Shown: positions 1-64,000, numbered from the stretch's first letter. The stretch: 64,000 nucleotides of DNA from an uncultured Erysipelotrichaceae bacterium (GCA_902801525.1 CADCIN010000002.1:12323-76322); one strand, 5' to 3'. Notes: generated by a model from the sequence alone, not told the origin. Program-made: numbers and translations.

Positions 1-12257: not shown

Positions 12258-12764
12258 GTGATATTTGATTTATTTAAAAATGAAGAAGTAAAAATTGAAT
12301 TAACAAGTGAAGATGATTATAAAATATTATCGGATTCGATTCAAAATGATTATGATATTGATAAAGTAAAAGAAAAATTTCATTATGTATTAAAGGAGAT
12401 TGAACGAGCGCAACCTGAATTTGATGAGTTAGTTCCACATATAACGTCAAATTTTGAATTTACACTTCCTAATTCAAAAATGTTCCATTCTGATCCAACA
12501 GCAGTCCTAGGAACAAAACGAATTATGAAAGGCGAAGAATTGTTAGAAGCTTATTATCTGATGAAAAATATATATGATAAGCATTTAAGTACAAGTGAAA
12601 AATATGTTTTTGTATGTCACTATATTGGAAAAAGATCAAAGAATTCAATTATTGCACAATTGAGATGTGGAAAGAGTACAATGCAAAAAATAGATAATAG
12701 TTTGATGATTAAATTTGGAATTTGTCTTGGATGGAAGAATATCGAAAAAAATGAAATAAAATAA
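12258..12764 (+). CDS. putative element-encoded sigma-like/ArpU-RinA-type transcriptional regulator
   Basis: GTG start after a GATGGGGGA RBS. The C-terminal segment LSTSEKYVFVCHYIGKRSKNSIIAQLRCGKSTMQKIDNSL looks like a sigma region-4 HTH. The assignment is weak. Confidence 0.35.
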   Translation: MIFDLFKNEEVKIELTSEDDYKILSDSIQNDYDIDKVKEKFHYVLKEIERAQPEFDELVPHITSNFEFTLPNSKMFHSDPTAVLGTKRIMKGEELLEAYYLMKNIYDKHLSTSEKYVFVCHYIGKRSKNSIIAQLRCGKSTMQKIDNSLMIKFGICLGWKNIEKNEIK

Positions 12765-12887
12765 AAGGAGATATGTATATGTTAAAAGTAATGGGAGCTT
12801 TAGTAATAAGCTCTTTTTTGTTGTTTATTTATTGCAGTTGTAGAATGGCAGCAGAATCTGATAAATATATGGAGGATAAGGATAAAA

Positions 12888-13103
12888 ATGAAAATGAATC
12901 ACTATAAAGCAAATTTATACTTTTCAGGGACAGAACATGAAATGATTATCAATGCAAGATCAAAACTAGAAGCTGTTGTAATTTTATTAAAGCTTTATAA
13001 AAATGAATTAGAAAAATCAAAAATAATTATCAAAGTAAGAGATTTAACATTTGAAGAAAAGAAAATATATGAAATAAAAGAGAGGCAAAAATATGACAAA
13101 TAA
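12888..13103 (+). CDS. hypothetical small protein
   Basis: 71-aa ORF with a GGAGGATAAGG-type RBS upstream. Confidence 0.35.
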   Translation: MKMNHYKANLYFSGTEHEMIINARSKLEAVVILLKLYKNELEKSKIIIKVRDLTFEEKKIYEIKERQKYDK

Positions 13104-13406
13104 ACCAAATTATATAAAGTTTATATACTATATGAAAAAGTATGGAGTAATAAAAAAACAAGTTTATATAAAAGCTTTAAAAAAGTTAGATATAAAGAAA
13201 GAAAATGGATAAAGAAAATGACGGTTAAAATTATATTTGATTCAAAAGGAAAGACTTTGGAGGAAATTATGGAAGAAGATTTTTTAGAATTTATAGAAGC
13301 ATATATAAGAACAAGAATAAAATAAAGTATTGTCAAATGTAAAAAATAACTAATCGTAGTTTTGAGATTGTATGAATAAAAATAATAAAATGCTATTGCA
13401 AGGCAG

Positions 13407-15065
13407 GTGATAAAATATATGTATGGTTCAATTTCAACTTTGTTATCTATATATAGACCTGAGGAAATAGCAAAATATATAAGATTGTCTGAAGAAGATA
13501 AAAATAAAAAAGGTGGAATAATTGATGAATCTGAATCAATAACTAATCAAAGATTGATTCTAAATCAATTTATAGATATAAGAGGAAATCAGGGGTGTTT
13601 ATGTAAAGAATTTGTAGATGATGGTAAATCCGGAACTAACTTTGATAGACCAGGATGGAAAAATTTATTAGATGAAGTAGAAAATGGTACTATAAAAGTA
13701 ATTATAACTAAAAATCTATCAAGATTAGGAAGAAATAATTATGAATGTAGTTACTATATGGACTGTTATTTTCCAGATGTGGGAATTAGATTTATGACAG
13801 TTCAAGAAGATGTTGATACACTAGACCTATATAAAAGTAGTAATGATTATGCAGGAATAACAAATGTAATGAATGAGAAATATTCAAGAGACTTGTCAAA
13901 AAACATAAAAAATTCAAAAAGAGTTCGGCAAGAAAATGGAGAATATATTGGTGGTAATAATACCCCATTTGGATATTATCGAGATCCTACAGATAAACAT
14001 CATTTACTAATAAATGATGTTGAAGCTGTAATTATAAGAATGATTTTTGAAAAATTTACTGAATTAAAAACTCAAGGAGCATTAAAAGAATATCTATTTA
14101 ACAACAAAATATCAACACCTTCTCAGTTTAGACATTATAAAATTCAATCAAAGATACCATATAGATGGGATTCAAGAACATTACATGATATACTAACAAA
14201 CGAAGTTTATATTGGTCATATGGTTCAACATAAATGGGAGAAAAAGAATTTTAGAAGAAAAAAATTATCAAGAGTACCAAGTGAGCAGTGGATTAAAAAA
14301 GAAAATAAACATGATGCGATAATTACGATTGAACAATTTAACTGGGTTCAAGAATTATTAAAATGTGCTCCAAAAAAGTCAAAATTTAACGAACGCGAAT
14401 TATTAGAAGGTATGATGTATTGTCATGAATGTGGACATGCTTTAACTATAAATAGTAAAACTAAACACAAAGGAAAAGATGGAAAAATATATAAGCAATA
14501 TTATTTAATATGTAGCTATTATAAGAAACATAAAAAGGCAAAGGTATGTGAAAGTCATTCATGTAATTATTTTGAATTTGAAAAGTTTGTATTGGAATAT
14601 TTAAATAATATATGTAAAAACTATGTTGATATTATTAAATGCAAAAGTTTAGCAAAAGAGAAAATTTCGAAAATTGATGATAAAAAGCGAAGATTAGAGA
14701 ACAGCATAGAATCATTAGGAAAAGAAATTAAATCGATTGAAGAAAAAATTGAAAGAGCATATATGGATAGACTAGATAATAAAATATCCATTGATATTTA
14801 TAAAAATATATCTTCAAAACTAATTGAAGATAAAGAAAATATTGAAAAGCAATATAATGAGTTAAAGGAAACATATAATGAATTCATGTCAAAGAATTCA
14901 GATGAACGATTAATAGAGGCAGAAGAAGTAGCAGAAGAATTTATTAAAAGTAGAAAAAAGGTTTCAAGAGATTTAATTGTAAAAATAATTGATAAGATAG
15001 AATTTACAAAAGATAAACAAATATTAATTTATGTTAAAATGAAACAATTGGAATATTTAAACTGA
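13407..15065 (+). CDS. large serine recombinase (integrase of the element)
   Basis: N-terminal resolvase-type motif AKYIRLSEEDK...SITNQR, with DDGKSG and NLSRLGRN. A Cys-rich zinc-ribbon region (CHECGH...CSYY...C) and a C-terminal coiled coil. It lies at the junction with the truncated valS. Confidence 0.85.
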   Translation: MIKYMYGSISTLLSIYRPEEIAKYIRLSEEDKNKKGGIIDESESITNQRLILNQFIDIRGNQGCLCKEFVDDGKSGTNFDRPGWKNLLDEVENGTIKVIITKNLSRLGRNNYECSYYMDCYFPDVGIRFMTVQEDVDTLDLYKSSNDYAGITNVMNEKYSRDLSKNIKNSKRVRQENGEYIGGNNTPFGYYRDPTDKHHLLINDVEAVIIRMIFEKFTELKTQGALKEYLFNNKISTPSQFRHYKIQSKIPYRWDSRTLHDILTNEVYIGHMVQHKWEKKNFRRKKLSRVPSEQWIKKENKHDAIITIEQFNWVQELLKCAPKKSKFNERELLEGMMYCHECGHALTINSKTKHKGKDGKIYKQYYLICSYYKKHKKAKVCESHSCNYFEFEKFVLEYLNNICKNYVDIIKCKSLAKEKISKIDDKKRRLENSIESLGKEIKSIEEKIERAYMDRLDNKISIDIYKNISSKLIEDKENIEKQYNELKETYNEFMSKNSDERLIEAEEVAEEFIKSRKKVSRDLIVKIIDKIEFTKDKQILIYVKMKQLEYLN

Positions 15066-16815
15066 TAAGGATTATGGTCATACGGGGTGGGCGAAAATTA
15101 CCCCAGCACATGATCCTAACGACTTTGAAGTTGGAAACAGACATAATTTAGAAAGAATAGTTATCATGAATGATGATGCTACAATGAATGAAAATGTTCC
15201 AAAAAAATATCAAGGAATGACTAGAGAAAAATGTCGTGAAGAGCTTCTAAAAGATTTAGAAAAAGAAGACTTATTACTTGAGGTTGAACCACTAGTTCAT
15301 GAAGTTGGGCACTCAGAAAGAACAGGTGTAATGGTTGAACCAATGATTAAAAAACAATGGTTTGTTAAAATGAGACCACTTGCTGATAATGTATTAGAAA
15401 ATCAAAAAGATACAAAGACAAAAGTTCATTTTGTACCATCATCATATGAAAAAACAATGAATCACTGGATGGAAATAACATATGATTGGTGTATTTCTAG
15501 ACAGTTATGGTGGGGACATAGAATTCCAGCATGGTATAAAGATGATAAGATCTATGTAGGAATGGAAGCACCAAAGGAAGAAGGATGGAAACAAGATGAA
15601 GATGTATTAGATACATGGTTCTCAAGTGCATTATGGCCATTCGCAACATTAGGTTGGCCAGATAATACAGATTTATTAAATAGATATTATCCAAATAATA
15701 CATTAGTAACTGGATATGATATAATTCCGTTCTGGGTAAATAGAATGACATTTCAAGGAGAAAGGCTTCTTGGTAAAAGACCATTTGAACACTGTTTAAT
15801 TCACGGACTAATTCGTGATAAACAAGGAAGAAAATTCTCAAAATCATTAGGAAATGGAATAGATCCATTTGATATGGTAAAAGAATATGGTGCAGATGCA
15901 CTAAGATATTATCTAGCAACAGATGTATCATCAGGAACAGATATGAGATTTGATGAAGATAAAATTAAAGCAACATGGAACTTTATTAATAAACTTTGGA
16001 ATGCATCAAGATTTACTTTAATGAATATCTCTGATTTAAAAGAAATTAAATTAGATAACTTGAAAAATGAAGATAAGTGGATATTAACAAAATATGAAAA
16101 TACAATACATACAGTTAAAAAATTCATGGATAAATTTGGATTTAACAATGCAGGAGCAGCTATCTATGATTTCACATGGAATTACTTCTGTGATTACTAT
16201 ATTGAAATGGCCAAATATTCAATTGATGATGAAACAACTAAATCAATATTATGTTTCATATTGTCAGGTATTTTAAAAATGCTTCATCCATTCATGCCAT
16301 TCGTAACTGAAGAAATTTATAATATGCTTCCAGTAAAAGATGAAGAATCGATTATGATTTCCGAATATCCAAAACATCAAAAGAAATATATATTTGAAGA
16401 AGAAGAAAAAGCAGTAGATGACGCAGTTGAATTTATTAAATCATTTAGAAATGTAAAAGCTGAAAATAATATGACAAAAGATTTAAAAGTTATGTTTGAT
16501 ACAGAAGACGATAATGAATTAATTGTTAAATTATTAAGATTAGATGACAACATAGTAAAAGAACCAACTGGTGCTAAAGCATATAAAGTATTCTCAAATA
16601 GAATAAAAGCGACAATATTCTTTGATAAAATTGAATCAGAAGCAGATAAAAAATTAAAAGAAGCACAAATAGAAACATTAAAAACTTCTATTGCAAGAAG
16701 AGAAAAATTATTATCTAATGAAAATTATGTAAATAAAGCACCAAGCAACATAGTTGAAAAGGATAAGAAAAAACTAGAAGAAGAAAAGAAAAAACTAGAA
16801 GAATTAACTAAATAA
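15064..16815 (+). pseudogene. valS: valyl-tRNA synthetase, 3' portion only (N-terminal catalytic part with HIGH motif absent; gene split by element insertion)
   Basis: The in-frame translation from 15064 reads DKDYGHTGWAKITPAHDPNDFEVGNRHNL (the CP1 editing-domain TPAHD motif). Downstream are KFSKSLGN (KMSKS), the anticodon-binding region and the C-terminal coiled coil. The frame is closed by a TAA at 15058-15060. Confidence 0.85.
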
Positions 16816-16825
16816 AAGGTGAATA

Positions 16826-17593
16826 ATGAATAAGAAAAAAACTCTTTATGCTCTTGTACTAATAATGGCCCTAACAAATGCAGGCTGTGGTAGTAAAGAA
16901 GCCATAAATAAAGCAGTAGAAATAGTAACTACAACAAGTGATGAAGATCTAGAAAAAATGGCATCATCATATGAAGAATATACAGAAATCGCAACAACAA
17001 TGGTTGAAACTACTACTGAAATGGGAACAGTAAAAGAAACAGAGCAAACTTCTGAAATATATACAATAAGTAATATAGAAGAAACACAAACTGAGGCAGA
17101 AACTATACAGCCATTTAATCAAGTAGTAACTGATATTATTAATGAAAATAAAAATAATTTTAATGATTATTATAAAGAAGATTATGAATTGTTTAAAACT
17201 AAAGGTAAAGGGCTATTTATCAAGTTAATAGACTTTCTATTTTATAATTCACAAATCAATGGAGTAACATTTCAGCAATTAACAACTGAAGAAAAACTTA
17301 AATTATATTCAGAATTAGTAAAATTAGATAGTGCTATTATGACAATTGAACCAAACTATAAAGAAACACTTGGAGAAAAATATAATACTATAAAAGATTT
17401 TTCAAAAGAAAAATTAGATACAGTAAAATCTAAAATTAGTGAAAGAATTGGTCAAGAAGAGTATGAAAGTATTCAAAATAAAATAAATGAAAAAAAAGAT
17501 TATGGAGAAAGTATTTATACTGAAAAAAAAGATAAAGTAAAAAAATATGCTGCCGAAAAATACCAAAATTTTAAAAATAATAATCAGGAATAA
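16826..17593 (+). CDS. putative lipoprotein
   Basis: Signal peptide ending LTNAGC (lipobox-like), followed by an acidic, T/E-rich mature region. Confidence 0.55.
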   Translation: MNKKKTLYALVLIMALTNAGCGSKEAINKAVEIVTTTSDEDLEKMASSYEEYTEIATTMVETTTEMGTVKETEQTSEIYTISNIEETQTEAETIQPFNQVVTDIINENKNNFNDYYKEDYELFKTKGKGLFIKLIDFLFYNSQINGVTFQQLTTEEKLKLYSELVKLDSAIMTIEPNYKETLGEKYNTIKDFSKEKLDTVKSKISERIGQEEYESIQNKINEKKDYGESIYTEKKDKVKKYAAEKYQNFKNNNQE

Positions 17594-17610
17594 TTTATAA
17601 AAAAATGAAA

Positions 17611-17642
17611 AGAATATTATTGTTGAAAGATAATATTTTTTT
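17611..17642 (+). terminator. intrinsic terminator after the lipoprotein gene
   Basis: AATATTAT / ATAATATT stem followed by a T-run. Confidence 0.45.
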
Positions 17643-17643
17643 A

Positions 17644-17672
17644 TTGAAAATTATAAAGAAAAATGATAATAT
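17644..17672 (+). promoter_or_regulatory. sigma-A promoter with extended -10 for paralog 1
   Basis: TTGAAA at 17644-17649, a 17-nt spacer ending TGA, then TAATAT at 17667-17672. Confidence 0.55.
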
Positions 17673-17735
17673 TAAATATAGAGTAGGATAGCAATTGAAG
17701 AAATGTATCTACTTAAATAGTAAAGGAGAAATTAC

Positions 17736-18323
17736 ATGAAAGGAAATAATCAAAAAAGTGCTTACGTGTTACTAGGAGTATTATCTATAATGATTATTGG
17801 ATTGAGTATTGCATTTGCAGCATTATCATCAACATTAAATATTACTTTTGGAAATGTAACACAAAGTGCAGAAAGTTGGAACATAGCATTCAAAACAGGA
17901 ACAGGAGTTGCTGGAACAGCTAAAGGAACAAGTACAACAGGAAGAACATGTGGAACTGCAAATATTACTGCAACAACTGCAACTATTGCAGATACTACAT
18001 TATCAAAACCAGGTGATTCTTGTACATGGCCATTAACTGTAGAAAATAAAGGAACAATTGATGCAACATTAGCAACAATTACACCAACTGCACCAACATC
18101 TGTAACTTGTACAAATAGTGGAGCAAGTATGGTATGTGGTAATATTACATATAAAATTACTACAGACGAAAATGCATTAACATTATTAAAAACAGGTGGA
18201 AAACTTGCTAAATCAGGTACACAACAAATATATTTAACAGCAACTTATACTGGATCAACACTTTCAGCAACTGAAGTAGTTCAATCTGGTGCTAAATTTT
18301 CTTTAGTATATAACCAAGCATAG
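17736..18323 (+). CDS. secreted four-cysteine beta-sandwich-like protein, tandem family member 1
   Basis: Signal peptide with AFA-ALS cleavage-like site, conserved ITFGNVTQS..W, LSKPGDSCTW, GASMVCGNITYK, and ending LVYNQA. Confidence 0.8.
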   Translation: MKGNNQKSAYVLLGVLSIMIIGLSIAFAALSSTLNITFGNVTQSAESWNIAFKTGTGVAGTAKGTSTTGRTCGTANITATTATIADTTLSKPGDSCTWPLTVENKGTIDATLATITPTAPTSVTCTNSGASMVCGNITYKITTDENALTLLKTGGKLAKSGTQQIYLTATYTGSTLSATEVVQSGAKFSLVYNQA

Positions 18324-18343
18324 TTATATATTAATTAAAAGGG

Positions 18344-19453
18344 GTGATGACAATTAATAATTCAGAAAAAGAAATTGAACTCCTTGATATATTTGAAGAA
18401 GAGAAAATAGAAGTACCACAAAAAGAAATAAAAAAAGATAATTCAAAACTCAAATATCCAAAATATGATAGTTTTGAAAAAAAACTAATGCGAAAAATTA
18501 TTCCTATAGTGGTAATGATAATTGTATCTGCTATATCGCTTTTCAAAATATTTGATTATATAGCAAATAATAAAGAAACATTCAAGGAATTATCAACATC
18601 GAATTACTTTGTGTGTTTAAGTGATAATGAGTATTATGAATTAGAATGTCAACCTGAAAATATGCAATATTTAGCTGGTGAAACAAAAACAATTAAATAT
18701 AATGTTTCATATAATGCTTTATATAACTACAATGTTGATAAAAAATATAATTATGATATTGTTGCTGATTTAGATATATATAGTGATGAAGAAAATAGTA
18801 AAACTCTAATTCACAAATCAGAAAAAATAGTATCTAATAAAATGGTAAAAATGCAAGGTAGCTATCATACAATAAATGATACAGTTACAATACCATTTTC
18901 AAAATATTATAATTTAATACAAAGTTATGAAAATAAATATGGAGTATTGACTAAATCCACATTCAAAATAACTTTTAAAGTAAATAACAAAGATATTTCT
19001 TCAATTAATATGAATTTAGGTAGATCTACTTATAAGATAGATAAACAAGATACTAAAAATAGTAGTATTATTGATAAGAGTTTAAAAGAATCTTTAACAT
19101 CAGAATTAATGGTATACATTATTGTATTTGCAGTTAGTTCTATAGTATCAATAATATTATTAATAAATATAATATATTTTCTAATTAGATATACACCAAA
19201 GAAAAGTTCATATCAAAATAGTCTAAAAGAAATTTTGAAAAATTATGACAGAATAATAGTAGAAATTAAAGATGTTAAACCTCTAATTCAAGATAAACCA
19301 ATAATTAAGGTTAAAACATTTCTTGAATTAGTCGATTTAAGAGATACTATTGATAGACCAATATTACATGTAAGGATAAATAGTATCAAAGATGCATTCT
19401 ATGTAAATGATGCTGATAAAATTTATGAATATGTAATGAAAGATAATAATTAA
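18344..19453 (+). CDS. two-TM membrane protein of unknown function embedded in the paralog array
   Basis: 369-aa ORF with hydrophobic segments IIPIVVMIIVSAISLF and LMVYIIVFAVSSIVSIILLINIIYFLI. Confidence 0.6.
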   Translation: MMTINNSEKEIELLDIFEEEKIEVPQKEIKKDNSKLKYPKYDSFEKKLMRKIIPIVVMIIVSAISLFKIFDYIANNKETFKELSTSNYFVCLSDNEYYELECQPENMQYLAGETKTIKYNVSYNALYNYNVDKKYNYDIVADLDIYSDEENSKTLIHKSEKIVSNKMVKMQGSYHTINDTVTIPFSKYYNLIQSYENKYGVLTKSTFKITFKVNNKDISSINMNLGRSTYKIDKQDTKNSSIIDKSLKESLTSELMVYIIVFAVSSIVSIILLINIIYFLIRYTPKKSSYQNSLKEILKNYDRIIVEIKDVKPLIQDKPIIKVKTFLELVDLRDTIDRPILHVRINSIKDAFYVNDADKIYEYVMKDNN

Positions 19454-19472
19454 AATTTGAGAGGAATAAAAC

Positions 19473-20063
19473 ATGAAAGAAACAAGCAAAAAGAAATCAT
19501 ATATTATTTTAACAGTATTATCAGTAATGATAATTGGATTAAGTGTTGCTTTTGCAGCATTATCTACAACATTAACAATTAACTTTGGAAATGTTACACA
19601 ATCTTCACAAAATTGGAATGTTCAATTTAAAGAAGAATCTGCACTAGAAGCAGAAAAAAATGGAACTAGTGATACTGGACTAGTATGTGGTACAGTTAAA
19701 GCAACTACTACAACTGCTACAGTATCTGATTCAACATTATCTAAACCTGGTGATAAATGTGTATGGGCATTAAATGTTAAAAATACAGGAACAATCGATG
19801 CAACATTATCAACAATTACTCCAGTAACACCATCTTCAGTAGAGTGTACAACTGTAGGTGCAAGTATGGTATGTGGAAACATTACTTATAAATTAGCTTC
19901 AAATGCTGATGGATCTACATTACTTGCAACAGGAGTAGATGTTTTAAATACAACAGGAAATCTACCAGTTTATTTAGTTGCTGAATATACAGGAACTGAA
20001 CTTAGTGCAACACCAGTAACTCATACAGGTGCTGGATTCACAATGAACTTTGCACAAAAATAG
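19473..20063 (+). CDS. secreted four-cysteine protein, family member 2
   Basis: Same architecture and motifs: VAFAALSTTLTINFGNVTQS, LSKPGDKCVW, GASMVCGNITYK. Confidence 0.8.
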   Translation: MKETSKKKSYIILTVLSVMIIGLSVAFAALSTTLTINFGNVTQSSQNWNVQFKEESALEAEKNGTSDTGLVCGTVKATTTTATVSDSTLSKPGDKCVWALNVKNTGTIDATLSTITPVTPSSVECTTVGASMVCGNITYKLASNADGSTLLATGVDVLNTTGNLPVYLVAEYTGTELSATPVTHTGAGFTMNFAQK

Positions 20064-20075
20064 GAGGTAAATATA

Positions 20076-20672
20076 ATGGAACAAAACGAAAATAAAGTAA
20101 AGAATAGAGAAGTATATGTAATTCTTTCAGTATTGTGCGTAGCTGTAGTAATTCTTGCAGTTGCATATGCTGCTTTATCTTCCACATTAGAAATTAACTT
20201 TGGTACTGTTTCGCAAAATGTACAATCTTGGAATGTAGGATTTATTCCAGGTACTGCAACAGCAACATCTAAAGGAACAAGTACTACAGGTTTAGTATGC
20301 GGAAGTGCAACTGTAACAACTGATACAGTTACAGTTGCAGATTCATCAATTTCTAAACCAGGTGATTCTTGTACTTATAAATTAACAGTTAAAAATAGTG
20401 GATCAATCAATGCAAAATTATCAACAATTACACCAGTAGATCCTGCATCTACAAGCTGTACAAAAGATGGAGCAAGCATGGTATGTGGAAATATTACTTA
20501 TAAATTAACAACAGACGATGTTGGAACTACATTATTAACAGCAAATGCTAGCTTAGAAACAGCTAAAAGTCAAACTGTATATTTAAGTGCTACATATACA
20601 GGAACAGGATTACAATCTGAAGCAGTAACACAATCAGGAGCAGGTTTTACATTAGTTTATAATCAAGCATAA
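20076..20672 (+). CDS. secreted four-cysteine protein, family member 3
   Basis: VAYAALSSTLEINFGTVSQN, ISKPGDSCTY, GASMVCGNITYK, LVYNQA. It lies 12 nt after member 2. Confidence 0.8.
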   Translation: MEQNENKVKNREVYVILSVLCVAVVILAVAYAALSSTLEINFGTVSQNVQSWNVGFIPGTATATSKGTSTTGLVCGSATVTTDTVTVADSSISKPGDSCTYKLTVKNSGSINAKLSTITPVDPASTSCTKDGASMVCGNITYKLTTDDVGTTLLTANASLETAKSQTVYLSATYTGTGLQSEAVTQSGAGFTLVYNQA

Positions 20673-20675
20673 AAT

Positions 20676-20710
20676 AAAAAAACTTTAAATTTAATTTTAA
20701 AGTTTTTTTT
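20676..20710 (+). terminator. intrinsic terminator after family member 3
   Basis: AACTTTAAA / TTTAAAGTT stem flanked by an A-run and a T-run. Confidence 0.55.
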
Positions 20711-20737
20711 TGTAAAATTATCTGAATAAATGTTATA

Positions 20738-20766
20738 TTGAAATAATTTGAATAAAATGTTAAAAT
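20738..20766 (+). promoter_or_regulatory. sigma-A promoter for family member 4
   Basis: TTGAAA at 20738-20743, a 17-nt spacer ending TGT, then TAAAAT at 20761-20766. Confidence 0.5.
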
Positions 20767-20783
20767 ATATATAAGAAAGATAA

Positions 20784-21371
20784 TTGGAGGATGAAATGCA
20801 TAAACAAAAGTACAAAATAATTTTAATTTTAACAGCTTTATTATTAACACTAGGTGTTGCTTTTGCAGCAATGAAAAAAACTTTAACAATAAAATTTGGA
20901 AATGTAACACAAACAGCACAAACATGGAATGTAGGTTTTGTTCCAGTAGCAAGTCAAACTGCAACAACAGGTTGAACAAGTACAACAGGAAGAGTCTGTG
21001 GAACAGCAACAATAACTGCTACAACAATAACTGTAGCTGATACAACACTTTCTAAGCCAGGTGACACCTGCGCATGGCCTTTAACAATAAAAAACTCTGG
21101 ATCACTTGATGCAATGGTAACAAATATTACAGCAACAAAACCAGGTTCAACAACATGTACTGTAGACGGAGCAGGAATGGTCTGTGGTAATATTACATAT
21201 AAACTTAAACCTGATATAGTAAAATCAGATGTTTATTCATTAAATTCTGTAATAGAGTCAAACAAAACTCAGGATTTATACTTAGTAGCAGCTTATACTG
21301 GTGACACAGTTAATACAACAGCAGTAACACAATCATCAGCAGCATTTACACTAGTATTTGGTCAAAAATAA
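20784..21371 (+). pseudogene. family member 4, interrupted by a single in-frame TGA (20973-20975)
   Basis: ORFs 20784-20975 and 21114-21371 share a frame, with no other stop between them. The TGA aligns with the conserved Gly (GGA) of the TTGGTSATGR / KGTSTTGR motif in the paralogs. Confidence 0.8.
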
Positions 21372-21446
21372 AATTAATGATATTGAAAAATTATATAAAA
21401 AATGATACTCTATAAAAGTAAAAAGTAGTATATATAGGAGGATAAA

Positions 21447-22034
21447 ATGAAAATCAAAAATGAGAAAAAAACTTATGTCTTAATAGCAGTATTAACTGGA
21501 TTAGTTATTAGTTTAGGAATCGCTTATGCAGCTTTATCCCAAACATTAGATATAACATTTGGTAACGTTACACAAAACGCTCAAACATGGAAAATTGGAT
21601 TTGTAACACAATCAGCAGCAGCAGCTACAACAACTGGTGGAACAAGTGCAACAGGAAGAACTTGTGGAACAGTTACAACAACATCTACAACTGCTACAAT
21701 AACAGATACTACATTATCAAAACCAGATGATAAATGTATCTGGAAATTACAAGTTAAAAATTCTGGTAATATAGGTGCAACTCTTTCAGATTTAAAAGCA
21801 GTACAACCTGAATCAACTACATGTACAGTATCAGGTGGAAGTATGGTATGCGGCAATATTACATATAAGCTTACAACAGATGAAGCTGGATCAACATTAT
21901 ATAAAAAGGGAACAGCTCTTGCAGTAGGTGCTACAAAAGATTTATACTTAGTTGCACAATTTACTGGAAGTATTTCATCAACCAAAGTAACTCAATCTGC
22001 AGCTGGCTTCACATTAGTTTATGGTCAAAAATAA
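21447..22034 (+). CDS. secreted four-cysteine protein, family member 5
   Basis: IAYAALSQTLDITFGNVTQN, LSKPDDKCIW, GGSMVCGNITYK, LVYGQK. Confidence 0.8.
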   Translation: MKIKNEKKTYVLIAVLTGLVISLGIAYAALSQTLDITFGNVTQNAQTWKIGFVTQSAAAATTTGGTSATGRTCGTVTTTSTTATITDTTLSKPDDKCIWKLQVKNSGNIGATLSDLKAVQPESTTCTVSGGSMVCGNITYKLTTDEAGSTLYKKGTALAVGATKDLYLVAQFTGSISSTKVTQSAAGFTLVYGQK

Positions 22035-22040
22035 TATAGA

Positions 22041-22070
22041 AATATAATCATTTGATTATATTTTTTTTTT
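22041..22070 (+). terminator. intrinsic terminator after family member 5
   Basis: AATATAATC / GATTATATT stem followed by T10. Confidence 0.55.
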
Positions 22071-22164
22071 ACATAAAAATAAAATATAATAAATAAAAAT
22101 TTTATATTGATATTTATTTTTTTTTTGTTATAATCTAATTAAGTTTAGAAAAGAGGAAAGACAA

Positions 22165-22731
22165 ATGTATGATTATGAAACAAAATTAATAAACCTATTA
22201 GCTTGTAATGATAATATTTTCACACCAAAAGAGGAACAGATAATAAAGTTTAAAAATGCTTTAAACAAAGCAGCTGAATTTTATAAAACGTTAGATTCAT
22301 CTAATAGATATAATGAAGTAAATAATTTTGAAAATACAAGGGAAAGTATAATTGACCATAAAGCAAAAATATCATGGACAAAGAATAACATAGGAACAAA
22401 CTTTGAAAAGGAAGTTAACAGATTAATATTTGAAACCAAATATAATGATCAAAAATTTGATATAAAAAGACTACAACAAAGAGCGTGCAATATCTATGTT
22501 GATATAATAACTAATGATTTTTATAGAGATAAATATCTTGCCATGAGAAAAGATACTGAAGAAGCAATTGATTACGATAAATTAGATGTGTTAAAAGATG
22601 AAAATGAGGTAATTATAATTAATTGTAATTATGAAACAAAATTTGAAATAATGGAAATTGATGAAGAATTTTCAAAACAAAAAGTATATATAAAGGGTGG
22701 ACATTGTGAAGAAGGAAAAAACATTAAATAA
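22165..22731 (+). CDS. hypothetical protein
   Basis: 188-aa ORF with a GAGGAAAG RBS upstream. No motifs recognised. Confidence 0.45.
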   Translation: MYDYETKLINLLACNDNIFTPKEEQIIKFKNALNKAAEFYKTLDSSNRYNEVNNFENTRESIIDHKAKISWTKNNIGTNFEKEVNRLIFETKYNDQKFDIKRLQQRACNIYVDIITNDFYRDKYLAMRKDTEEAIDYDKLDVLKDENEVIIINCNYETKFEIMEIDEEFSKQKVYIKGGHCEEGKNIK

Positions 22732-23275
22732 ACATCAAAAGAATATTAATAAGAAAAAAGCTGAAATAGCAGAAATAGATAAATCGATTGATAACAAAAA
22801 AGACAATATAATTATATATAAAATAGTATTTGGACTATTGCTATTACTAGTAATTATATTATCAGTACTCGCATATAAAACATCTAAAGAAAATCCAAAG
22901 ACTAATTATACAGTACCAATAGCCAAAGGAAATAATGAAGTAACACTTGAAGTAGATACAACAAGTTTAAAGAAAAATAATAAAAAAGAATACACATTTT
23001 CTATAGTAAATTATAATAATAAAAATCAAATAGATGGTAATAATACAAAATATATTATTGAAATAATACCATCATCAAATATAGAAACATCTAACAAGTT
23101 AACTAAATTGGATAGTACCAAAAATTTATTAATAAATAATAAAACAAACTATAGAAAATTTAAAAATAGTAGTAAAAAATCAAAAGATAATTATAAACTT
23201 ACTATAAAGATGAAAAATAAAAAAGATAAAAAAAATAGTTATGTAACAATATATGTTAAAGGAATAGTCAAATAA
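22697..23275 (+). CDS. hypothetical membrane-anchored protein
   Basis: 192-aa ORF with TM segment IIIYKIVFGLLLLLVIILSVLAY. Followed by a terminator. Confidence 0.45.
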   Translation: MDIVKKEKTLNKHQKNINKKKAEIAEIDKSIDNKKDNIIIYKIVFGLLLLLVIILSVLAYKTSKENPKTNYTVPIAKGNNEVTLEVDTTSLKKNNKKEYTFSIVNYNNKNQIDGNNTKYIIEIIPSSNIETSNKLTKLDSTKNLLINNKTNYRKFKNSSKKSKDNYKLTIKMKNKKDKKNSYVTIYVKGIVK

Positions 23276-23298
23276 AAAAGACAAAATTGTCTTTTTTT
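23275..23298 (+). terminator. intrinsic terminator
   Basis: AAAAAGACA / TGTCTTTTT stem, loop AAAT, then a T-run. Confidence 0.6.
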
Positions 23299-23353
23299 AT
23301 TGTCATAAAATTACAAAAATGATATACTATAGAACACCTAGATGGAGGAGTAT

Positions 23354-24730
23354 ATGAAAATTTCAGAAGATGAAGATTGTAATTTAAAAAAGAAAAATAT
23401 AAAAAATCTAATAATAAATAAAAATACAGTTAGATTATTACTTGGATCATCAATAATGGTTTCAACAATTACACTTTGTAAAGATTATAAAAATTATAAA
23501 CCAGAAAAATTATCAACAGGAATAACTTCGTCATTAATAAAACAAAATAATTATAATTATGAAAAAATAGTAAAAATAGATTCTGAAAAACAAGTAAATC
23601 TAATGTATAACAAAAAAAACTTCTCGAAAATAAAAGAATTAAATATTACAGTCTGTGACACAAATATAGAAGATTTAAAAAAGTTTCCTAATTTAGAAAA
23701 ACTAACACTAAAAGATGTTGAATTATTAACTGATAATGATAAAAAAACAATAAATAGTTTAGAAAACTTAAAGATAATTGATTTATGTTTAAATGGACAT
23801 AATTTTAATGAAAATATAGATATTTCATGGATAAGCAACAAGAAAATTGAAATAACTAAAGAATATAATATTACTAATGATTTAAGTGATTTAATAGCAT
23901 TTCATAAATCAAAAGAGTTAATTGAAGAAAATCCTAATTTAACAGTTAAATATTTTTCACCAGATAGATTGAATGAATTAATTAACTGGGATCAAAAAAT
24001 TGATAATTTAGTTAAATCATTTGAATTTTATGAACATACTACTGATGAGAAAAAACTAGTCGTATTAACTAATTATGCAACAGATTCAGTAGAATATGAT
24101 CCAGACATAATTGACGCACCACAAGCAAAAGCAGACCAGCAATATGATCGAATATTTTATTTAAACAACAATTTACTAAAAGATTACTTTGATGGTAAAG
24201 AATATGGAATATGTTGTAATTATGGAGCATTATTAAAAATATTAAGTGTCTATTCAGAATTAGATTTAGACTACATAGAAGGAGTCTATGGAATTACACC
24301 AGAAAATTCACAAGGACATGTATGGTGCAAATATAAAGATAATATAGTTGATCCTACACAATTAGATTATTCAATTGCATATAATAATACAAAAGCAAAA
24401 TATAATAGTATAGATAAATCTAATGATTTTATACTTAATACTGTTCAGCAAGATGAAATATCAATAATAGAAATATTACCATCAGATTTAGCATATACAA
24501 ATTATACAGAAGATGCTGTATATAAAGCACATAAAAATATAGAATATGAAAATGAATATGCTAATTATTATAATACTATTGTAGATAATGATATTAAAAA
24601 ACATGAATTATTAATATTAGCTAGTTTATTACTATTGAAAACAACATTTACTAAAAAGAAAGAAAGAAAACTAGGTAAAAAAGTTATAAAAAATAAAACC
24701 AAGAAATTAGAATACAATATAAATATATAA
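23354..24730 (+). CDS. transglutaminase-like (Cys-His-Asp) domain protein with LRR-like N-terminal region and C-terminal TM anchor
   Basis: A GGAGG RBS precedes the ATG at 23354. GICCNYGALL (Cys), QGHVWCKY (His) and IVDPTQ (Asp) occur in the order typical of transglutaminase-core proteins. LRR-like LKKFPNLEKLTLKDVELL. Confidence 0.5.
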   Translation: MKISEDEDCNLKKKNIKNLIINKNTVRLLLGSSIMVSTITLCKDYKNYKPEKLSTGITSSLIKQNNYNYEKIVKIDSEKQVNLMYNKKNFSKIKELNITVCDTNIEDLKKFPNLEKLTLKDVELLTDNDKKTINSLENLKIIDLCLNGHNFNENIDISWISNKKIEITKEYNITNDLSDLIAFHKSKELIEENPNLTVKYFSPDRLNELINWDQKIDNLVKSFEFYEHTTDEKKLVVLTNYATDSVEYDPDIIDAPQAKADQQYDRIFYLNNNLLKDYFDGKEYGICCNYGALLKILSVYSELDLDYIEGVYGITPENSQGHVWCKYKDNIVDPTQLDYSIAYNNTKAKYNSIDKSNDFILNTVQQDEISIIEILPSDLAYTNYTEDAVYKAHKNIEYENEYANYYNTIVDNDIKKHELLILASLLLLKTTFTKKKERKLGKKVIKNKTKKLEYNINI

Positions 24731-24751
24731 AATTATTTAAAGAGGTAAATA

Positions 24752-25570
24752 ATGAAAAATAAATATTATAAAATTAATATATGTAATAAATACTTATCAA
24801 AAGATATATCATATATTCTTTTAAGAAAAAATAATAAATTTGGAAGAACATATATATATGCAACAGAAGTAGAAGAAGGAAAAATGAAAGATTTTTTATC
24901 AAACACATTTTATGAAAAATATAATGGTCAAGATGATGATAAATTGTATTATAATGAAAAGTCAGAAGTAGAAGATGAAGAAGTAAAAAGAAAAAAAGAG
25001 ATAATTGAATTAAATGGCTTTAAAAGGACTTATAAAAATGAAATAATAAATATTAGTAAAAATATAAAAGAAGAACATATTAAATATGACGAAAATCAAA
25101 AGAAAAATGATGAGATAAAAAGAGAAATAAATCAAACAATAAAGAATTTATTAAAAAACACTTCATATGATAAACCAGAAAATTATAAAATATATAATTT
25201 GTTTTTATCTAATTCTGAAAGTATAATAGGAATGCAAATACCTGTCCTAGCTATAAAAATATCAGAAGATAAAATGCTAGAACTTTATACAAAGAAAACA
25301 ATTGAATATGAAGATAATAGCGAAAGTAATTTAACATATTCTGATTACGTTGAGTTAAAAACAAATGAATTATATGCATACACAAAATATATAAATAACA
25401 ATTATGAAAAATATATTAAAAATATTAATAATTCTGAACAAATGAATATAATGGAAAAGAAAAAACAAGAATCAGAAAGAGAAGTTGACTTAGTATTTAA
25501 TGAAATAATGTCAACACAAAAATTAAAGAAAAAATCTTTTTTAAAAAGTATAGTAGATAGTTTAAAATAA
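24752..25570 (+). CDS. hypothetical protein
   Basis: 272-aa Lys/Glu-rich ORF with an AGAGG RBS. Confidence 0.4.
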   Translation: MKNKYYKINICNKYLSKDISYILLRKNNKFGRTYIYATEVEEGKMKDFLSNTFYEKYNGQDDDKLYYNEKSEVEDEEVKRKKEIIELNGFKRTYKNEIINISKNIKEEHIKYDENQKKNDEIKREINQTIKNLLKNTSYDKPENYKIYNLFLSNSESIIGMQIPVLAIKISEDKMLELYTKKTIEYEDNSESNLTYSDYVELKTNELYAYTKYINNNYEKYIKNINNSEQMNIMEKKKQESEREVDLVFNEIMSTQKLKKKSFLKSIVDSLK

Positions 25571-25612
25571 TATCTACTTTTATTTTATGATATAATAAAG
25601 ATAGGTGATATT

Positions 25613-26821
25613 ATGAAAAAAGTAATTATTGTAGGAGCAGGTCCATCAGGATTAACTGCGGCAATTAAATTATCTAAAAAATATGAAGTAATAGTTTTAG
25701 AAAGAAATGATAAAATAGGTAAAAAATTATTATTAACTGGTTCTGGGCATTGTAATTATTATAATAGTGATCAAGATATAAAGCATTATCATAGTAATAA
25801 TCCTGATTTAATAAAAGAATTGGTTAACGAAAATAACTTAAATAAAGTAAATACCTTTTTTAATAAAATAGGTTTAGTACCTAAGATAAAAAATGGATAT
25901 TATTATCCAATGTCTAATCAAGCTACATCAGTTAACAATGCACTTATTTCAGAATGTTTAAATAGAAGTGTTAAAATACTAACAAATGAATTTGTAAAAA
26001 GTATTAGAAAAAATGAAAATACTTTTGAAGTAGAAACATCAAATAATAAATATACATGTGATAAATTAGTATTATCAACTGGATCATGTGCTTATCCAAA
26101 AACAGGTTCAGATGGAAATGGATATGATTTATTAAGAAGTTTTAATATCCCAGTTACAAATATTTATCCATCACTTGTTCAAATAAATTGTAAAAAGGAT
26201 AAATTTAATTATAAAGATTGGGATAAAGTAAGATGTGATGCTTCAGTAAAACTAATTGAGAATAATATAGAAATAAAAAAAGAAGTTGGACAAATACAAC
26301 TAACTGATTATGGATTAAGTGGAATATGTATAATGCAACTAAGTGGTTTAATAAATAAAGGAATAAATAATAATAAAAAAGAACAAGTAGAAATTAATTT
26401 TTTGCCAGAAATTAATGATTTAAAACAATATTTAATAAATAGAAGTAATATATTAAAAAATAGAGAATTAGAAGATTTGTTAGATGGACTATTAAACTAT
26501 AAATTAGTTAATCTAATATTAAAAACACTTAAAATATCACATAAGAAATGGAATGAATTAACGAATAAAGAAATAGATGATTTAGTAAACTTTATTTCAA
26601 AGTTAAAATTAGAGGTTACAAGTACTAAGTCATTTGATAATTCACAAACAGTTACTGGTGGAGTACCTCTAACTGAAATTAATTTAGATACATTAGAAAC
26701 AAACAAAGTAAAAGGTTTATATTTAACTGGTGAATTAATTGATATAGATGGAGACTGTGGTGGATATAATTTAACTCTTTCATGGCTTACAGGTCTAGTA
26801 GTAGGTGGACAAAATGATTAG
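25613..26821 (+). CDS. HI0933/YhiN-family NAD(FAD)-utilising flavoprotein
   Basis: N-terminal dinucleotide fold VIIVGAGPSGLTAAIKL. The 402-aa length and the C-terminal GELIDIDGDCGGYNL motif are typical of this family. Confidence 0.65.
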   Translation: MKKVIIVGAGPSGLTAAIKLSKKYEVIVLERNDKIGKKLLLTGSGHCNYYNSDQDIKHYHSNNPDLIKELVNENNLNKVNTFFNKIGLVPKIKNGYYYPMSNQATSVNNALISECLNRSVKILTNEFVKSIRKNENTFEVETSNNKYTCDKLVLSTGSCAYPKTGSDGNGYDLLRSFNIPVTNIYPSLVQINCKKDKFNYKDWDKVRCDASVKLIENNIEIKKEVGQIQLTDYGLSGICIMQLSGLINKGINNNKKEQVEINFLPEINDLKQYLINRSNILKNRELEDLLDGLLNYKLVNLILKTLKISHKKWNELTNKEIDDLVNFISKLKLEVTSTKSFDNSQTVTGGVPLTEINLDTLETNKVKGLYLTGELIDIDGDCGGYNLTLSWLTGLVVGGQND

Positions 26822-28391
26822 AATAAGACAAATACAAATTGAAGTTCAAAATGACACTAAAGAATATTTAATAAAAAAAATAAAAAGTAAATTAAATAAT
26901 AATATAGAATTTAAAAAATTAGAAATAGTAAAAAAATCAATTGATGCTAGAAAAAAGCCAAATGTATATTATGTTTATGAAGTAGATATAGAAGTAGATA
27001 ATGAAGAAAAACTAATGAAAAACATAAAATCAAAAGATATAGACATAGTAATAAAGAAAGAGTATGAGTTTAATAAAACAGGAACAATTACATTAAAAAA
27101 AAGACCAGTAATAGTAGGATCAGGACCTGCAGGTCTATACTGCGCATATTTACTATCTGAAAATGGATATAAACCACTTGTAATCGAAAGAGGAGAAGAA
27201 GTAGATAAGAGAGTAGAAAAAGTAGAAGAATTCTTTAATAATAATAATTTAGATATAAATACTAATATTCAATTTGGAGAAGGTGGAGCAGGTACATTCT
27301 CTGATGGAAAGTTAAATACATTAGTAAAAGATAAAGAAAAAAGAGGAAGAAAAGTATTAGAAGTATTTGTAGAAAATGGAGCACCTAAAGAAATATTATA
27401 TGAATATAAACCACATATTGGAACTGATATCTTAAGAAATGTAGTTAAAAATATGAGAAATAAAATTATATCTAATGGAGGAGAATTTAGATTCAATACT
27501 ACACTAACAAATATAAATTATAAAAGTAACAAGTTAATAAACATAGAAGTAAATAATAATGAAATAATAGATACAGAAGTATTAGTACTCGCAATTGGTC
27601 ATAGTGCAAGAGATACTTTTAAAATGATTTACGATAAGAAAATAGAAATGACAACTAAACCATTCGCAGTTGGAATAAGAATAGAGCATCCGCAAAAAAT
27701 GATTAATAAAAGTCAGTATGGAAACAAAGTAAAAATGCCTCCTGCAAGTTATAAATTAACATATCAAGCAAAAGATAAAAGAGGTGTATATACATTTTGT
27801 ATGTGTCCTGGAGGTTATATTGTAAATGCATCATCTGAAGAAGGATTACTTGCTATAAACGGAATGAGTAATCATCAAAGAGAAAGTTCATCAGCCGCAT
27901 CCGCAGTAATAGTAACAATAAATGAAAAAGATTTTGGTACACACCCATTAGATGGAATAGAGTTTCAAAGAAAATTAGAAAGAAAAGCGTTTAAAGAAGG
28001 TAAAAGTAAAATTCCAGTTCAGTTATATAAAGATTTTAAAGAAAACAAATTATCTTCAGAATTAAAAGATGTTAAATTAGAAATTAAAGGATCATATAAC
28101 TATGGAAATATTAATAATATTTTACCAAGAAAAATATGTAATGATTTAATAGAAGGAATTGAATATTTTGGTACTAAAATAAAAGGATTTAATAGAGAAG
28201 ATGCAGTACTTGCTGCAGTTGAATCACGTACATCATCCCCTGTAAGAATTATTAGAAATGATAAATTACAAAGTAATATAGAAGGAATTTATCCTGCAGG
28301 AGAAGGTGCTGGATATGCAGGAGGAATAACATCGGCAGCTATAGATGGAATAAAAATAGCTGAAGAAATTGCAAAAATTTACATAGTTTGA
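26814..28391 (+). CDS. FAD-dependent dehydrogenase (COG2509-like)
   Basis: VIVGSGPAGLYCAYLL...ERGE dinucleotide motif and C-terminal YPAGEGAGYAGGI. Ends with TGA. Confidence 0.6.
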   Translation: MIRIRQIQIEVQNDTKEYLIKKIKSKLNNNIEFKKLEIVKKSIDARKKPNVYYVYEVDIEVDNEEKLMKNIKSKDIDIVIKKEYEFNKTGTITLKKRPVIVGSGPAGLYCAYLLSENGYKPLVIERGEEVDKRVEKVEEFFNNNNLDINTNIQFGEGGAGTFSDGKLNTLVKDKEKRGRKVLEVFVENGAPKEILYEYKPHIGTDILRNVVKNMRNKIISNGGEFRFNTTLTNINYKSNKLINIEVNNNEIIDTEVLVLAIGHSARDTFKMIYDKKIEMTTKPFAVGIRIEHPQKMINKSQYGNKVKMPPASYKLTYQAKDKRGVYTFCMCPGGYIVNASSEEGLLAINGMSNHQRESSSAASAVIVTINEKDFGTHPLDGIEFQRKLERKAFKEGKSKIPVQLYKDFKENKLSSELKDVKLEIKGSYNYGNINNILPRKICNDLIEGIEYFGTKIKGFNREDAVLAAVESRTSSPVRIIRNDKLQSNIEGIYPAGEGAGYAGGITSAAIDGIKIAEEIAKIYIV

Positions 28392-28392
28392 C

Positions 28393-28419
28393 AAAAAAGT
28401 ATAATTATATACTTTTTTT
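28393..28419 (+). terminator. intrinsic terminator
   Basis: AAAAAAGTATA / TATACTTTTTT stem, loop ATTA. Confidence 0.55.
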
Positions 28420-28465
28420 ATTTTAGTAATTTGTTATAATATTGCTATAATAGGAGGAAAATAAA

Positions 28466-29725
28466 GTGAAAAAATGTTTAAAAATAACATTATTTTTAAT
28501 GTTACTAACCTTATTTTCAACTAAGAACGTTTACGCAACAACGTACAAAATGTCTGAATTTACTCAAGATGATGTTGATAAGACAATATTAAAACCAGGA
28601 GATATAATAAAAAATGATTTAGATAAAGTGGTTTATAACTATTTTACTTCTGCTAATTTTTCTAATTTTTCTGAATTTAAGATTAATCCAAATGAAGCAT
28701 ATGAAATAGGTAATTATTATAGTATTTTGTATTACGATGGAACTAGACATGGCATATTTAATGAAAATAATGAAGTTCTTTCAGGATAGCAAGTCTCTAT
28801 AGTAGATAATTACTTTGATTCACAAGAAAATGTCATATATGGTATTGAATTGAAATGTTACTATGAACCAAATAAAATCATAAAAGAGCCAAATTCAAAT
28901 GATCTAACATTTAATGTAACAAATGAATCATTAGTTGAAAGATATGAGTGGTGTGAAATAAGTAAAAAATTAGATATTGTTCGCAATTCCAATTATTTAG
29001 ATACTAAAGATGAAAAAAAATTTATTACTGGATATGAAAATTTAGAAGATGAAGCCAACACTGGTTGGGTTAAATTATCAGATAACAAATATCAAAAACA
29101 AACTCCAGGAAAATCAACCATTTCATTTAATATAAAAAAAACAGACAATGACAAATTTATAAAAGTTAAAATGGCAGATGAAGTATATATGAATTCGGTT
29201 GGTCAATTATATATTATAGATGAAAATGGATTAGAAGTTTTTCAAAATGAAATTGGAATTTCTTATGAACGAAGAGAAAATGATGATAATTTACGAGAAT
29301 ATTCTGCAATAGACATTTCAATGCTAGAAAATAAAGAATACACAGTAATAATTACTTCAAATATAGTTGGGATACAATCAGATAACAAATATTTAACTAT
29401 TAATCTTGGAAACATGACACCATATATTCCAACAATTAAAAAGTTAGATGGAGAAACTTCAAAAATATTAAAAAATCCCAAAGAAGGAAAAGAATATTTC
29501 GCAGTTGCAATATATAAATCAGGTGAAAAATTACAGAGTTCAAATTTAGAATATAAAAAAGTAACTGTTCCGCAAAAACTTGAAAACAAAGTTGAAGAAA
29601 AAATAAATGATATAGTAGAAAATCCATTAACTGTAGATAATATAATGATTTATTTAATAATATCTATTATAAATATTTCTATAATAACTTATTTAGCTTA
29701 TAAAATAAGACATGCAGAAAATTAA
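28466..29725 (+). pseudogene. secreted, C-terminally TM-anchored protein interrupted by a single in-frame TAG (28787-28789)
   Basis: ORFs 28466-28789 (which has the signal peptide) and 28850-29725 (which has the C-terminal TM segment) share a frame. There are no other stops between 28790 and 28849. Confidence 0.65.
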
Positions 29726-29726
29726 T

Positions 29727-29752
29727 AAAAAAGCATTTTAACATGCTTTTTT
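29727..29752 (+). terminator. intrinsic terminator
   Basis: AAAAAAGCAT / ATGCTTTTTT stem, 6-nt loop. Confidence 0.6.
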
Positions 29753-29830
29753 ATTTAAAAAAATATATAATTTGTTATAATATATATTATAGGAGGATTA
29801 GAAGTAAAAAAAACAAGGAATTCAAATCCA

Positions 29831-31015
29831 GTGAGTAGTGTGATTACTGGTATATTATTTATAATTATTGGTACAATTTTATTGGCATGGAATGAAAAGA
29901 ATAATGTAAATAATATTAAAACAGTAGCTGAAATTGAAAAAACAGCTATAGAAATAAAAAGTGACACAATAAATAGTTCTAATGAAGGCAAATTGATTGT
30001 TACAAATAGTAAAGTAAATGTTAATGATGAAATAGTAGTTGATAAAGAATTTAATATTGGTGATAAGACTATTAAATTATCACGATATGTAGAAGTATAT
30101 CAATGGGAAGAAGAAGAACATGATGGAAAATATACTTATGAAAAAAAATGGAGTGAAGACTTAATAAATTCCGAAAATTTTGATGATACAACTAAAGTAA
30201 ATCCAACGATTAAACCATATGAAAGTCTATCATTTACAGCAGATAGCGTAAATCTAGGTGTATTTGAACTAAGTGATGAACAAAAAGACAATTCAAAAAC
30301 TGATCAAGCATTATCATTATCTGGAAGTGAATACTTACCATCTGGATATCATGAACAGGATAATTATATAACTAATTCAGGTGATGAACCACAAATTAGA
30401 GATGTAAGAATTTCGTTCTATGTTAATGATTGGAGTAATGCAAGTGTACTAGCTGTTCAAACAGGTAATTCATTTACTTCATTTGTAAGCAAAGTAGGTA
30501 AAACAGTTAATCGTATAGAAGGTGGAATCAAAACTAAAGCAGAAATAATTAATCATATAAAGCATGAAAATAAAATTACAAAATGGCTTTTAAGATTACT
30601 TGGAAATTTGGCAAGTGGAGCAGTAAAATCAGTGGCATTCTTAATGGGATTAATTCATTCATTAATAATAATTATAATTTCATGGTTTGTAGTTAGACCA
30701 ATATTAAGTATTTGCTTAACAATATTAACTGTAGTTCTAGTAATTATTTTAATAAATGTATTACACAAAAATAAAAAGTCAGAAATGATGAATCAAGTAA
30801 CTGTACAGCCAAATAATAATCAAGTAACTAATGAACAAGCACAAAATAGTTCAAACATAATAAATAATAATGAGTCAATTGAACCATCTAATAATACAGT
30901 GCAAGAAATCAATATGACTAGTATAAGTCAAAATGAAAGCAGTATAGAACAAACTGCAAATAATCAGATTAATACAACAACAGATAATAAAAATGATAAC
31001 AATCAAGTATTTTAG
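29831..31015 (+). CDS. membrane protein, possibly TMEM43/DUF1625-like, with Asn/Gln-rich tail
   Basis: N-terminal TM segment, YVEVYQWEEEEHDGKYTYEKKWS segment, C-terminal TM segments. The family assignment is from memory and is weak. Confidence 0.45.
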   Translation: MSSVITGILFIIIGTILLAWNEKNNVNNIKTVAEIEKTAIEIKSDTINSSNEGKLIVTNSKVNVNDEIVVDKEFNIGDKTIKLSRYVEVYQWEEEEHDGKYTYEKKWSEDLINSENFDDTTKVNPTIKPYESLSFTADSVNLGVFELSDEQKDNSKTDQALSLSGSEYLPSGYHEQDNYITNSGDEPQIRDVRISFYVNDWSNASVLAVQTGNSFTSFVSKVGKTVNRIEGGIKTKAEIINHIKHENKITKWLLRLLGNLASGAVKSVAFLMGLIHSLIIIIISWFVVRPILSICLTILTVVLVIILINVLHKNKKSEMMNQVTVQPNNNQVTNEQAQNSSNIINNNESIEPSNNTVQEINMTSISQNESSIEQTANNQINTTTDNKNDNNQVF

Positions 31016-31079
31016 AAAAACACTAATTTAATTATTGAAGTTGTCAACAAAAAGTAGACACAAAAAAACATTAATTTAA

Positions 31080-31560
31080 AACCTAGTTGGGTTCTATACT
31101 CAACTGGGTTTTTATATTGTAAAGCATAACTTGTACGATAATTATTATTATCTCAAACTGTATCTAAATAAAAAGTCCAATCATATTTATTCTTTTTAAA
31201 CCAAAATGTAGTTGTATATGAAACTACTTTCTCAACTGGCCTTTTTGTATTCCAATTACCATTAATTATATTTTCATACTTAATAGATTCTTCAACAGGC
31301 CTTCTATATTTCTTTTTTACAATTTATTTCGTAATTATTTAAAATATTTTTTTTTAGAATATCAGATTTTCTTTTGTGTTTAAACAATTCATCCCATTAT
31401 GTTTATATTAAATTACAAAATTTCCAACCATGCCTGGTGCAAGCTTATGTTCTCTAGCAATTTCATTTATACTTTTTCTAATTTTAATGCTGGTTCTATA
31501 ATTTTATATTTTTTATCAACTGATCAATGTTTGAATTTTTGACCTTTTTTAGCCATATTA
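31080..31560 (-). mobile_element. heavily decayed IS3-family transposase remnant
   Basis: Reverse-strand reading gives MAKKGQKFKH...SINEIAREHKLAPGMV (HTH) at the 5' side and ...YRTSYALQYKNPVEYRTQLGF (typical IS3 transposase C-terminus) at the 3' side. Multiple stops, frameshifts and large deletions lie in between. Confidence 0.55.
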
Positions 31561-31656
31561 TCATCTCCATAATAAAATTATACCAAAGAAAAAAGTGAGC
31601 ATCTTTGCTATGTTCACTTTTTTTACAACTTCAACTTAATATTATATCTTTTATAA

Positions 31657-32535
31657 TTAATTATTTAATTTCTTTTTTAAAATTAATGAACCAGATAAAA
31701 TAATAATTGAACCTAGAATAGCATATTGTTTAGTACTAAGACCTGTATCTTCAACTTTAACAATTTCTTTTTTCTGAATTTCTTCATTTTTCTCTGCTGG
31801 AATTAAATCAGTTAAATTCTTACTTGTATCAAATATAAGTTCTGCATCTAAAATAAGATTATTATTATCATTAATTTGGTATGAAACTTTAAAATATTTA
31901 CTTTCATCAGTTATAAATGTTTCTGATGAAAAATTAGATAATAAATATTCTTTAAGAGTAGGAGAATTACCATCATCACCAGAGCTTTCAGAACCTTCAG
32001 CAACCTAACCTTCAGCACTTGAACCTTCATTATTTTCAGATGTATTATTTTCTTTAGGCATATATTTAACATATAAATCAGAAGATGTTTGTCCATAATA
32101 ACCAGGGTATTTAATAACAAATTTATTAAAATAATCATTAGCATCATTTGCACTAATACCATTAATAATTGAATATAAATTAAAACAAATTAGTTGATCA
32201 TAATAATTATAGACATAAAGTTTATCATCAATATCTTTCATTTCATCATTATCATTAATCTTATTTTTGTAAGAAAATATAAATGAATTAGAGTCTTTGT
32301 CTAATTTATAAGATATTTCTTCATTAGGTCTTTCTTCATTACTTAAGTCTTTAAGTTTAAAAGTAAAGCTGTTATCTGATACTTTAGAATCAAGTATTTT
32401 CTTTTCTGGATTTCCTTCATTATAAATTTTAATTGCTTCTTCTAAACTTTCTTTGTTTACTTCTTTTGCATTTACCATACTTGGAAGTAAGATTATTCCA
32501 AGAATAAGTAAAAGTACTACTTTCTTAATTTTCAT
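31657..32535 (-). pseudogene. secreted protein with C-terminal sorting-like tail, interrupted by a single in-frame TAG (32005-32007, minus strand)
   Basis: ORF 32005-32535 has a signal peptide. The same frame continues to a TAA at 31657-31659 and ends ...VEDTGLSTKQYAILGSIIILSGSLILKKKLNN. Confidence 0.6.
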
Positions 32536-32696
32536 TTTCTTAACCTCTATAAAAAAAATATCATAATAATATTTTTTGGTAAATAAAGAAAATAAGGAAA
32601 TTTATTACTTTACACCACTAATTTACACCTAATTAGACATTTTCTGAATAATATAAATAATAAGTGATATAATACTTTTAATAAAGAGGTATTTTT

Positions 32697-34118
32697 ATGA
32701 AAAAAATGTTTAAGAAAATATTTGTATTCTTTTCTCTAATTTTAAGTATATATTTAATATTTAATATCTATAATTTAAATGTATTTCCAATTAAATATTT
32801 TTATATAATAACATCAGCAGTTATATTACTTAATTTAATAGCAATGTTTAATTTTTTATCAAAGAAAATATTTCAAAGATTTATTGGAAAACTACTATAT
32901 TTATTAATTATAGTTATATGTGTACTAGGACTTAAATATACAAGTGAGACAATTTCATTTTTAAATGAAAGTTTTAGTAGTTTAGATGAACAAATAGAAT
33001 ATGACATAGTTGTTTTAAAATCATCTAATTATAAAGAATTATCAAGTTTATCTAATAAGTCATTAGGATATATAGAAAATGATTCTAATAATAATAAAGT
33101 ATTAGAAAAATTAAAAAGTAAAGTAAAAACAAATGATTTAAAATTTAATAATATTAATGAAATGTATAATGATTTAGATAATAAGAAAATTCAAAGTTTA
33201 GTCGCACCTGAGTCTCTAATAGATTTATTAGAAGAAGATAATTACTCTGTAAAAGACAATATAAAAGTTATATATAAATTTAAAATTAGTACTAAAGAAA
33301 ATAGTAGTGATAAAAAGTTAACTACTCTTAAGCCAGTTAATATTTATATATCTGGAAGTGATTCTAGAGGAGAAATATCAGATAGATCTAGAAGTGATGT
33401 TAATATGATTTTAACACTTAATCCTAAAACTAATAAAATATTATTAACAAATATACCAAGAGATTATTATGTAAAACTTCATAATACTACAGGTTTAAAT
33501 GATAAATTAACACATGCAGGAATATATGGAACCGAAATGTCTAAAACTACTTTAGAAGATTTATTTAACATTGATATTTCCTCAACTATAAAAGTTGGAT
33601 TTCAATCAGTAATTAAAATAGTAGACTTAGTTGGTGGAATAGATATTTATAGTGATCAAGAACTTACAACATCTGGAAGTGATGGAGGAGCAACTCCCGT
33701 ACATATAGTAGTAGGAAATAATCATTTAACTGGAGCCGAGGCTCTCTCATTCGCAAGAGAAAGACACGCCTACACTAAAGGTGATAGACAAAGAGGAGAA
33801 AATCAACAACTTGTCTTAGAAGCCTTAATTAATAAATTGACTAAAGATAAAACAATGCTTTTAAAATATAATGAATTCCTAGAAAACTTAAAAACTTCAT
33901 ATAAAACAGATATAAGTGAAGAATTTATTAAAAACTTAGTTAGATATCAATTAGATGATATGCCATCGTGGACTATTGAAAAACAAGAAGTAGATGGAAC
34001 AGGATCATACGCACAGACATATTCAATACCAGGAAGAAACTTATATGTAATGATTCCAAATACAGATAGTGTAACTAAAGCAACTAAAAAGATTAATAAA
34101 GTGTTAGATGAAGACTAG
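32697..34118 (+). CDS. LytR-CpsA-Psr (LCP) family cell-wall polymer transferase
   Basis: N-terminal TM segments. ISGSDSRGEISDRSRSDVNMILTLNP...LTNIPRDYYV and FARERHAYTKGDRQRGENQQ are LCP hallmarks. Confidence 0.8.
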   Translation: MKKMFKKIFVFFSLILSIYLIFNIYNLNVFPIKYFYIITSAVILLNLIAMFNFLSKKIFQRFIGKLLYLLIIVICVLGLKYTSETISFLNESFSSLDEQIEYDIVVLKSSNYKELSSLSNKSLGYIENDSNNNKVLEKLKSKVKTNDLKFNNINEMYNDLDNKKIQSLVAPESLIDLLEEDNYSVKDNIKVIYKFKISTKENSSDKKLTTLKPVNIYISGSDSRGEISDRSRSDVNMILTLNPKTNKILLTNIPRDYYVKLHNTTGLNDKLTHAGIYGTEMSKTTLEDLFNIDISSTIKVGFQSVIKIVDLVGGIDIYSDQELTTSGSDGGATPVHIVVGNNHLTGAEALSFARERHAYTKGDRQRGENQQLVLEALINKLTKDKTMLLKYNEFLENLKTSYKTDISEEFIKNLVRYQLDDMPSWTIEKQEVDGTGSYAQTYSIPGRNLYVMIPNTDSVTKATKKINKVLDED

Positions 34119-34144
34119 ATAGAATAATATTATTCTATCTTTTT
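34117..34144 (+). terminator. intrinsic terminator
   Basis: AGATAGAATA / TATTCTATCT stem followed by TTTT. Confidence 0.6.
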
Positions 34145-34183
34145 ATTTTAAATATGTTATAATGTTTAAAAGGAGAGTTGAAT

Positions 34184-35185
34184 ATGAAAATATTAGTAAC
34201 TGGTGGATGTGGTTATATTGGATCACATACATGTGTAGAATTGTTAAATAATAACTACGAAGTAGTAGTTTTAGATAACTTATCTAATAGTAATATTTCA
34301 GTATTAGATAAAATAAAGAAAATAACAGGTAAAAGTGTTAAATTTTATGAAGGGAATATGATTGATACAGATTTACTTGATAAAGTGTTTACAGAAAATA
34401 AAATTGATGCTGTAATAGATTTTGCAGCATATAAAGCAGTTGGAGAATCAGTAGAAAAACCAATTGAATATTATAAAAATAATGTTTCTACAATTCTTGA
34501 ACTTATACTTGCAATGAAAAGACATAATGTTAAGAAAATTGTTTTCTCATCAAGTGCAACAGTATATGGTACTCCAGATGAAGTACCAATTAAAGAAGAT
34601 GCAAAAACTGGTGGAACAACTAATCCATATGGAACAAGTAAATTATTTGTTGAAAAAATATTAAAAGATTTATATAAATCAGATAATGAGTGGGATATTG
34701 CAATACTCAGATATTTTAACCCAATAGGAGCACATGAATCTGGATTAATAGGAGAATCCCCAAATGGAGTACCGGCTAATTTAATGCCCTATGTTGCAAA
34801 AGTAGCTAAAGGTGAATTTGAGTTTTTAAGGGTATTTGGAAATGATTATGAGACCAATGATGGAACAGGAGTAAGAGATTATATTCATGTAGTAGATCTT
34901 GCAAATGGCCATATAAAAGCCTTAGAAAAATTAACAAAAGAAGAAAAAGGATTATATATCTATAACTTAGGAACAGGTACAGGATATAGTGTTTTAGATA
35001 TTGTTAAAGCATTTGAAAAAGCAAATAACATAAAAGTACCATATAAAATAATGCCAAGAAGAGCTGGCGATATAGCAGCATGTTATTCAGATCCAACAAA
35101 AGCAAAAGAAGAATTAGGATTTGTTGCAACAAAAACACTAGAAGACATGTGTCGTGATGCTTGGAATTTTGAAAAAAATAATTAA
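34184..35185 (+). CDS. galE: UDP-glucose 4-epimerase
   Basis: [16 protein letters not shown]ossmann motif, YGTSK (YxxxK), length ~333 aa, overall GalE-like sequence. Confidence 0.85.
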
Positions 35186-35208
35186 TAAATAAATCAAAGG
35201 AGAAAAAT

Positions 35209-35940
35209 ATGAATAATAATAATAGAATATTACCTAAAGAATATAAAAAATATCACCCCTTTGATTTAAATACTAATAGTATTTTATATACATATCAAAA
35301 TGAAATATATAAAATACCATATTACATAAAAGAAGATTTGGAAGATATATTAAATTACTTAAAAGAATGTAATTTAAATGAATTAGTACAAATTAATAAA
35401 ATGTTATATCAAAATGAAAAATTAGTAGGTTATTCAATGAATAATTATAATAATTATAAAAGTATGAAGAAAAATAGACATAGAACTTTAAGACTAAAAA
35501 AAGAAGATTGCAAAAAGATAATAGCAGCAAGTGAAAAATTAAATAAATATAATATTATTTTTAATGACTATCATGAATCAAATATATTGCTAAATAATGA
35601 AACAAATAATATTAAAATATGTGATATAGATGCAATCAAAATAAGTGATGATGAAAGACTAAAGAAACTTCAAATTAAACAAAGTATAGTTCTTTGTATT
35701 TCATACTTATATAATGTAAAAAAAGAGTATATGAATCTATTAATAAGATCTAATACTGAAGTAAATAAATCAAGATTAATAAATGACTTTTTAAAGTTAG
35801 AAAATATTAAACTAGAAGGTAATACAGAAATATTAGATAAAATAGATTATGACATTATAGATGAAGATAAAAAAGTATTGAAAAAATATATTAAAGAAGA
35901 AAGAGAAAAGAGTTGCTTCTATCAATATTTTGATTTTTAG
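35209..35940 (+). CDS. protein-kinase-like fold protein (function unknown)
   Basis: Catalytic-loop-like NDYHESNILL and metal-binding-like KICDID. Otherwise uncharacterised. Confidence 0.35.
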   Translation: MNNNNRILPKEYKKYHPFDLNTNSILYTYQNEIYKIPYYIKEDLEDILNYLKECNLNELVQINKMLYQNEKLVGYSMNNYNNYKSMKKNRHRTLRLKKEDCKKIIAASEKLNKYNIIFNDYHESNILLNNETNNIKICDIDAIKISDDERLKKLQIKQSIVLCISYLYNVKKEYMNLLIRSNTEVNKSRLINDFLKLENIKLEGNTEILDKIDYDIIDEDKKVLKKYIKEEREKSCFYQYFDF

Positions 35941-35952
35941 AAAGGAACTTTT

Positions 35953-36657
35953 ATGAAGAAAGTAATATTAAATATAATAATAGTAATATTAATATGTACA
36001 CTATTTTATTCCGGATATCATATAGTAGTATGGTATCTAGATAATAAGAAGACTGATAATTTAATAACTGATGTAAAAGATGAAGTTAAAAAAGAAGATA
36101 GTAAAACAAATAATATTACATATGATTTTAATAAATTAAAAAGTATTAATGATGAAACAGTAGCATGGATTAATATACCAAATACTAATGTAGATTATCC
36201 TATAGTTAAACATAAAGATAATAGTTTTTATTTAAATCATTCATTTGATAAATCACATAATATATCAGGATGGTTATTTATGGATTATCGAAATAATAAT
36301 GATTTTACAGATAAAAATACAATTATTTATGCACATGGTATGTTAAATGGAACAATGTTTGGAAGCTTAAGAAATTTATTAAAATTAGATGATTTAAAAA
36401 ATACAAGTATTAATATATATACTGAGAAAGGTTTAATCGAATATAAAATATTTAGTATTTATAAAATACCAACTACAGATGATTATTTAAAAATTTCATT
36501 TGAAAATAATGAGTTTACTAATTTTATAGATTTAATAGGTCCAAGAAGTGAAAAATACCTTGATGAAACAGTAAATGAAAAGGATACTATACTTACTCTT
36601 TCTACATGTTATGATGAAACAGAAAAACTTGTTATACATGCTAAAAAAAATAATTAA
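35953..36657 (+). CDS. class B-like sortase
   Basis: N-terminal TM segment, NDETVAWINIPNTNVDYPIV, IYAHGM (His), LTLSTCY (Cys). 234 aa. Confidence 0.75.
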   Translation: MKKVILNIIIVILICTLFYSGYHIVVWYLDNKKTDNLITDVKDEVKKEDSKTNNITYDFNKLKSINDETVAWINIPNTNVDYPIVKHKDNSFYLNHSFDKSHNISGWLFMDYRNNNDFTDKNTIIYAHGMLNGTMFGSLRNLLKLDDLKNTSINIYTEKGLIEYKIFSIYKIPTTDDYLKISFENNEFTNFIDLIGPRSEKYLDETVNEKDTILTLSTCYDETEKLVIHAKKNN

Positions 36658-36732
36658 AAAACTAGTATAATTTTATTGCTAGTTTTTTTGTCTATGTTAA
36701 AATGTTATTAACATAGAGAGGATAAGTAAGAT

Positions 36733-39700
36733 ATGATTAGCAAGAAAAAAATATCATCTAATGTTTTTTTTAAACTAACATGCTTAAGTATTTTGTTTAT
36801 AACTTTGATATTTGCTGGAAATCTGTTACTTGGAAGAAGTATTAAAACAAAATATTGTAATCACTTTACATCTTTAGATAGTAGATATATACCTGATAGT
36901 AATTCATCAGTATATGTTATTTCATTTAGAAATCAAGATAGCAAGTTTACGCTTGGTCAAAGGATTTTGCATTCTTGGGGAGAAAGTACAAGAGAAGGAG
37001 TACTACGTGATGTAACAGAATCTTTTCTTGATAAAGATTACAATGATTCTAATATTATGGCAGTGAAAGTTGAAGGAAACGTTAGTGGAATACTAGTAGT
37101 AACAGGTGGAGGAGATTTACCTGTATGGAAACCACATGATGGAAGTTATCAAACTGCAGATTATACTGATTCAGCAAATTTAACAAAAAATGCAACGCAT
37201 TATTTTTATATTAATGATAGTGGACAGTTAGTGCCAACAAATTCTATTGAACTAATTTCAAATGCAGGAGACGTAGTATAATTTAGAAATATGGATTCAG
37301 AAACTTTTAATATGATGCCTGAAGTAACTTTCGGTGCAACATCTAATACAACAGCAAATGAAAAAGCAAAAGTAGAAAAAATAAGTGAAGAAAATAACCT
37401 TTATAAAATAACAATCGCATCAAGTAATGATGCAAGTATATTAGATAAAATAAATGTAACAATTAATAATGAAAAAATTATTAATAATATGGAAATAGAT
37501 GAAAATAATAATGTTTTATATTATGATATAACACAGTTAAGTGATGGAACTAAAATATCTAAATGGAAAACTTATCCAACTGATTTAGAAAACTCATCTA
37601 TATCAGGAATACCTCTATATGTAAATGGTACAGGAATAGTAAACAATAATAATTTAATAAGTACGAAAAAAACAAATGTTTACAAATACAATGCTGGTTT
37701 AAATGAAACAAAACAAACTATATTAGAATATATTGATAAAAGTGGTAATAAATATCACTTCATGTATAATAAAGATTTTGTAGATAGTGGAAGTAACTTA
37801 GTAAAAATAACTAATTCAGAAGCTAGAATAACTGATACATTCGATGAAAATGCTAAAATAGTATATTTTGATGCAACTATGTCTGTATTAAATTATTCAG
37901 ACTATACAGTTACTAATCAAACAATGCCAGTTGATATAACAAGTCAAAAGATGTATGTCAAAGCATATGACAATAACAATAATTATATTGGTACATATGA
38001 AATGACAAAAGAAAATGATTATACAAGTGGTAATAATACTTGGAAATATGTATATAGTGCATATCTTCCATCAAACACTGAAAAAGTAGAATACTTTGGA
38101 TATGATCCATCATCAAATGCAGATTATAAGACAGCTAAAACAAGTATTTTAACTATTCCAACAAATTTATCAAATCCATGTTTCTATGCAGATACAGGGG
38201 ACACAATTGCCTATGATAATGTTAATCGCGAAGGATATTTTGATGAAGTTTATCAAATAAGAAATCCCGAAAAGATTAAAAATAATCAAATAACAGAAAT
38301 AGTACAAGATAATGGTGAATCACCAGAAAATACAGACCAAATTTTATATATAAAAACTAGTATATACGACTATTATACTGACTTCGAATTAAATGGTAAT
38401 AATAGAAGTGATTACCAAGTAGGAACTGGTCAATTTGCATCACATAGAAATTGGGTTACATTTAGAGAATTTGATCAAGCACTAGTAATTACTATAAAGA
38501 AAATGGTGTATTAAATCCTATTTATACAGGACACTTTCAACCAAATATTTCCGGATGGGGAATTACATATAGTGAGATAGCAGATTCCTTAAACTTATAT
38601 GGTTATGATATTAATTCAGAGGCAAATTATGGATTCTTCTCAAATAACAACTCGGCAGAAGATTCACAAGGAGCAAATCCATATTATAGTAGTGCAGTTA
38701 TGAAGTTAGTAAATAAAGAGTTAGAAAATAATAATATATATACTAATACAAATACAAGAATCAAAGTATTACTACCATATTTTGATGAAAATTTTCTAAA
38801 TAGAGATAATAGTAAAAATTCAGTATTAGGTAAAGTAATGAATAATACAGCATTTCCATTTACTAAGAAAACAGATAATGAAATTGATTATTGGGAATTT
38901 GATAGTAGTAAAACAACACTTCAAATGCTTGATAGAACTGGCAAGAATGATCAATATGAATATGTATTAAGGGATGTAGGCAGTCAAAACTGGTCAACGA
39001 ATCTTGATTCAACATCAACATCGACTGGAACACCTGGATATTTTCCACTTAATAAATCTGCAAAAACAAATCAAGCAGCAACATATAATTATGGATTCGG
39101 TACAAAATTTGAATTCAACATTAAGCTAGATGATAATGGATATGTGCAAAAACAAGATGGAACACTAGCACCAATAACTTTTGAATTTACTGGTGATGAC
39201 GATATGTGGGTATACATCGATGATAAATTAGTTATGGATTTAGGTGGAGACCACTCACAAACATCAGGTAAAATAGACTTATCAAAAGATGGACAAAAAG
39301 CTTATATGACAAGTATTAAAAAAAATACTGAAAATAGTAGTATTGAATCAGGAACAGGGCAAATAATAGATTTAAAAACATTATTTCCAAATGATGAGTT
39401 ATATTCCGGATTCCATAAAGTAACAATATTCTACATGGAAAGAGGAATGTGGGAATCAAACTTAAAGTTAAGATTCAATATGCCACAAATTATTATGTCC
39501 GAAGATTTAGAATTAATAAAAACTGATTTTGAAAATCAAGAAATAAAATTACAAGGTGCAATATTTGAATTAAGATATAAAAATAAAAAATTAATTCAAA
39601 CAAGTACAACAGATGAAGATGGTCATATAACTTTAAAAGGGTTATCACCGGATTCGACATACTATTTAAAAAAAGTAAAAGCTCCGAAAGGATATCAAAT

Positions 39701-39944
39701 ACAAGATGAAGAAATAGAAATAAAAGTTTCGGCAACCGGTGAAATGACATCAAATATTGGAACAATTTCAAATGAAAATGATAAATATTCATTAACAATA
39801 ACTAATAAGAAAAATTCTCTTTTACCAACAACTGGAGGAAAAGGACCAATAATATATACATTTATTGGATTATTACTAATAATTATTTCATTAGTACTAA
39901 TTAATATTAAAAATAAAAAAGATAATAAGAAGAAAAAAGATAAA
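36733..39944 (+). pseudogene. large LPXTG-anchored adhesin (fibro-slime/PA14-like and Cna-B-like domains) disrupted by an in-frame TAA (37279-37281) and a 1-nt frameshift (~38475-38485)
   Basis: Signal peptide at 36733. ORFs 36733-37281 and 37291-38514 share a frame. The frame switches near ...FREFDQAL / SNYYKENGVLNP. FEFTGDDDMWVYIDDKLVMDLGGDH motif. LPTTGG at 39822-39839, followed by a TM segment and a K-rich tail. Confidence 0.7.
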
Positions 39945-40589
39945 ATAGAAGTACTTGAAATAATTGCAATTGTTTTCGCAGCTATATTCATGTTTAATCC
40001 AAAAGTAAATGCAAAAGATTTAGATAATACAAATATAATAGAAAAATATGAAAATAGTAGTATATCAATTAACGATACTAAAGCTAAACTATATAAAATT
40101 GCAAACAGAGATAAAGATAAAATAACTTATCTAAATGAATATGAAGAAAAACAAATAAATATATATGGTTTAAATTCTTCTGAATTAACAACTTATTCAA
40201 AAAAATTAAAAAATTATATAGAAGAAAATAATTTAAAAGAATATTCAAAAGATACTACAAGTAAAGATGGAGAATTTAGTTTTAATGATTTAAGTCCAGG
40301 ACTTTATATGATAATTGTAGATGATAAACAAATAGATAATTATTTATATAAAGCCCTTCCATCAATTATTATTTTGCCATCAAGTGATAATAAAAATAAT
40401 AATTTAAAAGTATTCATTAAATCTGAAAGATCAGAAGTTACAAAGGAAGAGGGGATAAAAACAAAACAAAATATAGATGTACCAAATACATATGATAATA
40501 TTTTAAAATACTGTGTAATATTTATATTATCTGTTTCAAGTATTATATATCTAATAAGAAAGTATTATTATGACTTTGAGGGAGGATAA
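39945..40589 (+). CDS. pilin/minor-subunit-like module (Cna-B-like) with VPNTY sorting-like signal, fused in frame to the upstream adhesin tail
   Basis: Signal-peptide-like IEVLEIIAIVFAAIFMFNPKVNA-KD directly follows the K-rich tail with no stop codon. DGEFSFNDLSPGLYMIIV. C-terminus DVPNTYDNILKYCVIFILSVSSIIYLIRKY. The start codon is unclear. Confidence 0.45.
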   Translation: MEVLEIIAIVFAAIFMFNPKVNAKDLDNTNIIEKYENSSISINDTKAKLYKIANRDKDKITYLNEYEEKQINIYGLNSSELTTYSKKLKNYIEENNLKEYSKDTTSKDGEFSFNDLSPGLYMIIVDDKQIDNYLYKALPSIIILPSSDNKNNNLKVFIKSERSEVTKEEGIKTKQNIDVPNTYDNILKYCVIFILSVSSIIYLIRKYYYDFEGG

Positions 40590-40630
40590 TTGCTCAAAGA
40601 TCATAATTTAAAAAAGAAAGAAAGTAAAAA

Positions 40631-42079
40631 ATGAAAAACAAATTAATTAAAAAATTATCAAACATAACAATGTTATTTGCAATATTATTTAACTTAGTAT
40701 TAACAGTTAATGCTGCAACTGCAATTACAACTAATTCGGTATCTGGAAAAACAGATACAAATAGCAAATATGTAACTAACAAAGGTACACTTAAAGTTAC
40801 AAATTTAGCTGATGAAAACGATAGATTAACAGCATACAAAATATTAGATACGTTCTATAATGAAGATAAAGAATCTATCTCATATGAATTCACAAGTGAT
40901 TTTAAAAGATTCTTAAGTGGATCAGATAAATACAAGAATCTAACAGTAGACGAGTATACTAAATTAACAAATGGAGATATTACAAGTAGTTCAACAAAAA
41001 CTACATCTACACTTGATACACTAGTAAGTAGTTATGCATCATTTATTAGAGATGCAGAAAATAATGTATTAGGAACACCAATGACAATTACTGATAAAAC
41101 AGCAGAAGCAACAGTTGAAGCAGTAGCATATCTTGTATTACCAACAGAAACAACTAAAGTATATGCTGTTATGGTAGGAAATGTTGATTTTACAGTAAAC
41201 AATAGTGAATGGACATTAAATGATGAAACAATCGTTGCAAAAACAAGTGATGTATCAATTACAAAAACAGTTGAAAAAGAATCATATAACTTTAGTGATG
41301 AACAAAATTACACAATTAAAGTTACAGTACCAACTTATCCAACAAATGCAACTAATAGAACATTTGAAGTATCAGATACATTCTCAAATGGATTAACATA
41401 TGATACAGTGTCTCTAAAAATAATGGATGGAACAAATGATATTACAGAAACTGATGGAGTATTCACACAATCAATTGATGGATAAACAGTAAAAATTTCT
41501 TTTGATACAACAAAATTAACAAGTAATGAATTAACAATTACATATAAAGCAAGTTTTAATGATAATGTAGTACTTGGATCACAAGGAAATGACAATACTG
41601 CAACATTAACTTATTCAAATTATCCATATTCAAATGGTACACATGAAATTGAATCAAAAACAAAAGTAAAAACATATGGATTACAAGTTACTAAAAAAGA
41701 TAGTAACGATGGTTCAGTATTAAGTGGTGCTGAATTTGATGTATATAGTGACTCAGGATTAACAAATAAAGTAGCAACAATTACAACTGGTGAAGATGGA
41801 ATTGCTAAATATAAGAGTTTAGCTGCAGGAAATTACTACTTAAAAGAAACTGTAGCTCCTACAGACTATGTATTATCTACAAAAACAATTGAAGCTAGAC
41901 TAAGTGATGAAACAGCAAATGCAGAAGGTTATGTAGAACTTGAAGTAACAAACTCAAAGGCATCTACATTACCATTTACAGGTGGTCATGGACCAATTAT
42001 GTACGTAATCTACGGATTAGTAATCTTCTTAGTAGGATTCTATTTAAAAAAAAGAAACTCTAAAAAAGTAAATGCTTAA
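40631..42079 (+). pseudogene. LPXTG major-pilin-like protein interrupted by a single in-frame TAA (41483-41485)
   Basis: Signal peptide ...LTVNAATA. The frame continues after the TAA (..SIDG*TVKISFD..) to a Cna-B-like GAEFDVYSD...GNYYLKETVAPTDY segment and LPFTGG + TM + KKRNSKK. Confidence 0.75.
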
Positions 42080-42896
42080 AAATAATAATAAAAAGATAAA
42101 TATTCCCTCTATAATATATTCTATCATTATGCTATTGGGAATATTTATCATATTTTATCCCGTATTAATAAATTATCTAAATAGTAAGAAAACAAGTGAA
42201 GTAATTACTAATTATGAAAATACAGTTAAACATATGTCAAAAGAAGAAAAGAAAGAACTTATAGAAAAAGCTCGAATATATAATGATAATTTAATAAATG
42301 ATAAAGTAAATCCCAACTATAATTTTAAAGAAGAATATAATAATATATTAAATATAGATGAAAATGGTCTAATGGGATATATTGTAATTCCAAAAATAAA
42401 ATTAAATTTACCCATATATCATACAGTATCAGATGAAGTATTAAATAAATACATAGGTCATTATCCTACAAGTTCATTCCCAGTAGGAGGAAAAGGTACA
42501 AATGCATTATTATTTGGACATAGGGGACTTCCATCAGCAACATTATTTACTGATTTAGATCAAGTAAAAATTAATGACATATTTTATACAAATATATTAG
42601 ATAAAAAATATACATATAAAGTAGTAGACATAAAAGTAGTAAATCCAAATGATATAAAAGAGATAGTAATAGATAAAAATAAAGACCAAGTAACTTTAAT
42701 AACATGTACTCCTTATGCAATAAATACTCATAGATTAATAATAGTCGGTGAAAGATATAAAATAAGTAATAAAAAATTAAAAGAAATTAAAGTACGCAGA
42801 AGATTATCTATTTCTGAGCTAATATCTCTAATATCTGGTTTACTAATTATAGTAATATTACTAATTTATAAAATAAAAAAAATGAGAAACAAATAG
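42072..42896 (+). CDS. class C (pilus-assembly) sortase
   Basis: N-terminal TM segment, LFGHRG (His), VTLITCTPY (Cys), a downstream R in NTHRLIIVG, and the C-terminal TM segment typical of class C. It overlaps the pilin stop by 8 nt. Confidence 0.8.
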   Translation: MLKNNNKKINIPSIIYSIIMLLGIFIIFYPVLINYLNSKKTSEVITNYENTVKHMSKEEKKELIEKARIYNDNLINDKVNPNYNFKEEYNNILNIDENGLMGYIVIPKIKLNLPIYHTVSDEVLNKYIGHYPTSSFPVGGKGTNALLFGHRGLPSATLFTDLDQVKINDIFYTNILDKKYTYKVVDIKVVNPNDIKEIVIDKNKDQVTLITCTPYAINTHRLIIVGERYKISNKKLKEIKVRRRLSISELISLISGLLIIVILLIYKIKKMRNK

Positions 42897-42909
42897 TTTC
42901 TCATTTTTT
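42875..42909. terminator. bidirectional intrinsic terminator between convergent genes
   Basis: AATGAGAAAC / GTTTCTCATT stem flanked by an A-run and a T-run. Confidence 0.6.
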
Positions 42910-42915
42910 ATTTGT

Positions 42916-43320
42916 CTAAAATAGTGAAGTAATAATTAATATGATACCTAATACAAAGAATACAGCACATATAATTAACGTAATAAATAGTTCTTTCTTT
43001 TTTCTTTTTAATTTTTTGTACTTATAATTAATCTCATCAACATCATTTTCCATATGCTTCTCAGTATTACGATCTAATAAGATATTTTCTTGAGTTTGTT
43101 CAATATCTTCGATAGCATCATTTAAATCATCTTCAGCTTCTTCTTTAATCTCATCAGTAGTAATATCTTCTTCAATATTATTTGAATTGTATTTTAAAGA
43201 ATTACTATCAAAAGAATCATCATTCTTATCCGCACTAAAGTAAAAAGCATCTCTAAAGCTAGATTCCTTTTTTTTATTATCATCATCATTAACAATTTCT
43301 TTAGGATCAAAATCACTCAT
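42916..43320 (-). CDS. acidic tail-anchored hypothetical protein
   Basis: 134-aa ORF rich in D/E/N, with C-terminal TM segment LFITLIICAVFFVLGIILIITSLF. Confidence 0.45.
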   Translation of the reverse strand: MSDFDPKEIVNDDDNKKKESSFRDAFYFSADKNDDSFDSNSLKYNSNNIEEDITTDEIKEEAEDDLNDAIEDIEQTQENILLDRNTEKHMENDVDEINYKYKKLKRKKKELFITLIICAVFFVLGIILIITSLF

Positions 43321-43438
43321 AAGTATCTCCTTAATAATTATTTATACTACATATGTATTTTATCATAAATCAAAATAAATTAAAAATATAATGTTCTTAA
43401 ATTAAAAAAAATACGTATTAATTTTACTAGGTGATGAT

Positions 43439-45343
43439 ATGTTTACTAAGAATATTAATAAAAGAATAAAAATATTCTTTTTAGTATTAGTTTTTCTATT
43501 TATTATAATAATATTAAGAGTACTATATATTCAGGTTATTGATTATAAAAAGCTAAAAAATTACGCAGACAAATTATGGAGTAGAAATTTACCTATAGAA
43601 GCAGATAGGGGTAGAATATTAGATAGAAATGGAGTAGTTCTCGCAGATAATTTAACAACTACATCATTAGTATTAATACCTAATCAAATAAAAAATAAAG
43701 AAAAAACTACTATCGAATTATCTAGAGTGTTAAATGTATCTTATGAACAGATGAAGATTCATGTATATAGAAAAACGTCTATTGAAAGGGTACATCCAGA
43801 AGGAAGAAGATTATCATTTGAAGTGGCAGAGAAAATAGATAAATTAAAACTTCCTGGTGTATATCTTTTAAAAGAATCTAAAAGAAATTATCCATATAAA
43901 AATTTACTATCACATACACTTGGATATGTAGGAATTGATAATCAAGGATTATCCGGATTAGAACTTAAATATGATAAATATTTAACTGGTAAGGATGGTG
44001 CGATTAAATACTTTTCGGATGCTAAAGGTAATAAATTGAAATTACATGATATTTATGAGCAGCCTCAGAGTGGGTTAGATTTAAATTTGACTATTGATGT
44101 AAATATTCAAAAATCCATTGAAAGAGAATTAAATAATATAGTAGATATGTTTAAGCCAGATAATGCACTTGCAATTGCTATGGATCCAAATACAGGAGAA
44201 GTATTAGCTTTAGGTTCCAGACCAGATTATAATCCAAATAAGTATCAAGATTATTCTATAAAAGATTTAAGCAGAAACTTACCAATATGGTCATCATATG
44301 AACCAGGCTCTACTTTTAAGATCATCACAACTTCTGCAGCAGTAGAAGAGAATGTAGTAGATTTATTTAAAGATCATTTCTATGATTCTGGAAGTGTTAA
44401 AGTAGATGGCTCAACACTAAGATGCTGGAAAGCAGGAGGGCATGGTGATCAAACATTCTTACAGGTTCTACAGAATTCCTGCAATCCTGGATTCGTTAAA
44501 TTAGGCCAAAAGCTAGGCAAAGAAAGACTATTTTCATATATCAAGAAATTTGGTTTTGGTGAAAAAACAGGTATAGATTTAAATGGTGAAGGAGAAGGAA
44601 TAATATTTCCACTTAATAAAGTAGGAAATGTAGAACTTGCAACAACTGCATTTGGACAGGGAGTAAGTGTCACACCAATTGAACAAGTAAGAGCTGTATC
44701 TGCTGTAGTAAATGGAGGAAATCTATATAAACCATATGTAGTAAAAAGTATCTCTGAAAAGGAAACTGGAACAGTTTTAAAACTGTATAATAAAAGATTT
44801 ATAAGAAAAGTAATAAGTAAAAAAACATCAAAGATAATGAGATATGGACTAGAAAGTGTTGTTGCTAAAGGAGGAGGAAAAGCAGCATATATAGATGGAT
44901 ATAGAGTAGGAGGAAAGACAGGAACTGCTCAAAAAGTAAAAAATGGAAAATATCTAGTGGGAAATTATATAATGTCTTTTATGTCAGTAGTACCTGCTAA
45001 TAAACCAAAAGTAGTATTTTACTTAGCAATTGATAATCCTAAAAATACTGCACTTCTATCAAGTTATACAACAACACCAATTGCTAGAAGAGTACTTTTA
45101 GATATAATAGATGTCATGAAAATAGAAAAACAAAAAAATTCATTACCAAAGGATTTAGAATGGAATGATAAGCCTATGTACAAAGTTCCAAGTGTTATTA
45201 ATAAAGATGTAGAAGAAGCTAAAAAAAAATTAAAACATTTCACAATAAATTATTCAGGTTCTGGTGAAAAAGTAGTTGGTCAGTCTCCAAATCCAGGAGA
45301 AAAACAAGAAGAAGGGGGAGTAGTTAAGTTAATGTTAAAATAA
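43439..45343 (+). CDS. class B penicillin-binding protein (FtsI/PBP2B/SpoVD-like) with C-terminal PASTA domain
   Basis: N-terminal TM segment, SYEPGSTFK (SxxK), QNSCN (SxN), GGKTGTAQ (KTG), and a PASTA-like C-terminal ~60 aa. Confidence 0.85.
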   Translation: MFTKNINKRIKIFFLVLVFLFIIIILRVLYIQVIDYKKLKNYADKLWSRNLPIEADRGRILDRNGVVLADNLTTTSLVLIPNQIKNKEKTTIELSRVLNVSYEQMKIHVYRKTSIERVHPEGRRLSFEVAEKIDKLKLPGVYLLKESKRNYPYKNLLSHTLGYVGIDNQGLSGLELKYDKYLTGKDGAIKYFSDAKGNKLKLHDIYEQPQSGLDLNLTIDVNIQKSIERELNNIVDMFKPDNALAIAMDPNTGEVLALGSRPDYNPNKYQDYSIKDLSRNLPIWSSYEPGSTFKIITTSAAVEENVVDLFKDHFYDSGSVKVDGSTLRCWKAGGHGDQTFLQVLQNSCNPGFVKLGQKLGKERLFSYIKKFGFGEKTGIDLNGEGEGIIFPLNKVGNVELATTAFGQGVSVTPIEQVRAVSAVVNGGNLYKPYVVKSISEKETGTVLKLYNKRFIRKVISKKTSKIMRYGLESVVAKGGGKAAYIDGYRVGGKTGTAQKVKNGKYLVGNYIMSFMSVVPANKPKVVFYLAIDNPKNTALLSSYTTTPIARRVLLDIIDVMKIEKQKNSLPKDLEWNDKPMYKVPSVINKDVEEAKKKLKHFTINYSGSGEKVVGQSPNPGEKQEEGGVVKLMLK

Positions 45344-45429
45344 TCAAAAGAGTAAATCAAATATAAAAGCATTGACAAATAATGATAATTATGATATAAT
45401 CAATACACTTTATCAAGGGGGATTATAAA

Positions 45430-45951
45430 GTGAAAAATTTAGATAAAAATACTGGGAATATGGGTAGAGTTATAGATAAAGAAACTATAAAAGAAATAAC
45501 AATTCCAAGATTCCTTGAAGAAAAAAGTAGACCAAGAAAAGAAGAAGAAAAGAAAAAGCCAAAAAGTAAAAAAAGAATTGCTAAAGATATTGCAATTTTC
45601 TCATTAGGTGTACTTGCAACCACAGCATCAGTAAAATTATATCAATATGAAGTAGGCAAAAATGCAATTATAAAAGAATTCGATTCTAAAACATCTTTTC
45701 ATAGAGATAATCAAAGTTATGGATTTCAAATTTATCAAGGAACAACAAGATATAACTATTATGATGGTATTAAAGCTTGGGTAGAAGAAGCTAGAGCAAA
45801 TGGAATGTCTGATCAAGAAATATCAGTTGCAATTTCGTGTGAACTTTCAAGTGATGCTGCAGAAACAGGACTAGGAGAAGAAAATTTTTCAGACTTTGGT
45901 GAAAGAATAGAAACTTGTAATAAAGCATATTACAAACAAAAATTAAAATAA
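45430..45951 (+). CDS. hypothetical membrane-anchored protein
   Basis: GTG start after an AAGGGGGA RBS. One TM segment, IAIFSLGVLATTASV. Confidence 0.45.
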   Translation: MKNLDKNTGNMGRVIDKETIKEITIPRFLEEKSRPRKEEEKKKPKSKKRIAKDIAIFSLGVLATTASVKLYQYEVGKNAIIKEFDSKTSFHRDNQSYGFQIYQGTTRYNYYDGIKAWVEEARANGMSDQEISVAISCELSSDAAETGLGEENFSDFGERIETCNKAYYKQKLK

Positions 45952-45961
45952 TAAAGATTTT

Positions 45962-45987
45962 AAAGACAAATTAAATTGTCTTTTTTT
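45962..45987 (+). terminator. intrinsic terminator
   Basis: AAAGACAA / TTGTCTTT stem followed by a T-run. Confidence 0.55.
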
Positions 45988-46049
45988 ATATGTGAAACAA
46001 AGTATATAATTGATTGTTATAATAACAATAAGGAATAAAGATGAGTAAT

Positions 46050-46512
46050 TATGAAAATAAACAGAAAAAAATCAAAAATAAATCATGGTAATGTAATACA
46101 ATCAGCACAAAACTAGAATGTAGTATTTGTAGAAAACAGTGTACTAGCAGCAACAAAATATGTTACAGGTGATACAGGAAGAGTCCGTGGAGCAGCAACT
46201 GTAACAAGTCAAAATGTAACAGTATCAGATATTAAACTATCAAAACAAGATGATAAATGTTCTTATGAATTAACAATGAAAAATAGTGGTTCAAATGCTT
46301 GCAAAATTAGATGAATTAAGTACAATTAGTCTAAAATAACTTACATATCAATACGGTAATGGAAAATATGGCGTATTTGTATGTGGAAACATAAGATATA
46401 AATTGGAAAGTAAAAAAGACGGATCAGGTTCAACTTATTAGATGAATATCAGTCGGCAACAAACTCACTAGTAATTGCAGGAAATATAAAGAATTATATG
46501 AAACTGAAATAA
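46050..46512 (+). pseudogene. decayed sixth member of the four-cysteine secreted protein family
   Basis: Reads MKINRKKSKINHGNVIQSAQN*NVVF...GRVRGAATVTSQNVTVSDIKLSKQDDKCSYELTMKNSG...VCGNIRYKL. The signal-peptide core is deleted, the conserved Trp codon is TAG, and there are several frame breaks. Confidence 0.65.
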
Positions 46513-46593
46513 TTGATTCTTAAACTACTTTAATAATAAAAAAATATCTGTTATAATAAACATATAATATATGAAGTAAAGAGGGTAATAAAT

Positions 46594-48051
46594 ATGAATG
46601 AGACAAGAGGAGCAAAAGGATCTAGAAATGACCGCAAAAGAGTTCAAAATATTATTAAAAAAAAGAAGATAAAAAAACAAAGACAAATGCAAGAAGAAAA
46701 AAGAAGAAAAAGGCAAGAAGAAAAGAAATTAAGAAGAAATAAAGAAATAATGAATATGACTCTTAAAGACAAAGAAAAACTAGTAAGGAAAGACCAAATA
46801 AAAAATATAGTTAAATTAGCGCCTCTTGTAGTAGTAGGAAAAACATATGAATCAGTTAAACCCTCTAAAATAAAAAAAGAAAATATTCAAGAAGTTAAAA
46901 AAGATAAATTAAAAAAGCAACCACCAAAAGAGCAAATGAAAAAAGAAGAAAAAGAAGTAAAGCAAGAACCAATAAAAAAAGAAACAAAAGAAGTAAAGAG
47001 TAATAAAATAGATTCTAAAACACTTAAAAAAGTAGCTAATATAAAGATAACAACTGCATATACAAATGAATTAAAAGAAGCCAAGTTAAATTTAAAAAAT
47101 AAAATAATAGAGTATAATGTACTTGCAAAAAGTCCTGAATTAAAATATTCAGAAGATAAAATAAGTGAAAATATTAAAGATATAAATTTATTAATAAGAA
47201 AAATAGAAAATCTTACAGAAAAGCTAAAAAGAGATATAAAAACTGATTTTAATGATTCATACATGGATTATATGACAGATGTATATTTAGATATGTTTAA
47301 TAATAAAAGACCGGCTAAAGGTATCAAAAACTCAGATATATACATAGAATTATCTCAAAATATAAAAAAAGTAAAAACTAAAGAAGAAAAGTTTGATAAG
47401 AAAAATACTATCAAAAAAGCAATGAACTTTGTAATAGAAGATGACTTAAAAGAATTTATTGAAAAGATGGATAATCCAGAGAATATGCTTGAAAAACTAA
47501 AAGAATTTGAAAAAGAACAAGAAAATATTTTAAAAGATCTAGATGAAAAATTAGAAAAAGCAGTAAATATTAAAGAAGTAACTAAATATAAAATTAAAGG
47601 CCTAAATAAATTTAGTAAGAATCTTATGAAATTAGTATCAGTAAAAATGCTACTTCCAGGACCAGCAACAGTTAAAGCAACATCTCTTGCAGTATCTTCT
47701 TCATTAGCAGTAATGAGTAATTTAATTAATCCAAATATAGAAAAGAAAAAAGATACAAAAATTACAGTAACTGATTATGAAAAAGAATTAAATAAGAATT
47801 TAGATGATTTAAGCAGTGTAATTAAAAATATTAAAGATGCAAATAAAAATGTTCAAAATACAATAAATGATTTTTATAATAATTATAAAGATTATTTTGA
47901 AGATTATCCTGAATGTGTAGAAATATATAATAATATGTTAAATATAATGACAGAGTTAGAAACTAAATCATATGAGATAGAAACTTTAAAGAAACAAAAA
48001 GAAAAACAACTAGAAAAAAATAATGCAAAAGTACTAGCTTATGGAAAATAA
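46594..48051 (+). CDS. lysine-rich coiled-coil protein with central hydrophobic segment, unknown function
   Basis: 485-aa ORF with a GAGGG RBS and hydrophobic segment LLPGPATVKATSLAVSSSLAVM. Confidence 0.5.
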   Translation: MNETRGAKGSRNDRKRVQNIIKKKKIKKQRQMQEEKRRKRQEEKKLRRNKEIMNMTLKDKEKLVRKDQIKNIVKLAPLVVVGKTYESVKPSKIKKENIQEVKKDKLKKQPPKEQMKKEEKEVKQEPIKKETKEVKSNKIDSKTLKKVANIKITTAYTNELKEAKLNLKNKIIEYNVLAKSPELKYSEDKISENIKDINLLIRKIENLTEKLKRDIKTDFNDSYMDYMTDVYLDMFNNKRPAKGIKNSDIYIELSQNIKKVKTKEEKFDKKNTIKKAMNFVIEDDLKEFIEKMDNPENMLEKLKEFEKEQENILKDLDEKLEKAVNIKEVTKYKIKGLNKFSKNLMKLVSVKMLLPGPATVKATSLAVSSSLAVMSNLINPNIEKKKDTKITVTDYEKELNKNLDDLSSVIKNIKDANKNVQNTINDFYNNYKDYFEDYPECVEIYNNMLNIMTELETKSYEIETLKKQKEKQLEKNNAKVLAYGK

Positions 48052-48137
48052 TATGTCAAGTTATGTCTAAATATTAAAATTATGGACTATTATTTAAACT
48101 CGTGTGATATAATATTTTGAAGAAACGGAGTGAACAT

Positions 48138-49118
48138 ATGTTACTATTAACAAAAGCAATTGTTGCTATTATGATGGGATTTTTATTCTCAGCAGTACTT
48201 GGACTTGCATTAGTACCATTACTAAAAAAGATGAGAGTAGGTCAAAGAATTAGTATATTTGTAGGAGAATCACATAGAAAAAAAGAAGGTACTACAACTA
48301 TGGGTGGTTTAATATTTATTATTCCAACTGTAGTAATAACTTTAGGGCTATTATTATTTCATAAAATATCTTATAGTTCTAATCTAGGAATAGTATTACT
48401 TGTATTTATTGGATATGCCTTAATAGGATTCTTAGATGATGTTTTATCTATCAGAAGAGGACATAATGAAGGATTAACAGTATATCAAAAACTTCTTATG
48501 CAAGTTGCAATCGCAATTGGATTCTTCTATATTTACATGAAAAATGGTGGCCAAACTTCATGGGTAGTTGGAACGCTTCATATTGATATAGAAATGACAT
48601 GGTTATATGGATTATTTATTTTACTTATTCTAGTAGGGGCAAGTAATGCAGTTAATTTAACAGATGGATTAGATGGACTTGCTGGAGGACTTTCAGCAAT
48701 AGCATTTATTGCATTTAGTTTAATATCTCTTACAGTAGGATTTGAAGATATAGGAATATTTAGTTTAATACTTGCAGGAAGTGTATTTGGATTCTTAATA
48801 TATAATACTCATCCAGCAAAAGTATTTATGGGAGATACAGGATCACTTGCCTTAGGTGCTGCAATGGGCGCTATCGCAATACTTACACACCGTGAATTAA
48901 CACTTTTAGTAGTCGCAGGAATATTTGTAATAGAAACACTTACTGTAATACTTCAAACAATATGGGTAATTTGTTTCCATAAAAAATTATTCTTAATGAC
49001 TCCAATTCATCATCATTTTGAAAAACTAGGATGGGATGAAACAGATATAGTTAAATTATTCTGGGTAGGAGGATTAATACTAGCTATGTCAGGAATAATA
49101 TTTGGTGTATGGTTATAG
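48138..49118 (+). CDS. mraY: phospho-N-acetylmuramoyl-pentapeptide transferase
   Basis: A GGAG RBS precedes the ATG at 48138. Polytopic membrane protein with NAVNLTDGLDGLA, FMGDTGSLALG and PIHHHFE motifs. Confidence 0.9.
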   Translation: MLLLTKAIVAIMMGFLFSAVLGLALVPLLKKMRVGQRISIFVGESHRKKEGTTTMGGLIFIIPTVVITLGLLLFHKISYSSNLGIVLLVFIGYALIGFLDDVLSIRRGHNEGLTVYQKLLMQVAIAIGFFYIYMKNGGQTSWVVGTLHIDIEMTWLYGLFILLILVGASNAVNLTDGLDGLAGGLSAIAFIAFSLISLTVGFEDIGIFSLILAGSVFGFLIYNTHPAKVFMGDTGSLALGAAMGAIAILTHRELTLLVVAGIFVIETLTVILQTIWVICFHKKLFLMTPIHHHFEKLGWDETDIVKLFWVGGLILAMSGIIFGVWL

Positions 49119-49148
49119 AATTAATTTATATTAATTCTTTTTTTTTTA
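49117..49148 (+). terminator. intrinsic terminator
   Basis: AGAATTAAT / ATTAATTCT stem followed by T10. Confidence 0.55.
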
Positions 49149-49179
49149 CTTAAAACATAATATTTATTAGGTGATTACT

Positions 49180-50265
49180 ATGAAAAAGATAGATTATATA
49201 TTACTATTTTCTGTAATATTATTGTCATTATTTGGAGTAGTTATGATATATTCATCATCAAGTACTTGGGCAAAGTATAAATTTAATGATGAATTTCATT
49301 ATTTAAAACTACAATTATTATTTTTAATACTTGGAATAATAGTAATGTATATAATATCTAGAATAAATTATAAAGTATATTATGAAAAATCAAATACTAT
49401 CTTACTAATTTGTTTTATACTTTTAATACTTGTCTTAATACCAGGAATAGGTAAAATAAGAAATGGAAGTAGAAGCTGGTTTGGACTTGGACCATTTGGA
49501 ATACAACCTAGTGAATTTATGAAATTAGGACTAATTATTTTTACTAGTAAATATTTAACTAATAATGAAAAAGATTTAAAAAATTTTAAAAAAGGAGTAT
49601 TTCCAATTTTACTAGTATTGTTAACTGCTTTTTTTTTAATTATGCTTCAGCCAGATTTAGGTACTGGAACAGTCTTAGTCGTATCAATATTATCCTTATT
49701 ATTTATTTCGGGAGTAGATATAAAATTCTTCATAGGAAGTTTTATAATAGGGTTAATAGGAATTATAATCTTAATTGTAATTGCACCATATAGAATGAAT
49801 AGAATAACATCATTTATGAATCCATGGAAAGATGCCTTAGGTACCGGTTTTCAAATAATTCAAAGTTTGTATGCAATCGGACCAGGAGGACTTCTTGGAA
49901 CAGGATTTTTAAAATCTATTCAAAAACATTTTTACCTACCAGAACCTCAGACAGATTTTATATTTTCAATTATTTCAGAAGAATTTGGTTTTCTAGGAGT
50001 ATTTATCGTAACAGGATTGTTTATTGTTATATTATATAGAAGTATTAAAATTGCTCTTAATTCAAAAGATGCTTTTTCTAAATATTTATCATTTGGAATG
50101 ATATTTCAAATAATATTTCAAGCTCTTATGAATTTAATGGTCGTCGTTGGACTAATACCTGTAACAGGAGTTACACTGCCATTCTTATCATATGGAGGAT
50201 CATCTCTTTTAATTAGTATGGCAAGTATTGGAATATTACTTAATATTTCAAGACATAATAATTAG
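49180..50265 (+). CDS. ftsW: FtsW/RodA/SpoVE-family peptidoglycan glycosyltransferase
   Basis: An AGGTGA RBS precedes the ATG at 49180. Polytopic protein with SHAPE-family motifs: PSEFMK, LQPDLGT, LPEPQTDFIFS, PLPFLSYGGSS. Confidence 0.8.
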   Translation: MKKIDYILLFSVILLSLFGVVMIYSSSSTWAKYKFNDEFHYLKLQLLFLILGIIVMYIISRINYKVYYEKSNTILLICFILLILVLIPGIGKIRNGSRSWFGLGPFGIQPSEFMKLGLIIFTSKYLTNNEKDLKNFKKGVFPILLVLLTAFFLIMLQPDLGTGTVLVVSILSLLFISGVDIKFFIGSFIIGLIGIIILIVIAPYRMNRITSFMNPWKDALGTGFQIIQSLYAIGPGGLLGTGFLKSIQKHFYLPEPQTDFIFSIISEEFGFLGVFIVTGLFIVILYRSIKIALNSKDAFSKYLSFGMIFQIIFQALMNLMVVVGLIPVTGVTLPFLSYGGSSLLISMASIGILLNISRHNN

Positions 50266-50396
50266 AAAATATTAATAAAAATATTATAGTTATTAGATAA
50301 TATTATGAATAACTTTAAATAAATTGTACTAGATATAGTTATTTGACAAGAAATCTAAATTAAATTATAATAATCCATAATCAAAAGGAGACTATT

Positions 50397-51215
50397 ATGG
50401 ATAAATATCGTGAGTTTGGTGAAATAGTAAGAGAGCATTATTATAATGAATTGAAAAGTAATAGAACAATTTCAGAAATTTCTAAAGAAGAAATGAGCCC
50501 AGAGAATATAATAAGTTATTTAACTGATTATGGAACAAAAATAGACGATAAAATAATATACGATGCAATTGAAGAATATTATAAGTCAAATTTCGAAATA
50601 AAAGATAATCATATACTTATTGTAACTGATACACATATTGGTGGAACACAGGAAGATTTTCACCTAATTGATAAAGCAATTGATTATGCATCAAAAAAAG
50701 GAATTAAAACAAGTATTAATTGTGGAGACATAATAGAAGGTTAATCAAATAGTAATATAATAAGTGATGACTATGAAAAGCAATTATTAAAATTAAAAAA
50801 AGGTTATCTAGATAAATGCCAAGAAGCAAAGCTAAAAACATATTATTTATTAGGTAACCATGATTTTAATGCTGGATATTATGAAAATATAGATTTAAAA
50901 AAATATATAGATGATTTTCCGTTATTTAAATATCTAGGTAGTGAAACAAGTTATATATATGGTATGTTTAAAGAACGTGTTAAGATTCATCATGATAGTT
51001 CGATGGAGTATCATTCAGTACCAAGTCTTGAATCGTCATTAACTTTAAATGGTCATCGTCATTATTTTGAAGTGAAAGAAGATAATAATGTTATATATGT
51101 ACCAGCATTAGCTAAAATAGAGGGATTGACTACTGCACCTGGATTTATTGATTTAGGTATAGAAAAAGATGCTTTTGTTATAAATGAAAAAGTTTTAAAA
51201 AAGAAAAAATACTAA
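50397..51215 (+). pseudogene. calcineurin-like metallophosphoesterase interrupted by a single in-frame TAA (50742-50744)
   Basis: DTHIG and GDIIEG occur before the stop. GNHD and GHRH occur after it, in the same frame, with no other stop in between. Confidence 0.7.
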
Positions 51216-51356
51216 TGAGTTTAAGTACTCACTTTTTTATAAGAAAATGATAGATAAATAAAAATCGGGTAATTTATTAGTAAAAATAACCAATAAATTA
51301 ATATTAAATATTGTATAAAATAGAAAATTAGTATATATTTATTTTAGGGTGATAAT

Positions 51357-52235
51357 ATGAATAAAAAGGAAAAGTCAAAGAAATTAATTTCATATATTTT
51401 ATTAACATTTGGAGCAATATTAGCATCGTATGCTTTATCAACATTCCTAATACCAAATAATATATTAGATGGAGGAGTAACGGGTATAGGTATTATTATT
51501 TCTAAGTTATTTAAAATACCATTAAGTATCTTAGTAATAGTAATTAATATACCATTTTTATACTTAGGATATAAAAATGTAGGTAAGAACTTTCTATATA
51601 GATCAATCTATTCAATGATTATCTATTCGGTATTCTTAACATACTTTGAAATGTTTGAACCAGTAACAGATCAAATATTACTTGCAACAGTATTTGGTGG
51701 AGGACTACTTGGGGTAGGAGTTGGACTTGTACTTCATTCAGGTGGCTGTGTTGATGGAACTGAGTCACTTGCAACAGTAATTAGTAAAAAAACATCATTC
51801 TCAGTTGGACAAATAGTTTTATTATTTAATTTAATAATATATAGTATTGCAGGAATATTCTTTGGACTAGATAGAGCTATGTATTCATTACTTACATATT
51901 TTATTACATTCAAAGTAATAGACTTTGTCTCAGAAGGATTAGAACAAGCAAAAGCAGCCCTAATAGTAACTGAAAAAGGAACAGATCTTGCAGACGAAAT
52001 TTATAAAAGACTAGGTCGTACAGTTACAAAAATTAAAGGAAAAGGCTTGATTTCTGGCGAAAAAGAAGTATTATATTGTGTGTTAACAAGAGTTGAAATA
52101 TTCGAGTTAAAAAGAATATGTGAAGAAATGGATGAAAGCAGTTTCATTACAATACTAGAAGTATCAGAAATAATTGGTAATCATATCAAAGAAAAACCAA
52201 AAAGGAAAATAAAAAAACAAATAAAAACAAAATAG
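51357..52235 (+). CDS. YitT-family membrane protein (with DUF2179-like C-terminal domain)
   Basis: Five or six TM segments with the LDGGVTGIG motif and a soluble C-terminal domain. 292 aa. Confidence 0.65.
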   Translation: MNKKEKSKKLISYILLTFGAILASYALSTFLIPNNILDGGVTGIGIIISKLFKIPLSILVIVINIPFLYLGYKNVGKNFLYRSIYSMIIYSVFLTYFEMFEPVTDQILLATVFGGGLLGVGVGLVLHSGGCVDGTESLATVISKKTSFSVGQIVLLFNLIIYSIAGIFFGLDRAMYSLLTYFITFKVIDFVSEGLEQAKAALIVTEKGTDLADEIYKRLGRTVTKIKGKGLISGEKEVLYCVLTRVEIFELKRICEEMDESSFITILEVSEIIGNHIKEKPKRKIKKQIKTK

Positions 52236-52247
52236 TAGAGGTACAGT

Positions 52248-52799
52248 ATGTTTAATAATAAAAGATATTTAATAAAAAATATATTTATAATAGGAGTAAT
52301 TCTTTTAATTGCGTGCATCGCAACACAAAAGATATATACTAAATTTACAAAAGAAAGAAATATATCAGAAGGATCTAATTCACTTGAAATAATATATCAT
52401 CAAAAGACTGGATCTAAAGTAACACTTACAAAATTAACACCAGTTACAGATTCAGTGGGATTATCATCAAAAGAATATTCTCTAACAGTAAAAAATAAAT
52501 TAACAAGAGAAGTTAATTATAATGTTAAATTAGAAAGAGACTTAAAAGAGATAATAAATGATGAATGTGGTGAATATCAAATACCGGAAAATATAATAAG
52601 AGTAAGTATTAAATCAACAAATGAAAAAGATAAAATATATGAGTTAGATCAAATTAAAAATAATATATTAAAAAAAGATATATTAAAACCTAATCAAGAA
52701 AAAGATTATATAATAAGACTATGGGTAGAAAAAAATACCCTTCCAGCAGGAAGTAATATGCATTACCATGGAAATATTAAAGTAAAAGAGGTGAAATAA
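52248..52799 (+). CDS. hypothetical membrane-anchored protein
   Basis: 183-aa ORF with an N-terminal TM segment and a GAGGTA RBS. Confidence 0.45.
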   Translation: MFNNKRYLIKNIFIIGVILLIACIATQKIYTKFTKERNISEGSNSLEIIYHQKTGSKVTLTKLTPVTDSVGLSSKEYSLTVKNKLTREVNYNVKLERDLKEIINDECGEYQIPENIIRVSIKSTNEKDKIYELDQIKNNILKKDILKPNQEKDYIIRLWVEKNTLPAGSNMHYHGNIKVKEVK

Positions 52800-53263
52800 T
52801 GGATATAGATTTAAGTCTTTTACATAGTAAAACAAAAGATAATATTGATATTTCAGGTATATATGACATACCAAAAGAGTATTATAAAGACTATGAAGAA
52901 ATAATAAGTATTGAAAAAATAGAAATAAATGGTATAATTAACCAGGACGCAGAAGAAAACGACCATGCAAATTGTACAATAAATGGAAAAATGATACTTA
53001 AAGATTCAATATCTCTTGAGCCTGTTGAGTATCCAATTTCAATAGAATATGATGATATTTTAGAAGAAAGTTGCAAAAAAAGTGAAAATACACTTGATAT
53101 ATTTTCATTTTTATGGGAAAATATTGTACTAGAGGTTCCATTACAATTTACCAAGGTTACGGATCTCAGTAAGTTTCATGGAAATGGATGGAAGTTAGTT
53201 TCTGAAGAAGAACAAAAAAATTCTAATAATCCATTTAGTGATTTATTAAAAGAATTTAAGTAA
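52799..53263 (+). CDS. YceD/DUF177-family protein
   Basis: 154-aa acidic protein immediately upstream of rpmF, the conserved yceD-rpmF arrangement. Confidence 0.6.
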
Positions 53264-53277
53264 AGAGGAGTGATAAT

Positions 53278-53484
53278 ATGATGAAGTTAGATATCCAAAT
53301 GTTCGCAGTTCCTTTTCGTAAAGTTTCAAAAACAAGAAAAAGAATGAGAAGAAGTCACAACGCTATGGAAGTTCCAGGATTAACAAAATGCCCTAACTGT
53401 GGTGAAATTATTAAACCACATAGAGTATGTAAAAAATGTGGAAGTTACAAAGGTAAGACAGTAGTTTCAAAGAAAGAAAATTAA
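53278..53484 (+). CDS. rpmF: 50S ribosomal protein L32
   Basis: [18 protein letters not shown] and the CPNCG...CKKCG zinc ribbon. The true start may be the ATG at 53299. Confidence 0.85.
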
Positions 53485-53568
53485 TTTAAAATTAATTTTT
53501 TTTTTTGCCATTTTTTAACCTTGCTCAAATAAACTATTACTATTATAATAATATATAGTGGTGATAAA

Positions 53569-55902
53569 ATGATAAAAATTAATAAAGATGAAGAAGTACT
53601 AATAATATGTCCAAATAAAGAAAAAAGAAAGATTTTATTAGAGTTGCAAAAAGATATTACAATCTACAATATTAAATTTATGGATATAACTGAATTTAAA
53701 GATAATTATTTTTTCTCATATGATGATAAAGCCATTTATTATCTTATGAATAAATATAAATATCATTATGATGTATGTAAAGTATATTTAGATAATTTAT
53801 ATCCAATAGATATAAACAAAGAATATAAAAGTGATAAATTAAACTTTTTAAAGAACTTGAAAAAAGAACTTATTGATAAAGACTTATTATATTTTAATAA
53901 TAACTTTAAAGATTATTTAAAAACAAAAAAAATAATAGTAAAAAATTATTATGACTTAGATAAATATTTAGAAGATGCGATTAACTTTAAAAATATTCCA
54001 AAGAAAGTAAATAATATAGAAAAAGTATATAAATACGATACGATGGAAGATGAAATAAATGGAGTATGTTTAAAGATAATTGATTTATTATCTAAGAATA
54101 TTCCCCTAAATAAAATATATTTAACTAATATATCAGAAGATTATTTATATTCGTTAAAAAAGATATTTAACTATTATCATATTCCTATTAATATAAAAAG
54201 AAATGATTCAGTCTATTCTACAAAAACTGTAAAAGATTATTTAATAACTAAAAATATAAAAGAGACACCTGATAAAAATCAAATAAATAAATTATTAATA
54301 AATGCCCTAAGTAGTATGTCTTGGTTAGATGAGAGTGATCCACTTTATAAAACATTACTAATAAATAAACTAAAAAGTACATCACTTCCAAGTAGAAAAT
54401 TAAAAGATGCGGTTAATATAACAAATATCTATGATGAAGAATTTAGTGATGATGAATATGTCTTTGTCTTAGGATTTTGTCAAGATATATTACCTAAAAT
54501 GGTTAAAGATGAAGATTTTATCACAGATAATATAAAAGAAGAAGTAGATCTATATACTACTGATTATTTAAATACTAGAAATAAAAAAACCACTATAGAA
54601 ATATTATCAAATATTAAGAATTTATATTTATCATATATGTTAGAAACACCATTTAATAGTTTTTATAAATCTAGTTTAATAACTGATTTAAATATTAAAG
54701 AAGTAGAAGATAATATAGATGAGTATAAATATAGTAACTTATATAATAAAATAAGACTTGGATCAAAACTAGATAATTATTATTTATATAATGAAAAGTC
54801 AGAAGACTTAAAGACATTATTAACTCATTATGATATTCCATATAATACATATAATAATAACTTTACAGGTATAGATAAATCATCATACTTAAGTTATAAA
54901 AATAATTATTTAAAACTATCTTATACCCAAATTAATTCATATAATGAATGTGCATTTAAATATTATATAAACTATGTATTAAAATTAAATGAATATGAAG
55001 ACACATTCCAAGCATTTATTGGATCACTTTATCATGAGATATTATCATTATTTAAATTACCTAACTTTGATTTTGAAAGAGAGTATCAAAATTACTTAGA
55101 AAAAAGAGATTTATCTTTAAAAGAGAGAATATTACTAATTCATTTAAAAAAAGAATTACTTTGGTTATTAGATTCAATTAAAAAACAAGATTTATTAACT
55201 GGATATATAGATGAATTATATGAACAAAAAATAAATATAAGACTTGATAAAGAAATAGAAACAGTATTTACTGGATCAATTGATAAGATAATGTATTATA
55301 AAGATATAGAAGATACATATTTTAGTATAGTAGATTATAAAACAGGTACGATAGATACCAAAATAGAACCAATGAAATATGGACTTCATATGCAGCTTCC
55401 CGTATATTTATATATGATACATGCATCATCCATATTTAAAAATCCAATATTCACAGGTATTTATTATCAAAATATATTATTCTCTTATCCAAACTTTACA
55501 ACTAAAAAGTCATTAGAAGAAGAGAAAGAATCTAAATTAAAATTAACTGGATATTCAACAGATAATATAAATGTCTTAGAAAGATTTGATCCATCATTAG
55601 AAAAGAGTGAATTTATTAAAAGTCTATCTTATAATCCAGAAAAAGGATTTTCTAAGAACTCTAAAATAATAGATGAAGATACACTTTATAATATGAATGA
55701 ATTTACTAAAAATAAAATAAATGAAAATGCAGATCAAATAATAAATGCAGAGTTTAATATTAATCCCAAAAATTATGATGGAAAAAATATCTCATGTAAT
55801 TTTTGTTCATTTAAAGATTTATGCTTTATGAAAGAAAATAATATTAAATATCTAAAAAAAGTAAATGACTTAGATTTCCTAGGAGGTGATGATAATGTCT
55901 AG
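53569..55902 (+). CDS. addB: helicase-nuclease AddAB subunit B (short RexB/AddB-type)
   Basis: C-terminal PD-(D/E)XK nuclease (IVDYKTG) with Fe-S cysteines (YNECAFKY ... CNFCSFKDLC). It lies directly upstream of addA and overlaps it. Confidence 0.7.
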   Translation: MIKINKDEEVLIICPNKEKRKILLELQKDITIYNIKFMDITEFKDNYFFSYDDKAIYYLMNKYKYHYDVCKVYLDNLYPIDINKEYKSDKLNFLKNLKKELIDKDLLYFNNNFKDYLKTKKIIVKNYYDLDKYLEDAINFKNIPKKVNNIEKVYKYDTMEDEINGVCLKIIDLLSKNIPLNKIYLTNISEDYLYSLKKIFNYYHIPINIKRNDSVYSTKTVKDYLITKNIKETPDKNQINKLLINALSSMSWLDESDPLYKTLLINKLKSTSLPSRKLKDAVNITNIYDEEFSDDEYVFVLGFCQDILPKMVKDEDFITDNIKEEVDLYTTDYLNTRNKKTTIEILSNIKNLYLSYMLETPFNSFYKSSLITDLNIKEVEDNIDEYKYSNLYNKIRLGSKLDNYYLYNEKSEDLKTLLTHYDIPYNTYNNNFTGIDKSSYLSYKNNYLKLSYTQINSYNECAFKYYINYVLKLNEYEDTFQAFIGSLYHEILSLFKLPNFDFEREYQNYLEKRDLSLKERILLIHLKKELLWLLDSIKKQDLLTGYIDELYEQKINIRLDKEIETVFTGSIDKIMYYKDIEDTYFSIVDYKTGTIDTKIEPMKYGLHMQLPVYLYMIHASSIFKNPIFTGIYYQNILFSYPNFTTKKSLEEEKESKLKLTGYSTDNINVLERFDPSLEKSEFIKSLSYNPEKGFSKNSKIIDEDTLYNMNEFTKNKINENADQIINAEFNINPKNYDGKNISCNFCSFKDLCFMKENNIKYLKKVNDLDFLGGDDNV

Positions 55903-58900
55903 ATGGACACCAGAACAAGAAGATGCGATTAATTCAGAAGGAACAAATATTATTGTCTCAGCAGGAGCAGGATCAGGAAAAACTGCGGTATTAACAGAAA
56001 GAGTAAATAGAAAATTAAGAGAAGGAGTTCATGTTAATGAACTACTTGTCTTAACATTTACAAATGCAGCAGCAAAAGAGATGAAAGATAGAATTAGAAG
56101 ATCTATTAAAAAAACTCCAGGACTTGAAAAAGAAGCAGAACTAATAGATGGAGCATATATAACTACATTTGATTCATTCTCTCTATCAATAGTTAAAAAA
56201 TATCATACTAAGTTAAATATAACTAATAAAATAAAAATAACAGATGATGTTGTAATAGATATTAAAAAACAAGAATTACTTGATAATATAATGGATGAAA
56301 AGTATAAAGAACAAAGTGAATCTTTCTTAAAATTAATAGATCATTTTTGCTTAAAAGATGATAAAGATCTAAAAAAATATATATTAACAGCGCTAAAGAA
56401 AATAGAATTAAAATATGATAAAAATGAATATTTAGAAAATTATATAGATGATTATTTTAAAGATGAAAATTTAGATAAAATAGTAAATGATTATTTAAAC
56501 TTAATATATAAAAAGAAAGAAGAAATTAGAAATAACTTATTAAAACTTAATTCATACTTTGAAGGTGAATTTCTAGAGAAGATGAACCTATCTTATGATA
56601 AATTAATGAATGCTGAAAACTATGATGAAATACTTAAAGGATTAGATAGTATCGTACCAGTTAGAGTACCACCTAAAAGTGATGAACATGGTAAAGTTAT
56701 AAAAACAGTTATTACTGATTTAACAAAAGAGTTAAAAGAATTATGTGTTTATGAAAGTACCAGTGAGATGAAAGAAGAACTTATAAGTACTAAGTCTGAT
56801 CAAGAAGAGTTAATAGACATCATTAAAAGGCTAAATAAGGCTCTTTCTAACTATAAGAGGGTAAATGATATCTATAACTTTAATGACATTGCACACATGG
56901 CTATAAACGTTGTTAAAGAAAATGATGACATAAGAGAAGAACTAGTAAATACATTTAATGAAATAATGGTAGATGAATATCAAGATACATCAGATACCCA
57001 AGAAGTATTTATTAATTTAATATCTAATAATAATGTTTATATGGTAGGTGATATAAAACAATCTATTTATCGCTTTAGAAACGCTAATCCATATATCTTT
57101 AAAAATAAATATGATTCATATTCTAAAGGAATAAATGGTAAAAAAATAGACTTAGTAAAAAACTTTAGATCAAGAGATATAGTACTAAATAATATAAATA
57201 CACTATTTGATAATTTAATGGATGATGAAATAGGTGGAGCAAATTATCAAGAATCACATAGAATGGTCTTTGGAAATAAAACTTATATTGAAGAAGGAAA
57301 AACAGATCAAGATTATGATTTAGATATAATTACTTATTCACTTGAAAATGATAAAGAAATATCAAAAGAAGAAAAAGAAATATTTATAATTGGAAATGAT
57401 ATAAAAAACAAAGTAGAAAATAAATGGCAAGTATTTGATAAAGATGAAAAAGTTCTAAGAAATATTGATTATTCAGACTTTGTAATATTACTAGATAAAA
57501 GTACTAATTTTGATTTATATAAAAAAATATTTGAATATCTAGGAATACCACTAACTATTATGAAAGATACATCTATTCGTAAAGATGATGATATCTTAAT
57601 AATAAAGAATTTATTAAAACTAATAATATGTATTAAGAATAATAACTTTGATACATCATTTAAATATTCATTTACAAGTATATCAAGAAGTTTCTTATAT
57701 AAAACTGATGATGATATTATCTTTGAATATTTTAAAGATAAGTCATTTAAAAATAGTACATTATTTAAAAAATGCGAAGAGTTAACTAAATACATAGATA
57801 TAGAAACACCTAGTGAATTCTTCTATAAAATATGTGATGAATTTAACTATGATGAAAAACTATTAACTATTAAGAATATAAAACAAATGAATACTAGAAA
57901 AGAGTATTTCTATAATTTAATAAAAGACTTCTCAGATGCCGGAAATACAATCTATGACTTTGTAGATTACTTAGATAGTATCTTTGATTTAGATTATGAT
58001 TTAAAATTCTCTATAAATGAAAAATCATCTAGTAGTTGTAAGATAATGACTATTCATAAATCAAAAGGATTAGAGTTTCCAATTTGTTATTTTGCTGGAT
58101 TCTCATCTAAATTTAATTTAAGAGATTTAAATGAAAGAATTATCTTTGATAATAAATATGGATTAGTTCTTCCAAAAGTAGAAGATAGTTATAAATCAAC
58201 TATTTGTAAAACACTATTAAAAGTTAATTATAAAAGAGAAGAAATATCAGAAAGAATTAGACTATTATATGTTGCCGTAACACGAGCTAAAGAAAAAATG
58301 ATAGTAGTAATGCCACAGGTAGAAGAGGGATTTGAATTAGATGGAGTAGTGCCTACATATGAAAGAGATAAATACTCATCTTTCTTATCAATTATGAAAA
58401 GTTTATATCCAAACTTACTTGAATATGTAAAACCATTTGAAGAAGATATATTTACAAAAGAATATATTGAAAATAATAAAGATAAAAATATAGATAATTT
58501 AAAACTATTAGAAGATAAATTAGAAGTAAAAGAATTATCATTTATAGAAGAGTATTTAGAAGAAGCAAAATTTTCAAAAGAATCAATGCATATAGAAACC
58601 AAAGAAGAACAAGAACTATTAGACTTTGGAACTAATGTTCATAAAGCATTAGAGCAACTTAATTTTAAAGATCCACAAATAGATAAATTAGACTTAAAAG
58701 ATAATATAAAAGAAAAGATAAAAGCCTTTTTAAGTCAAGATATCATAAAAGAAAATTTAAATTCTAAAATATATAAAGAATATGAATTCTTAGATGAAGG
58801 AGAAAATAGTCTGTCACATGGAATTATAGACTTGATGATTGAGACAGAAAATAATATAATAATAATAGATTACAAACTTAAAAACATAGATGATGAAGCA

Positions 58901-59017
58901 TATGATAAACAACTAAATGGTTATAGAAATGTAATCAAGAAAAAAACAAACAAAGTAGTAGACTGTTACTTATATTCCGTAATTAATGAAAACTTAAGAA
59001 AAGTAATAGAAAAATAA
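55895..59017 (+). CDS. addA: helicase-nuclease AddAB subunit A (UvrD-family helicase plus nuclease)
   Basis: An AGGAGG RBS precedes the ATG at 55895. SAGAGSGKT Walker A, VDEYQDT, NFRS, VAVTRAK, and the C-terminal nuclease motif IIDYKL. Confidence 0.85.
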   Translation: MSRWTPEQEDAINSEGTNIIVSAGAGSGKTAVLTERVNRKLREGVHVNELLVLTFTNAAAKEMKDRIRRSIKKTPGLEKEAELIDGAYITTFDSFSLSIVKKYHTKLNITNKIKITDDVVIDIKKQELLDNIMDEKYKEQSESFLKLIDHFCLKDDKDLKKYILTALKKIELKYDKNEYLENYIDDYFKDENLDKIVNDYLNLIYKKKEEIRNNLLKLNSYFEGEFLEKMNLSYDKLMNAENYDEILKGLDSIVPVRVPPKSDEHGKVIKTVITDLTKELKELCVYESTSEMKEELISTKSDQEELIDIIKRLNKALSNYKRVNDIYNFNDIAHMAINVVKENDDIREELVNTFNEIMVDEYQDTSDTQEVFINLISNNNVYMVGDIKQSIYRFRNANPYIFKNKYDSYSKGINGKKIDLVKNFRSRDIVLNNINTLFDNLMDDEIGGANYQESHRMVFGNKTYIEEGKTDQDYDLDIITYSLENDKEISKEEKEIFIIGNDIKNKVENKWQVFDKDEKVLRNIDYSDFVILLDKSTNFDLYKKIFEYLGIPLTIMKDTSIRKDDDILIIKNLLKLIICIKNNNFDTSFKYSFTSISRSFLYKTDDDIIFEYFKDKSFKNSTLFKKCEELTKYIDIETPSEFFYKICDEFNYDEKLLTIKNIKQMNTRKEYFYNLIKDFSDAGNTIYDFVDYLDSIFDLDYDLKFSINEKSSSSCKIMTIHKSKGLEFPICYFAGFSSKFNLRDLNERIIFDNKYGLVLPKVEDSYKSTICKTLLKVNYKREEISERIRLLYVAVTRAKEKMIVVMPQVEEGFELDGVVPTYERDKYSSFLSIMKSLYPNLLEYVKPFEEDIFTKEYIENNKDKNIDNLKLLEDKLEVKELSFIEEYLEEAKFSKESMHIETKEEQELLDFGTNVHKALEQLNFKDPQIDKLDLKDNIKEKIKAFLSQDIIKENLNSKIYKEYEFLDEGENSLSHGIIDLMIETENNIIIIDYKLKNIDDEAYDKQLNGYRNVIKKKTNKVVDCYLYSVINENLRKVIEK

Positions 59018-59038
59018 AATATTATTTGGAGAAAGTAT

Positions 59039-60268
59039 ATGAAAAAAAGTAAGAAGAATAAAAAAGTAGTAGAAAAAATATGTTTATTAACAATAATAAT
59101 AGTAGTAGTATTAATAGTAATATATAGTATACTAGTAAAAAGTATTAAAATAAAAGTAAATGATAAAGAAATAAATTTAAATGATACTTATAAAGAAGAA
59201 GTAAAAGGATATTTCTTAGGAAAAGATATATCAGAAAATATAAAGAAAACTGGTTCAGTAAATACTAGTAAATCAGGTACATATAAAATTAAATATGAAT
59301 TAAAATATTTGTTATTTAAAAAAAGTAAAACTATAGAAGTAGTAGTTAAAGATACTATTAAACCAGTATTAACATTAAATGATAAAGAAATAGAAATATA
59401 TGTAGTAAATACTGAGTATAAAGAACAAGGATATACTGCATTAGATAATGTAGACGGAGATATTACCAAAAAAGTAAAAGTAGATAAATCAAATTTAGAT
59501 ATTAAAAAACCAGGTACATATAGAATAAAATATACAGTTAAAGACTCATCAGGAAATACTGCATCTGCAGAAAGACAAGTAGTATATGAAAATCCAAATA
59601 CTAAAGGAATATCAGTAGTTAATTATCATTTCTTCTATAATCCTAAAACAGAAGCGTGTAATGAAGATATTTGTGAAAGAGATGATGACTTCAGATCTCA
59701 CTTAAAATATTTAAAAGATAATAATTATAAAACTCTAACTATTAGAGAGTTTAGAGACTGGATGTATGGTAAAATTGAAATTCCTGAAAAATCAGTATTA
59801 ATAACAGTAGATGATGGAGCTAAGGGTACTGGAAAACATAATGGAGATAATCTAAATACTATCTTAAAAGAATATAAAATGCATGCAACACTATTCTTAG
59901 TAACAGGATGGTGGGATATAGAAAATTATAAATCAGATTATTTAGATATTGAGTCTCATACAAATGATATGCATACAGGAGGTTTATGTAGCAAGTTTAG
60001 AGGAGCAAAAATACTTTGTTCATCAAACGAATATGTAATGAATGACTTAAAAAAATCTATAGAAATTACAAAATCAAAAATAGCATTCTGTTATCCATTC
60101 TATGCATATAATGAAACAAGTACAAAACAAGTTAAACAAGCAGGATTTGAATTAGCATTTATTGGAGGAGAAAAGAAAGTAACAAAAGATACAGATAAAT
60201 GGCATATACCAAGATATCCAATAACAAAAGAAATGACATTAGATGATTTCATAAAAATAGTAAATTAG
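59039..60268 (+). CDS. polysaccharide deacetylase family protein with N-terminal Ig-like (DUF5011-type) domains
   Basis: TM anchor. DTIKPVLTL...GYTALDNVDGDITKKV Ig-like repeats. NodB-type motifs LITVDDG and ESHTNDMH. Confidence 0.65.
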   Translation: MKKSKKNKKVVEKICLLTIIIVVVLIVIYSILVKSIKIKVNDKEINLNDTYKEEVKGYFLGKDISENIKKTGSVNTSKSGTYKIKYELKYLLFKKSKTIEVVVKDTIKPVLTLNDKEIEIYVVNTEYKEQGYTALDNVDGDITKKVKVDKSNLDIKKPGTYRIKYTVKDSSGNTASAERQVVYENPNTKGISVVNYHFFYNPKTEACNEDICERDDDFRSHLKYLKDNNYKTLTIREFRDWMYGKIEIPEKSVLITVDDGAKGTGKHNGDNLNTILKEYKMHATLFLVTGWWDIENYKSDYLDIESHTNDMHTGGLCSKFRGAKILCSSNEYVMNDLKKSIEITKSKIAFCYPFYAYNETSTKQVKQAGFELAFIGGEKKVTKDTDKWHIPRYPITKEMTLDDFIKIVN

Positions 60269-60381
60269 ACTTATTATTTAGTATAATTTTTTTATTTTCA
60301 TTAAATATAATATTACAAAATATATCTTGAAAGAGATATAAATATATGATATACTATGTAACAATTTGTGGGGTGAATTAA

Positions 60382-61047
60382 ATGGAAGAAATAAACATAA
60401 ATGAATTATTTAATTATTTTCTATCAAAGAAACTAATTATAATAATATCTCTAGTAACTGTTTTTGTATTAGGAAACAGTTACTCATTAGCTATCAGAAA
60501 ACCAATGTATAAATCTGATACATTACTAATACTTATAAGTGAAAAAAATGAAACTTATAATAATACTGATTACCAATTAAATCAAAACTTACTTGGTACA
60601 TATTCAGAAGTTGTAAAAAGTAGAAAAGTAATTAATACTGCACTAAAAAATACTAAATCAAAAGAAACTTATAATGATGTAGTAGATAGAATAAGTGTTA
60701 CTAACTCTGAAAACTCAGATATTATTAGAGTAACTTTTACAGGAAGAAATCCTAAAAAAGTAAAAAAGTTTACTGATGAAATAGCACATGTATTTATGGA
60801 TGAAGTAAAAGATAAATATAAGTTAGATAATGCATCAGTATTAGATGCTGCAGAAGTAGCTAAACATGCTTATAATAAAAATATTATAAAAGACAATTTA
60901 ATTTATATATTAGCAGGATTAATATTAGGATTTGGTATAACTTTTGTAATTTATTATTTTGATAATACAATAAAAAATACAGAAGTAGTAGAAGATAAAA
61001 TAGGACTTAAGGTATTAGGAGTAGTACCTAAAGTAGATAAGGAGTAG
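60382..61047 (+). CDS. Wzz/CpsC-type polysaccharide chain-length determinant (BY-kinase modulator)
   Basis: Two TM segments flank an extracellular domain. It lies directly upstream of the BY-kinase. 221 aa. Confidence 0.7.
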   Translation: MEEININELFNYFLSKKLIIIISLVTVFVLGNSYSLAIRKPMYKSDTLLILISEKNETYNNTDYQLNQNLLGTYSEVVKSRKVINTALKNTKSKETYNDVVDRISVTNSENSDIIRVTFTGRNPKKVKKFTDEIAHVFMDEVKDKYKLDNASVLDAAEVAKHAYNKNIIKDNLIYILAGLILGFGITFVIYYFDNTIKNTEVVEDKIGLKVLGVVPKVDKE

Positions 61048-61052
61048 ATATT

Positions 61053-61814
61053 ATGAATAATAAAGTAACAACAGATTTATATATAAATGCTAGTCCTAAA
61101 TCATCTTTTAGTGAATCCATTAGAACTATTAGAACTAACTTAGCATTTAGTGCTTTAGGAAATAAAAATTTAAAAGTAATTTTAATTACTTCTCCTGAAC
61201 CACATAATGGAAAATCATTTATAAGTGCAAATCTTGCAGCAGCATATGCACAAGAAGGAAAAAAAGTATTAATAATTGATGCTGATTTAAGAAACGGTAG
61301 AGAACATGAAATATTTAATATTATAAATATTAATAGTGGAGGATATTCTAACTTAATATTAAATAGTTTAATATTAAATAGTAGTGATAGACATGTAGAT
61401 TATAAAAACTATTTAATAGAAACAAATATTAAAGGAATAACACTACTTCCAACAGGTCCAACTCCAGCAAATCCGGTAGAACTACTTGAAACAGAAACAA
61501 ATAAAGAAATAATAGAAAAATTAAGAGTTATGTTTGATATTATTATTATTGATAGTCCACCAGTAATTGGATTAAGTGATTCATTAATCTTAAGTAAGTA
61601 TACAGATGTTAACTTAGTAGTTGCAGAAAATAAAAGAACTACAGTAGAGTCCCTAACTAAAACTAAAAAAGCTTTTGAAGCAGCTGAATCAACAATAAGC
61701 GGAGTAGTAATTAATAAAGCTGATGTTAAACATCATGGATATTATGGTTACTATGCAGAAGGTTATTATATAGATGAAGATATTAAGAAGAAAAAAAGAA
61801 GAAAAAAGCATTAA
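61053..61814 (+). CDS. CpsD/CapB-type tyrosine autokinase
   Basis: Walker A ITSPEPHNGKSFISANLA, Walker A' LIIDADLR, IIIDSPP, and a C-terminal Tyr cluster HHGYYGYYAEGYY. Confidence 0.8.
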   Translation: MNNKVTTDLYINASPKSSFSESIRTIRTNLAFSALGNKNLKVILITSPEPHNGKSFISANLAAAYAQEGKKVLIIDADLRNGREHEIFNIININSGGYSNLILNSLILNSSDRHVDYKNYLIETNIKGITLLPTGPTPANPVELLETETNKEIIEKLRVMFDIIIIDSPPVIGLSDSLILSKYTDVNLVVAENKRTTVESLTKTKKAFEAAESTISGVVINKADVKHHGYYGYYAEGYYIDEDIKKKKRRKKH

Positions 61815-62550
61815 TTTTTGTGATTTACATTCTCATTATTTATATGGTATAGATGATGGAAGTAAATCTATAGAAGAAAGTATTTCTTTAATAAAAAAAG
61901 CTTATGAAGAGGGGACAACAAGTATTATATTAACACCACACTATATAAGAAAGAGTAAATATAATGCAAATAACGAAGTAAAATTAGAAAGATTTAATAA
62001 ATTAAAAGAAGAGTTAAAAAAACAAAATATAAATGTAAATTTATATCTTGGAAATGAAGTATTTATTTCTTCACAAATACTAAGATTAATAGAAGAAAAT
62101 GAAATATATACACTAAATAATAGTAGATATGTACTTATAGAATTTGGACTAAGTCAAATATTATATGAAGCAAAAGATATAATATATGAATTAGTAAGAA
62201 AAGGATATATTCCAGTACTTGCACATCCAGAAAGATATAAAATATTTCAAAAAGATCCAGAAAGAATAACTAATTATATAAAATTGGGAGTATTACTACA
62301 ATGTAATTATCAGTCTCTGTTTGGTAATTATGGAACTAAAGCAAGAAAAACAGCAAAGTATTTTCTTAAGAAAAGATATATAACATTCTTAGGATCAGAT
62401 ACACATCATGATAATAAATTGAATTTAGATAAATTAGAAAATAAATTATTAAAAATAATAAAAGATCAAGACTATGTAGATGAAATAATGAATAAGAACT
62501 TTAATAAAGTAATAAAAGACATAGAACTAGGTGCCAAAACTTGGCATTAG
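61774..62550 (+). CDS. CpsB/CapC-type PHP-family protein-tyrosine phosphatase
   Basis: CDLHSHYLYGIDDGS, LTPHY, LAHPERY and GSDTHH motifs. The start codon is uncertain and overlaps the kinase gene. Confidence 0.75.
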   Translation: MKILRRKKEEKSINFCDLHSHYLYGIDDGSKSIEESISLIKKAYEEGTTSIILTPHYIRKSKYNANNEVKLERFNKLKEELKKQNINVNLYLGNEVFISSQILRLIEENEIYTLNNSRYVLIEFGLSQILYEAKDIIYELVRKGYIPVLAHPERYKIFQKDPERITNYIKLGVLLQCNYQSLFGNYGTKARKTAKYFLKKRYITFLGSDTHHDNKLNLDKLENKLLKIIKDQDYVDEIMNKNFNKVIKDIELGAKTWH

Positions 62551-62634
62551 AAAAGGAATTATAACTTTTATTAGTTCCTTTTTATGATATAATTTTAAAG
62601 GTTTGTGTAAGAGTAGAGTGAGGTATTAAGAAGT

Positions 62635-63240
62635 ATGATTAACAGTATAAATCAAACAGCAACATTAGTACTAACTAATGAAGAAATAATAGAAGAAAAT
62701 AGTAGTAAGAGCATTAATAGAAAATATAAAGTAATAAAAAGATCATTTGATATATTCTTTGCATTATTAGGATTAATTGCATTAATTCCTATCACAGTAA
62801 TAGTCAAATTAGTAACATTATTATCAGGTGATACTAAATCAATATTTTATAGTCAAACAAGAATAGGAAAAGATGGAAAAGAATTTAAATTATATAAATT
62901 TAGATCAATGATTCCAAATGCAGATGAAGTATTAAAAAAATATTTAAAAGAAAATATGAAAGCTGCTCAAGAATATAGAAAATATAAGAAATTAACAAAT
63001 GATCCAAGAATTACAAAAATTGGTAAAGTACTTAGAAAAACATCTTTAGATGAAGTTCCACAAGTATTAAATATCTTAAAAGGAGATATGAGTATTATTG
63101 GAAATAGACCATATCTTCCAAGAGAAAAATATGATATGGATGATTATTATGAAGATATAATAAAAACAAAACCAGGATTAACTGGATTTTGGTACGTTTC
63201 GCTATATGCCGATAGTGATTGCATGAAGGGGGTGGCATAA
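62635..63240 (+). CDS. bacterial sugar transferase (polyprenyl-phosphate hexose-1-phosphate transferase), C-terminus aberrant or truncated
   Basis: KRSFDIFFALLGLIALIP TM segment, KFRSM, DPRITKIGKVLRKTSLDEVPQ, GDMSIIGNRP. After KPGLTGFW the sequence diverges (YVSLYADSDCMKGVA*) from the expected ...W.V.GR... Confidence 0.6.
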   Translation: MINSINQTATLVLTNEEIIEENSSKSINRKYKVIKRSFDIFFALLGLIALIPITVIVKLVTLLSGDTKSIFYSQTRIGKDGKEFKLYKFRSMIPNADEVLKKYLKENMKAAQEYRKYKKLTNDPRITKIGKVLRKTSLDEVPQVLNILKGDMSIIGNRPYLPREKYDMDDYYEDIIKTKPGLTGFWYVSLYADSDCMKGVA

Positions 63241-63960
63241 ATGGCGAAGATGGAATTAGTTGGAGTAAATGTTGCTGATTTAAATGATTTAGCAAGATTA
63301 GAAAAAATTGAAGTAGAAACAAAAGTAATGAGAAAATCAAAAAAGAGATTTTATTTTGCTGTTAAAAGAGTATTTGATATATTTTGTTGTTTAATTGGTT
63401 TATTAGCATTATTACCAGTAGCATTAATTACTAAAATTTGTTATCTAGCAACTGGCGATAAAAAATCAATATTCTATAAACAAAAAAGAATAGGAAAAGA
63501 TGGTAAATTTATTTATATTCTAAAATTTAGAAGTATGGTACACAATGCTGATGAAGTTTTAAAAGAATTATTAAAAGACCCAAAATATAAAAAAGAGTGG
63601 GATGAAAATCAAAAACTAGAAAATGACCCAAGAATAACAAAGATAGGTAAAATATTAAGAAAAACATCTCTTGATGAATTACCACAATTTATAAATGTTA
63701 TGAAAGGTGATATGTCACTTATTGGACCAAGACCTTTAGTTGAAGGTGAACTAGACGCACATGAAGGTAATCATGAAATATACGAAAGTGTTCGTCCCGG
63801 AATCTCAGGTTGGTGGGCTGCGAACGGTAGGAGCTGTACTAGTTACGACAAAAGATTAGATTTAGAATATTATTATTGTAGAAATTGTAGTATTTTATTA
63901 GATATTAAATGTATCTTTTTAACAATAAAAGCTGTATTATCTCGTAATGGAGCAAAATAG
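63241..63960 (+). CDS. bacterial sugar transferase (priming glycosyl-1-phosphate transferase), full length
   Basis: KRVFDIFCCLIGLLALLP, KFRSM, DPRITKIGKILRKTSLDELPQ, GDMSLIGPRP, RPGISGWWAANGRS, LDIKCIFLT. Confidence 0.8.
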   Translation: MAKMELVGVNVADLNDLARLEKIEVETKVMRKSKKRFYFAVKRVFDIFCCLIGLLALLPVALITKICYLATGDKKSIFYKQKRIGKDGKFIYILKFRSMVHNADEVLKELLKDPKYKKEWDENQKLENDPRITKIGKILRKTSLDELPQFINVMKGDMSLIGPRPLVEGELDAHEGNHEIYESVRPGISGWWAANGRSCTSYDKRLDLEYYYCRNCSILLDIKCIFLTIKAVLSRNGAK

Positions 63961-63988
63961 GATAAGGGGGTAAATAGTAGGAGCAAAT

Positions 63989-64000
63989 ATGAAAAATAAA
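63989..64000 (+). CDS. start of next EPS-locus gene (partial, runs off the window)
   Basis: ATG preceded by a TAGGAGC RBS. Only 4 codons are visible. Confidence 0.25.

Follow-up and report, generated by a model that had tools for sequence, protein, structure and literature searches.

Introduction

Chaperone-free fibres built by strand donation, the TasA superfamily, are a recently recognised matrix and adhesion strategy of bacteria and archaea. Archaeal Tafi pili and AbpX-like matrix fibres polymerise by donor-strand complementation, and a signal peptidase and a DUF5305 protein were reported in 2025–26 as an accessory pair of both (PMC11821415; bioRxiv 10.64898/2026.01.04.697558). The published layout of Tafi-like clusters combines this pair with subunits of 150–200 aa (PMC11821415, PMC12337348), and AbpX-like loci, found in Pyrodictium abyssi with homologues in Bacillota and Chloroflexota, have been described as encoding a ten-TM SPase I (bioRxiv 10.64898/2026.01.04.697558). 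DUF5305 proteins, in which two TM helices flank an extracytoplasmic domain and a cytoplasmic domain follows at the C terminus (bioRxiv 10.64898/2026.01.04.697558), have been proposed to act as accessory subunits of the dedicated signal peptidase. TasA loci contain TapA and lack DUF5305. Here we analyse a tandem gene array in a 64,000-nt stretch of DNA (the window) from an uncultured Erysipelotrichaceae bacterium (GCA_902801525.1 CADCIN010000002.1:12323-76322), whose products are best read as a new bacterial family of this known kind of fibre subunit.

Results

The array holds five paralogous genes on one strand, as the first-pass annotation had reported, with a membrane protein gene between copies 1 and 2 (Table 1). 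The paralogues share 50–58% pairwise identity with copy 1, and 58 columns are invariant in the alignment of the five copies, among them C72, C96, C125 and C134, the SKP.D.C and MVCGNITYK motifs, and the A26-x-A28-A29 site. Across a 67-member family alignment the four cysteines, W48, SKP-D and CG..TY all remain invariant, extending the four-cysteine pattern first seen in the array; these cysteines would imply two extracellular disulfides. Thr/Ala/Gly-rich variable loops separate the conserved anchors. The family is abundant among Bacilli of the ruminant gut, where it comprises 115 clusters (50% identity, E ≤ 1e-30), its hosts being uncultured organisms of the rumen and gut, and a protein identical to copy 5 occurs on 9 public contigs.

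Table 1. Features of the array and of related genes in the window
Feature	Coordinates	Strand	Details
SipW-type signal peptidase I	8984..9502	+	TIGR02228, 105.8 bits
Promoter-like site before copy 1	17644..17672	+	TTGAAA-17-TAATAT with TG; consensus match only
Family copy 1	17736..18323	+	195 aa; predicted signal peptide 1-28 (AFA/ALS); mature 167 aa
DUF5305 (TafG-like) two-TM membrane protein	18344..19453	+	369 aa; Pfam PF17231; between copies 1 and 2
Family copy 2	19473..20063	+	196 aa
Family copy 3	20076..20672	+	198 aa
Intrinsic terminator after copy 3	20676..20712	+	AT-rich hairpin and T-run
Family copy 4	20796..21371	+	in-frame TGA 20973-20975; probable pseudogene
Family copy 5	21447..22034	+	195 aa
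Terminator after copy 5	22038..22071	+	AT-rich hairpin and T-run
Decayed sixth family copy	46078..46435 (approx.)	+	several stops and frameshifts

Four of the five genes, earlier described as all encoding proteins of ~195 aa, are intact. Copy 4 carries an in-frame stop that had been overlooked, at a column where the other copies have Gly; a single nucleotide change (GGA to TGA) separates the two codons, and the rest of the frame is open. Four independent assemblies (L020–L023) all have this stop, together with a frame-preserving 15-nt indel, and copy 4 is probably a pseudogene. Its start had been placed at a TTG at 20784, and the ATG at 20796 is likelier. Separately, tblastn within the window recovered fragments of a sixth family copy, absent from the first-pass annotation, with 45–58% identity to family members; reading the sequence confirmed its decay.

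The previously proposed terminators after copies 3 and 5 were both recovered (−10.4 kcal/mol, z −3.35, with equally good folds in 0 of 200 shuffles, and −8.8 kcal/mol, z −4.9, respectively), and the same hairpin analysis found no terminator between copies 4 and 5. Hexamers resembling promoters do occur upstream of copies 1, 4 and 5, but they carry little weight as evidence, since DNA this AT-rich contains many such matches (25% GC; 86 sites observed versus 51 expected from shuffles).

A Sec-type signal peptide with an invariant A-x-A/ALS site is predicted in common for the paralogues, in line with the export signal proposed from the first reading. Two AF2 monomer models of copy 1 (pLDDT 88.6 and 92.5) confidently predict that the mature domain is a beta-sandwich. 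Few family segments are better conserved than the mature N-terminus (mean entropy 1.15), which both models assign to no strand; a conserved N-terminus lying outside any strand of the monomer is the appearance expected of a donated strand.

By sequence, the subunits resist assignment: the family has no Pfam or NCBIfam match above curated cut-offs and no significant match to any PDB chain, the sole PDB hit being the CBM3 module 2l8a (E 0.095), which matches at CGN[IV]T[YH]K. The first-pass statement that the family could not be assigned to anything characterised holds for the subunits by sequence, whereas the overall system can be related to known ones. Among the top 50 PDB folds returned by Foldseek, most are chaperone-usher pilins, and the Saci_0406 thread, the Natrinema Tafi and the TasA fibre also appear; no match reached E 1e-3 and every TM-score was at most 0.53. 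The nearest folds are mostly donor-strand pilins, weakly matched. CBM2 and CBM3 modules rank as high as the pilins (CBM2 6qfs, E 3e-3 to 6e-3, TM 0.18–0.31), and we rejected membership of either family, with neither 2l8a nor 6qfs providing a significant sequence or fold match. The best DUF11 match in the window copies scored 20.4 bits against a Pfam cut-off of 24.6; 38 of the 67 members match DUF11/CARDB-type profiles at E ≤ 1 (best E 2.8e-5), matches to DUF11 and HYDIN-type Ig domains that stay below threshold are present in 38–43 of 67, and family profile positions 83–155 match repeats of giant surface proteins. The family core is likely to be distantly homologous to DUF11/CARDB-type Ig repeats.

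The protein encoded between copies 1 and 2, already recognised as a two-TM membrane protein, is by profile match a significant member of DUF5305 (PF17231; 57 bits versus a cut-off of 29, profile positions 4–217 of 217). Hydropathy places its two hydrophobic segments at ~47–75 and ~250–285, with Lys/Arg-rich N- and C-terminal flanks, consistent with two TM segments around a putative extracytoplasmic domain and a C-terminal cytoplasmic domain.

A co-occurrence analysis with this protein, proposed in the first-pass annotation, revealed a conserved three-part gene module: in all 11 related loci that had every gene type on the fetched stretch, 2–8 tandem family genes accompany a DUF5305 homologue and a ~380-aa polytopic protein. 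Four further related loci stop at a contig end, and their fragments are compatible with the module. The C-terminal domain of the ~380-aa proteins matches TIGR02228, the NCBIfam model of archaeal-type signal peptidase I (75–78 bits versus a cut-off of 51.85), and is preceded by ~8–9 hydrophobic segments; the motifs VHR, KGD[AY]N and GSxSMxG are found in 12, 11 and 9 of 12 such proteins, respectively. The genomic partnership of family, DUF5305 protein and peptidase had gone unmentioned before. Subunits from other species fall into position-specific orthologous clades, with the paralogues co-operonic. Two family members, L003_f3 and L005_f7, branch apart in a divergent clade of their own; L003_f3 contains a TM segment and lacks both the A-x-A/ALS motif and the donor-strand-like segment.

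The window array consists of major-type subunits and DUF5305 only. Neither the divergent subunit clade in the window nor the dedicated ~380-aa peptidase in the window or in sister-strain contig L020 was found, and the peptidase and the divergent clade may accordingly lie elsewhere, have been substituted or have been lost. The only S26 peptidase in the window is the SipW-type enzyme, which shares 29–32% identity with the dedicated enzymes over their peptidase domain. Its gene is part of a separate, genuine BsaA-SipW-sortase cluster (8397–11393) within a strain-specific element to the left of the 15094 breakpoint, and the enzyme can at most be considered a candidate for processing the family in trans.

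Comparison with described fibres showed that the locus resembles Tafi clusters in layout: several exported paralogues of 150–200 aa are clustered with a two-TM DUF5305 protein and an S26 signal peptidase dedicated to the system, the DUF5305 gene being in the window itself and the pair in the 11 full-set related loci. Non-halophilic Tafi versions also have Sec signals, as the family does. The fold match to TafE is weak (9p0a_C, E 0.04, probability 0.96, TM 0.39–0.43), the PDB sequence search gave no match to 9p0a, and DUF1102 is absent from the 25 Pfam families listed as matched most often by the 67 members (E ≤ 1). The peptidases are built differently: in TafD the catalytic domain is N-terminal and is accompanied by four TM helices and an Ig-like domain at the C terminus, whereas the family enzyme has its catalytic domain at the C terminus, behind the polytopic region. 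The family's hosts are bacterial rather than archaeal, and its four invariant cysteines are a further difference from Tafi.

Likenesses to AbpX comprise a mature subunit of ~165 aa with potentially disulfide-forming cysteines, a many-TM SPase I and DUF5305 in the locus (for the family, in the related loci only), and minor subunits and adhesin or anchor proteins in the same clusters. However, AbpX-like proteins are acidic, with a pI of about 4 and some 15% Asp/Glu, whereas the family has a median pI of 7.9 and 4% Asp/Glu (window copies, pI 4.6–8.9 and 5–8%), and positions 2 and 4 of the AbpX donor strand are aromatic and acidic, respectively, where the mature N-terminus of the family reads A-L-S-[STQ]-T-L. 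We detected no sequence link between the two. The TasA/camelysin resemblance suggested by the first reading takes the form solely of sub-threshold Peptidase_M73 matches, which fall on exactly the SKPGD..N.G segment singled out (best E 0.0065, 16.8 bits versus a cut-off of 22.5; 14 of 67 members). An hhalign alignment to the SipW-dependent BsaA family (probability 89%, 53 columns) covers the signal peptide and the start of the mature protein and stops before the beta-sandwich; the fold match to TasA is weak (8aur_A, E 0.071, TM 0.29–0.37); and dependence on an archaeal/SipW-type peptidase, a TasA/BsaA trait, is predicted for the family from gene neighbourhood. There is no TIGR04090 or TIGR04088 match, and we rejected membership of TasA/BsaA (Peptidase_M73, TIGR04090) by sequence, no match passing the family threshold.

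Discussion

Mainly because of its conserved partner genes, we consider that the array probably, if by no means certainly, encodes subunits of a TasA/Tafi-like cell-surface fibre, with the paralogues as major and minor subunits. The ~195-aa proteins would be exported via Sec and cut by a signal peptidase after the invariant A-[FY]-A, leaving a mature beta-sandwich of ~167 aa preceded by a conserved flexible strand (ALS-T-L-N-I-T-F-G-x-V-T-Q). Insertion of this strand into the sandwich of a neighbouring subunit, by donor-strand complementation, would yield thin fibres on the surface or in the matrix, comparable to the filaments of TasA, Tafi and AbpX. The DUF5305 protein would act, like TafG, as partner to a dedicated signal peptidase I of the archaeal/SipW type, presumably the polytopic enzyme that shares the operon in all related species examined; in the present organism, that peptidase and the divergent subunits may be encoded elsewhere in the genome, replaced by another enzyme or lost.

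The proteins might instead be exported beta-sandwich monomers that bind glycans or adhere without polymerising, the peptidase and DUF5305 serving only to process and release them. The CBM2 and CBM3 modules among the top fold matches, the lone CBM3 sequence match, the sub-threshold DUF11 and HYDIN-type Ig matches, the likeness of the core to repeats of giant surface proteins and the rumen and gut hosts all suit such a role, but every one of the supporting matches is below significance, with TM-scores of 0.18–0.30 to the CBMs. Monomers would also leave the conserved, unstructured N-terminal strand and the 2–8 specialised paralogues per operon without a reason, and the peptidase/DUF5305 pair has so far been described with donor-strand fibres; we regard this alternative as unlikely. 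Quite unlikely, too, is that the locus is a functionless, decaying remnant in which subunit genes outlasted the peptidase and the specialised subunit. The copy 4 stop, fixed in four assemblies, and the decayed sixth copy suggest that erosion of the locus may be under way in this species, and the missing peptidase and divergent clade point the same way. Against this, copies 1, 2, 3 and 5 and the DUF5305 gene are full length, with every invariant residue kept, their own ribosome-binding sites and terminators, and the peptidase gene may be located at another genomic site, the peptidase and DUF5305 protein of Tafi likewise being encoded by separate genes.

The first-pass annotation had offered surface, fibre or antigen-variation subunits as possibilities, of which the TafG-like protein and the peptidase pair in relatives favour fibres. 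Alternative, variably expressed surface antigens, signal-anchored or secreted and switched between paralogues through several promoters, would account for the separate promoter-like sites and terminators, the variable loops amid conserved anchors and the silencing of one copy by a stop codon. However, a search of the flanks revealed no inverted repeats or recombinase sites around the promoters, and the nearby serine recombinase is part of a strain-specific element inserted in valS. Compared with any one of three near-identical strains, the intact copies carry no more than two substitutions, and strains this closely related are uninformative. Position-specific, co-operonic clades in other species fit specialised subunits better than switchable alternatives, and antigen variation is very unlikely.

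More tentatively, the fibre-subunit family could be a new donor-strand family confined to uncultured rumen and gut Bacilli, with up to eight specialised paralogues stabilised by two disulfides, processing by the fused polytopic peptidase together with DUF5305 and possible modular adhesin ends; we hold this wider proposal to be somewhat doubtful as a whole. If fibres are indeed formed, the peptidase/DUF5305 machinery works on subunits of a family for which sequence searches give no link to TasA, Tafi or AbpX, and DUF5305 with a polytopic SPase I would be a marker for more hidden fibre families. The array would then offer candidate adhesion or biofilm structures of an uncultured gut lineage, and a compact cysteine-stabilised subunit suited to in vitro self-assembly tests. 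In some relatives the family module is fused to adhesin-like domains, and one domain that could form such an adhesin end is homologous, with 44–61% identity, to the DGR-diversified C-terminal domain of the window's VWA protein; a DUF285 protein within one operon has a signal peptide of the family's type.

Composition of the array and its interrupted fourth gene

In the window (GC ~25%), where the + strand carries nearly all genes, the five-gene paralogous array of the first-pass annotation holds, with identity to copy 1 now placed at 50–58% and 58 invariant columns in an alignment of the five copies. Each copy begins with a Lys-rich N terminus, followed by a hydrophobic stretch of ~20 residues and an A-[FY]-A site that leads into A-L-S (A-M-K in copy 4). 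All five contain T-L-x-I-x-F-G-x-V-[ST]-Q together with the motifs SKP[GD]D.C and MVCGNITYK, and their four invariant cysteines (C72, C96, C125 and C134 in copy 1 numbering) are predicted to pair as C72–C96 and C125–C134. Three N-x-T sequons (LNIT, GNVT and CGNIT), possible sites of glycosylation, recur in the window copies, with N136-I137-T138 of CGNITYK at least 90% conserved family-wide; Thr, Ser, Ala and Gly make up 45–53% of the mature proteins. The first four genes, from copy 1 through the 369-aa gene to copy 3, are separated by only 12–20 nt. An AT-rich hairpin with a T-run lies directly 3' of copy 3 and another directly 3' of copy 5, in agreement with the terminators proposed there; promoter-like hexamers are likewise present upstream of copies 1, 4 and 5, although hexamers of this kind are common in such DNA and say less about the promoters proposed for these copies.

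Copy 4, previously described as a gene like the others, is interrupted by an in-frame TGA (20973–20975) at a position that encodes Gly in the other four copies. The identical TGA occurs in four independent metagenome assemblies (L020–L023), with the remaining frame intact and a 15-nt frame-preserving indel (ATTIT) polymorphic between strains; because the strains are 99.6–100% identical, the intact frame says little about read-through. We considered whether TGA is read as Gly or Trp in copy 4 and rejected this: table-11 ORFs tile the window unbroken and 130 TGG codons specify Trp, so the code is 11 and the copy 4 TGA is a nonsense codon. As a stop, TGA is rare in the window but genuine, ending two of 54 long ORFs (13407–15065 and 26805–28391), as against 35 for TAA and 17 for TAG.

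Features of the window discussed in the text
Feature	Position	Strand	Remark
VWA surface protein gene	70–3927		1285 aa; 3' end is the variable copy
DGR variable repeat (VR)	3732–3851
DGR template repeat (TR)	4164–4283
DGR ORF	4428–4841		137 aa; Avd-like candidate
DGR ORF	4825–6321		RVT_1 reverse transcriptase
SipW-dependent matrix cluster	8397–11393		separate from array; strain-specific side of breakpoint
BsaA-family protein	8397–8996		below TIGR04090 cut-off
SipW	8984–9502		172 aa
BsaA-family protein	9471–10133		above TIGR04090 cut-off
214-aa protein	within 8397–11393		C-terminal TM segment
Sortase	10791–11393		SipW/BsaA cluster
Large serine recombinase	13407–15065		immediately left of truncated valS
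Copy 1 ORF	17736–18323	+	paralogue of array
369-aa DUF5305 ORF	18344–19453
Copy 2 ORF	19473–20063	+	paralogue of array
Copy 3 ORF	20076–20672	+	paralogue of array
Copy 4 ORF	20796–21371	+	paralogue of array, in-frame TGA
Copy 5 ORF	21447–22034	+	paralogue of array
192-aa TM protein	22697–23275		downstream of array
462-aa protein	23342–24730		downstream of array
Heavily decayed sixth copy	~46078–46435		stops and frameshifts; apparently intergenic, between ORFs 45430–45951 and 46594–48051

A conserved module of subunit, DUF5305 and signal peptidase genes

The embedded 369-aa protein has two hydrophobic segments around a ~175-residue domain and belongs to Pfam DUF5305 with a significant score (57 bits against a cut-off of 29). 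DUF5305 corresponds to TafG of archaeal Tat-fimbriae, the proposed helper of the dedicated signal peptidase TafD, and is fused to signal peptidase in some organisms (PMC11821415, PMC12337348). In AbpX-like loci of both archaea and bacteria, according to a 2026 preprint, DUF5305 is an accessory protein of SPase I, an enzyme that has ten TM helices there (bioRxiv 10.64898/2026.01.04.697558).

To follow the family elsewhere, we ran a word-indexed search, which returned 257 relatives, all ~195 aa and none with a Pfam domain, their sole name in any source being "hypothetical protein [Bacilli bacterium]". In an exhaustive profile search, cluster representatives numbered 115 at E<=1e-30 and 914 at E<=1e-10; over core positions 83–155 the family profile further hit repeats in giant proteins. 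The 15 loci in species-representative genomes all belong to MAGs of uncultured organisms, whose labels are Bacilli, Bacillales, Firmicutes, Erysipelotrichaceae or Tenericutes, and wherever a source is named it is a ruminant gut site. Scanning all fetched loci with our own HMMs for the family, DUF5305 and a ~380-aa neighbour, we found 11 distinct loci with all three gene types, the family genes numbering 2–8 in tandem. Four further loci end at a contig edge, their fragments compatible with the three-gene module, and one more (L014) shows family genes alone over the stretch that was fetched. In the ~380-aa protein, roughly 8–9 hydrophobic segments precede an archaeal-type signal peptidase I domain (TIGR02228, 75–78 bits against an NCBIfam cut-off of 51.85), with the motifs VHR in 12/12 examined, KGD[AY]N in 11/12 and GSxSMxG in 9/12.

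Predicted fold and proposed assembly of the subunits

The subunits had no match above threshold in NCBIfam or Pfam, and their best hit in a PDB profile search reached only E 0.095; sub-threshold Pfam matches among 67 members were to HYDIN-type Ig (43/67), DUF11 (38/67) and Peptidase_M73 (14/67). Alignment to the window's BsaA family is confined to the signal peptide and first mature residues (hhalign probability 89%), and the subunits differ from AbpX in not being acidic and in lacking its donor-strand signature. The AF2 model of the precursor (67-sequence alignment, pLDDT 88.6) places a helix at residues 6–32 and, between residue 50 and the C terminus, a beta-sandwich, with residues 33–49 predicted at lower pLDDT (block means 56 and 80) and assigned no strand. 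In the model of the mature protein alone (pLDDT 92.5, pTM 0.83), the first 21 residues are again without strand; this N-terminal stretch ranks with the best-conserved parts of the family. Foldseek searches of the PDB with full-length and mature models returned nothing at E<=1e-3, with TM-scores <=0.53. Donor-strand subunits dominate the lists: FimA, FimG, FimI, the PapG pilin domain, CsuA/B, the Saci_0406 thread (E 0.014), Natrinema Tafi (E 0.04) and the TasA fibre (E 0.07). CBM2/CBM3 modules likewise appear, and these fold matches are no more than suggestive.

Most likely, the subunits would be exported via Sec and cleaved by the archaeal-type signal peptidase working with DUF5305, after which the conserved N-terminal strand would drive assembly into TasA/Tafi/AbpX-like fibres; the gene module behind this scheme is established, and cleavage and polymerisation are its putative steps. 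The subunit family is new by sequence, and the kind of system is already known. Fibre subunits were among the roles first suggested for the array, as was antigen variation, which is not supported: a search of inverted repeats for invertible promoters yielded nothing beyond chance AT-rich pairs and the terminators, strain-level substitution counts are uninformative for variation at 99.6–100% identity, and in several species a neighbour-joining tree sorts the subunits into position-specific orthologous clades, one of them divergent and beside the peptidase.

The window's locus appears partial

Neither a ~380-aa type peptidase nor a remnant was found in the 64-kb window, where tblastn matched only SipW. 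The peptidase is missing too from the sister-strain contig (L020), which continues upstream for another 3.5 kb, beyond an intact valS. SipW, the sole S26 enzyme of the window, lies in a canonical BsaA-SipW-sortase cluster (TIGR04090 117.6 bits, TIGR04088, TIGR02228), whose DNA is missing at this site in the sister strain. The four intact copies all fall into one "major-type" group of the tree. With no dedicated peptidase and only "major-type" copies, the locus looks partial, and in this genome the system may need genes that lie beyond the window, or it may be eroding.

The window's valS is truncated (window 13407–15094 against L020 1404–3938, where an intact 844-aa valS lies), its 5' part not being present in the window. 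Identity to the sister strain starts only at 15094, inside valS, and the serine recombinase adjoins this point; an integrated element, or an assembly join, therefore interrupts an essential gene. Upstream of the SipW/BsaA cluster, and like it on the strain-specific side of the breakpoint, lies a 713-aa Flg_new/SHIRT/DUF11 surface protein.

Adhesin-like relatives and neighbouring genes

Some family members carry C-terminal extensions, and adhesin-like proteins (L005 15430–17136; P0273, P0277, P0295) carry the family signal peptide or the whole N-terminal module. The L005 protein is of the DUF285 (BspA-like) type, has a signal peptide of this kind and lies between peptidase and DUF5305. The extension of P0295 is 44–61% identical to C-terminal domains of the window's 1285-aa VWA protein, the target of a diversity-generating retroelement (DGR); others of the adhesin-like proteins are fusions to a domain homologous to this DGR-diversified protein. 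The two copies of the 120-nt VR/TR repeat differ at 24 positions, each an adenine in the second copy (template), and are followed by an ORF that is Avd-like in position and size and then by the reverse transcriptase. A member in L003 has a TM segment and lacks both the cleavage motif and the donor-strand-like segment. Together, the extensions, the DUF285 protein and the TM-bearing member would be consistent with a heteropolymer whose end subunits serve adhesion and anchoring.

Downstream of the array, the 192-aa TM protein was rejected as a family member (hhalign probability 3.5%). The 462-aa protein, with no match in Pfam, has hydrophobic segments at its N and C termini and a Cys...His...Asp arrangement (CCNYG...GHVWC...D) that by eye recalls transglutaminase-like proteases.
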